From assembly GCA_026991575.1 (NCBI GenBank), contig JALXBF010000139.1, positions 1 through 45,352 on the forward strand: 45,352 bases of DNA. Direction: 5' to 3'. The translations under genes and the position numbers were made by a program. How positions within the stretch are numbered: position 1 is the stretch's first letter; every line of letters begins with the position of its first letter. The notes beneath the pieces were generated by a model. The model was not told the origin of the DNA, ran no database searches, and saw nothing but the letters and a program-made list of their open reading frames with translations. Source of the stretch: Planctomycetota bacterium (GTDB taxonomy: Bacteria; Planctomycetota; Planctomycetia; JALXBF01). This document shows, one piece after another, positions 1 through 45,352 of the stretch.

Positions 1-338
1 AACGGCACCGCCGGCACCCCACGCGACAACAGCTCCCGCCTCACCGACCGCCACGCCAGCGCCATGTACTCCATCATGCGACCCAGCATGTCCTGCTCCA
101 CGGTGCGGGTGAATTCAAGCACCACCACCACGTACCGACCCTCTACCTCCGCAACCCACACCAGGTCTGCCAGCCGCGATCGGTCGGCACGCCGACTCAC
201 GTGGCCTTCCGCGGCGCGATAGAGGTTCTGAATCTGCACCGGCCGGTCCCACAGGAGGCGGAAGAGGACCGAGAGCAGTTCCGTGACCACTTCGGGGTTG
301 GCGAACAACTGTCTGTAGGCTTTGTCATGCATGCCCAT
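1..338 (-). CDS. Rpn-family recombination-promoting nuclease / YhgA-like putative transposase, 5' part (runs off the window)
   Basis: Not in the ORF track. Manual translation from ATG 338 gives MGMHDKAYRQLFANPEVVTELL...RSRLADLVWVAEVEGRYVVVVLEFTRTVEQDMLGRMMEYMALAW, matching the Rpn pattern HD..Y/F..LF..P, R..D.., E.Q, M..R...Y. Open to base 1. Confidence 0.75.
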   Translation of the reverse strand, partial: MGMHDKAYRQLFANPEVVTELLSVLFRLLWDRPVQIQNLYRAAEGHVSRRADRSRLADLVWVAEVEGRYVVVVLEFTRTVEQDMLGRMMEYMALAWRSVRRELLSRGVPAVP

Positions 339-563
339 CGTCCGCCACCGTCGGTTGTCTTGTGACAGTGACTTGTAGCCGTATCGCAGACTCCTGCTGG
401 TGACCTGGTCGGTGCAGCCGTGGCTACGGTTGGCCGGCCGCAGGCGGCCCTGTTCCCGCGCCCGGTGTACAGTTGGGCGTGGGGCGGGGTTGGTGGTTGT
501 CATGGTGGACGCTTATGGCACATGCCGTGCCGAAGCGGCCGGCTGGTGTGCGGTCTAGCCACA

Positions 564-578
564 TGTCTTGACAAGACA
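564..578. promoter_or_regulatory. Perfect 15-bp dyad TGTCTTG-A-CAAGACA, candidate operator
   Basis: Seen directly; lies in an AT-rich patch of a GC-rich intergenic region upstream of the Rpn gene and contains TTGACA. Confidence 0.35.
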
Positions 579-865
579 ATACCTTATGTTGAGCACCGTG
601 AGGGCGCTAGTCGGCAAATGAGGGTCTGCGCGCGCCGCGCGCGCGGCGCTGGTCGGACAGGCTCCGGCTCGGTTGTGCTGCGTAGGCACGGGACAGCGGG
701 CGGCTGGGCTGGTGGGCGGATCATTTCAATCGGCCGATGTTTCTTCTGGGGGGTCGGTTCGACCGGATGCCCTACCCAGGGCGGGTGGGCGCCGCCGGAG
801 AGGATCTGAGGCTATGGGGAATACGGATACAGCCGATGGAAGAGGTGAATCCTACGCGGGGCATG

Positions 866-1155
866 AGGGGGCGTTTGACTTTTTGCAGCATGCCAGGTGC
901 GGACCCGGTCGTTGGGATTGGCGTCGAGCCAACGGCCGCGTTGTGCCCGGCGTGGTGTTGGTGGCGGGCGAAGCGGGCGTCCGGCGGATCGGGCAGAGTG
1001 CTTCAAGCGAGGGCCAACCTGCTTCGAATGGACGGGCAGGCTGCTTCGCACCGGCAAGGGGGGGCATGCTGGCCCCCCGCGTGTGCGTCGAACGCCCGCT
1101 CAGCGCGGTGCAAGTCCTCGCCGGGGGTTGGCATGAATCTTGTAGCCGAGGATAA
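866..1155 (+). repeat. Intergenic hairpin repeat family, copy A
   Basis: Blocks GGGGGCGTTT..TTTGCAGCA, GGCGAAGCG..CGGATCGGGCAG, three GGGCAG.CTGCTTC-like units and a GGGGGGC-loop-GCCCCCC hairpin are collinear with 6101-6375. Confidence 0.65.
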
Positions 1156-1213
1156 CTGCGTGCCTGCGAGGGGCCGTCGAGAGCAACAACCCCGCCGAGG
1201 GGATCGGTGAATC

Positions 1214-1352
1214 AACCCAGCAGCTTGCGTGAATGGGCGGCAGGGGGGCTTTATGCTCCCCTGCCGCAAGGTTGATGGGTAGCGCCGGCGCATCCCCAAG
1301 AAGTTCCTTCGCCGCCGAGCCGCGGGCAGGATCGATCCCGCCCGCGGCTCGG
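1214..1352 (+). repeat. Intergenic hairpin repeat family, copy B (two hairpins)
   Basis: Hairpin GCGGCAGGGGGGC-TTTAT-GCTCCCCTGCCGC (1237-1267) and perfect 13-bp stem CCGAGCCGCGGGC/GCCCGCGGCTCGG (1315-1352). Similar to 6293-6427 and 9171-9260. Confidence 0.6.
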
Positions 1353-1722
1353 GTCGTGGGATTTACTGGGGCCGGTGGTGAGGTCCCAGCCTGGTGTGGG
1401 TTGTTGAGCCTGGGGGCAGCCCACACGGAAGGTCAGTTGGTCCTCTTTGAGGTAAGACCGACGACCGGAGAGTCGGATGCGGGAGAACCGAGCGTCCGGT
1501 TCCGAGGGGGAGGGCCCTGGGCAACTGAGGCTTGGTACCCGTATCCCGTCGAAACAAGCAGGCCTATCTACCAGCCTCGAACCGCTCGAAGTGGTCCGCT
1601 GGCACGGCGAGCGTCTCCGTCAACGTATCGGCGGCACACAGAGCGAGCGACTGACCGGTGACCTGGGGGCAGATGCTGAAATGGGCCCTTGGGGTACCGG
1701 TAGCGTGGCTGCGTTGGATCGA

Positions 1723-2886
1723 TCACGCTCGTGCCCGGCGCAGGTACAGTCCCAGGCTCAGCCAGAGCGTGCCGACGGCTGCTATTGCCACGATGATCCA
1801 CGCCCGCTGCTGAGTCTTGGACGGTGCGGCAAGGTCGGCCTCGGTCGGCTGCTGATCAAGCGCTTCGGGTCCCACCTGGGGCGCTGCGCCGATGCTACCC
1901 TGAGGGAGCAACGCGACCGATGACCCGCCAGGTTCCGCAACCTCGACGGGTGGAGTTTGCGGACCCGCGGCGTCCTCCGGGGGTTCGATGCGAAAGTCAT
2001 CGTCCTCGAACCCCACGTTGACGCGAATGGAGTTGCCGATGACCACCAGGCGGAATTTGGAAACGATGGTCCTGGTCACCGTGCCGGTGCGGTACTCGTG
2101 CGTTTCGTCGATGACCCACTCGGCCGGGAACCACAGCTCGGACCGGTTGTCGCTCCACGTGACGCGATGTGCTTTCTTGATTTCCGCAGCCGCGAGCCAC
2201 TGCTTGGGCGGTTCTCGTCCCCCGTCGTGAACGGCCACTGCGGTGCGCAGTGCCAGCGCGCGGTCAACATCCAGCCAAACGTGCAATCCCAATAGACTGG
2301 GACCCCGCCCATCAGACTCCATGTACTCCGTCAACAGCTTGCCGAGGAATCTGCGGTCATAGATGGCGATGTGGGCGCATCGCGTACCCCCGAACCCAAG
2401 TGCGCCACCGACGTGTTCCCACCCGACGAGTTCGACAGCGTAATCAACCGGCCGGGCTGCCGCTACAAAATGCATGAGTGGACTGCAAAAACCGCTGCAT
2501 CCAATCTCATGTGCGGTACCCGACACGTAAGTCCGCTGCCGCCTGCCGCCTACGGTGCGCAAGCTGAGTATCGTCTCACTCCTGCCGAGCACGGCACGGT
2601 CCTGGAGTCGCTCGTGTGTGCCTCCCACGATGTGTGTTGTCATGCGATACGACCCGTCCAGAAAACGAAACTTCATGGTGCCCGATTGCGTTGTCACTTC
2701 GCTGTCGGTCCCGCCACCTATCGAGGCGTCGAAGTCGAACTGGACATCCTTCAAGTCGGCATAGCGCGTACGTAACGCTTCCATCAGGGCTTTGCCCTGT
2801 TCAAAACGCTCGCGTACCGATACCTGAGCGAATGCTAAGGTGCTAGCGTACACAACCAGAGCAGCCGACCACGCTGTCACTCCCAT
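1723..2886 (-). CDS. Exported hypothetical protein with signal peptide, Pro-rich linker and C-terminal TM anchor
   Basis: ORF 1723..2910; ATG 2886 follows GGGGAGG. N-terminus MGVTAWSAALVVYASTLAFA-Q is signal-like; C-terminus WIIVAIAAVGTLWLSLGLYLRRARA is a TM helix plus basic tail. Confidence 0.75.
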   Translation of the reverse strand: MGVTAWSAALVVYASTLAFAQVSVRERFEQGKALMEALRTRYADLKDVQFDFDASIGGGTDSEVTTQSGTMKFRFLDGSYRMTTHIVGGTHERLQDRAVLGRSETILSLRTVGGRRQRTYVSGTAHEIGCSGFCSPLMHFVAAARPVDYAVELVGWEHVGGALGFGGTRCAHIAIYDRRFLGKLLTEYMESDGRGPSLLGLHVWLDVDRALALRTAVAVHDGGREPPKQWLAAAEIKKAHRVTWSDNRSELWFPAEWVIDETHEYRTGTVTRTIVSKFRLVVIGNSIRVNVGFEDDDFRIEPPEDAAGPQTPPVEVAEPGGSSVALLPQGSIGAAPQVGPEALDQQPTEADLAAPSKTQQRAWIIVAIAAVGTLWLSLGLYLRRARA

Positions 2887-3045
2887 GTCTTCACCCTCCC
2901 CTTGTGTCACACATCACCGAGGTCGTGCCGCAAGGCGTCGGAAGGCGTACCTCGAACGGACGCCAGAGGCGCGCCGCTGTACCGAAGTGTTCCTCCACCT
3001 TCGGCGACTCAATGACCAAGCTCGATTATTTCAGGTCAGGATCGT

Positions 3046-3447
3046 CTATGGGTCAACCACTGGCTGTGCGTCCGCGAGCGTCAGGTCACTACACTGGCTT
3101 TGACCAGGGACCACCGCGACGCACACGTTGTTGAAGCACGCCCCCGTCATCACCACGCCGCAGTCGAAGGTACCAACCACGATGTAGCCTTGTCCGTTAC
3201 CGGACAGATCGGCGACGAAGCGCGTTCCGGAGCTATACTGGCACTTCTGGCAAAGAGTACCTGGCGGCGTATTCGGGCCGCACGCGCCGGTAAAGCCGTT
3301 CTGCAAGTCGCACGTGGCCGTTGCCATACCAATGAATGTGTCGGCCAAAGCGGGACTTGCGCGGTGCAAGCGCTGCAGAACAAACCAAGCCAGCACAGCT
3401 CCGAGACTGACGGCAATGACAATCGAAATACGTGTCGCGCGAGTCAT
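3046..3447 (-). CDS. Small secreted cysteine-rich protein (8 Cys)
   Basis: ATG 3447 with GGGAGG 7 nt upstream; 133 aa; hydrophobic N-terminus followed by a Gly/Cys-rich domain with 8 Cys. Confidence 0.7.
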   Translation of the reverse strand: MTRATRISIVIAVSLGAVLAWFVLQRLHRASPALADTFIGMATATCDLQNGFTGACGPNTPPGTLCQKCQYSSGTRFVADLSGNGQGYIVVGTFDCGVVMTGACFNNVCVAVVPGQSQCSDLTLADAQPVVDP

Positions 3448-3558
3448 AGCGTACCTCCCACAAACCTTGGGACGCGAATCGGCATCTACAAGCCTTCCAC
3501 TACGCAGCACAAACGCTTGTTTACCAGTCCAACGATGCACGGACGGCCACGCAGCTTC

Positions 3559-4629
3559 TCAGAAGCCGTCTTCAATCGGTTCGCCGCCATCTCTGGTGCC
3601 CAGGGCACGCCACAGAGACAATTCGACGGAATCGCTCACAAACCGAACGTGCCCGTCTGCGAAAGCCACGTTCACACCGCCCGGATGCATACTCCGCGCG
3701 CTGACCGCCCCCCAGTGATCGGCGGTCAAGCAGTCGATGACCGCTGAATTTGGCGGCAGCACGTGGTTGTACAGCGTGTAGTACGGTCCGGTCAGCAGCC
3801 AGAACCGACCGGCGTAACCAAACGATGGCCGAGGCCCAGACCTGGTCAAGTGCGCGCAGATCGCCGTGTACTGATCCGTGCGATTCGGCGGAGGCACCAT
3901 CGAGAAGCGGTGGATTGCCCGGCGAGCACGACGATCCGCATCCGAGCGTGTTCCCACCAGGCGTTCGGACAGCGCGGCCGTCTGGGTCAGGCCATCGGCA
4001 ATGTGCGACGGCGAAATGGCCGGTGTCCGAAACACGCCGTGCCCGCTGTCTGGCCAGCCACGCCGAGTCGGAAGCGGGTCCAGCACGCCCGTGCTACCAC
4101 GGTACGAGCAGTAACCTCCTTCACGGGCCGCCTGATCGGCCGGACAGAGAAAAATCCCGACCGTTGTGTGGATCACCGTCCAGTTGGCTATGACGCCGTA
4201 CCCGGCGCCCTCAACATCGTTGACGCCGTCGACCGAAAAGTTGATCGCCTGATACAGATCGCTGCGTCCAAGAAACGGAAGTAGATGGCACAGAAACGAG
4301 AAGTTCCGGCGACCGGCAAGAACAGTCTGTCCGATATTGATCTCTCGGTGCCAGCTTGTGTTGAGAGGAGGATAGACCCGATGGGCATCAGTGTACTGCT
4401 GAAGACTCAGGGCAATCTGCCTCAGGTACTGCTGGCACGCCGTGCGGCGTGCGGCTGAACGGGCTCGCTGTAGAGCCGGCGTCAGAATGCTGAGCAGAAT
4501 CACAATGATCCCGACCACGGTCAGCAGCTCAGCAAGCGCCAAGCCCTTCGGCGTACGCAGGCGATTGGCTGATACGATGCCCTCTGTCGACTGTTGCCAC
4601 CTGTTAGGGACCTGGACTGGCTGGCACAT
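3559..4629 (-). CDS. DUF1559 domain protein (prepilin-type N-terminus, H-X9-DG C-terminus)
   Basis: KG-LALAELLTVVGIIVILLSILTPALQRARSAARRTAC, FLCPAD, ARSMHPGGVNVAFADGHVRFV: canonical planctomycete DUF1559 architecture. Confidence 0.95.
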   Translation of the reverse strand: MCQPVQVPNRWQQSTEGIVSANRLRTPKGLALAELLTVVGIIVILLSILTPALQRARSAARRTACQQYLRQIALSLQQYTDAHRVYPPLNTSWHREINIGQTVLAGRRNFSFLCHLLPFLGRSDLYQAINFSVDGVNDVEGAGYGVIANWTVIHTTVGIFLCPADQAAREGGYCSYRGSTGVLDPLPTRRGWPDSGHGVFRTPAISPSHIADGLTQTAALSERLVGTRSDADRRARRAIHRFSMVPPPNRTDQYTAICAHLTRSGPRPSFGYAGRFWLLTGPYYTLYNHVLPPNSAVIDCLTADHWGAVSARSMHPGGVNVAFADGHVRFVSDSVELSLWRALGTRDGGEPIEDGF

Positions 4630-5761
4630 TGCTCAAAGCTCCATCACTTTCCGCAACGCGGCTACGCCCGGTGATGAGAATCGGAAACGTTGCTTCCGTC
4701 TGCGGCACCCCCTGCAACTTGAAACGAACGGTCTGAAGCGGCGCGGCGATCTGGGTACAGTGGATGATGAGGGTAACGTCCCAGCGCGATTCGCGCGCCC
4801 GCTCGATCGTTGCGGTCATACCGGTCGGCTCCTCAGCGCTTGTGATATCAAATGGCCTGCCTGTGTTTGCCTCCAGTGCGACGCGGACCATGTGTCCGGG
4901 GCAAGACCCCTGCGTGCTGGGACATCCGGGGACGACCGCACTGGGCGGCCTTGCCCGAACTAAGGGCTGAGCAACGACGGTAACGACGGCGCTGTCGGCG
5001 CGATCTGCGGCGGCAACCTCAACCGGAACGCCGTACGTTCCGGGTGTAGTGGGCACCCGGACCACGGTGCGTACGGGCCATCTCAGCTCAACCAGATCGC
5101 CCGTAGTGGACGACGTAGCCGGCCCGGCGAGCGCTAAGGTCAGCATGTTGTCGGCAACGCGAACCTCCGGAGGTGACGGAGACGGCGCACGCTCTTGTTT
5201 GGCCCGTCGCACGACAAGCCAACCGTTGACCACGAGTCGCTCACCGGTGGTTCCTTCAATGAGTGGCTGTGCACCGGCCCTGTCCTGTGAGTCGAGGACA
5301 AGTTCCAGTGCGGGCACCACTCTCCCGTCAAAAAAGACCCGACGGCGCACAACGCCGCTAGCGCCCGTGCCCTGAAGCTCAAGGAGGGCCCACCCGGAGA
5401 GGTCTTGGGCGTCAGTGGGAACGGCGACCTGGAAAGCCAACCTCTCAGTTGCGTGGGGAGGGACACGAACTGTACCGCGGAGCGCACGAACGCAGCAGGG
5501 CGAACTGGTTGCAATGACTCGGACGCTTACGACCGACAGGCTCTGATTTGTCACCGGGACGTGTGCCACCACTGAACGCGGCCCACCTGCCAATACCGTG
5601 CCCACGTGCACAACGTCCGGAATCGCCGCTTTCGGGACGGTGTCCTGTTGCAGTGGGCCACTGGAGCCGCTGCATCCGGCAACCGCGCTGGCCAGACCCA
5701 CCACGTGCGCCAGCAGCCAAGTCACCTCCCATTGCCAGGTAGGACGTGAACGTGCCGCCAT
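4604..5761 (-). CDS. DUF1573-like Ig-fold exported protein, probable lipoprotein
   Basis: ATG 5761 after GGAGGGG; lipobox-like AVAG-C; HVGTV...VTNQSLSVVSVRVIATSSPCC...VPP resembles DUF1573; beta-rich repeats. Confidence 0.65.
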   Translation of the reverse strand: MAARSRPTWQWEVTWLLAHVVGLASAVAGCSGSSGPLQQDTVPKAAIPDVVHVGTVLAGGPRSVVAHVPVTNQSLSVVSVRVIATSSPCCVRALRGTVRVPPHATERLAFQVAVPTDAQDLSGWALLELQGTGASGVVRRRVFFDGRVVPALELVLDSQDRAGAQPLIEGTTGERLVVNGWLVVRRAKQERAPSPSPPEVRVADNMLTLALAGPATSSTTGDLVELRWPVRTVVRVPTTPGTYGVPVEVAAADRADSAVVTVVAQPLVRARPPSAVVPGCPSTQGSCPGHMVRVALEANTGRPFDITSAEEPTGMTATIERARESRWDVTLIIHCTQIAAPLQTVRFKLQGVPQTEATFPILITGRSRVAESDGALSNVPASPGP

Positions 5762-5782
5762 CACTTCCCCTCCACCGTTGGC

Positions 5783-5811
5783 ACCGTACCCCATGATAGT
5801 GTGTGTGTCAA
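5783..5811 (-). promoter_or_regulatory. sigma70-type promoter of the DUF1573/DUF1559 operon
   Basis: TTGACA-17 nt-TACGGT on the - strand, ending 22 nt before ATG 5761. Confidence 0.6.
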
Positions 5812-6100
5812 CCTCCCATCGCGGCTGCACATAATGGTGCTTCTTGCGAGAATTCAGTACGTGGGATCGTCGCGTGTGGGCCCCGTCCGATTCCTTTTCG
5901 CTGGCCCAACCGGGCCGTGCATCGCCTGGCAAGGACTGAACCGGGGACGATCGGTACGCACGGCGTGTTTGGATGCACTCGATCCGGCTTACTTACATCC
6001 GGCAGCGATGGAACCGAGCCGCCGAGGCTTCACCGCAGCAGTGCGCCGAAGTGCTGAACCAGCGGCGCGGTGGTCAACCGGCTAGGCATCCCTCCCGCTC

Positions 6101-6427
6101 GGGAGCGTTTCAGCATTTGGAGCACATCGGGTGGGGCGGGGCGGTGGTTCGCCGTCGCGCTGTGCCCCCGCTCGACCTGATGTCCGGTGCGGTGGTGGTG
6201 GTAGGCGAAGCGAGAGCCGGACGGATCGGGCAGCCTACTTTGAACGGACGGGCGGCTTACTTCAAACGGGCCGATGGGGTAACCTACAGCGACCGGGCAG
6301 CCTGCTTCAAACGGTTAGGGGGGGCTTCATGTCCCCCCGCCGGAGGTTGATTGCATAGCGCCCGCGGTATCCTCGGAGTTTTCTTCTGCCCCGCTGCCGC
6401 GGGCGCTAACCGCGGCGGCAGGGCAGC
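6101..6427 (+). repeat. Intergenic hairpin repeat family, copy C (A-like 5' part plus B-like 3' part)
   Basis: Three CGGGCAGCCTGCTTCAAACGG-like units, GGGGGGC-TTCAT-GTCCCCC hairpin, GGTTGA..TAGCGCC..ATCC block and a second GC hairpin, collinear with copies A and B. Confidence 0.65.
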
Positions 6428-6849
6428 GCGCGGGAACCGTGCCGTGGACGAAACCTCCCGCGGCACGGCCGACAGACACGTTGTTTCGATCAGCCGCGCG
6501 TTTCAAGCAAGCCGGCGGGTGCCGGGCGCAAAGCTCGCCCACCTGCCGGTCGAAGCAGGCTACCGGTTTCATCAACCAGCTTTCCTGGGACCACCTCATC
6601 GTCGTGGCGAGTGTGTCCAGCACCGTATTACGAGCACGGGCGGCATGCTCCCCCGGCCGAGCGCACAAACAACGCTGAATCGGACCTACCGGACGCACGT
6701 GTGGCTCGGTGACGGAACCACTTCACGGCGAGCCGCCGGTTGTCGTTGATCCCTCCGGCTCAGGCCTCAGCGTCGAGCAACGACTCGGAGCGGACCAAAC
6801 CAAGCGGCACGCCTTTCCGGCTTGGCCATCTCAGTCTGCCTCGTAGCTG

Positions 6850-7320
6850 TCACGCTTTGTCTTGACCGCGCGTGTACCACGATACGAAGCGGTCTCTGTG
6901 CCAGCAGCGGAGCTCATAGCCAGACAATGCCCTGATCAGGGGATGGTCGGTCGTAACGAGCAGCGATGCTCCGCTAGCCAGGTACGACCGGACGAGATAC
7001 CAGTCGTCAGGCTTTATCTTGGCGTACAGTTCCTCCGGCATCGGATGCAGCTCGTGGTCACGAAGGAGATGGCACTCATCGCAGTTCTCGATGAATTGCG
7101 TCCGAAACATCTTCACAATTGCACGTCGCGGATCCCCCGATGGCGCGTCCTTCGCCATGCGGTAGAACTTCCTTAGAAACGGGCTACCTGAGACGGCCAC
7201 TAATTGGTCGCATCTCTCGACGAGGGTTGCCAGTACGCGCACGGATTCCCTTTGTGCCCCCTCCCCGTGTTCTCCCCAAAGATCGGCCCACAGCCATTCG
7301 TCGAGGACGAAGCGCGCCAT
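6850..7320 (-). CDS. PIN-domain ribonuclease-like protein
   Basis: Start MARFVLDE (ATG 7320, 4 nt after the ATPase stop); acidic PIN motifs FVLDE, PDDWYLV, LLVTTD; 156 aa. Confidence 0.7.
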   Translation of the reverse strand: MARFVLDEWLWADLWGEHGEGAQRESVRVLATLVERCDQLVAVSGSPFLRKFYRMAKDAPSGDPRRAIVKMFRTQFIENCDECHLLRDHELHPMPEELYAKIKPDDWYLVRSYLASGASLLVTTDHPLIRALSGYELRCWHRDRFVSWYTRGQDKA

Positions 7321-7324
7321 CGAA

Positions 7325-8518
7325 TCACCCGATGCCCAGCAGTTTCTTAAGGTCCTCCAGTTCCGCCTCGACAAAGGTCTCGAGCCCTCCAGAAATCTGG
7401 CCCTCCGGGGTTACATCCTGTCTTCGGACCACGGTGGCCCGTCCAGTCTTCTGGCACAGATAGCACCGTATCTCTTCCGGTGCCAGCTTTCCCTCCGCTA
7501 CAAGCGTCAGGACCGCGGTCACAAACAGCTCGCTGTGCGTTGTTACGACGACTTGCTTAGCCTCCGCCCGAACGATCTCACAGAGTACCCTGACGAAACT
7601 GCGTAATGCTGTGGGATGCAGGTGAACTTCCGGCTCTTCGATCAGAACCGTCCTCACTGTGGGTCGTAGAGTCTTTGCCAGGAGGTAGACGAGCTGGTTG
7701 ACGCCGAAGCCGTCATTGACGAGGAATCCCGGGGTACGTGATTCCTTGTCCGTCGTCTGAAAGAACACGCTGGCGGTACCCGGTGGCGTAAATGTACGAA
7801 AATCGCGACCGACGGCTTCCTCGAGATATGCGGAGATTCGTGCGTGAAGATGCCGGTCGTTGATGATCAGAGAAGCGACTTCGTCCTCCGTGACAGGCAG
7901 CGGAGAGACAGGGACGCTTGTGTAGCTTGGCTTGAAGAAGCCACGGATGGCTGGCGCAATGTCGATAGCTTTGATCTGTTCCGTGAGTGCATTGATGGCT
8001 ACGGATAGGTCGCGAGCACGCTGCTGTGTCTCCGGCGTGGGTTGGGCGGGCAAGACGGAAGAACAGGCGATACCGTTCCAGTTGATCTTGTACTCGGCTT
8101 CGCCCTCCACGTACGACAGGGAGAAGGTCTTGTTTAACGCGTACGGAACGGGGACCTCGCCATGAAGGATGAGTTCTCCCCAGCGTTGCTCAACTCGGGC
8201 GGCCTTCTGAGAGAAGGACAGTCGGTACGAAGAAGGACGGTTTCCTTGCCCGTCGGAGGAAAGTGTGATGGAGATCTCACGGTCCGGTTCGTGGTTGAAG
8301 ACGCAGGCATCGAACCCTCCGAGATCCATAAACCCGAGGTGAAGGTACGCATCGGCAGGCCGGTTCGGGTTGACCAAGAAGTTACGCAGCACCAGTGGCG
8401 CATACAGAAGGCTGGATTTCCCGGACGCTGTTGGTCCGTAGAGGAGCACGAGAGGTGCCAGTTCCAACTCGGCCTTTTCGATGGACCGGAAGTTTTCTAT
8501 GGTGACGGTGCGGATCAT
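7325..8518 (-). CDS. ABC-type/AAA ATPase (AAA_15/AAA_21-like, DUF3696-like C-terminus)
   Basis: ATG 8518 after GGGAGG; MIRTVTIENFRSI, Walker A GPTASGKS, signature GFGVNQ, Walker B/D-loop LIEEPEVHLHP, H-loop TTHSE. Confidence 0.9.
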   Translation of the reverse strand: MIRTVTIENFRSIEKAELELAPLVLLYGPTASGKSSLLYAPLVLRNFLVNPNRPADAYLHLGFMDLGGFDACVFNHEPDREISITLSSDGQGNRPSSYRLSFSQKAARVEQRWGELILHGEVPVPYALNKTFSLSYVEGEAEYKINWNGIACSSVLPAQPTPETQQRARDLSVAINALTEQIKAIDIAPAIRGFFKPSYTSVPVSPLPVTEDEVASLIINDRHLHARISAYLEEAVGRDFRTFTPPGTASVFFQTTDKESRTPGFLVNDGFGVNQLVYLLAKTLRPTVRTVLIEEPEVHLHPTALRSFVRVLCEIVRAEAKQVVVTTHSELFVTAVLTLVAEGKLAPEEIRCYLCQKTGRATVVRRQDVTPEGQISGGLETFVEAELEDLKKLLGIG

Positions 8519-9170
8519 TCTGTGCACCTCCCTGGGAAGAATCGCCAACTCATCGGCGGTCGTGTGGGCGGCAGTGGCGACGCCCCCGAACGGACTGCTG
8601 GCCCCGCGGATGGACCGCGAAGGGCAACTAATGGTTCGTGGGGAGGAGACGCCCGAATCCGCAGCCCTTGTGCGTCGTCCGGCGCGTTGGTGCCCTACAG
8701 CCAGTGTACCTGGGCCCGCCGTGGTTGAATCGCCAGCTTCGCCGCAGGTCATAGCGGGTGGACACCACGGTCGTGACAGCGTGCGATCGCGCCAGCGCAA
8801 CTCTTGTGCCGACAGAAGCCCGGTGCACCGCGACTCGTTCTAAGGGCACCCGTTCCTCTGACTAAATCCGCCGTAGCTGGCGGTGTGACTCAACTCTTGC
8901 ACGCCGTTCGGACGCCCGATCGAGACGATCGGAGGTACTTCGTCCGCGCAGCAGCTCGAACGCATCCTCCCGACATCCAGAGCGTCTCGATTGCCGTTTC
9001 GCCCGCACGCGCAGCGGGCTAGCTACCGGTCAGACGCGGGCAAGGACTGAATCGGACGCCGTTGTCGACTTAGCGGATGCGATTCTGAGAAGGGGCGGCA
9101 CGACGGTGTCGAACCACTGAGGAGGACCGACTACAGCGGTCGGAACGTGTCGCGGACGGCAACGGGGATG

Positions 9171-9260
9171 AACCCGCCAGCTTCCTTCAATGGGCGGGAG
9201 GGAGGCGTACAGCCCCCCCCTCCCGAGATTTCCGGGAGGCTGGGGGGTTGAATGATTCTT
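9171..9260 (+). repeat. Intergenic hairpin repeat family, copy D
   Basis: AACCCGCCAGCTTCCTTCAATGGGCGG vs copy B AACCCAGCAGCTTGCGTGAATGGGCGG; then CGGGAGGG..CCCTCCCG hairpin and GGGGGTTGAATGATTCTT vs copy A GGGGGTTGGCATGAATCTT. Confidence 0.55.
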
Positions 9261-9520
9261 CCACGCAGGCGGAACCAACCGGCGGCGAGGAGGTCCGGCC
9301 GGGCGGAGCCAAGGGTGGGACGACGGGAGCGGGAGGGCTGGCGAAGGGTGGGGAGAACATCGCGAGGCGTGTGGTTTCGGGAGAGCCAGCGGCGGGGTGT
9401 GCACATTTCGGGACGGGCCGGTCGTTCAGAGCTCCACGCTACGAGAGCAGCCGGCGAGTAGCCGGGACGCTGCGGCGGGAATGGGGGGGAAATGGGCAGC
9501 TCAACGGGAGAGGCGGACAC

Positions 9521-9805
9521 AAAAAACGACCCGGTTGGCAGCCGCTCAACAGGGCCAGGTGGCAAAGGTAGTGTGGCGCGGCTATGATGACGGGTGTGGG
9601 CAAGAACGAGCCGCAGGTTAACCTACGCCGGTTAACCTCGCGAGGTACCGTGCCCGACGCCTTGACCCGTCGATCAAACGTCTGGCCCGTCCTTGCCTCA
9701 CACACGCCATCTCAGCCTGCCACCCCACACTTGGCTACCTGCTCCGGAGTGCCCTGTGTTTTCTTGGCTCCCATCCGGGTCCGCAGTGGGGCGATTCGAT
9801 CCGGT
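9521..9805 (-). ncRNA. Candidate structured non-coding RNA (long irregular rod, branched tip, 3' U6 tract); family not recognised
   Basis: 9528-9612 is an imperfect inverted repeat of 9684-9781; several arm differences are G-U pairs only on the - strand; inner hairpins 9656-9682 and 9615-9638; TTTTTT (- strand, 9521-9526) follows the stem; sigma54 promoter upstream; no convincing ORF. Confidence 0.6.
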
Positions 9806-9815
9806 AGGCTGTGTA

Positions 9816-9831
9816 TGCACCTCTCGTGCCA
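9816..9831 (-). promoter_or_regulatory. sigma54 (-24/-12) promoter
   Basis: TGGCACG-AGAG-GTGCA on the - strand vs consensus TGGCACG-N4-TTGCW (1 mismatch, correct GG-N10-GC spacing); predicted start near 9805. Confidence 0.65.
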
Positions 9832-9941
9832 TAGGCACGACGCAGGGGCCCCGGACCGAACGTTCTCTTGCAACACCAAATCCCTGAACCAGTTGCGTGC
9901 AGGGTGCCAGGATCCGATCGGAAGGGCGTTGCTTGGACCGC

Positions 9942-10080
9942 AGTGTTTAGTTTCTGAACACTTCGTCGGGCGCTCACGGTTCTTCGTTCGGGAACTCGGC
10001 GCAACCACTTGTCAAAAGCGGCAATGTGTGCGAAAATAGCGAGTGTCCGAATTGTGGCCACGTGTTCAGAATCTGGTCTA
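9942..10080. promoter_or_regulatory. Candidate upstream activator sequences for an NtrC-family enhancer-binding protein
   Basis: Dyad AGTGTTTAG-TTT-CTGAACACT (9942-9962, TGT-N11-ACA) and two adjacent related motifs GTGTCCGAATTGTGGCCAC (10043-10061) and GTGTTCAGAATCTGGTCTA (10062-10080). Confidence 0.45.
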
Positions 10081-10091
10081 AGGCGGCTTGC

Positions 10092-11819
10092 ATGCAGGTG
10101 TCCAGGGCTAGGCCCGTACAACTCGGTTGGTTGACGCCGGTCGTGCTTCTGTTGCCGACCTTCAACGCTGCGGCGATCGTTTACCTTGCCCAGGGCCAGC
10201 TCCAGACCGATCCGATCGCCCCGTGGCGTACCGCTTACTTGGTCTCCGGCTGCCTAATTGTCCAGCTGCTGTTGCTGCTGATTACCGACACTGCCGCTCA
10301 CCGGCTCAGCGCCCACGCTGCCTTGTTTGCCGCCACGCTGAAGACATCGCTCTTGGCGGCCATTGCTCTGAAAACCGGAGGCTACTCGTTCGTTGCGTTC
10401 TACGTCTTGATTGTCCTGGTCGCTGCTGTTCGGTTTGGGCAATGGCCGGCGCTTGTGCATCTGCTCTGGATCACGCTCGTGCAGACGGCCGCGACGTACT
10501 GGAACCTGCCACTGATTCTGGGCATTCCGGACGTACAACCCCGGCTGGGCATTTCGGCGATCACCCCGGCTGCCACGTTGTGTCTGCTGGCCTTGGTTGG
10601 CTATGCAAGCTGGGTTATTCGGCGGCTCCGCTATCTGGAGACGCTCAGCCGGGCGATCTCCGACGGTGTCCTTGTGCTGTCGGAAGACGGAACGGTTCTG
10701 GAGGCGAATCGACAGGCCGCGGAGCAGGCGGGTCGGCAGCTTCCCGAGCTGCTGGGCCGGTCACTTTTTGAGTTGTGCACGTTGCCTGAAGGGGCCCACG
10801 AGGAGCTCCGCACGCTGTGGTCTGCTTGCCTGCGCAACGGGCACGCGCGCTTTGAGATGCTTTGGCAGCGGCCGGACGGGAGCACGTTACCGGCGGAGTT
10901 GGTGGCGGCGCGTGTCGAGGGGGTCAAGCCGGTTCGTGTGCAAGCGTTCACGCGCGACATGTCGCGTTGGAAGGAGATGGCCGCTGCGATCGAGCGGCAG
11001 AACGAGGAGTTGCGTCGCATGAACGTGGAGCTGGCGCGCAGCCGTGACCTGGCTCTGGAGGCCAGCCGGCTGAAGAGCCGGTTCCTGGCGACGATGTCCC
11101 ACGAGCTGCGCACGCCGCTGAATTCGATCATCGGCTACACGAAACTGCTGCTTGCTGGCCCCGAGCCGCTCAGTGATCAGGTCCGGCAGGACCTGGAGTG
11201 TGTCCTGCGGGCGGCCACTCACCTGCTGGACCTCATCAACGGCCTGCTCGATCTTGCCCGCATCGAGGCAGGCAAGGAGACGGTGGAGCGCGAGGCGGTC
11301 GAACTGCGCGATGTGGCGACGGCGGCGTTGGAATCGGTTGCCCCTCTGGCGCGCCAGAAAGAGCTGCCCGTGCGGCTCGTCGACCACTGTAGCCGTGAGA
11401 CCGTGCTGTGCACGGATCGCAAGAAGCTGTGGCGAATCCTGGTTAACCTACTGTCCAACGCAGTTCGCTTCACGGAGGAAGGCGAAGTGGTGCTGGAGCT
11501 GGCGGAGGCCGACGGGCTGGTCGTTCTGCGCGTGCGCGACACGGGCATCGGGATCCCGGCTGCCGACTTGCCGCACATCTTCGACGAGTTCCACCAGGTG
11601 AAGAACTGGCATCGCCAGACCGGTGCTGGCACCGGGCTGGGGCTGGCCATCACCAAGCGGCTGGTGGAGCTTCTGGGTGGCACGATCCTGGTGACCAGTG
11701 AGCCGGGCAGAGGCAGTACGTTCGAGGTCCGGCTGCCACTGACGCAACCGGCCGCAGCATCGCAGCAGCCGGCAGCGTCTGGGGCCGCAGTGAAGGGGGG
11801 GATGCGCGATGAGCAGTGA
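10092..11819 (+). CDS. Membrane-bound PAS-domain sensor histidine kinase
   Basis: Several N-terminal TM segments, PAS, H-box FLATMSHELRTPLN, N-box NLLSNAVRF, G boxes DTGIG and GTGLGL. Start probably ATG 10092 (ORF track 10026). Confidence 0.95.
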   Translation: MQVSRARPVQLGWLTPVVLLLPTFNAAAIVYLAQGQLQTDPIAPWRTAYLVSGCLIVQLLLLLITDTAAHRLSAHAALFAATLKTSLLAAIALKTGGYSFVAFYVLIVLVAAVRFGQWPALVHLLWITLVQTAATYWNLPLILGIPDVQPRLGISAITPAATLCLLALVGYASWVIRRLRYLETLSRAISDGVLVLSEDGTVLEANRQAAEQAGRQLPELLGRSLFELCTLPEGAHEELRTLWSACLRNGHARFEMLWQRPDGSTLPAELVAARVEGVKPVRVQAFTRDMSRWKEMAAAIERQNEELRRMNVELARSRDLALEASRLKSRFLATMSHELRTPLNSIIGYTKLLLAGPEPLSDQVRQDLECVLRAATHLLDLINGLLDLARIEAGKETVEREAVELRDVATAALESVAPLARQKELPVRLVDHCSRETVLCTDRKKLWRILVNLLSNAVRFTEEGEVVLELAEADGLVVLRVRDTGIGIPAADLPHIFDEFHQVKNWHRQTGAGTGLGLAITKRLVELLGGTILVTSEPGRGSTFEVRLPLTQPAAASQQPAASGAAVKGGMRDEQ

Positions 11820-12987
11820 TTCGATCGACCGCTTACGTGCCGATGGCATTGTCATTGACGACAGCCCGGGTGCCGTGCTCGTGGTCGAGGATCAGCCCTT
11901 GGACCGCGACCTGATCGTGCGAGTGCTCCAGCGGGGGGGGCATCGGGTGCGGGCAGCGGCGTCGGCTGCCGAGGGGCTTGAGTTGCTCGAGCGCGAGCGG
12001 CCCGAATTGATCCTGTGCGATATTTCCATGCCGGGCATGGATGGGCTGGAGTTCTGCCGCACCGTCAAGGCGCGCCTGGGTGATGAGTTTGTGCCGTTTC
12101 TGTTTGTCACCGCGCTGACCCGCCCCGAGCACCTGCTGGCCGGCTTCGAGGCTGGGGCGGAGGACTACATCGAGAAGCCGTTCGAGTTCGAGGAACTGCT
12201 CGTGCGCGTGCGGACCATGCTGCGCATTCGCCGGCTTCATGCGGCGCTGCGCGAGCATGCGCGCCGCCTGCAGGAGGCTTATCACGAGACCGAAGAGCTG
12301 GTGCATGTTGTCTCGCACGATCTGCGCGCGCCGCTGGTGAGCATTGTCGCCGTCACCAACGAGCTGCTTGAGCGGTTCGCGTCCGGCCAGCCCGATCTGG
12401 CGGAGGTCCGCCGGCTGCTGGAAGAGCTGCGTGCGGCAGCGGCCCATTCGGCCGAACTGGCCAACAAGATCGTCGAGTATGGCCGCCTGGGCCGAAACAC
12501 CTCCGGTTGGATCCGATTCGATGTTGGCCTGGCCTTCGAGCAAGCACGCCGCAACGTGCAGGCCCAGCTGCGAGCGGCCGGGGCCGAGCTGAAAGTGCCT
12601 GACCGCTGGCCGGAGCTGTTCGGCGACCCGATTGGCATCTGCCAGGTGTTTCAGAACCTGCTGGACAACAGCTGCAAGTTCGCTGACCCGCACCGGCCTC
12701 TGCTCATCGAGGCTGGCTGGCAGCCGGTGCCCGGTGTCCCAAGACGCTACCGCTTCTGGGTGCGCGACACGGGACAAGGTATCGACCCGGCGCGACAACG
12801 TGATGTGTTCCGGCTCTTTGCTCGTGCCCACAGCGGGCAGCCCGGCTACGGCGTCGGCCTGGCGGCCGCCCAGCGCATCGTCCGCCGCCACGGCGGCCAG
12901 ATCGGGCTGGAGTCTGAGCCCGGGCAGGGTACCACCGTCTGGTTCATCCTGCCAGAAGGAACGGAGGTCCAGACCGCACAGCGTTGA
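11809..12987 (+). CDS. Receiver-domain + histidine kinase protein
   Basis: REC (VVEDQ, LCDISMP, IEKP), H-box VSHDLRAP, NLLDN, DTGQG, GYGVGL; overlaps the upstream gene by 11 nt. Confidence 0.93.
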   Translation: MSSDSIDRLRADGIVIDDSPGAVLVVEDQPLDRDLIVRVLQRGGHRVRAAASAAEGLELLERERPELILCDISMPGMDGLEFCRTVKARLGDEFVPFLFVTALTRPEHLLAGFEAGAEDYIEKPFEFEELLVRVRTMLRIRRLHAALREHARRLQEAYHETEELVHVVSHDLRAPLVSIVAVTNELLERFASGQPDLAEVRRLLEELRAAAAHSAELANKIVEYGRLGRNTSGWIRFDVGLAFEQARRNVQAQLRAAGAELKVPDRWPELFGDPIGICQVFQNLLDNSCKFADPHRPLLIEAGWQPVPGVPRRYRFWVRDTGQGIDPARQRDVFRLFARAHSGQPGYGVGLAAAQRIVRRHGGQIGLESEPGQGTTVWFILPEGTEVQTAQR

Positions 12988-12996
12988 GGTTAGCTG

Positions 12997-14421
12997 ATGT
13001 CGTTGACCGAACGCACTGCCGATCAAACGCAGCGCGTGACGCCTGCAGCCTTTCGACGTGTGCTCGTTGTGGACGACGATCCACTGCATCGGGAGCTGTC
13101 ACGCCGCGCTCTGGAGCGCGAGGGGCTGGCGGTGGAAGTGGCCGAATCGGCCGAGGAAGCTCTGGCCCGGCTCCGCGAGCAGCATTTCGATGCGGTCGTT
13201 TCCGACTACAAGTTGCCCGGCATGACTGGCCTCGAGTTGCTGCAGCGGCTGGGGCGGCCCCCGGCGGCCCCCCCACTGGTCCTCGTAACGGCGTTGGGCG
13301 ACCAGCGGGTGGCGGCCGAAGCGCTGAAGGCCGGGGCACAGGAATATGTGGTCAAGGACGTGCCGGCGCTGGGCTACCTGGAGATGCTGCCGACGCTGAT
13401 CCAGGAGGCGATCCGCCGTTCGGAACTGCTGCGCGAGAACGCAAGGCTCAGGGAACAGCTCCAACAGAGCAGCCCGGACGGTCTGCTTGTGGGACGCTCC
13501 GCAGCGATCCGTCGTGTGCTGGCCTTGATCGAAGAAGTAGCCCCGGTCGACTCCACCGTACTGATTACCGGCGAGAGTGGCACGGGCAAGGAGCTGGTGG
13601 CCAGGGCAATACATCGGCGAAGCCCGCGTGCGTCCGGCCCGTTCGTCGTGGCCAACTGTGCTGCGCTGCCGGAAAGTCTACTGGAAAGTGAACTGTTCGG
13701 GCACGAGGCCGGCGCGTTCACCGGGGCGCGCGCGGCACGCAAGGGCCGTTTCGAACGCGCCAACGGCGGAACACTGTTCCTCGACGAACTCGGGGACATT
13801 CCGCCCAAAGCCCAGGTTGACCTGCTGCGCGTGCTCCAGGAGCGCGAATTCGAGCGGGTCGGCGGCACGCAGACGATCCGTGTTGACGTCCGGATCATCG
13901 CAGCAACTAACCGCGACCTCCAGCAACTGGTGCGCGAAGGCAAGTTCCGCGAAGACCTGTACTACCGGGTCAACGTCATCCCGATCCACCTGCCCCCCCT
14001 GCGCGAACGACCTGAAGACATCGCACCGCTGGCTTACCACTTCCTGCGCCGGTTTGCTCGCCGGTTCAACAAGCCGATCGAAGGGTTCACGGCGCGGGCG
14101 ATGGAAGTGCTCACCGCTTACGCCTGGCCCGGCAACGTGCGGGAGCTAGAGAACTTGATCGAACGCGTCGTCGTGCTCTGCCGGGCTGATCGGATCGACG
14201 TCGAGGATCTGCCGTCACACCTGTGGCGCAAGAGCAAAACCATGCCCCTGGAAACGGTCGACAACCTGGAACTCGTCGAGAAGCTAACGATCGAACGCGT
14301 GGTGCGTACCAGTAGCACCGTGGCCGAAGCAGCCCGACGACTCGGCATCTCGCGCACCACGCTCTACGCTAAGATGCGCAAGTACGGCCTGGACACTACC
14401 CTCCTGAAGCACTCCTCCTGA
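12997..14421 (+). CDS. sigma54-dependent response regulator (NtrC/AtoC family)
   Basis: REC, Walker A GESGTGKE, ESELFGH, GAFTGA, LFLDE, WPGNVREL, Fis-type HTH AARRLGISRTTLY. Confidence 0.97.
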   Translation: MSLTERTADQTQRVTPAAFRRVLVVDDDPLHRELSRRALEREGLAVEVAESAEEALARLREQHFDAVVSDYKLPGMTGLELLQRLGRPPAAPPLVLVTALGDQRVAAEALKAGAQEYVVKDVPALGYLEMLPTLIQEAIRRSELLRENARLREQLQQSSPDGLLVGRSAAIRRVLALIEEVAPVDSTVLITGESGTGKELVARAIHRRSPRASGPFVVANCAALPESLLESELFGHEAGAFTGARAARKGRFERANGGTLFLDELGDIPPKAQVDLLRVLQEREFERVGGTQTIRVDVRIIAATNRDLQQLVREGKFREDLYYRVNVIPIHLPPLRERPEDIAPLAYHFLRRFARRFNKPIEGFTARAMEVLTAYAWPGNVRELENLIERVVVLCRADRIDVEDLPSHLWRKSKTMPLETVDNLELVEKLTIERVVRTSSTVAEAARRLGISRTTLYAKMRKYGLDTTLLKHSS

Positions 14422-15802
14422 CCAGCGTCTCCAACAGGCGGTAAAACAACTCCAACGAGTACTGCAGCTCCTCCTGCCGGATCACCAGCGGGGGGCTGAT
14501 CCGCAGTACGCACTTGGCCAATGGACCGATCAGATGGATCCCTTCGCCATCTTCGGTCCCCTGATAGCACCGTAGCACACAGTCGCATGCCATCGCACCG
14601 GCATCCCTGTTCGCGTAGTCGGTTATCTCCACCCCCCAGACCATCCCCTCACCACGCACGTACCGCACGAACGGCAGTTCCTTCAACCGGCACAAGCCTT
14701 CCTGGATGATCGGCTCGAGGCCCTCCACGTGGGCAACGATGTCGGTTGGTTCGAAGCAATCCAGCGTTGCCAGGACACCGGCGCAAGCGAGCGGGTTTCC
14801 GCTAAAAGTGTCGGACGCTTCGCCGTAGTCGAGCGCATCGAGCACATCGGCGCGGCCCACGGCTGCGCTGACCGGGATCCCATTGGCCATGCCCTTACCT
14901 AGCAACACGATATCCGGCTCGACACCATACCGTTCGAAAGCGAACATCGGGCCGGTGCGGCCGAAACAGGACTGGATCTCGTCCAGGATGAACACGATGT
15001 CGTGTTCCTTGCAGAAACGATCCAGGAGTTGCAAGTACTCGCGAGGGGGATGGAACGAACCGGCTGCGCCAAGGTAAGGCTCTGTGATCAGGCAGGCCAC
15101 CTTGCCGCCACATTCCTGCCACAGGGCTTCCAGTTCCTTGCGATACGGTTCCGGATCGAACGGTTGCTGTTCCCGCACGGTCACGTCGATGCATTCCTGT
15201 TTCGGGAACGAGATGAACTTCACGCGGGGATCCCGGTCCGGAGACTGCTCGTTGCCGGTGGTTGCTCCGGCCAACCCCTTCTTGCCGTGAAAGCCGTCGC
15301 GCGTTGCCCAGATGAAAGTGCGGCTCCGGTCGCGCGCCAGCGCTGCCCAGAGTGCCTTTTGCACCGCTTCAGAACCGGAGGCTGCCCAGATGACTTTCTC
15401 GGCGCGCCCGCCGCCCGGGTGGGCACGCACCGCCTGGACCAGGCGCTCACTGGCCATCGCCTCCAGCTCCGTCGCGCAGTTGTAGGCGGTCAACGGAGGC
15501 AGTGGCACATAGGCCGCCTCGTCGTCATCGTCGTCCAGCAGGCGGTCCCAACCCAGGTACTCCATGACACGCCGGATCCAAACCCGCGGATTGTGGCCGA
15601 GATTGGCTACCAGCACACCCGATGCATAGTCGTACAAGCGGCGGCCCTCCGGTGTGTAGTGGAACACGCCGGCACTGTGCTCTAACACGGCCAGCGACGG
15701 TGTGTACGTACGCTGGCCCCTGGCTTCGTACCGTGCGATCCGAGCACGAATGTCGTTGGACCGCGCTTCGCCGGGATGTTCAATCGTCATTGCTTCGTCC
15801 AC
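14396..15802 (-). CDS. Class III PLP-dependent aminotransferase
   Basis: SGSEA, GFHG, TEPYLG, ILDEIQSCFGRTG, LLGKG (PLP lysine), TFSGNP. Confidence 0.92.
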   Translation of the reverse strand: MDEAMTIEHPGEARSNDIRARIARYEARGQRTYTPSLAVLEHSAGVFHYTPEGRRLYDYASGVLVANLGHNPRVWIRRVMEYLGWDRLLDDDDDEAAYVPLPPLTAYNCATELEAMASERLVQAVRAHPGGGRAEKVIWAASGSEAVQKALWAALARDRSRTFIWATRDGFHGKKGLAGATTGNEQSPDRDPRVKFISFPKQECIDVTVREQQPFDPEPYRKELEALWQECGGKVACLITEPYLGAAGSFHPPREYLQLLDRFCKEHDIVFILDEIQSCFGRTGPMFAFERYGVEPDIVLLGKGMANGIPVSAAVGRADVLDALDYGEASDTFSGNPLACAGVLATLDCFEPTDIVAHVEGLEPIIQEGLCRLKELPFVRYVRGEGMVWGVEITDYANRDAGAMACDCVLRCYQGTEDGEGIHLIGPLAKCVLRISPPLVIRQEELQYSLELFYRLLETLVRRSASGG

Positions 15803-15867
15803 CTAGGGGGTGCTACCACAGCCCGCCGGGCAGTTGCCCGTTGGCAAGTTTTCGGTTGCTCGCCAAG

Positions 15868-17148
15868 CTAGACCTCGCCTGCGTACAGCACCTTGGGGTC
15901 CGCGCTCCCCGGCCGATGCAGTACCAGGCCGCCGTCCGGGCAGTTCACATGCACGAGCGACCCCGGGTGGCCGCGCGCATGCTCCTCAAGAATGGCTTCC
16001 ATGGCCTGAACCGCAGCCACCACCTGACGGTCGGCGGCCAGGTCCGCGTAGTCCAGGGCACGTACCTCTTCCAGACGCCGTTCCCTCTGATCCTCGGCAC
16101 CGCCCAGCTCCACATAAGCGACCTCCTGGATAAACCGCTCGATCGCCTCCAGCCCGTAGCCGCGCACCGAACGCTCGTTCCACGGCTCCAGAAACGCCCC
16201 GTTGTAGTGGTTGTTCAGGTTGATCTTCAGCTCATGGGGGGTCAGGCCCTCCACGGTTACCTCCACGCCCCGACGCCGCTGATGCGCGTTCCAGACGCCA
16301 TTGTCAAAGCGAAACTGTACCTCTTGTTCGACGTAGCCCGGGAAGTTGTCTGGCGTCACCCAGCTGGTGTGGATGTCGAACGCCGCCTCGCGGCCGTCGT
16401 CGTAGCGGTACTCCAGCCGCAGCTGCACGGAGTCCCAGGTGTTCTCCTCCGGTGAGCCGACCAGGCCCCGCTGTCCCGTGGCGGTGACACGGGTGAGCCG
16501 GCCGCCGAACGTAAAGTCAATCAACTTGATGTAGTGCACAGCCACGTAGGTGCCCGGATTGCGGCCGGCAATCCACTCGGCGAACTGCTCAAAAGCGATC
16601 CGCTTCGGTTCCAGCAGCGAGCAGTAGCCGTTGTTGACGTGCTTGAGGACACCATCGGCCACCAGCGTGCGCAGCTTCTTGTGGTCCGGGTCGAACAACT
16701 TGTGATACACGACGCGCGCCAGGACACTGCGCTCGCGGGCCAGCTCCACCAGTTCGTCCAGCTCTTGCAGCCGCAGCACGGACGGCTTCTCGATCAACAC
16801 GTGCTTACCATGCTCAATTGCCAGCTTTGCCGCCGCGTAGTGCCGCGGGTCCGGGGTGGCCACGCATATGAAGTCCACGTCGGACTCGGCGAGCTGGCGG
16901 AGCGCATTTGGCCCGGCGTAGATTTCAAACGGATAGATCTTGCCTTTGGCCTGTTCCAGATAGCGTCGTGCACGGCGGCCCGTGCGCGAGGCGGTTGCCA
17001 CCAGCTCAACCTCTACCGGGCCCGAGGCCGGTGTGTAGAGCTTCTCCCGGTGGAGCCGCTCAAAGAGCGGCCGGTACGTCTCGTCAAAGATCATGCCCAT
17101 GCCGGCCATGCCGGCGCGAAGCAGGGGACGATTCCGCCGCGTAGGCAT
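15868..17148 (-). CDS. Gfo/Idh/MocA-family oxidoreductase
   Basis: Rossmann-like start AGMAGMG, VATPDPRH, GKHVLIEKP; start uncertain (17148 or 17178). Confidence 0.88.
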   Translation of the reverse strand: MPTRRNRPLLRAGMAGMGMIFDETYRPLFERLHREKLYTPASGPVEVELVATASRTGRRARRYLEQAKGKIYPFEIYAGPNALRQLAESDVDFICVATPDPRHYAAAKLAIEHGKHVLIEKPSVLRLQELDELVELARERSVLARVVYHKLFDPDHKKLRTLVADGVLKHVNNGYCSLLEPKRIAFEQFAEWIAGRNPGTYVAVHYIKLIDFTFGGRLTRVTATGQRGLVGSPEENTWDSVQLRLEYRYDDGREAAFDIHTSWVTPDNFPGYVEQEVQFRFDNGVWNAHQRRRGVEVTVEGLTPHELKINLNNHYNGAFLEPWNERSVRGYGLEAIERFIQEVAYVELGGAEDQRERRLEEVRALDYADLAADRQVVAAVQAMEAILEEHARGHPGSLVHVNCPDGGLVLHRPGSADPKVLYAGEV

Positions 17149-17259
17149 CGTTCTGCTGCTCCCGATCAACTCGGGCAAACCGGTACAATCTGCGTGCTGT
17201 CGAGGCTGTTCATTCTAGAGGGCCGCCGCAACCTTGCCCTGCATCCGAAGGAGAGTGCG

Positions 17260-18273
17260 ATGGCCGCGAAAGCAACCGTGCTCTTGAGCGGTTTTGCCGA
17301 TGAGGCAGCCTACTCGAAGGGGGCTGCCGAACAGCTGGGCGTCTTTGCCGCACTCGGACTGCAATACTACAGCTTGCGGTTCATCGACCTCGGCAACGGT
17401 GTCAAGAACGTCATGCAACTGTCGCCGGAAGAAATCAGCAGGCTCAAGGAGCTGCACCGCCGCTATGACATCCGCGTCTCGTCCATCGGCTCACCGATCG
17501 GCAAGGTCAAGCTACGCGACGTTGACGACGGCACGTCGAACCGCTATGTGCCGTTCGCCGAGTACCTGGACGAGGTGCGCCACGCGATCAGACTGGCCCA
17601 GGAGTTCGAGACAGTGCTGATCCGAGGCTTTTCCTTTTACCCCCCCCGTGGCCAGGAAGTTACCGAGGACATGATGGCCGAGGCCGCCGGGAAGCTGCGC
17701 GAGATTGTCGAACTCTGCGCCGAACACAGCGTGGTCTACGGTCTAGAAGTCGAAGCCAATCTGGTTGGTTGTGACGGTCCAAGTATGGCGGAGCTGTACC
17801 GCCGCGTGAACCATCCCAACCTGGTGCTGATCTTCGACGGCGGTAACCTCAGTACCCAGAACCGGCCGCCCGAAGTGGTCTTTGCTGATTACGAGGCGAT
17901 GAAGCCCGGTCTGGGCTGGCTACACATCAAGGACTACAAGATCGACCCGCTGTTGCAGTGGCAGGGGTACGTGGACGAGGAACGGCTCAAGAATTTTGTG
18001 CCCGTCGATGAAGGTGACAGCGGCCATGAGCGCATCCTGCGCGACCTTCGCGACTCGTTCCAACCGATCGAGGATCGCATGAGACGGCTCGGTGCCCCGG
18101 GCGTGTTCCTGGAGCTGGAGCCACACCTCCGAGCCGGAGGCCAGTTCGGCGGCTTCAGCGGTCCGGATGGCATGGGGATCGCGCTGCGGGCCCTGCTGAA
18201 GCTACTCGACTACGTGGGCATCGGATACAGCCTGCGCGATTTCGACTGGCTCCGGACCTCGCGCGGCTACTAG
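17260..18273 (+). CDS. Sugar-phosphate isomerase/epimerase (xylose-isomerase-like TIM barrel)
   Basis: ATG 17260 after AAGGAG; LSGFADE, IGSPIGK, IRGFSFY, FDGGN, LHIKD, LEPHL. Confidence 0.88.
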   Translation: MAAKATVLLSGFADEAAYSKGAAEQLGVFAALGLQYYSLRFIDLGNGVKNVMQLSPEEISRLKELHRRYDIRVSSIGSPIGKVKLRDVDDGTSNRYVPFAEYLDEVRHAIRLAQEFETVLIRGFSFYPPRGQEVTEDMMAEAAGKLREIVELCAEHSVVYGLEVEANLVGCDGPSMAELYRRVNHPNLVLIFDGGNLSTQNRPPEVVFADYEAMKPGLGWLHIKDYKIDPLLQWQGYVDEERLKNFVPVDEGDSGHERILRDLRDSFQPIEDRMRRLGAPGVFLELEPHLRAGGQFGGFSGPDGMGIALRALLKLLDYVGIGYSLRDFDWLRTSRGY

Positions 18274-18305
18274 TCAGGCATATGGCTCACGGTGCCAGGA
18301 CGGTG

Positions 18306-19661
18306 TCACGCGGGCTGCGCCGTGGGGTTGCCCAGCACGGGCAGGCGCGGCAGCCGCTCGATCGGCTCGGTCCACACCGGTCGACCCTCTAGATGGCCTT
18401 CGGCCATGCGCTCGGCGTGCACCTTCAGTAGGGTGCCCGGCTGCAGGACACCGGCCGGATCAGGCACGCGCACTTCGACATAGCGCTCCGCGGTGCCACG
18501 CAGCCAACCCGGCTGGTCGCGCGCCGGTCGCTCCAGCAGCACCTCCAGCGTGCGGCCCACGAGCCGCTGGCGGAAGCGACGGCCCAGCTCCTCGGCCACT
18601 TCGGCCAGTGCGGCACGTCGTGCCCGCACGACCGCCCGCGGTAACTGGTCCGGCATCGCCGCCGCCGGGGTTCCAGCGCGGGGACTGAACGGGAAGACAT
18701 GGATCCTGGCAAAACCAACCCGGCGGCACACGGCTATCGTCGCCTCGAAGTCGGCGTTGCTTTCGCCGGGAAAGCCGACGATGACGTCCGTCGTGATAGC
18801 CGGCTCATCCAGTGCTGCAAGGACGCGTTCCACACGCCGCAGGAACGCTGCCACCGTGTAGCGGCGTCGCATGCGGCGTAGCACCCGATCTGAGCCGCTT
18901 TGCAAGCATAAGTGCAGGTGGGGGCAGATGCGTCCGGCATGGTCGCGCAGGACGCGAATCAAGTTCTCGTCAACCTCGACCGCCTCCAGGCTCGACAGTC
19001 TCAACCGCCAGCGCCCCTCGATCCGCGCGAGCCGGTCGACCAACTGCCACAGTCGAGTGCGCTGCCGGATCGGCGCATCGAAGCCGTAGTGGCCCAGATG
19101 GATGCCCGTCAGGACAATCTCGCGGTAGCCACTGCGTATCAGCCCCCGCACCTCAGCCTCGATCTCCTCCGGCGGCCGACTGCGCAGCTTGGGCCGGACG
19201 CGCGGGATGATGCAGAAGGTGCACTTCAGGAGACAACCATCCTGGATCCGGACGAACGCGCGCTGGTGGCCGGCAAATCGACGGATGCGGGCCACCCAGC
19301 GCGTCACCCCGAAACGACGCAGGACGGTAGGTAGGTCATCCGGGTGCCGCACCACCGCACGCACCCCGGGCAGCTGGGCAAGTTGCTCAGGGTCGCGCGC
19401 CGCGTAGCAGCCCGTTACGACGATTGCCGCTCCGGGATGCTGTCGGGCCAGCCGGCGGATGAGCTGGCGGGCTTCCGCGTCAGCCTGATGCGTGACCGTG
19501 CACGTATTGACAATGCACAGATCCACAGCGTGCGACGAAGCGTCAGCCGGCACGAACCCGCTGGCCAGCAAGCTTTCCCGGATCAGCTCGCTGTCGTACT
19601 GGTTCGCCTTGCAGCCCAGCGTTACTAGCCGAAACGTTGCCCTCGACTTGTGGTCCTGCAT
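18306..19661 (-). CDS. mtaB: tRNA t6A37 methylthiotransferase (radical SAM)
   Basis: TLGCKANQYDS, NTCTVT, IQDGCLLKCTFCIIP (CxxxCxxC), LTGIHLG, HVFPFSPRAGT, TRAM-like tail; start uncertain (up to 19703). Confidence 0.9.
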   Translation of the reverse strand: MQDHKSRATFRLVTLGCKANQYDSELIRESLLASGFVPADASSHAVDLCIVNTCTVTHQADAEARQLIRRLARQHPGAAIVVTGCYAARDPEQLAQLPGVRAVVRHPDDLPTVLRRFGVTRWVARIRRFAGHQRAFVRIQDGCLLKCTFCIIPRVRPKLRSRPPEEIEAEVRGLIRSGYREIVLTGIHLGHYGFDAPIRQRTRLWQLVDRLARIEGRWRLRLSSLEAVEVDENLIRVLRDHAGRICPHLHLCLQSGSDRVLRRMRRRYTVAAFLRRVERVLAALDEPAITTDVIVGFPGESNADFEATIAVCRRVGFARIHVFPFSPRAGTPAAAMPDQLPRAVVRARRAALAEVAEELGRRFRQRLVGRTLEVLLERPARDQPGWLRGTAERYVEVRVPDPAGVLQPGTLLKVHAERMAEGHLEGRPVWTEPIERLPRLPVLGNPTAQPA

Positions 19662-19849
19662 GCCGTGCGCCATCGTTAATGTTATCGCCACAGTCCGCGA
19701 CACCGAACGCCGGGAGGGGATTCGTAGAATTGCTGATGTGTCAGGCGAAGGCGACCCCGGCGCGCCAAGTGGCCGTTATGCAACCGCTGCTGCCGTGCAT
19801 GCAGAGCGCACGCCGGGTGACGGCAGATGGCAGGAAGGCAGGTGCGGCG

Positions 19850-20404
19850 ATGGACGAGATCTTCGACGAATTGAGCTCGGCTGGTCGAGAGCACCAGCGG
19901 CACGTGATCTCTGCGCTCGTGCAGAACCAGCCGGGTGTGCTTGCGCACATCGCCGGTATGCTTGCATCCCGCGGCTTCAACATAGACAGTCTGGCCGTGG
20001 GCGAGACGGAAAATCCCGAGCTTTCCCGCATGACGTTTGTGGTCGTCGGCAACAACCGCGTGCTTGATCAAGTCCGCAAACAGCTGGAGAAGATCGTCAC
20101 GGTCGTGCGCGTCCAGGACATCAGCTCAGAGGACTATGTCGAACGTGACCTGATGCTAATCCGAGTGACCTGCCCTCCGGAGCGACGGAGCGAAATCCGG
20201 GAGTTGGTCGAGATCTTTCGGGGCCGGGTTGTGGACGTCGGCCGCAATGACCTGATGATCGAGATCTCCGGGACAGAGAAGAAGGTCGAAGCGTTCATCG
20301 AGCTGATGCGGCCCTACGGGATCAAGGAACTGGTACGCAGCGGACGGATTGCACTGGTACGCAGCTCAAGTTTTCGCCAGGGCAACGGCCAGACGGGAAG
20401 CTGA
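19850..20404 (+). CDS. ilvN: Acetolactate synthase small (regulatory) subunit
   Basis: HVISALVQNQPGVLAHIAGMLASRGFNIDSLAVG ACT domain, ELVRSGRIAL; likely start ATG 19850. Confidence 0.95.
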   Translation: MDEIFDELSSAGREHQRHVISALVQNQPGVLAHIAGMLASRGFNIDSLAVGETENPELSRMTFVVVGNNRVLDQVRKQLEKIVTVVRVQDISSEDYVERDLMLIRVTCPPERRSEIRELVEIFRGRVVDVGRNDLMIEISGTEKKVEAFIELMRPYGIKELVRSGRIALVRSSSFRQGNGQTGS

Positions 20405-20477
20405 CCGGGGCGGCAGCCCCCGGTCGCGATGAGCGGTGCCGACGCGTGCGGATTAGCCCGGCAGTGGAGCGACAGCG

Positions 20478-22337
20478 TTGGACGCAGCACCTGGCCGTAA
20501 CGCGACGCTGGTCGCCGTGGCGGTGTCCCTCTGCCTGCTGGGGGCCCACGGTTGGCTCTGCTGGCGCGCCTATCCCCCGGGCTACCCGGACCGGCCGGTG
20601 CCGTTTATGCAGAACGATCACACGTTCCACTTCTACTATGCCTGGCTTGCGGCACGCAGCGGCCAACCCAATCCTTCCAGCTATGACCCGTACTTCATGG
20701 CCGGCTATGCCAAGACCCTGCTGTTCCCATCCAGTAGCACCTACCCGGAGTTGATCGGCTGGCTCTTCCCCGAGCACGTGGCCTTTGCCTATCGGCTGTA
20801 CGTGCTGCTGGCCGCCTGGCTGACGCCTGCGCTACTGGCCGTAGCCGGGGCGATCGCCACCGGCCGTCCAACACCGGTTGCGACCGTCTTGGCGTGGGCA
20901 GTCGCCTGGTTCTGGGGGGCATTCCCGGCGACGTACGTGGACTGGGGGATGGCTGCGTTCGTCGTGACCTCCGCGATGACACTGCTGGCCTCGATTGTGC
21001 TGTGGCGCTGGCTGCGTGTCGGTGGGCTCAGCCGATGGGGGATCGGCACAGCGATGCTCTGTGCGGCTCAGGTCGGACACCCGTCCACGGCGGTAACTGC
21101 CGCAAGCGTGCTGGCGTGGCCGGCTCTGGCAACGCTGTGGCGCCGCGACGTTGGCCGCTTGGCGTCTCTGGCGGCCGCGGCCACGGTGGTCCTTGCGGTC
21201 TGGACTCCGTGGTGGTGGCCTGCGTGGCTGTGCCGCGATCAGCTGCGGTCGCTGGCAACAGGCTTTGTCAACGAGAACTTCTTGGGACGGATGCTCGAGC
21301 TGGCCCAGGCGCGGTTCCCGTTGGAGACGGCCCTGCTGGTAGCGGCAGTCGGTTCCTTTGCGGTGTTGGCGTACCGGCAGCGCGAGATGCTGACGACAGC
21401 CGCGGCCGGTGCCGTGCTGCTGTTCGCGCTGGGGTACGGTGCTGCGGCGGTGAAGGCGCTTGCCTGGCTGCAGCCTGGCCGCTATACCCAGCCCCTGTAT
21501 GCATGGTTGGTGCTTTGGAACGGTGCCGTGCTGGGCAGCGGTTGGCACCGCGGTTGCCGGCCCGCGGTGCGGGCTCTTTGGTTCGCGACCCAGGGCGTGG
21601 CGATAGCGCTGGCCGCCATGGCCGTACTCGGGCAGGCCGGACAGCTCGGCAGGCCGAGGTTAACGGCGGCGGTGCCACGTGCCGTGGCCGCTGTCTGCCG
21701 TGCGCTCCGGGACGCACCGCCCGAGGCGGGCCGAGTGCTATTCGAGGAGATGGAGCGGCGCGATTTGGCACTGCGTTGGCTGACGGTGCCAATCGATCCG
21801 TACGCGGGAACGAATCCGGCGGCCTATGTCGTGACGCGCACCGGCCACCAGCTCATCGGCGGGCCGTACCTGTACACGCACCTGAAGCAGAACGCGGTCC
21901 AGTTCGGGGACGGGCGGCTGTGCGGCCGGCCGATCGATCAAGTGGACCAGGCGTGGTTTTGGGAAGTGGCGCGGCGATACAACGTGCGTTGGCTGGTGGT
22001 GTGGTCGCGTCCGATGGTGCGCCTGGCAGAAGCAGCACCGGAGCGGTTCCGGCTCGTCTTGGAGGTCGACGGGTTACGGCTGTACGAGTTGCAAAGGCCG
22101 GCCAACTGGGCGATCGAAGGTTTCGCACGGTGTCGGGTGCAGCCCGGGAGAATCGAGGTGCTGAATGCCAAAGAAGGGAAGCGAGGCCTGTTGGTCCTGT
22201 CGTTCCACTGGGCGGCGGGGCTGGCTGCTGACGTGCGGTTGAGGCCGGTTCGTGTTGGCGACGATCCGGTGCCGTTCATCGGAGTGGAGGCCCCGCCCGA
22301 TCGGTTCACCGTCCGGTGGCGGCCGTGGCGGCGCTGA
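20478..22337 (+). CDS. Polytopic membrane protein, possibly GT-C-fold glycosyltransferase-like
   Basis: About 11-13 hydrophobic segments; first loop NDHTFH...YDPYFMAGY; soluble C-terminal region. Family assignment is inference. Confidence 0.65.
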   Translation: MDAAPGRNATLVAVAVSLCLLGAHGWLCWRAYPPGYPDRPVPFMQNDHTFHFYYAWLAARSGQPNPSSYDPYFMAGYAKTLLFPSSSTYPELIGWLFPEHVAFAYRLYVLLAAWLTPALLAVAGAIATGRPTPVATVLAWAVAWFWGAFPATYVDWGMAAFVVTSAMTLLASIVLWRWLRVGGLSRWGIGTAMLCAAQVGHPSTAVTAASVLAWPALATLWRRDVGRLASLAAAATVVLAVWTPWWWPAWLCRDQLRSLATGFVNENFLGRMLELAQARFPLETALLVAAVGSFAVLAYRQREMLTTAAAGAVLLFALGYGAAAVKALAWLQPGRYTQPLYAWLVLWNGAVLGSGWHRGCRPAVRALWFATQGVAIALAAMAVLGQAGQLGRPRLTAAVPRAVAAVCRALRDAPPEAGRVLFEEMERRDLALRWLTVPIDPYAGTNPAAYVVTRTGHQLIGGPYLYTHLKQNAVQFGDGRLCGRPIDQVDQAWFWEVARRYNVRWLVVWSRPMVRLAEAAPERFRLVLEVDGLRLYELQRPANWAIEGFARCRVQPGRIEVLNAKEGKRGLLVLSFHWAAGLAADVRLRPVRVGDDPVPFIGVEAPPDRFTVRWRPWRR

Positions 22338-22357
22338 CGTGTTGCGGCCGCGGGCGG

Positions 22358-23086
22358 TTACTTGCTCGAGGCTTCCTCGGGCTGTTTCTCCAGGGCGCCG
22401 ACAGCCAGCAGGGCGTTCCGGGCAGCTTTCTGTTCTGCGTCCTTCTTGGTGCGGCCCCATGCTGGTTCGTACTGTTTGTCGCCGAGTCGCACGGCGATGA
22501 GAAACGATTTGCTGTGGTCGGGTCCCTGTTCGCCGAGCACGACGTACGAGGGGGGATAGCCGAGGTGCTTTTGGGCGTAATGTTGGAGAAGGCTCTTGTA
22601 GTTCTCGTCGATGGCGTTCCTGGCGAAGCGGCGGATCTCGTCGCGGAACACACGGCGCACGAATTTCCGCGCCGCCTGGTACCCTCGGTCAAGAAAAATC
22701 GCCGCAATGACCGATTCAAGCGCGTCGGCCAGGACCGAGCGAGGCATTTCCGACTGGTTCGGCACCCCCTTGCCAAGCAGGATGAACTCGTGCAGGTCAA
22801 GCTTCTGAGCCACGCGAGCACACGATCGACGACTCACCACGGCTGACTTGATCCGCGTCAGCTCCCCTTCGAGCATGTCGGGAAATTCGCGGTAGAGCAG
22901 CTCGCAGATCACGGCTGCGAGAATGGCATCGCCGAGGAACTCGAGGCGTTCGTTCGAGCTGAGTCTGTCCTCGCTATGTGATGCGTGCGTCAGGGCGGCG
23001 AGGAGCAACTCCGGACGCTTAAATCGAACCCCTAGCCGCTCCTGGCATTGCTCTAACCGACGCTCCAGGACCTGTTCCGACACCAC
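22358..23086 (-). CDS. rnc: Ribonuclease III
   Basis: ALTHAS, NERLEFLGDA signature, dsRBD NYKSLLQ...GPDHSK...KKDAEQKAA; GTG start after GGGAGG. Confidence 0.97.
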   Translation of the reverse strand: MVSEQVLERRLEQCQERLGVRFKRPELLLAALTHASHSEDRLSSNERLEFLGDAILAAVICELLYREFPDMLEGELTRIKSAVVSRRSCARVAQKLDLHEFILLGKGVPNQSEMPRSVLADALESVIAAIFLDRGYQAARKFVRRVFRDEIRRFARNAIDENYKSLLQHYAQKHLGYPPSYVVLGEQGPDHSKSFLIAVRLGDKQYEPAWGRTKKDAEQKAARNALLAVGALEKQPEEASSK

Positions 23087-23328
23087 TGCCTCCCATACGG
23101 TCCGCAGGACGTGGAGCCCCAGTCCTAGGCGCCGGGAAAGAAATCGCGCCGCCGAGGACGGGACTTCGGCGAAGCGATTCCTTTCCCAGCGAAGCACCAC
23201 TCCATTCTAGCGGATACTCTCGTTGTCCGCACGGGCCGGCCAGCACGCACCCCCCCGTGGTTTCCTGCGAGCCGTCGGTCAGCAGTGAGTGCCACGGGCC
23301 GCGCCAGTGCGTGGATCGCCGGGAGCGG

Positions 23329-24876
23329 CTACGCGGATCGCGTTTCTTCCCTGCGCCGCCGTTGTTGCTGTTGCTGGCGATGGGCCAGGCGGAGCCGTCG
23401 GATCGGCTTCTGGAGCTTCCGCAGTGCTCTGGCTTCAATCTGGCGAATCCGCTCGCGCGTCACACCAAAGACCAGAGCACACTGTTCGAGTGTCTTTGGT
23501 GGATCGCCCTCAAGGCCGAACCGAAGCCGGATGATCTGGGCTTCGCGGGGCGTCAACTGGCGCAGCACCTGGGCGACCCAGTCGCGGAGCAGGTGACGAT
23601 CAGCCGCTTCGTGTGGATCTTCCACGTTACGGTCCGGGATCAGATCGCCGAAGGCTGTATCGTCGTCGCTGCCAATGGCGCGATCCAGGCTGAGCGGCAC
23701 ACGGGCGGAGCGCATGAGTTGCTCGACGGCTGCTCGATCCAGCCCGCTGGCCCGGGACATCTCCTCGACGGTCGGCGTCCGACCATGCCTCATTTCCAGA
23801 TCGCCTGCCGTGCGCCGCAGGTGCATCAAGTCGCTGGCCAGATGGTTGGGCAGCCGAATCAGCCGGGATTGGTCGGCCAACGCGCGAGTGACCCCCTGGC
23901 GGATCCACCACGTGGCATACGTGCTGAACTTGTGACCTAAACGGTACTCGTACTTGTCAACGGCGCGGAGCAGCCCAGCGTTGCCTTCCTGGATGAGATC
24001 TAGGAAACCGAGGCCCCGGCCACGGTACGCCTTGGCCACGGAGACAACCAGCCGTAGGTTGCGCTCGGCAAGCTCCCGGCGGGCAACCTGCCACTGGTCA
24101 AAGCGGGACTGGATCACGCGCAGCCGGCGGGACAGCGTCTCGGGCGTCTCCTGCAGTTTGCGCATCAGCGCCCGCAGCGTCTCACGCGCTTCCGTGTTGC
24201 TCTTGTCCTTGCGCAGCTTTTCCACCTGCTCCATCATCTCGTCGTAGTAGCCGCGCAACTCGCGCCACAGCATAATGACCTCCGCCGTGCGCAGCGACAA
24301 CTCCTCCAGCAGTCGCATGATCTTCCACCGCAGGCGCAATGCGCGGGCAAACACACGCGGCGAAATCCTGCCCCGGCACCGGCTGATCGACCGATCGAAG
24401 TGGGTACGTGCCCGCTGTAGCAGCCGCTCGAGCGTGGCGATGTGATGGGGCAGACGGCTGCGGATCTGGTGCGCCTGGAGCCTGGCAGTGACGGACGTTT
24501 CCACCGTGCGCTCCAGCGGAACCTCGCCACGCAGCACGCGGACAAAGACCCGGTAGGCCTGCTCCTGCGTGTACGCTGTCATGAACACGCTACGGCGGAA
24601 CCGATACCGGCCCTCTTCCACGCGGCGGGCCAATTCGATCTCCTCTTCGCGCGTCAGCAGCGGCAGCGCGCATGCCTGGCGCAGGTACAAGCCCAGCGGA
24701 TCATCGCGCCCGTTGCCGCCGTCTTCCTGCTCCGAGAAGACACTTGGCCCGAACAGCTCCTCGACGTCACTGCCCACGGTGTCTTCGTAGACCGCCTCCT
24801 GTTGGATTGCCTGGGCAGCCTGTTCCAGGCACAGTTCACGCTCTTCCAGATCCATCAACTCATCAACCATCGACAC
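23329..24876 (-). CDS. RpoD/SigA-family sigma70 factor (probably a paralog)
   Basis: Region 1.2 DPLGLYL..LLTREEE, region 2 NLRLVVSVAK..DLIQEGN..FSTYATWWIRQ, region 4 VTRERIRQIE. Confidence 0.93.
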   Translation of the reverse strand: MSMVDELMDLEERELCLEQAAQAIQQEAVYEDTVGSDVEELFGPSVFSEQEDGGNGRDDPLGLYLRQACALPLLTREEEIELARRVEEGRYRFRRSVFMTAYTQEQAYRVFVRVLRGEVPLERTVETSVTARLQAHQIRSRLPHHIATLERLLQRARTHFDRSISRCRGRISPRVFARALRLRWKIMRLLEELSLRTAEVIMLWRELRGYYDEMMEQVEKLRKDKSNTEARETLRALMRKLQETPETLSRRLRVIQSRFDQWQVARRELAERNLRLVVSVAKAYRGRGLGFLDLIQEGNAGLLRAVDKYEYRLGHKFSTYATWWIRQGVTRALADQSRLIRLPNHLASDLMHLRRTAGDLEMRHGRTPTVEEMSRASGLDRAAVEQLMRSARVPLSLDRAIGSDDDTAFGDLIPDRNVEDPHEAADRHLLRDWVAQVLRQLTPREAQIIRLRFGLEGDPPKTLEQCALVFGVTRERIRQIEARALRKLQKPIRRLRLAHRQQQQQRRRREETRSA

Positions 24877-25361
24877 TGGACACCCTCGCTACGAGCCCAA
24901 TGGGAACGTCCCGTTGCGCAGCGGCCGCCCGGCGGTGCCAGAGGAACCGACCGCTGCCACATGCCACAGGCACGCACTGCTGAGCCATGCCCGAACGGAG
25001 AGCACGCTGTCGGGGCGCCGATCGGTGAAGGAGGACCACAAGCGGTTGAATCACCCGAAGTGAGCGGCGATCAGCAGGGGGGAGAGAAGCGGTGCCAAAG
25101 GGTGAGCTGACGTCGCGAGCGCAGCTCCAGACTGCAGCGCCTCTGAGACGATGTCCCGCACGACGAAGGCCCTTTCGCAGCACAGTACCACTGCGGCAAC
25201 ACCGCCGCGCGGCACTGAAGCTCAGTTTCGGCCGGACATCCGTACGCACAGCCATCAACGGACGGCTTCCCCCCTTGGCGCGAGCACGGCATACCAACCC
25301 CGTGAACGGGCGATCTCCTTACCCCAGAGCACGCCCCGCTCGCTGTTATCAGGTGGTAATC

Positions 25362-25415
25362 TCCACACTCCGTCCGTAGGAGTGTCGATTTTACTAAATC
25401 TGACGGCCATGTCAA
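25362..25415 (-). promoter_or_regulatory. sigma70 promoter with CIRCE-like inverted repeat over the start site
   Basis: TTGACA-16 nt-TAAAAT (25415-25388) followed by TCGACACTC-N9-GAGTGTGGA (25388-25362). Confidence 0.6.
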
Positions 25416-25466
25416 ACGGTTTTTCCCGTCACGGTGGCATCTCCTGCCGCCGCCGTCGCGGTCAAC

Positions 25467-27224
25467 TCAGGCCCGCGCGACAGCCTCCGGCCCGCCGGCC
25501 GCCGGGCGAAAGTCCTGGACTTCCAGCCGCACCGACGTATAGCCCTGGTAGTGGTTCAGGTGGGCGGTGAACACGATGTCGTACCGGTTGCCGGCGACAA
25601 GCTCCTGAGCGCGTTCTGCCATGCCGAACGCAACCGCTCGCAGAGACGCTGAGTGCTGGCGCACGCGGAACATCAGATGACGCTGGTCTTTGCCCACAAT
25701 CCGCGGTTCTTCCAGCAGCTCCACGTCCGTAGCTAACAGCAATGGCCGCCGGTTCCCCTGGCCAAACGGACCCATTGCTTCCAACCACCGCACCGCGCCG
25801 ACGGTCAGCTCCGCCAGGATGACCTCGCTGTCGATGAGCAGCACTTCCTTGAGTTGCTCGGCGTCGAGCGCGGCTTCCGCGTGCGCGTTGAGCGCCTGGC
25901 GAAATTCGGTCAGCAGCTGAGGGCGCAACCGCACCCCTACGGCCGCGGCATGACCGCCGTAGCCGATGAGCCATTCCCGGCATGCTTCCAGCGCCGCACA
26001 CAGGTCGTAGCCCGGGATGGATCGCCCCGAGCCCTGCGCGATCGGTGCGGAGGTTGTTACCAGCACGGTGGGCTTCCAGAACCGGCGGACAAGCCGCGCA
26101 GCGACGATGCCCACGATGCCCGGGTGCCAAGACGGCTTGCCCAGGACGATGGCCCCGCCGGCGGCCAGCTCCGGCTGTTCCCGCACCAGCTCCAACGCTT
26201 CGCGGTAAACCCGGTTCTCCAGGCTCTGCCGCTGCCCGTTGAGCCGATCCAGGTGAGCGGCCAGCTCTTCGGCCCGCGCGGTGCTGCGGGTCATCAGCAA
26301 TTCGACCGCGTGCCGAGCATGCCCGAGCCGTCCGACGGCATTCAGCCGCGGCGCGATGCGGTAAGCAACCGCTTCGGCCGGCAGGTCATGGTCGCGGTCC
26401 ACGCCTGCCAACCGCATCAGTTCAGCCAGTCCGATCGGGGGGGCTTTGCGCAACGCCTTCAGGCCGTAGTGCACCAGGACGCGGTTCTCACCTTGCAGCG
26501 GCACGACGTCGGCCACGGTAGCGATCGCAGCCAGCAACAGGCAATCCCTCAAGTACTCCCGGTAACGCGGCGGCAGACGCCGCTGGCCAGTGAGGCGGCG
26601 GGCGATGGCCCAGGCCAGCTTCAGCGCTACGCCGGCGCCGCACAGAGACGCGCACGCGGCGCTGGAGCCGTTCAAACGGGGATGTACCACCGCGTCCGCA
26701 GCGGGCAATTCCGGGCCGGGATGGTGGTGGTCCGTCACGATCAGTTCGACGCCAAGCTGCCGTGCCAGATGGGCCTCCTCGACGCTGCGGATGCCACAGT
26801 CGACCGTGACCACCAGGTCGACCCGCCGTTCCGTGCGGAGATGCTCCAGGGCTGCCCGGTTCAGCCCATAGCCTTCCTCGATCCTCTGCGGTATGTAGTA
26901 TTCGACATCCGCTCCAGCCAGCTTCAAACAGCCAACCAGAATTGCGGTCGCGCAAACGCCGTCTGCGTCGTAATCGCCGTAGACACAGATCTTTTTCCCG
27001 GCGCGCACAGCCCGCACGATCCGTTCAGCAGCCTCGTCTGCCCCGGCCAGTTCGTCCGGCTCGGTCAGATCATTCAGCGATGGTGCCAGGAAACGCCGCG
27101 CTTGCTCAGGTTCGCTAACTCCACGCTGCACCAACAGCCGAGCCAGAAACGCCGGGATCCGCAACGCGCGGCTCAGCCGCGCAACTGGCTCGGAACGGAC
27201 CTCCACCAGCCGCCAGACTCTCAT
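25467..27224 (-). CDS. recJ: Single-stranded-DNA exonuclease RecJ
   Basis: YGDYDADG, TVDCG, TDHH, IAPRLNAVGR, GSGRS, GGHAAAVG, PFGQGN. Confidence 0.97.
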   Translation of the reverse strand: MRVWRLVEVRSEPVARLSRALRIPAFLARLLVQRGVSEPEQARRFLAPSLNDLTEPDELAGADEAAERIVRAVRAGKKICVYGDYDADGVCATAILVGCLKLAGADVEYYIPQRIEEGYGLNRAALEHLRTERRVDLVVTVDCGIRSVEEAHLARQLGVELIVTDHHHPGPELPAADAVVHPRLNGSSAACASLCGAGVALKLAWAIARRLTGQRRLPPRYREYLRDCLLLAAIATVADVVPLQGENRVLVHYGLKALRKAPPIGLAELMRLAGVDRDHDLPAEAVAYRIAPRLNAVGRLGHARHAVELLMTRSTARAEELAAHLDRLNGQRQSLENRVYREALELVREQPELAAGGAIVLGKPSWHPGIVGIVAARLVRRFWKPTVLVTTSAPIAQGSGRSIPGYDLCAALEACREWLIGYGGHAAAVGVRLRPQLLTEFRQALNAHAEAALDAEQLKEVLLIDSEVILAELTVGAVRWLEAMGPFGQGNRRPLLLATDVELLEEPRIVGKDQRHLMFRVRQHSASLRAVAFGMAERAQELVAGNRYDIVFTAHLNHYQGYTSVRLEVQDFRPAAGGPEAVARA

Positions 27225-27399
27225 CAGCGCTCCCTTGCGGTTACACAGCCTCTGTTCCACGATACGGACCTGGCTTGCTCGGGGGAAGAGTCCCGCGGAC
27301 GCGCCCCGCGACTACGGCTGTGCGCCGCTCGGTGCTGTCCCTGCCCCGCTCCGGATCCCTATGCTTATCTGAGGCGCACAGACCGGGGAGCAGGACACG

Positions 27400-28734
27400 G
27401 TGATCGAACTGGCCGATCCGCTTGCAATACCAACGGGCCGCATAGCTCGCGGGATCATCCGACCGCCAGGCTCCAAGAGCATCACCAACCGGGCCCTCGT
27501 GCTGGCCGTGCTGGCGGGCCGGGACTGTCGGCTGATCGGCCCGCTGAGCTCCGAGGACACACACGTCATGGTCGAAGCCTGGCGCGCGGTCGGAGTCAAA
27601 ATCGACACGAGCGACCCTGGCTGCTGGATGGTGCAGCCACAGCGGTTCGTGCCGGACGGTGACCAGGAACTCTACGTGGCCAACTCCGGCACAACGGTGC
27701 GTTTCCTGACCGCTGCCCTGGCGACCCTGCAACAGGGGAGCTTTCGGGTGTATGGCGTTGAGCGGATGCATCAGCGACCGATTGGCCCGCTGGTTACAGC
27801 GCTTCGCCAACTCGGTGCCGCCATTGAATATGAGCAAGCCGAAGGTTATCCCCCGCTGGTCATCCGGCCGCGCGGCCTCCGAGGTGGCACGGTGACGATT
27901 AGCGGCAGTGAAAGCAGCCAGTTCGTCAGCGGTCTGCTCATGGCGGCAACACGTGCCGACGGGCCCGTCGAAATCGAACTTACCGGACCAGTCGTGTCGG
28001 CGCCGTTCGTGGAGCTGACCGTTCGCATGCTCAGCCAGTTTGGGGCCGAGGTCGAAGCGAGCTGGTACGTGCCGCTGGCGGAAAGCGAACGAGTGCCGCC
28101 GGGCAGGGCGGTGGCCCGGTTCCGGGTGCGGCCCGGCCTGGCCGGGGTTGCCGAGTACGAGATCGAGCCCGATGCGACAGCGGCGTCCTACTTCTGGGCT
28201 GCGGCCGCGCTCACAGGGGGCGACGTCCTGGTTGACGGCCTTGCCCGTGACCGATCGCTCCAGGGGGACGTTGCTTTCGTGGACGTGCTCCGCGACATGG
28301 GGGCCACAGTTCGCCAGGAAGGCAGCGGCATTCGTGTGCAGGGGGGAGCACTACACGCTGTCGACGTGAATCTGTCGGCCATCAGTGACACGACGCCGAC
28401 ATTTGCCGTGCTCGCGGCGTTTGCCGAGGGCGTCAGCCGCATTCGAGGGGTGCGGCACATCCGGCTGCAAGAAACGGACCGGATTTCGGCGATTGCCTCG
28501 GAGCTGCGACGGATTGGCGGGAAAGTACAAGAGCACGACGACGGACTGACGATCTACGGCCCCTGCCCCCTCCGCGGGGCCACCATCCAGACCTACCGTG
28601 ACCACCGGATCGCGATGGCCTTCGCGCTGGCCGGCCTGCGGGTACCCAACATACGTATCGCCAACCCCGGCTGCACGGCCAAGACCTACCCCAGTTATTG
28701 GACCGATCTGTTTGCGCTTCTCCAGCCTGCCTAG
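27400..28734 (+). CDS. aroA: 3-phosphoshikimate 1-carboxyvinyltransferase (EPSP synthase)
   Basis: PGSKSITNRAL, NSGTTVRFL, SSQFVS, QETDRI, DHRIAMAF, KTYP. Confidence 0.97.
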   Translation: MIELADPLAIPTGRIARGIIRPPGSKSITNRALVLAVLAGRDCRLIGPLSSEDTHVMVEAWRAVGVKIDTSDPGCWMVQPQRFVPDGDQELYVANSGTTVRFLTAALATLQQGSFRVYGVERMHQRPIGPLVTALRQLGAAIEYEQAEGYPPLVIRPRGLRGGTVTISGSESSQFVSGLLMAATRADGPVEIELTGPVVSAPFVELTVRMLSQFGAEVEASWYVPLAESERVPPGRAVARFRVRPGLAGVAEYEIEPDATAASYFWAAAALTGGDVLVDGLARDRSLQGDVAFVDVLRDMGATVRQEGSGIRVQGGALHAVDVNLSAISDTTPTFAVLAAFAEGVSRIRGVRHIRLQETDRISAIASELRRIGGKVQEHDDGLTIYGPCPLRGATIQTYRDHRIAMAFALAGLRVPNIRIANPGCTAKTYPSYWTDLFALLQPA

Positions 28735-28756
28735 CACACCGCCGTGGTTACGCTGC

Positions 28757-30517
28757 CTAGGGGGAGCTCAATCGCTCGATCCACACGAAATAGGCCCCGT
28801 GCTCGGATCCGTCAGGCCGGGTCAGCCAGGTGGTGAGTTCACACGGGCCCTGGGGTAGTTCCAGCTCGAACGTGGCTGCCACCTCAGATCGGTCCATTGC
28901 CTTCTCTACCTCTTGCCCAGCGATCTTGATGCGGGCACGCACCCGGTCCGCCGGGCGGTTCAGCACGCGTGGCCACCGGTAGAGCGAAATCCGATAGCGT
29001 CCTGCCCGGCGCACGTACAGTGTCCAGTAACCATTGCCGCCGGCATCCTGCTCGACATGCCGCTGATTCCACGGGCAGTCCTTGATAGCCAGGCAGTGCC
29101 AGTCGTGGGCCGTCAGCCGGGTCGGGTTCTCCGCGTCAGATCCGACGTGGATCCGGACGTACTTACGAAACACCGGCGTCAGGCTTCGCCACCAACGCTC
29201 GTACGCCGCTTGTAAGCCGGCGACCACGTGCGGATGTTCGGACGCCACGTCCCGCCTCTGACCAGGATCACGCCGGATGTCATACAACGCGCTGCCATTC
29301 ACCAGACGCCAGCGGTCGGTCATGACCACGTAGTTACGCCCTTTCTCAGGGAACTGGATCCGTTGCGAGTGGACAATGAGCACGCGATCCCGGAGCGCCT
29401 GCCGGTCCCCGTACAGGATCGCTCGCAGTGAGGTGCCATCCAGCGGTGGGCCGGCTGGCTTGGTGAGATCGCAGAGGTCGATGAGCGTGGGCAGGACGTC
29501 GATGTGGGCCGTTAGCTGATCGACGTCGCGGCCGCCAACCAGCCCCCCGTCGGGCCAGTGAATGAAAAACGGCACACGATGACCCCCCTCGTAGACGGAT
29601 CCCTTCCGGCCGCGCATCCCGGCGTTAAATCCCTTCATCATGCGCCGCTGGGGCTGCCACCCGGCAGAAGTGCCGTTGTCCGTGGTGAAGATGAGGATGG
29701 TTTTCCGTGCCAGGTTAAGCTCTTCTAGCAGCAGACGCAGCTTGCCAATGTTCTCGTCGATGTTTGTGATCATGCCGTAGAACGCAGCCATCGGGGCCGG
29801 GACGCCCTTCTTCGTGTAACGCTCGGCGTACGCAACCGGAACACGGTACGGTGCGTGGGGAGCATTCGTGGCGATGTAGACGAAAAAGGGGCGGTTCCTG
29901 TTTGTGCGAATGAAGGCCATCGCCTCGCGGAACCAGACGTCCGTGCAGTAGCCTTCCATGCGCAGTACTTTGCCGTTTTTCCAGTAATGGTCGTCGAAAT
30001 AGTCGTTGCCCCACCAGTCGGGCGTCTGGCCGATACCGCCACCACCGTGTCGCACTACGTGGTCGAAGCCCTGGTCTTCAGCTCGTAGCGGGTAGTTGTC
30101 CCCCAGATGCCACTTGCCAAACATGGCTGTTCGATAGCCGTTGGCCCGAAACACCTCGGCCATCGTCACCTCGCGGGCGTCCATCAGCGACCTTCCCATG
30201 ACCGTGTGCCACACGCCGGTGCGGCTGCTGTAGCGGCCGGTCATCAGAGCCGCTCGCGTCGGCGAGCAGGTCGGATCGACGTGGTAGTTCGTCAACCGAA
30301 CACTGTCGGCGTAGAGCCGATCGAGATTAGGCGTTTCAATGATCGGATTGCCGTGGGCTGCGATGTCGCCATAGCCCTGGTCATCGGTAATGATCAGGAT
30401 AACGTTGGGACGGTCCGCACCGTTGGCGGTCCGTTCACAGACGGTGCCCACGGACCAAACGGTGACGACCACCAGAGCGGAGAGGGCAACGTGCCCGGGG
30501 CTACCACTTGCGTACAT
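28757..30517 (-). CDS. Arylsulfatase (formylglycine-dependent), secreted
   Basis: PNVILIITDDQG, CSPTRAALMTGR, GKWHLG, TTDNG, YEGGHRVP; signal-like N-terminus; start 30517-30532. Confidence 0.95.
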   Translation of the reverse strand: MYASGSPGHVALSALVVVTVWSVGTVCERTANGADRPNVILIITDDQGYGDIAAHGNPIIETPNLDRLYADSVRLTNYHVDPTCSPTRAALMTGRYSSRTGVWHTVMGRSLMDAREVTMAEVFRANGYRTAMFGKWHLGDNYPLRAEDQGFDHVVRHGGGGIGQTPDWWGNDYFDDHYWKNGKVLRMEGYCTDVWFREAMAFIRTNRNRPFFVYIATNAPHAPYRVPVAYAERYTKKGVPAPMAAFYGMITNIDENIGKLRLLLEELNLARKTILIFTTDNGTSAGWQPQRRMMKGFNAGMRGRKGSVYEGGHRVPFFIHWPDGGLVGGRDVDQLTAHIDVLPTLIDLCDLTKPAGPPLDGTSLRAILYGDRQALRDRVLIVHSQRIQFPEKGRNYVVMTDRWRLVNGSALYDIRRDPGQRRDVASEHPHVVAGLQAAYERWWRSLTPVFRKYVRIHVGSDAENPTRLTAHDWHCLAIKDCPWNQRHVEQDAGGNGYWTLYVRRAGRYRISLYRWPRVLNRPADRVRARIKIAGQEVEKAMDRSEVAATFELELPQGPCELTTWLTRPDGSEHGAYFVWIERLSSP

Positions 30518-30836
30518 CGTCACTGTCCTCACCTGTTCGTTTCAGCTGGAGGCTAAGCATCATAGCCGGTTCCGACTGGTTCGGCGGGCCACGCTGGTGG
30601 GCAAAGCTGGCCGGCACTGCGTCAGGACGAGCAGTTACGTGACGCGATCGACTGACTTCTCCGGCAGGCGACAGCAAGCGGTTCGCTGTCCGGTCCCGGT
30701 TCCTGCCTCCCGGCTGGCGGTCGCGCGCCCCTTGGCATGCAATCCCCCACCCGGGAACCGGAACCAGATGCTAGGGCGGCAGGTGGTTCTGACGCGGGCT
30801 CTGTAGCGCGGGCGTCCGTGCGAGCGAATAAGTTGG

Positions 30837-33380
30837 CTAACTGTGGGTGTGCCTGCCAGTAGCCGAAGTGGCCGGCTGCGGCAGGTGCCGCAAGATGATC
30901 TCGACCAGACGAGCTCGGTTGATCGGTTTTGTGGCGTAGTCGTCACAGCCAGCGGCAATCACTCTGTCCCGCTCACCGGCCATTGCGTGCGCGGTGAGTG
31001 CGATGATGAGGCCGCGGTAGCCCTGCTGGCGCAGCGTGCGCGTCGCAGCGTATCCGTCCAGGACAGGCATCTGCATGTCCATCAGGATGACGTCGAAGGG
31101 GGAACCGGCGGCCGCGGCATCAAGCGCTGCCTGGACGCCGTCACGGCCATTGCAGCGGACGGTCACCTCGGCTCCCTCCTTCCGGAGGAAATGGGCGATT
31201 AGCTTCTGGTTGTCCTTGGCGTCATCAACTAGAAGCACCCGCACGCCCGCCAGCCGCTCGGCAGGGCTGGTCGTCGTGGCTGCTGCCGCTGGCGTCGCTG
31301 CCTTGGGTTGCGACCTGTTGGTCGGACCGTTCAGGTCTGTGACGGTCCGGTTGAGCTCCTCGGCGGTTATGGGGATGACCAGGCGGAAGCGGCTACCGTG
31401 CCCCGGCCGGGAATGGACCAGGAACAGGTTCCCCCCAAGAAGGCGGGCTAGACGGCGGCTGATGGCCAAGCCGAGCCCCGTGCCGCCGTAGCGCCGGGTC
31501 GTTGAGCTATCGGCCTGTGTGAACGGCTCGAAGAGCGCTTCGGCGCGGGCGGGGTCGATGCCGCAGCCGGTGTCTACGACGTCGAATTCCAGCTTTGGTT
31601 CCTGATCGGCAGCCCGCACGCGGATGACCAGCTCCACGTGACCCCGGTCGGTGAACTTGACCGCGTTGGCCAGCAGATTGATCAGGATCTGCCGGAGCCT
31701 GGTCGGGTCACTCTGAATCGTGGCCGGCACGGGTGATTCGAGTCGGATGCGGAAGCTGACCGGTTTGCCCCGCGTACGCACCTGTATCAGTGATTCGAGG
31801 TCGGCGCACAGATCTCGCAGGTCGCAGTGGGTGCGTTCCACTTCTAGCTTGCCCGCCTCGATCTTGGACAGGTCCAGGATGTCGTTGATGATGTGGAGTA
31901 GGTAGTTGCCGTTGCGCTGGATGATTTCCAGGGCTTCGTGCACGAAGTGGGGTGCTTCCTGGGTGCGGGCCCAGTCGAGCAGGACCTCCGCGTAGCCGAG
32001 CACGGCGGTCATCGGGGTACGCAGTTCGTGGCTCATGTTGGCAAGAAACTCGCTCTTGCTGCGGTCCGCCGCTTCTGCTGCCTGCTTGGCCGCTTCGAGT
32101 TCTCGATTGATGCGCACGAGCAGGTTCCGCTGACGCTCTAGCTTGGCCTGTTGCTGCCTCAACCGATGTGCCGTTTCCTCAGCCCGCCGTTTACTGGCAC
32201 GCAGTGCGCTCTCGATCCGGTCAGCGCGCCGCTCGAGCCGGCGCGCCAGCCAGGAAAAGCAGACGACGAGGACCGTTCCGATCAGTCCGGCTGCTACCCA
32301 GGCGCCGGCAAGCACGCGGTGGGAGTGGCTGCGGAGGCGTTTGGTGACGGCGTACGTAAGCTCGATGAGCTCCCGCTCTGCCGCGATCAGGCGGTTATTC
32401 AGCTGCACCAAATCGTCACTAAGGCGGCGGCCCATCTGTCCCAGCAGCAACCGCCGCTGGTGCGCTCGATAGAATCCGCCTTCGCCGAGCACCAGGGTCT
32501 GATGGTCCAGGTCGTCGTGTGCTCCTTTGCCGAAGAGCGTCTCTTGCAGCTGAGCGACACAACGAGCCAGGTGACCACCGTCCAATGCCGCATGCCGGAG
32601 CGCGGCCTGGTGCAGGCGGCGGAGTGACAGGCGGATTTCGTTGTCCTTAAGGTTGTCGAGGCCGGCGATGCTGGTTTCTGACTGCAGCTCCTGCACCATG
32701 ACTGCCAGGTCGGCCAGCTCACGGGCGGCCGAGACCACGGCCCGGTCCACGGGCAGGCCACCGATGATTTGCCTGGCGAGCTGCAGAGCCGCTTCGCCGT
32801 CAAGTGAGCGGAATGCTCGGATCTGAAGTGCCCGGCGGACGCGATGTTGGCCTTCCAGACGATGGGCGGCTTCCTTTGCCTGGCGTAGGGCCAGTTGCGT
32901 TTCCTTCCAGAGGCGTTGCCATGTTTGCTCGGCCTGCCGTGTCTCTGCGGCCCAGTCTTCGATACGGGTGCGCAGCCCGCCACAGAGGCTGAAAACGGCG
33001 GCCAGCGCACCGGCCCGGCGGGCGTGCGCCGTTTGCGGTGCTATGGCACGGATCTGAGCTGCCACTCGGTTCGTGTGGCGCGCCAACTTGCGAAACGGCT
33101 CCTCCAGATCGGCCGCCTCCCGCGGTTGGCGCAGCGTGTTAGCGGCGCGCAGCATGGCGACTTCGCGCCACGCGCGGGCTGCATCCAGCGAACGCATGAT
33201 GCGCCGCTCCAATTCCGCACTGCGGCGGTCCGTCTGCCAGACGATCACCACCCCGACGGAAATCGCAACCAGCGTCAGCGTTCCCGCAACGGTGCTAAGG
33301 GTGGCGAGCACGCGGAGCAGCCGGGAGATCGGCAATGCGCTCTGCGGCGCCTCGTACTCTTGCCGGCTCATCACTGCCAT
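30837..33380 (-). CDS. Hybrid sensor histidine kinase/response regulator
   Basis: Two TM helices around a large periplasmic helical domain; FLANMSHELRTP, NLLANAVKF, GGTGLGL; C-terminal REC (MDMQMP, TKP). Confidence 0.95.
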   Translation of the reverse strand: MAVMSRQEYEAPQSALPISRLLRVLATLSTVAGTLTLVAISVGVVIVWQTDRRSAELERRIMRSLDAARAWREVAMLRAANTLRQPREAADLEEPFRKLARHTNRVAAQIRAIAPQTAHARRAGALAAVFSLCGGLRTRIEDWAAETRQAEQTWQRLWKETQLALRQAKEAAHRLEGQHRVRRALQIRAFRSLDGEAALQLARQIIGGLPVDRAVVSAARELADLAVMVQELQSETSIAGLDNLKDNEIRLSLRRLHQAALRHAALDGGHLARCVAQLQETLFGKGAHDDLDHQTLVLGEGGFYRAHQRRLLLGQMGRRLSDDLVQLNNRLIAAERELIELTYAVTKRLRSHSHRVLAGAWVAAGLIGTVLVVCFSWLARRLERRADRIESALRASKRRAEETAHRLRQQQAKLERQRNLLVRINRELEAAKQAAEAADRSKSEFLANMSHELRTPMTAVLGYAEVLLDWARTQEAPHFVHEALEIIQRNGNYLLHIINDILDLSKIEAGKLEVERTHCDLRDLCADLESLIQVRTRGKPVSFRIRLESPVPATIQSDPTRLRQILINLLANAVKFTDRGHVELVIRVRAADQEPKLEFDVVDTGCGIDPARAEALFEPFTQADSSTTRRYGGTGLGLAISRRLARLLGGNLFLVHSRPGHGSRFRLVIPITAEELNRTVTDLNGPTNRSQPKAATPAAAATTTSPAERLAGVRVLLVDDAKDNQKLIAHFLRKEGAEVTVRCNGRDGVQAALDAAAAGSPFDVILMDMQMPVLDGYAATRTLRQQGYRGLIIALTAHAMAGERDRVIAAGCDDYATKPINRARLVEIILRHLPQPATSATGRHTHS

Positions 33381-34593
33381 CGCTCCAAGGCCGTTGTTTC
33401 GCCAGCTCTCGCCACTCGAACGGCACGAGCCTGCCGGCGCGAATCACGGTGGGCCAGACCGCGTCACAAGCCTGGTGGTCCTCCGGGCCGAGCGTTAACG
33501 GAACGCCCAGCCCGAGGTCAAATTGGCCGAGGTTTTCCAACGCCCGAACGACCCCCTCTCGCGTGGGCGTGCCCCGGTGCCGTGATAGAGCTTCAATCAG
33601 AATCCGCCCAACGATGTAGCCTTCCAGCGAAACGAACGTCGGTTCCAGCTCCGGCGCATACGCTTCGAGCGCCCGGCGATAGTCCCGCACGATCGGTAGA
33701 TCAGCCGCCACATGGGGCACCACCTGCGTAACGATGACCCCATCGCCTTCCGGACCAAGCTCGCGCGCCAGTGCCGTACTGCCCACGAAGGACACGTTCA
33801 AGAACGTAGCCGTGATGCCATGGCGTCGGGCCAGGCGAATGAACCGCGCACACGGCTTGTAAGCCCCGACCATGATCACTGCCTTGACCGGGCGGTCCCA
33901 CATCAGCAGATCCGCCAGGGCGTTTTCGACCGCAATCGTGTTCCGTTCGTAGCGAACGTGTAGTACGTCAGCGGGATTGCGGAGGCCGTACCGCTTCAGC
34001 GCCGCAATGCCACCCGCGAAGCCAGCATCGCCGTAGGCATCCCGCTGAGTGAAAAAGGCGATCTCCTCCGGTGCGACACCACCGTATGTGACCAGGGCGT
34101 CCACCATCGCGGCGGTTTCCTGGGCGTAGCTTGCGCGGAAGTTGATGACATAACGCTCCGGCGGTCGCTTGCGCAAGATGCCCGCGCCGGTAAACGCACC
34201 GAAGAACGGCGTGCCACTCTCGCGCACCAGGGGCAGGGCCGCGACGGCAGTCGGCGTGCCCACATTGCCCACCAGCGCCAGGACCCGTTCCTCGTAGATC
34301 AGCCGCCAGACATTCGGGCCGGTCAGCGTCGGTTCATAGCGATCATCCAGTGCGATCAGCCGCAGTGGACGGCCCCGGATGCCGCCGCGACGGTTGCACT
34401 CCTGGAACGCTGCCAGCACACCGGCCCGCATGTCGCGCCCCAGTGCCGCCGCCGGCCCGGTGAGGGCTGTGGACATGCCGAAGAGTAGAGGGGGCTTGTC
34501 CGCTGGCTTGGTGCGCCGTGGCGAAGGGATGGCCGCGCACGAAATCACCATAACGACCAGCCACACGCCTGGGCCGTCAAAGACCCTGTTCAT
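33295..34593 (-). CDS. Type I periplasmic solute-binding protein (LivJ/Peripla_BP_6-like)
   Basis: ATG 34593 after GAGGAG; FGMSTALTGPAA, LDDRYEP, GNVGTPT, NFRASYAQE, SFVGS, TQVVP, SLEGY. Confidence 0.9.
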   Translation of the reverse strand: MNRVFDGPGVWLVVMVISCAAIPSPRRTKPADKPPLLFGMSTALTGPAAALGRDMRAGVLAAFQECNRRGGIRGRPLRLIALDDRYEPTLTGPNVWRLIYEERVLALVGNVGTPTAVAALPLVRESGTPFFGAFTGAGILRKRPPERYVINFRASYAQETAAMVDALVTYGGVAPEEIAFFTQRDAYGDAGFAGGIAALKRYGLRNPADVLHVRYERNTIAVENALADLLMWDRPVKAVIMVGAYKPCARFIRLARRHGITATFLNVSFVGSTALARELGPEGDGVIVTQVVPHVAADLPIVRDYRRALEAYAPELEPTFVSLEGYIVGRILIEALSRHRGTPTREGVVRALENLGQFDLGLGVPLTLGPEDHQACDAVWPTVIRAGRLVPFEWRELAKQRPWSDGSDEPARVRGAAERIADLPAAPRARHP

Positions 34594-34750
34594 TACCAAG
34601 AACTCCTCTGTCGTTGTCGCGCCCGGGAGGGCTTTGAACGGTGGGTGGCCTTGGTCGGGAGGGCAGCGGTCTGCGGTGCTCGACCGCTGCTTCTGGCCTT
34701 TGCTCAACGAGTAGCTCACAAAGAGATGAACGTCAAACCATGCTAATGGG

Positions 34751-35896
34751 TTACGTCACATCCTCGGCGCTCAGGGCGTCCGCGAGCGCCTGGGCGAGAC
34801 GATCGAGTTGGTCGTCGGTGTGATCGGCGTGAATGGAGATGCGCAACCGAGCAGTGCCCGGCGGTACCGTTGGCGGTCGGATGGCCCGCACGTCGAAGCC
34901 CAGGGACTGCAACCGCTGCGCGACTCGAACCGTGCGGTCGTCGCTTCCGATGACGACTGGCACGATGTAGTGCTCACCCAGTGGCGTGATGCCTGCCTCC
35001 GCCAGCCTGGCGCGAAATCGTGCCGCGTTGCGGTGAAGCCGCTGCCGACGCTCTTCGCCCCGGCTCACCTGGGGCAGCCGATAGAGCCAGGCCGCGACCG
35101 CAGCCGGAGGCAGTGCGGTGGTAAAGATCAAGTGGCGGCAGCGATTGATCAGGTAGTCGCGGAGCAGGTCGGAGCAGCAGATATACGCCCCACAGCATGC
35201 AAGCGCCTTGCCGCCGGTGTGCACCGTTGCGAGCACGCGCCCACGTAGGCCAGCGGCGTCGACCAGCCCGCTGCCGTTGGGACCGAAGCAGCCGGTGGCA
35301 TGCGCTTCGTCAACGATCAGCGCTGCCTCGTAGCGATCTGCCAGCTCGGCCAACGCTCCCAGCGGGGCTGTGTCGCCCGTCATGCTGAAGAGACTTTCCG
35401 TGACGATGAACAGCGCCGTGTCCCGTTTGCGAGCGGCAGCTGCTGCGCGCAGCCCCTCCTCGAGGTGGTCCAGGTCGTTGTGGCGGAAGACGAATCGTTC
35501 TCCCTTTGCGAGCCGCAGGCCGTCGATGATGGACGCGTGGTTGAATTCGTCAGAAGCTACCCAGTCCCCACGCCGCACAAGCGTGGACAATAGACCTTCG
35601 TTGGCCACGTAGCCTGAATTCATTAGCAGCGCAGCCGGCGCCCCATGCCAGTTGGCCAGTGCCGTCTCGGCAGCTTCGTATTGTTCCCGGTGGCCCCGTA
35701 GCAGGCGGGACGCCATGCCGCTCCACAGCCGAAACGCCACCTCATCGGCCAAGGGCACTGGCACCGGTTCGGCACCGAAGCCGAGGTAATCATTCGAGGT
35801 GAAGTCGATGCCGCGGGGCAGCGACAAAGTGCGTCGCCTGCCAAGACGCGCCAGCATGGCTAACTCGCGACGCCACCGCTCTTGCAGCCGCTGCAT
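34751..35896 (-). CDS. bioF: 8-amino-7-oxononanoate synthase
   Basis: FTSNDYLG, SGYVAN, NHASIIDG, ESLFSMTGD, VDEAHA, GKA, IRPPTVPPG. Confidence 0.93.
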   Translation of the reverse strand: MQRLQERWRRELAMLARLGRRRTLSLPRGIDFTSNDYLGFGAEPVPVPLADEVAFRLWSGMASRLLRGHREQYEAAETALANWHGAPAALLMNSGYVANEGLLSTLVRRGDWVASDEFNHASIIDGLRLAKGERFVFRHNDLDHLEEGLRAAAAARKRDTALFIVTESLFSMTGDTAPLGALAELADRYEAALIVDEAHATGCFGPNGSGLVDAAGLRGRVLATVHTGGKALACCGAYICCSDLLRDYLINRCRHLIFTTALPPAAVAAWLYRLPQVSRGEERRQRLHRNAARFRARLAEAGITPLGEHYIVPVVIGSDDRTVRVAQRLQSLGFDVRAIRPPTVPPGTARLRISIHADHTDDQLDRLAQALADALSAEDVT

Positions 35897-35905
35897 GCTC
35901 TGCCC

Positions 35906-36835
35906 TCAGCTCAGCGGCACCCCCAGTTCGCGCAGCAAACGGGCGTCCTCGCTCTCGTCCGGATTCGGAGCCGTCAGCAGTTTGTCCCCGTAGAAGATCG
36001 AGTTCGCGCCGGCCAGGAAACAGAGCACCTGCAGCTCTTTGCTCATGTTGGTTCGCCCCGCACTTAGCCGCACGCGACTCTTTGGGAACATGATCCGCGT
36101 CGTGGCGATCAGACGGACCAGTTCCAGCGGGTCCACCGGGGGGGCGTCTGCCAGCGGCGTTCCGGGAATGGGCACCAAGCAGTTGATCGGGATGCTCTCC
36201 GGCGGGACCTCCAGCTTGCTGAGCTCCTCCAACAGCCGCAGGCGGTCGTCCACCGACTCGCCCATCCCGATGATGCCGCCGCAACAGATGGCGATGCCGG
36301 CACGTGCGACGGCTCTTAGCGTGCGGAGCCGGTCCTCATAGCTTCTGGTCGTGATGATCCGACTGTAGAACTCGGGCGACGTATCCAGGTTGTGGTTGTA
36401 CGCCGTCAGGCCAGCGTCCTTCAGTCGCCGTGCCTGCTCCTCGGTCAGCATTCCCAGTGTGACGCAGACCTCCATCCCGAGCGCGGCGACCTGCCGAACC
36501 ATTTCCAAAACCGCCTCGAACTGAGGACCCTCACGAACCTCACGCCACGCTGCTCCCATACAGAACCGCGTTGCGCCACGCTCCTTGGCGGCCCGCGCCC
36601 GTGCGACCACGTCGGCCACGTCCATCAACGGGGTCGCCCTGATGCCGGTCTCGTACCGAGCACTCTGGGCACAGTAAGCACAATCCTCCGGACAGCCCCC
36701 AGTCTTGATACTCAGTAGCGTGCACCGCTGGATGTCGCGGGGATCATGGTGCTGTCGGAACACACGATGAGCTTCGTAGACGAGGTCCAACAGCGGGCGG
36801 TTGTAGACGGAACGGATGCGGTCAAGGGTCCACAT
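35906..36835 (-). CDS. bioB: Biotin synthase
   Basis: KTGGCPEDCAYCAQS, YNHNLDT, CCGGIIGMGE, RLSAGR, AGANSIFYGDKLLT. Confidence 0.98.
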   Translation of the reverse strand: MWTLDRIRSVYNRPLLDLVYEAHRVFRQHHDPRDIQRCTLLSIKTGGCPEDCAYCAQSARYETGIRATPLMDVADVVARARAAKERGATRFCMGAAWREVREGPQFEAVLEMVRQVAALGMEVCVTLGMLTEEQARRLKDAGLTAYNHNLDTSPEFYSRIITTRSYEDRLRTLRAVARAGIAICCGGIIGMGESVDDRLRLLEELSKLEVPPESIPINCLVPIPGTPLADAPPVDPLELVRLIATTRIMFPKSRVRLSAGRTNMSKELQVLCFLAGANSIFYGDKLLTAPNPDESEDARLLRELGVPLS

Positions 36836-36913
36836 CGATTGCTCTCTGACACGAGGTTTCCTGGTCACTCGCGTTGCTGTTCCGCAGCCCAAGGCCGGTG
36901 CGCCACCGACCGA

Positions 36914-38335
36914 TCACACCTCCACAGGACTGTCTTCCTCACCCAGTGACGGTGCGTACCGCCGCCGCATCGGCTCGACGTACGCCTGCACAAATTCGTC
37001 GACCTGCTGCGGGGCTCGCCCCACATGCTGGCGCGGGTCTAGCAGCCGATCCCAGTCCAGGCCGGCAAAGAGCGGGTCCTGCTGCAGACGCTCGATGAGA
37101 TCGTTACCGTCTTGGCCGGCTCTCTGTGCCGCGGCGACCTCCATAGCCGCTCGGCGGAGCTTCTCGTGCACCTCCTGCCGGTCTGCCCCGGCTTTCACAG
37201 CAGCCATCATGATCGCCTCGGTGATGAGGAATGGTAACTCAGCAGCCAGGTTGGCACGCACCACGGCCTCGTTCACCTGCAGGCCAGCCACGATGGTGAG
37301 CAGCAGCCGCAGGATGGCATCGGCAGCAAGGAACGCTTCAGGTAGCACGATCCTGCGGACCGCCGAATCGTCCAACGACCGCTCCAGCCACTGGTTCGCC
37401 GCCGTGTGCCGCAGCGTGTCGGGCAGTTCGAACAAGTAGCGAGCGAGCGAGCAGATCCGCTCGGAACGCATTGGGTTCCGTTTGTAGGGCATGGCCGATG
37501 AGCCGATCTGACGCTCGCCCCACGGTTCCTCCAGCTCGCGACGACTGGCCAGCAGACGCAGATCCACTGCGAACTTGTGCGCCGACGTAGCGATGCTGGC
37601 CAACAGCTCCAGCAGTGCTAGATCTGTCTTGCGCGGGTAGGTCTGGCCGGTTACGGGGAAGGTCTGGCGAAAGCCGAGCTTCGCGGCAACCAATTCATCA
37701 AGTTGCCGGACCTTGTCGTGATCTCCCTCGAACAGTGTGAGGTAGCTAGCCTGGGTGCCCGTTGCCCCCTTTGCGCCACGGCACCGCATGCCATCCAGAA
37801 ACGTTTCCAACCGACGAAGGTCCTCCAGAAAGTCCCAGCACCACAGCGTTGCTCTCTTGCCCACGGTGGTGGGCTGGGCCGGTTGCAGGTGGGTCCAACC
37901 CAGGCAAGGTAAGTCACGATACTGCTGGGCGAACCGGGCCAGGCGGTCGATAGCGCGGACGAGGCGGTCTCGGAGAAGCCGCAGCGCGTCGCGCACGAGG
38001 ATCAGGTCGGCGTTGTCCGTGACGAATGCACTGGTGGCGCCCAGGTGGATGATCGGCTTTGCCCTGGGACACTGCTCACCGTAAGCGTGCACGTGTGCCA
38101 TGACGTCGTGGCGGAACTGCCGTTCCAGCTCCGCGGCGCGCTCTAGGTTCAGGTCGTCGACATGGGCACGGAGCTCTTGGAGCTGTTCCTCATCGATCGG
38201 GAGACCAAGTTCGTGTTCGGCCTCGGCCAGAGCTAGCCAAACGCGACGCCAGGTGCGGTAACGTCGTTCGTCGGACCAAAGCTCGATCATTTCCTTGCTG
38301 GCGTACCGCACAGCAAGGGGGTGTCGAAAGGCCAT
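36914..38335 (-). CDS. purB: Adenylosuccinate lyase
   Basis: PLAVRYAS, RHDVMAH, IHLGATS, THLQPAQ, GSSAMPYKRNP signature. Confidence 0.97.
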   Translation of the reverse strand: MAFRHPLAVRYASKEMIELWSDERRYRTWRRVWLALAEAEHELGLPIDEEQLQELRAHVDDLNLERAAELERQFRHDVMAHVHAYGEQCPRAKPIIHLGATSAFVTDNADLILVRDALRLLRDRLVRAIDRLARFAQQYRDLPCLGWTHLQPAQPTTVGKRATLWCWDFLEDLRRLETFLDGMRCRGAKGATGTQASYLTLFEGDHDKVRQLDELVAAKLGFRQTFPVTGQTYPRKTDLALLELLASIATSAHKFAVDLRLLASRRELEEPWGERQIGSSAMPYKRNPMRSERICSLARYLFELPDTLRHTAANQWLERSLDDSAVRRIVLPEAFLAADAILRLLLTIVAGLQVNEAVVRANLAAELPFLITEAIMMAAVKAGADRQEVHEKLRRAAMEVAAAQRAGQDGNDLIERLQQDPLFAGLDWDRLLDPRQHVGRAPQQVDEFVQAYVEPMRRRYAPSLGEEDSPVEV

Positions 38336-38424
38336 GGCCGGCGATTCCCACCGTGAGTAAGCCGTTGCGATGCGGCGACCGCGCGCGGGCAAGCCAACCG
38401 ACGAAGACCGTCGTCCGGAAAGGG

Positions 38425-38949
38425 TTAACGCTTGGAGAACTGGAAGCTCCGGCGAGCCTTGCGCTTGCCATACTTCTTCCGTTCTACCATGCGCGGATCA
38501 CGCGTCAGGAAGCCGTGTTCGCGGAGTTCGGGTTCCAGCTCCGGCCGCATGTTGCGGATAGCCCGGGCTAACCCCATTAGCACCGCACCGGCCTGGCCCG
38601 TCAGGCCACCGCCCCGGACGTTGACAAAGACATCGACTTTGCCTTCAAGATTCGTGACCTTCAACGGCAGGTAACACTGCAACTGCCAACGAAGGTCAGG
38701 AAAGTAGTCCGGTACTTCACGACCGTTGACCAGGAATACGCCGGTGCCCTCGCGGATGCGCACGCGCGCGGTGGACGTCTTCCGGCGACCGGTACCCCAG
38801 AAGTAACCGTTGACTGGACCGACCGGCTCCAGGCGCCGCTGTTGCTCAGGTGCCGTCGCGACACCAGTCGCACTACGGTCCGTTGCGTCAGCCTGCTCGC
38901 CGCCGCCTTCGGTTGCAGCTGCTTGCTTCAGTTCCTCTGCGTCGCTCAT
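38425..38949 (-). CDS. rpsI: 30S ribosomal protein S9 (with N-terminal extension)
   Basis: GTGRRKTSTARV, GGGLTGQAGA, LTRDPRMVERKKYG..ARRSFQFSKR. Confidence 0.98.
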   Translation of the reverse strand: MSDAEELKQAAATEGGGEQADATDRSATGVATAPEQQRRLEPVGPVNGYFWGTGRRKTSTARVRIREGTGVFLVNGREVPDYFPDLRWQLQCYLPLKVTNLEGKVDVFVNVRGGGLTGQAGAVLMGLARAIRNMRPELEPELREHGFLTRDPRMVERKKYGKRKARRSFQFSKR

Positions 38950-39010
38950 GGTCTTGTCTGCTTCCGCACAAGCCTCACGCTCGACCGTGCCACCGCACCG
39001 TCAGCACTGC

Positions 39011-39472
39011 CTATTGCCGTCGGGCGTCGATTTCCAGCGGTTCTGGCTGCTGCGCTGCGTGCGGGTGATTCGGGCCAGCATAGACCTTCAACCGCTGGAA
39101 CATCCGCCGGGCAAGACGGTTCTTGGGCAGCATCCGCTTAACGGCCAGGCGAAGAATCTCTTCCGGCTTCCTCTCCAGCATCCGCTTGGCCGGCGTCTCG
39201 ATCAATCCGCCCGGGTAACCGGTGTACCTCTTATACACCTTTTGCTCCCACTTCCGGCCCGTAAACACCACCTTCTCGGCGTTGACCACGATGACATAGT
39301 CGCCGCTGTCGGCATGGGGCGTGTAGTCCGGCTTGTGCTTGCCCATCAAGATGCGGGCAATCTGAGCGGCCAGACGACCAACGACCTGGCCGGTGCCGTC
39401 CACGACGTACCAACGGCGCCGGACCTCGCCCGGCTTGGCCATCGTTGTCTTCGGGATCAGAAGGGGTTGCAT
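39011..39472 (-). CDS. rplM: 50S ribosomal protein L13
   Basis: [40 protein letters not shown]; start ATG 39472. Confidence 0.98.
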
Positions 39473-39519
39473 GCCAGAGTGACTCCACCGGGAGGTTCGC
39501 AGCTCCTGCAGGTCATAGG

Positions 39520-39547
39520 ATTCTAGGTATGCCTTCCGCGCCGTCAA
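39520..39547 (-). promoter_or_regulatory. sigma70 promoter of rplM-rpsI
   Basis: TTGACG-16 nt-TAGAAT on the - strand, ending 48 nt before ATG 39472. Confidence 0.65.
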
Positions 39548-40065
39548 GGCCGCTGCCCTGCTGGTCCGCTGACGGCGGACTCGGCTTGCCTGCGCCGGCT
39601 TACGGAGCAGGGCACTGCGAGGTGCGGTGCGGCGTCGGGGCAAGGGCTCCCGCCGCGGGCACGTGCATGGGCTAGGCCGGACCGCGCTTACGGACGACGA
39701 TGGCCACGGCGGTCCCGACCGTTGTGACAGGTTGCGTTCTTCTGGGGCGTCGCGCCGTTTGCCCAACGACGTTGCCTAAGCTCGCTGCTCCAGCCAGCGG
39801 CACAACTCGGGCGCGTCGGCTTGCTGGAACCGTTCCAGCACCTCTCCGGGAAGTTACCGAGAGCCCGTCGCCAGAATGGTTTGATCGCGGCGATTTCGCC
39901 TGCTCGAAACGGTCATGCGTGCGGTAAGTGGCGGCGTCAGGCGGCTGTTACAACGCAGGCGGGCGAACCGCCTATCATGAGCCCCATGGGCGTTGGCCTA
40001 CTGGCTGACGGCGTACCACCAGGACCCATTGGCGATAAGCCGGTGGCCACGGTGAGCTGACAACC

Positions 40066-42021
40066 ATGCGCCTCGTTGTTCTCGGGACCGATACAGAAGC
40101 CGGAAAAACGACGCTGTGCGCCCTGCTGCTGGCAGCGTTCCCCGAGCGGCTCGTTTACTGGAAGCCGTTGCAGACGGGTCTGCCCGATAGCGATACGGTA
40201 GTCCGTCTGGTGCCGTCAGCTGTGTGCTACCCTGCGCTTGCTGCGTTCAACGATCCAGTTGCCCCGGTGCTGGCTGCCAGGCGGGAAGGGAAGGAATTGC
40301 CTGGTCCTGAGGAGATCGCCCGGGCGGTGCCGCAGCCCCCCCCGGGGCGCATCCTGCTGATCGAAACCTTCGGCGGCCCGCTCAGCCCATTGACAGACTC
40401 TACCCTCCAGATCGACTTCCTGCGTCTGCTGGCCGACGCGGCATTTGTTGTGGTCACGCCCAGTCGTGTCGGGGCTGTGGGGCGGGTGCTTCAGACGGTT
40501 CGGGCCGTGGAGAGTCACGGGCCATTGGTGCGAGCCGTTGTGCTACTGGGGCCCCGGGACGACTTTGCGCACAGCACACTGGTCCGCCATCTGCCGGGCC
40601 GGGCGGTGCTGTCGGTGCTGACGCCCGAGGAGTGGACGCCTGCTGCCTTTGAGCACGCTGCGGGGCGGCAGCGTGCGACACTGGCAACCCTGCTGGAGCT
40701 GTTTCAGCCGGGGCAGCGGCTGTCTGCTACGCCAGCGCGGGTCCTGTTGCCGGGGCCTGCCGAGCGGGCGCGACGGGTGAGCCGTGACCGGGCAGTCGTC
40801 TGGCACCCGTTCACGATGCTGACTGGGCCTGAGCCGCTGGAGGTTGTTGCCGGGGAGGACGAGTTCCTCGTGCTGGCGGATGGTCGCCGTGTCGTTGATG
40901 CGATCGGTTCCTGGTGGACCATCTTGCACGGACATCGTGACCCGCAGTTGGTTGCTGCTGCGGAGGCCACGTTGCAGGAACTGGATCATGTTCATTTTGC
41001 TGGGCTGACCCATCGCTGGGCAATTCGGCTTGCCGAGCTGTTGCTGGGGACGATGGCGTGGCCTGAAGGGGGGCGTGTCTTTTTCAGTGATGATGGCAGC
41101 ACGGCGGTCGAGGTAGCGGTGAAGCTGGCCTACCAGTACTGGTGCATCAAAGGGAAGCCGGAACGTAGCGAGTTTGTCGGTTTTGAGGGTGGCTATCATG
41201 GCGATACGTGCGGTGCGATGTCGGTCAGTCGCGACCGCGTGTTCTTCGGGCATTTCGAGCCACTGTTGTTCCCGGCACACATCACCCCGCTCTGCCCCGA
41301 TCGTCTGGGTGAACTGCTGCGCCGCAACGCCAACCGGATCGCGGCGATCGTGCTGGAGCCGCTGGTGCAAGGAGCCGGTGGGATGCGCATCTACACGGCG
41401 GAGCTCTTGCAGCGGCTGGTGGCGGTGGCCCGGCGTTACGATGTGCTGGTGATCTTCGACGAGGTGCTGACGGGCCTGTATCGCACCGGTCGGTTCTGGG
41501 CTCACGAGCACGCTGCCGTGGTACCTGATCTCCTCTGTACCGCCAAGGCGCTGGCGGGTGGGCTCTGCCCGGTGGCGGCCACGCTGGTGGCGCCGTGGGT
41601 GGTTGAGACGTTTCGCCAGGCAGAGCCCGAGCACGTCTTCTACCATGGCCACACGTTCACGGCGCACCCGGTTGCCTGCTCGGTGGCCGAGGCGAACGTG
41701 CGCAGGGTGCTGAGCGAGGGGGAGAGCCGGGTCGGACGGATCGAGCGGTTCTTCCGGCAGCGGCTGGCACCGCTTCGTGGCCGCCGCGGTGTGCGCGACG
41801 TGCGCATTTTGGGTAACATTGCGGCAGTGGAACTGGACCTGCCTGGGGGCTACCGGGCCGGAGTGCGCCAGACGGCTATTGCTGTTGGGCTGCACCACGG
41901 CGTCTTGCTCCGCCCCCTGGGACCCGTCCTCTACGCCATACCACCCTGGTGCATAAGCGACCGGTCACTCGAAGCAATAGCCGCGAGCTTCGAGGCGTGT
42001 GTCGCGGAACTGTTTGACTGA
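40066..42021 (+). CDS. bioA: Fused dethiobiotin synthase + adenosylmethionine-8-amino-7-oxononanoate aminotransferase (BioD-BioA)
   Basis: N-terminal GTDTEAGKT and WKPLQTG (BioD); from ~aa 240 VWHPFT, DAIGSWW, DDGSTAVEVAVK, YHGDT, EPLVQGAGGM, FDEV, AKAL, HGHTF (BioA); one uninterrupted 651-aa ORF. Confidence 0.92.
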   Translation: MRLVVLGTDTEAGKTTLCALLLAAFPERLVYWKPLQTGLPDSDTVVRLVPSAVCYPALAAFNDPVAPVLAARREGKELPGPEEIARAVPQPPPGRILLIETFGGPLSPLTDSTLQIDFLRLLADAAFVVVTPSRVGAVGRVLQTVRAVESHGPLVRAVVLLGPRDDFAHSTLVRHLPGRAVLSVLTPEEWTPAAFEHAAGRQRATLATLLELFQPGQRLSATPARVLLPGPAERARRVSRDRAVVWHPFTMLTGPEPLEVVAGEDEFLVLADGRRVVDAIGSWWTILHGHRDPQLVAAAEATLQELDHVHFAGLTHRWAIRLAELLLGTMAWPEGGRVFFSDDGSTAVEVAVKLAYQYWCIKGKPERSEFVGFEGGYHGDTCGAMSVSRDRVFFGHFEPLLFPAHITPLCPDRLGELLRRNANRIAAIVLEPLVQGAGGMRIYTAELLQRLVAVARRYDVLVIFDEVLTGLYRTGRFWAHEHAAVVPDLLCTAKALAGGLCPVAATLVAPWVVETFRQAEPEHVFYHGHTFTAHPVACSVAEANVRRVLSEGESRVGRIERFFRQRLAPLRGRRGVRDVRILGNIAAVELDLPGGYRAGVRQTAIAVGLHHGVLLRPLGPVLYAIPPWCISDRSLEAIAASFEACVAELFD

Positions 42022-42045
42022 CCTCTGGCTCTGGAGGAACACGGA

Positions 42046-44697
42046 ATGAGCGTACGCCTGCGCTGGCTGCTGCCCCTGCTGGCCACCTGGCTTGCTCTCC
42101 CCGCTCGTGCGGCCGACTTCGTTGTGCTTACCGAGAAGACCTGGGACGCGTACGTGCCGAAAGGCAAGGAGGTCGATGCCATCTATGGTGACTATGTCGT
42201 GCGCACCGACCGGTGGACTGCCACCATCGCCCAGGGGCAACCGTGGCGTAATGCGAACATGACCGTTCGCCAGGTGGGAGGGTGTGTGATCGATCTCACC
42301 GTGCTGGACCCACAGAGTGACCAGCTCAGCGCGTACTATCCTGGCGTTCGTCGTTACGACTACCGCCTGCTGCGGGTCGTGCTACCCAGGGGGGGCACGG
42401 TGCGCGATCAGGATGGCCAGCAGATCCGCCGGTCCGACGGTGAACTGGCGATCACGGCCGAGCAGCTTGCAGAACGGCCGGTGACGCTGAGTGGGCCCGA
42501 GATTCTGATCGTCTTCGAAGGGCTACCGCGCAACCGCCAGTGGGCACCGGCCGTGCTCACGTACGTTGTGCGTGACGGTGCCGACGGGCTGGTGATCCGT
42601 ACTGTGGCACGCAATGGCGGTAACCAGACGAAGGTTTTCTTTGCCATCGACGACTTCCGCGCTGACCGCACCTTCAGCAGTCCTCGCCCCGGGCTGACGC
42701 GGCTGGTATGGGTGTACGACAAGTGGTGGGGCCAAGCGTACGGCGTTGTTTCCAAGCACCGCATGCGGCTGTCGGGCAATCCGGCCGCCCCGCGGGTGAT
42801 TGAGTACCTTCTGAACGGTGGCCGCAGTGCGCGGTTGAACCTGAAGCCCGGTGAGCAGGTGGAGGTTGTCCGTGAGCTGATTCCGGCTGGCACGTTGCTG
42901 GCGCTGCGTGGTGTTGCGTTGGCGAAGCGGAGCGTGTCGGTCGTGCCGCACCGACTGGTTGTCGTGGATGGCCGTCAGCAGCCGGTCGCTGCCGCAGACG
43001 TGACTGTCGAGCTGCTGCGCGGCGAGGCCCGCAAAGAGCGCACCTTCTACGCAAACGGGCGCACCAACCGGAACGGAATCCTCGAATTCGCCTTGCCACC
43101 GGGCACGTACCAGCTCACGGTGACGGCCGTAGGCTTTGGCCGGCGTGAGCTGACGCTGACCGTGCCTGCGGAGGCTGCCCGGCGTCGAGAGATTCCCGTG
43201 GGGCTGGACACGCCCGCGTTCGTCGTGGCGGATATCCGTTCGGAGGACGGCGGCCCGATTCCGTGCAAAGTACAGTTCATCGGGATCAACGGCACGGCAT
43301 CGCCGTTCTGGTTCAACGACACGGGCGAACATCTGGTCCACAACCTGTATTACTCACACAACGGCCGCTTCCGCGTGCCGATTCCGCCAGGGCAGTATCG
43401 CGTGATTATCAGCCGCGGGCCCGAGTACGACGCCGTGGAGAAGACGATCCAGGTTCGCCCCGGGGCGGAAGTCCCCCTGCGTGCCACGTTGAAGCGGGTC
43501 GTCCAGACTCCCGGCTGGGTGTCGGCCGATTTCCATAGCCACTCGACCCCGTCCGGTGACAACGTCTCCAGTCAGCTCGGTCGCGTACTGAACTTGCTGT
43601 GCGAACACATTGAGTTCGCACCGTGTACCGAGCACAATCGCCTGAGCACGTATGTGCCTCATCTGAAGCGGCTCGGCGTGGAGCACCTGATGGCCACCTG
43701 CGTGGGCATTGAGCTGACGAATCGCCCCGGTTCGATTAACCACCAGAACGCATTCCCGCTCATTCGTAAGCCGCGCACGCAGGACAACGGCGCGCCCCAG
43801 CCAGACGACGACCCGGAGGTGCAGATCCGTCGGCTCGCGCTCTGGGACAACGGGTCCGAGAAGCTGGTTCAGACGAATCATCCGGACATCGGAGAGATGT
43901 TCTTCGATCGCGATGGCGATGGCCGCTACGACGGCGGCTACAAGGGAATGTTCGCGTATCAGGATGTCATCGAGGTGCATCCGCCCGAGACGCTGCTCAG
44001 CTTTAAGGCTTACTTCGTTCGCGACAACCGCAAGCAGAACAATCGCATCTTCAACTGGCTTCAGATGATCAACCTCGGACACTACATCCCGGGCGTGGTG
44101 AACACGGACGCTCACTACAACTACCACGGTTCCGGCTGGTTGCGCAACTACATCAAGTCTTCCACGGATGACCCAGCCAAGATCAACGTCATGGAAATGG
44201 TGCGTAACGCTGAGCGGGGGCACATCATCATGACCAATGGTCCGTATCTGGAGGTGACCGTCAAGGCGAAGGGGAGTGAGAAGGTCGCGATTGCCGGCGA
44301 CACGGTCGTTGCACCTGATGGCAAGATTCAGCTCTGGATCCGCGTGCAGTGCCCGAACTGGTTCGACATCGATCGTGTCCAGGTGCTCCGCAACGGTCGG
44401 CCCGACCCGGACCTGAACTGGACACGCCAGGCTAATCCCGATGCGTTCGGCAACGGAGTGGTGAAGTTCGAGCGCACGGTCAATCTGGAGCTGAAGCGGG
44501 ACGAGCATCTGATTGTCGTCGCCGCTGGCGAACGCTCCGGCTTCGGCGATGTCATGGGCCCCGCCCACCGGCAGCGTCGTCCTACCGCTCTGAACAATCC
44601 CATCTTCATCGATGTTGACGGAGATGGCTTCGAACCGAACGGGGATCCGCTTGGGTTCCCGTATCCGGTGAAGAGTGGACGGCCAGTGGCGCGTTAG
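42046..44697 (+). CDS. Secreted CehA/McbA-family (PHP-fold) metallohydrolase with beta-sandwich domains
   Basis: Signal peptide (..LPARA-A); ADFHSHS..SGD, TEHN, GIE, H.NAFP, NHP, NTDAH, TNGP metal-binding motifs. Confidence 0.85.
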   Translation: MSVRLRWLLPLLATWLALPARAADFVVLTEKTWDAYVPKGKEVDAIYGDYVVRTDRWTATIAQGQPWRNANMTVRQVGGCVIDLTVLDPQSDQLSAYYPGVRRYDYRLLRVVLPRGGTVRDQDGQQIRRSDGELAITAEQLAERPVTLSGPEILIVFEGLPRNRQWAPAVLTYVVRDGADGLVIRTVARNGGNQTKVFFAIDDFRADRTFSSPRPGLTRLVWVYDKWWGQAYGVVSKHRMRLSGNPAAPRVIEYLLNGGRSARLNLKPGEQVEVVRELIPAGTLLALRGVALAKRSVSVVPHRLVVVDGRQQPVAAADVTVELLRGEARKERTFYANGRTNRNGILEFALPPGTYQLTVTAVGFGRRELTLTVPAEAARRREIPVGLDTPAFVVADIRSEDGGPIPCKVQFIGINGTASPFWFNDTGEHLVHNLYYSHNGRFRVPIPPGQYRVIISRGPEYDAVEKTIQVRPGAEVPLRATLKRVVQTPGWVSADFHSHSTPSGDNVSSQLGRVLNLLCEHIEFAPCTEHNRLSTYVPHLKRLGVEHLMATCVGIELTNRPGSINHQNAFPLIRKPRTQDNGAPQPDDDPEVQIRRLALWDNGSEKLVQTNHPDIGEMFFDRDGDGRYDGGYKGMFAYQDVIEVHPPETLLSFKAYFVRDNRKQNNRIFNWLQMINLGHYIPGVVNTDAHYNYHGSGWLRNYIKSSTDDPAKINVMEMVRNAERGHIIMTNGPYLEVTVKAKGSEKVAIAGDTVVAPDGKIQLWIRVQCPNWFDIDRVQVLRNGRPDPDLNWTRQANPDAFGNGVVKFERTVNLELKRDEHLIVVAAGERSGFGDVMGPAHRQRRPTALNNPIFIDVDGDGFEPNGDPLGFPYPVKSGRPVAR

Positions 44698-44876
44698 CCG
44701 CGTGCCCGAGTCCGACCACCGTTCCTGCCAACCGGCAGCGGAGAGGCATGTGACTGGCACGCTTCGACGACGACCGGTGCCCGTCCGTTGCCAGGAACCT
44801 GCACTACGCGCTTGCGCCAGGTGCTGTGCCCTCGGTGCACCGTGCCGAACCAGCTTGCGAACACCCGGAGCCGATC

Positions 44877-45352
44877 ATGCGTCGAGCAACGATCCGGTTT
44901 CTGTTGCTGGCTGCGTGGCTTGCCAGGCCGACTAGTGGTGCCGAGCGGATTGCCCTCGACTTCGCCGCCCTCCAGGAGCGAGAGGAAATCTCCTTTAGTG
45001 AAGGGGGCGAGTACAAGGTCTGGATCTGGGGTAAGGGCAAGGAGCTGGCCATAGAGCTGGCAGGCAAGAAGTTTCAGGTTAACGCACGTCGTTTGGGGTG
45101 GCATGCGGCCGGGACGTACCATGCGGAGAAGGGAGCGTCCGTAACGCTGAAGGCGCCGGCGCTACCGGAGGACGGCGCCATTGAGAACGTGCCCGGATTC
45201 GTGGTGCTGACCAACGAGCCGGACTTTGAACCTCAGCGGTCCCGGTTACCTTACTTGCGCAGCCTTAACGACGGCGGCAGGTTCCTGACGCCACCTACGG
45301 AGCTCAGTACCTGGCAGCGGCGGCGTGAGTATCTGAAGGCGCAGATCCTGGT
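44877..45352 (+). CDS. Secreted protein, 5' part; possibly an acetylxylan-esterase-like alpha/beta hydrolase
   Basis: Not in the ORF track (no stop in window). ATG 44877 after GGAG; MRRATIRFLLLAAWLA...FLTPPTELSTWQRRREYLKAQIL, open to the window end. The last motif resembles the helix that precedes planctomycete esterase domains (inference). Confidence 0.6.
   Translation, partial: MRRATIRFLLLAAWLARPTSGAERIALDFAALQEREEISFSEGGEYKVWIWGKGKELAIELAGKKFQVNARRLGWHAAGTYHAEKGASVTLKAPALPEDGAIENVPGFVVLTNEPDFEPQRSRLPYLRSLNDGGRFLTPPTELSTWQRRREYLKAQIL

Follow-up and report, generated by a model that had tools for sequence, protein, structure and literature searches.

The window, a 45,352-nt stretch of DNA from a Planctomycetota genome (G000, set beside three further genomes of its order, G001, G002 and G003), carries a structured RNA locus on the minus strand, running from 9805 to 9521. 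The observation of this locus, made in a first-pass annotation, was confirmed. Divergent from it lies a three-gene signaling operon (Table 1) whose last gene encodes a sigma-54 activator, a feature absent from the earlier account. The explanation that we favor, with moderate confidence, is that 9805 to 9521 constitutes an independent non-coding RNA gene of ~285 nt, predicted from the sequence to be transcribed from its own sigma-54 promoter and ended by its own terminator.

Table 1. Features of the RNA locus and of the divergent signaling operon, in window coordinates.
Feature	Position	Strand	Remarks
U tract GUUUUUU	9521..9527	-	follows the closing helix GACCCGG/CCGGGUC without a gap; resembles the 3´ end of an intrinsic terminator
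3´ arm	9528..9612	-	paired with the 5´ arm
Branched tip	9613..9683	-	holds the conserved motif GGGCACGGUACCUCGCG (9655-9639)
5´ arm	9684..9781	-	includes the 9-nt bulge ACUCCGGAG (9750-9742)
Unpaired 5´ leader ACCGGAUCGAAUCGCCCCACUGCG	9782..9805	-	candidate seed; +1 predicted at 9805
Sigma-54 promoter TGGCACG-AGAG-GTGCA	9816..9831	-	GG at 9830-9829, GC at 9818-9817
Candidate UAS palindrome GTGTTCAG-AAA-CTAAACAC	9943..9961		-156..-138 from the predicted start
PAS-HisKA-HATPase sensor kinase	10026..11819	+	divergent from the RNA gene; true start maybe slightly downstream
Receiver-HisKA-HATPase hybrid protein	11809..12987	+	same gene in G001 and G002
NtrC-family response regulator	12997..14421	+	receiver, sigma-54 interaction AAA+ and Fis-type HTH domains; presumed activator of the RNA promoter

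The minus strand of 9515-9815 folds at -158.7 kcal/mol, compared with -118.6 ± 5.6 kcal/mol for 100 dinucleotide shuffles, none of which was as good (z -7.2), while the plus strand of the same stretch reaches -139.5 kcal/mol (z -4.1). The predicted transcript itself contains 98 pairs, seven of them G·U, at -154.6 kcal/mol, and its complement, with four G·U pairs, folds at -133.8 kcal/mol. This bias, which had been put forward as the mark of an RNA fold on the minus strand, recurs in all three orthologues described below: the RNA strand is richer in G·U pairs than the complement in each, and the RNA strand/complement energies of the other two are -147.4/-135.0 and -144.0/-113.7 kcal/mol. The two arms pair exactly where the annotation had placed them and form a rod of ~254 nt, interrupted most widely by an 8x5 internal loop and by the 9-nt bulge close to the base. 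Some details of the earlier drawing had to be revised. The proposed ~10x10 bubble is better drawn as the 9-nt bulge of the 5´ arm, a pairing common to the G001 orthologue, and G001 does not share the A-rich loop AAGAAAAC. The two hairpins described at the tip are peculiar to G000, tip hairpins varying between genomes; what is conserved is the motif given in Table 1, with the tip sequence GGUACCUCGC present in all three orthologues. A coding function could be excluded because 4- and 5-nt indels separate the conserved blocks of G000 and G001; a 20-codon frame starting AUGGGAGCC is not kept in G001.

Both ends of the predicted transcript are marked by signals on the RNA strand, as had been proposed. 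At the 3´ end, a G+C-rich helix runs into the U tract (9534-9521), and G001 and G003 likewise have U6-U7 tracts after their closing helices. The arrangement is atypical in that this helix closes the entire rod, such that a single long rod would serve as RNA body and terminator together, an unusual architecture. At the 5´ end, the GG-N10-GC element of the sigma-54 promoter is retained in G001 (TGGCGCG-CCAT-GTGCT), in G003 (GGCCTTTGATTTGC) and in a metagenome variant (TGGCACG-CAGA-GTGCA) despite differing surrounding bases. The genome encodes rpoN (Sigma54_DBD match of 208 bits, contig C36), and TGGCACG-N4-TTGCW is 12-fold over-represented in it, with 16 occurrences against ~1.3 expected. The predicted +1 lies 12 nt past the -12 GC and is supported by a conservation boundary at 9803-9805: metagenome contigs differ from the window at two positions across 9520-9803 (about 99% identity) and at ~30 across 9346-9515, and their similarity to the window begins at 9803, with unlike sequence beyond. 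One of the natural variants, at 9574 (A>G on the RNA strand), converts a U-A pair of the 3´ arm to U·G; a variant at 9585 falls within a bulge.

Three of the four genomes of the order (G000, G001 and G003) have orthologues of the RNA, and a signature pattern is present in these three. The intergenic regions next to the orthologous kinases of two other genera hold rods of the same architecture (z -5.2 in G001 and -5.8 in G003), complete with promoter and terminator. All three orthologues carry the motifs CTGCGGAC, TCCGGAG and GGTACCTCGC and the U tract in collinear order; the second motif is the UCCGGAG kept in every 5´ arm. G002 carries the three signaling genes, yet has no rod upstream of the kinase and no signature pattern anywhere in its genome, indicating that the operon can exist without the RNA. 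Wider searches returned little else. A BLAST search of 40 relatives with the locus as query matched G001 alone and missed G003, which was recovered via its kinase orthologue; a 21-nt block of the arm, scanned against a genome collection, again found only G001; and a 20-nt block of the leader, scanned against metagenomes, gave the G001 contig and two chance matches, one (L012) inside a coding region and the other (L013) without further similarity. Across 401 genomes of the class, the signature pattern matched 12, three of which contain the true loci, and the ten other matches, in nine genomes, have neither the upstream motif nor the U tract; the reversed-pattern control gave five matches. A 186-nt single-sequence covariance model gave 28.5 bits for G001 but only 9.1 bits for G003, which makes it too specific to support broader searches or a clean three-way alignment. 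Between G000 and G001, identity is 76.5% in the 5´ arm and 58.4% in the 3´ arm, a difference that a purely structural role of the rod does not account for.

The comparison set, three orthologues plus near-identical metagenome variants, is too small for a formal covariation statistic, and RNAalifold on a MAFFT alignment broke mid-rod because the 3´ arms were misaligned. Arm co-evolution was therefore measured by alignment-free duplex tests. Each 5´ arm forms a strong duplex with its own 3´ arm (-119.6, -98.5 and -111.5 kcal/mol), whereas the 5´ arm of G003 reaches just -52.9 and -58.9 kcal/mol with the 3´ arms of G000 and G001, compared with -64 ± 5.7 kcal/mol for shuffled arms. The tested cross-family combinations were thus no or little better than shuffled arms: the arms have co-evolved. 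Among 55 pairs shared by G000 and G001, a count that leans towards structure because only positions paired in both predicted folds were included, 42 are identical, five are double compensatory changes, seven are one-sided changes of the G-C to G·U type and one is another one-sided change.

These data bear on whether the locus might have no dedicated RNA function and be a DNA-level inverted repeat, such as a cruciform, an operator array or a mobile-element remnant, with coincidental promoter and terminator motifs. Both strands do beat their shuffles, as those of any inverted repeat would, and dispersed repeats lie just downstream (about 9168-9311). We nevertheless consider this explanation highly improbable, given that the arms have diverged to ~50% identity with pairing retained, that the strand asymmetry amounts to 12-30 kcal/mol in all three orthologues, that the G-C to G·U exchanges would be C·A mismatches on the other strand, and that promoter and U tract sit at fixed distances in three genera. 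The locus is also single copy, which argues against a MITE: a search of the genome finds this locus only, the next best match having an E value of 0.7 over at most 26 nt.

The RNA orthologues are divergent from the kinase/hybrid kinase/NtrC-type activator operon wherever the contig permits a check, and the genes downstream of the RNA differ between genomes. Relative to G000, the kinase orthologues are 57% (G001), 44% (G002) and 43% (G003) identical; G001 has all three signaling genes, and in G003 the kinase orthologue adjoins the RNA, after which the contig ends. The response regulator falls below every NCBIfam equivalog cut-off and is thus a generic AtoC/NtrC/ZraR-like protein. It is probably bound at the palindrome at 9943-9961, the only occurrence of this pattern in the 4.96-Mb genome. 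This UAS assignment rests on two genomes, G001 carrying a compensated palindrome, GTGTCCAG-AAT-CTGGACAC, at -140..-122; G003 has a different inverted repeat in its place.

NtrC-type activators commonly control an adjacent operon, and the RNA could accordingly be read as a cis-acting, sigma-54-driven 5´ leader, an attenuator in which rod and U tract set readthrough into a downstream, same-strand gene for a giant secreted WD40-repeat protein. Such genes do lie downstream in two of the three genomes, starting ~180 nt past the terminator in G001 (1257 aa) and ~200 nt past it in G003 (1420 aa). In G000, however, there is no WD40 gene downstream, yet RNA, promoter and terminator are intact, and the WD40 orthologue (52% identical to that of G001) is on contig C153 behind an unrelated upstream region. 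Since, moreover, conservation ends at the U tract, the closing helix with its U6-U7 has, in each of the three genomes, the look of an efficient terminator, and no complementarity was found between the RNA leader and the WD40 upstream regions, we give attenuation little credence. Nor was the leader found to be complementary to the RNA's own operon.

We consider a trans-acting sRNA, switched on by the neighboring two-component system, to be the best reading, somewhat better than an even bet. The most conserved and most accessible part of the RNA is the unpaired 5´ leader, which the first-pass annotation did not mention: it is identical between G000 and G001 at 22 of 22 nt and has a mean P(unpaired) of 0.75, compared with 0.25 for the rod. 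In G000, the leader is complementary to the 5´ UTRs of a PSCyt2/PSD1 gene and a gene for a 767-aa protein. Upstream of the first (C116:75410), the complementarity is perfect over 14 nt at positions -31..-18, a site that ranks about 6th to 10th by score among 15,356 background upstream windows. Its G001 orthologue, whose protein is 79% identical, has CCAGTGGGCGATTTGATCC at the corresponding place, with a score of 29.5 that only two of the 15,356 windows attain. The second site is located 47 nt before C36:5089, and the G001 orthologue has a weaker counterpart (score 24, between the 99th and 99.9th percentile). Part of this UTR similarity may be inherited, as G000 and G001 are relatives. In G003, no leader site is present in the UTR of the PSCyt2/PSD1 orthologue, and a scan with that genome's own anti-leader gave four one-mismatch matches, two in coding sequence and two, identical to each other, at contig ends and with no clear UTR context. 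Across the genome, the core 12-mer and 11-mer are no commoner than chance would give, with three matches each (the RNA gene being counted among those of the 12-mer) against one and two for the reversed controls. Apart from the leader match, a complementarity scan with the whole RNA gave matches of at most 16 nt, scattered over non-conserved parts. The two genes are a lead for base-pairing regulation, as putative targets whose direction of regulation we can only infer; a shared DNA operator would also explain the motif common to leader and target UTRs.

The conserved blocks of the 5´ arm raise two further possibilities. In one, the RNA titrates a protein, be it a CsrA-like regulator, a double-strand-RNA-binding protein or RNase, or a 6S-like polymerase, with the 5´-arm blocks, the UCCGGAG bulge and the GGUACC tip motif as binding sites. 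Blocks of 20-27 nt in the 5´ arm are invariant between G000 and G001 while their 3´ partners have changed, suggesting that a duplex or bulge is recognized by its sequence; in two orthologues, P(unpaired) for the UCCGGAG bulge is 0.92, and the genome has two csrA genes. The CsrA-type sponge and 6S-like decoy roles suggested by the annotation did not hold up, although its overall interpretation as an unannotated structured RNA gene did. GGA motifs are not enriched, numbering 6, 9 and 8 in the three orthologues against about 5-6 expected (counts reached by 533, 100 and 106 per 1000 shuffles), and zero or one lie in hairpin loops. No 6S match was obtained at E≤10, the rod has no central bubble, and the genome has its own canonical 6S at C58:54670-54859 (57.9 bits). 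Nor do the three genomes have in common an RNA-linked gene for a partner protein, and titration appears unlikely. In the other possibility, to which we assign a slim chance, the rod would be the storage form of a pro-sRNA: the 20-27-nt blocks would be effector segments masked by a freely evolving 3´ arm and released by cleavage or unwinding. If this were the case, one sigma-54-controlled transcript would give rise to an always-open 5´ seed and to conditionally released seeds.

Comparison with known families bears out the novelty that had been claimed. Rfam covariance models gave no match at the gathering threshold across the whole window, and relaxing the cut-off to E≤10 brought up nothing but plant miRNA-hairpin models and other sub-threshold matches. 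We also considered a retron msr-msd and rejected it, as no reverse transcriptase was found among nine neighboring frames scanned against Pfam; the ATPase encoded at 7325-8800 resembles OLD/AriA/NsnB and has no counterpart in the orthologous loci.

For the favored trans-acting sRNA, we propose the following model. Sigma-54 RNA polymerase would bind the -24/-12 promoter at 9831-9816, which would be opened by the NtrC-type regulator, the product of the last gene in the divergent operon. The transcript would start near 9805 and zip into the imperfect rod, the last helix and U6 ending transcription at about 9521. Acting in trans, the invariant ~24-nt leader would pair with mRNA leaders just upstream of ribosome-binding sites, the best candidates being the mRNAs of the secreted PSCyt2/PSD1 (DUF1549/DUF1553) protein and of the 767-aa protein. 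The rod, besides supplying the terminator, may provide stability without Hfq, which was not found in the 97.8%-complete genome.

Regulatory RNAs are almost unknown in Planctomycetota. Table 1 of PMC9029176 counts eight distinct annotated sRNAs in the PVC group as a whole, against 345 in Proteobacteria, and our full-text literature searches turned up no publication describing a sigma-54-dependent sRNA from Planctomycetota. The locus offers a complete, testable candidate circuit from an uncultured hydrothermal-vent lineage, comprising sensor kinase, hybrid kinase, NtrC-type activator, sigma-54 promoter and 285-nt RNA, with the planctomycete-specific PSCyt2/PSD1 family among its candidate mRNA targets.

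Several known systems resemble parts of this arrangement. The RNA shares with 6S RNA (RF00013) a rod shape with paired 5´ and 3´ ends, but is ~100 nt longer and has its own sigma-54 promoter in addition to lacking the bubble. CrcZ, the main output of CbrA-CbrB, is a bEBP-dependent RNA of several hundred nt that acts as an unstructured sponge with repeated A-rich motifs; the RNA described here, in contrast, is a GC-rich rod without repeated motifs. CrcZ is described as a sigma-54-dependent regulatory RNA of a two-component system in Pseudomonas (PMC8871633). Similarly, GlmY/GlmZ of Enterobacteria are linked to GlrK-GlrR (QseE-QseF), a two-component system with a sigma-54 activator, and one of the pair is a protein decoy (PMC7073468, PMC4152352), so sRNAs of this kind can, by these accounts, work by base-pairing or by sequestration. 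The RNA differs from this pair in its fold and in having no Rfam match, and the activator scores 344 bits against the GlrR equivalog cut-off of 763 bits. The Qrr RNAs are ~100 nt long, consist of several short hairpins and depend on Hfq, and qrr1 adjoins luxO. Our RNA, a single 285-nt rod that matches no Rfam model in a genome in which no Hfq was found, is unlike them in form. In the control of the promoter, the resemblance to Qrr/LuxO of the Vibrionaceae is close as far as the features described in PMC10162802 go: the Qrr sigma-54 promoter needs a phosphorelay-fed NtrC-family regulator, which binds palindromic UAS sites ~100-130 bp upstream, and the planctomycete locus likewise combines a sigma-54 promoter, an NtrC-family response regulator and an upstream palindrome. 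The RNA is a new family of a known regulatory kind.

The minus strand of 9515-9815 has a minimum free energy of -158.7 kcal/mol, compared with -118.6 +/- 5.6 kcal/mol for 100 dinucleotide shuffles (z -7.2, 0/100 as good), and the plus strand reaches -139.5 kcal/mol (z -4.1, 100 dinucleotide shuffles). This comparison on both strands, proposed in the first-pass annotation, bears out the fold, and the collinear complementary arms, promoter motif and U tract described there were all found on the minus strand (see table). From the -12 GC, transcription of the rod RNA is predicted to start at 9805. The gene sits in a ~1.2-kb intergenic gap and is single-copy in the 4.96-Mb assembly (G000, the window's own genome; next best BLAST match E 0.7 over at most 26 nt), and a MITE is therefore ruled out. 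Rfam 15 gave no match at gathering thresholds in the whole window. When 9300-10050 was scanned permissively, every match fell far below threshold: most were to models of plant miRNA hairpins (the strongest at 27.5 bits, cut-off 137), and four others were weaker and unrelated. The proposed novelty thus stands against Rfam.

Coordinates of the rod RNA, its flanking signals, neighboring genes and candidate target sites
Feature	Position	Strand	Remarks
5´ arm of rod RNA	9781-9684	minus	imperfect complement, collinear with 9612-9528
Branched tip	71 nt between arms	minus	enclosed by arms
3´ arm of rod RNA	9612-9528	minus	imperfect complement, collinear with 9781-9684
U tract GUUUUUU	9527-9521	minus	abuts closing helix GACCCGG/CCGGGUC
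Sigma-54 motif TGGCACG-N4-GTGCA	9831-9816	minus	-12 GC at 9818-9817
Candidate enhancer palindrome, 19 bp	9961-9943 (-156..-138)		GTGTTCAG-AAA-CTAAACAC
PAS-HisKA-HATPase kinase	10026-11819	plus	divergent from rod RNA
Receiver-HisKA-HATPase protein	11809-12987	plus	divergent from rod RNA
NtrC-family regulator	12997-14421	plus	receiver, sigma-54-interaction and Fis-type HTH domains
OLD/AriA/NsnB-like ATPase	7325-8800	minus	downstream of rod RNA
Candidate target 1 site	C116:75410 gene, -31..-18		CGCAGTGGGGCGAT; pairs with leader nt 11-24
Candidate target 2 site	47 nt before C36:5089		GCAGTGGGCGATTTGGTC; 767-aa gene, no Pfam family

Homologous loci, which the first-pass annotation had suggested collecting, came from two other genomes of the order, each with rod, promoter element and U tract. 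BLAST among 40 relatives yielded one orthologue, 78% identical in its 5´ half, in G001 (same family, other genus), and a third copy was spotted by eye upstream of the G003 kinase. Both are predicted to form rods (G001, -154.3 kcal/mol, z -5.2; G003, -145.9 kcal/mol, z -5.8), and all three copies share CTGCGGAC, TCCGGAG, GGTACCTCGC and a U6-U7 tract at near-equal spacing as well as a GG-N10-GC element ahead of the rod (TGGCGCG-CCAT-GTGCT in G001, GGCCTTTGATTTGC in G003). Among 201 genomes of the class, full-length kinase orthologues occur only in G001 (57%), G002 (44%) and G003 (43%), the remaining matches covering the catalytic half only; these three and G000 are the only genomes of the order among those sampled. 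In G002 the three signalling genes are present; the kinase has no upstream rod, and the signature pattern is missing from the whole genome. The place of the rod RNA is taken there by a short, very basic open frame (~45 codons, R/K-rich; contig L017 ~1120-990 (-)), flanked by the kinase and an acyltransferase gene. The signature pattern, applied to 401 genomes of the class, recovers the three true loci. Its 10 other matches, in nine genomes, have neither the other motifs nor a U tract and are comparable in number to the five matches of a reversed-pattern control. Scans of public collections gave no further members. Within the genomes searched, the family is thus confined to a single order, where three of the four genomes have it.

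In all three orthologues the predicted transcript folds better than its complement and contains more G.U pairs (G000, -154.6 versus -133.8 kcal/mol, 7 versus 4 G.U; G001, -147.4 versus -135.0, 7 versus 5; G003, -144.0 versus -113.7, 16 versus 10), in agreement with the minus-strand reading made earlier. Between G000 and G001 identity is 22/22 nt in the leader, 76.5% in the 5´ arm, 58.8% in the tip and 58.4% in the 3´ arm; G003 is only 46-53% identical in every part. In an alignment-free test, duplexes of each 5´ arm with its own 3´ arm gave -119.6, -98.5 and -111.5 kcal/mol, compared with -52.9 and -58.9 kcal/mol for the G003 5´ arm with the G000 and G001 3´ arms and -64 +/- 5.7 kcal/mol for shuffled 3´ arms. 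This shows that the arms co-evolved. Projecting the G000-G001 5´-arm alignment onto both predicted folds left 55 shared collinear pairs, a count that leans towards structure because it is restricted to positions paired in both. Of these, 42 are identical, seven changed on the 3´ side between G-C and G.U or U-A and U.G (mismatches on the other strand), one on the 5´ side only and five on both sides. A coding frame was ruled out by 4- and 5-nt indels between invariant blocks (G000 versus G001).

Four metagenome runs from vents supplied DNA contigs for a comparison of natural variants over 9300-10100. Contigs from three runs, spanning 9520/9549/9703 to 9803, carry only two differences, both A>G on the RNA strand (9574, U-A to U.G; 9585, in a bulge), which leave the fold energy unchanged. 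Past 9803 they no longer resemble the window; on the RNA strand the loose end contains TGGCACG-CAGA-GTGCA, at the same 13-nt distance to the conserved CGGAUCG. Another contig, over 9346-9599, has 32 differences and four gaps, nearly all within 9346-9515. The conserved block thus runs from the predicted start to the U tract. The non-coding stretch downstream holds dispersed repeats with no recognized open frame or family: 9168-9311 has ~20 partial copies on other G000 contigs (65-90% identity, most ~30-120 nt), and at 9346-9487 several contigs from the four runs stop at 9485-9487 with differing continuations and higher summed depth.

Could the rod RNA be the leader of a downstream gene? A giant WD40 gene does follow it in G001 and G003. 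In G000, however, the WD40 orthologue is on another contig behind an unrelated upstream region while the rod RNA gene is intact, which favours an autonomous RNA, and we consider the leader reading quite improbable. The ATPase block downstream in G000 (7325-8800, 6850-7374 and 4604-5932) is absent from the G001 and G003 loci and may therefore be an inserted defence island. Its AAA_15/AAA_21 ATPase best matches NsnB, AriA and HEC/OLD-type defence ATPases in PADLOC, and, as the P-loop begins at ~residue 95, probably starts at ~8536; the frames that follow it (-) have no family.

G000 encodes rpoN. With 16 matches to the strict consensus TGGCACG-N4-TTGCW, versus ~1.3 expected, it makes use of canonical sigma-54 promoters. 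A further sigma-54-like motif with correct GG/GC spacing, TGGCACCCTGCACGCA (9909-9894 (-)), is found 78 nt farther upstream than the main promoter and is not conserved in G001. The divergent NtrC-family regulator, the probable activator of the rod RNA, scores under every NCBIfam equivalog cut-off. The upstream palindrome has a position and form that would suit an enhancer bound by a dimeric activator of the NtrC type; LuxO sites, in one account, lie upstream of qrr1 at about -130 (PMC10162802). A degenerate pattern of the palindrome has one site only in G000, at this locus, and the G001 counterpart (GTGTCCAG-AAT-CTGGACAC, -140..-122) has both halves changed together. G003 has a different inverted repeat, and its regulator gene is past the contig end. 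A half-site also lies inside TCTGAACACGTG (10070-10059 (-); ~1905 on a relative's contig, L010), which both G000 and G001 keep right where the kinase frame opens. This could be a site for autoregulation, and its position suggests a kinase start downstream of 10026.

No part of the rod RNA is better conserved than the 5´ leader, or more accessible in the predicted folds (mean P(unpaired) 0.75, 0.63 and 0.49 for the three leaders versus 0.25 for the rod). Hfq was not found in G000. A genome complementarity scan gave a single leader match of at least 14 nt, at -31..-18 of C116:75410-77119 (a secreted PSCyt2/PSD1 protein), 3 nt ahead of an AAGGAG ribosome-binding site and downstream of a TTGACA/-10 promoter kept in orthologues. 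In G001, the orthologous gene (protein identity 79%) has CCAGTGGGCGATTTGATCC in the same place, pairing with leader nt 3-21; its score of 29.5 in our own scheme is reached by only 2/15,356 windows upstream of G000 frames. The core is common to both sites, but the pairing extends from it in opposite directions, a pattern that simple inheritance explains less well than selection for pairing. At candidate target 2, the G001 orthologue has a weaker site right before the ATG (score 24, 99th-99.9th percentile). The G000 target 1 site is not top-scoring among the 15,356 windows, core words of the sites occur at chance frequency in the genome, and G003 has no target site; a shared DNA operator could also be the source of the motif. 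Occlusion of the ribosome-binding site is our guess at the simplest mode of regulation.

Protein sequestration, by comparison, is an unlikely mode of action. The invariant 5´-arm blocks, a self-complementary UCCGGA bulge and a GGUACC tip motif could be protein sites. G000 has two csrA genes, one ~400 nt from rpoN (C36:12289-12444 (+) and 12850-13326 (-)). The GGA motifs of the rod RNA are not enriched and almost never in hairpin loops, which argues against a CsrA-type form of the protein sponge envisaged in the first-pass annotation. Its 6S-like polymerase decoy likewise lost ground, as a canonical 6S RNA is encoded elsewhere (C58:54670-54859 (+), 57.9 bits versus a cut-off of 46.4) and Rfam matches nothing here.

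We hold the rod RNA gene itself to be well supported and its mechanism to be a testable hypothesis. A literature search found no sigma-54 sRNA of this kind described for Planctomycetota, and a review counts only eight distinct annotated sRNAs for the PVC group as a whole (PMC9029176). With no Rfam matches, the rod RNA is not a member of the Qrr/LuxO, GlmY/GlrR or CrcZ/CbrB families. In its proposed logic it resembles all three, an sRNA being the output of a two-component system via sigma-54, but differs from Qrr, GlmY and CrcZ in shape, as one long rod that doubles as the terminator.
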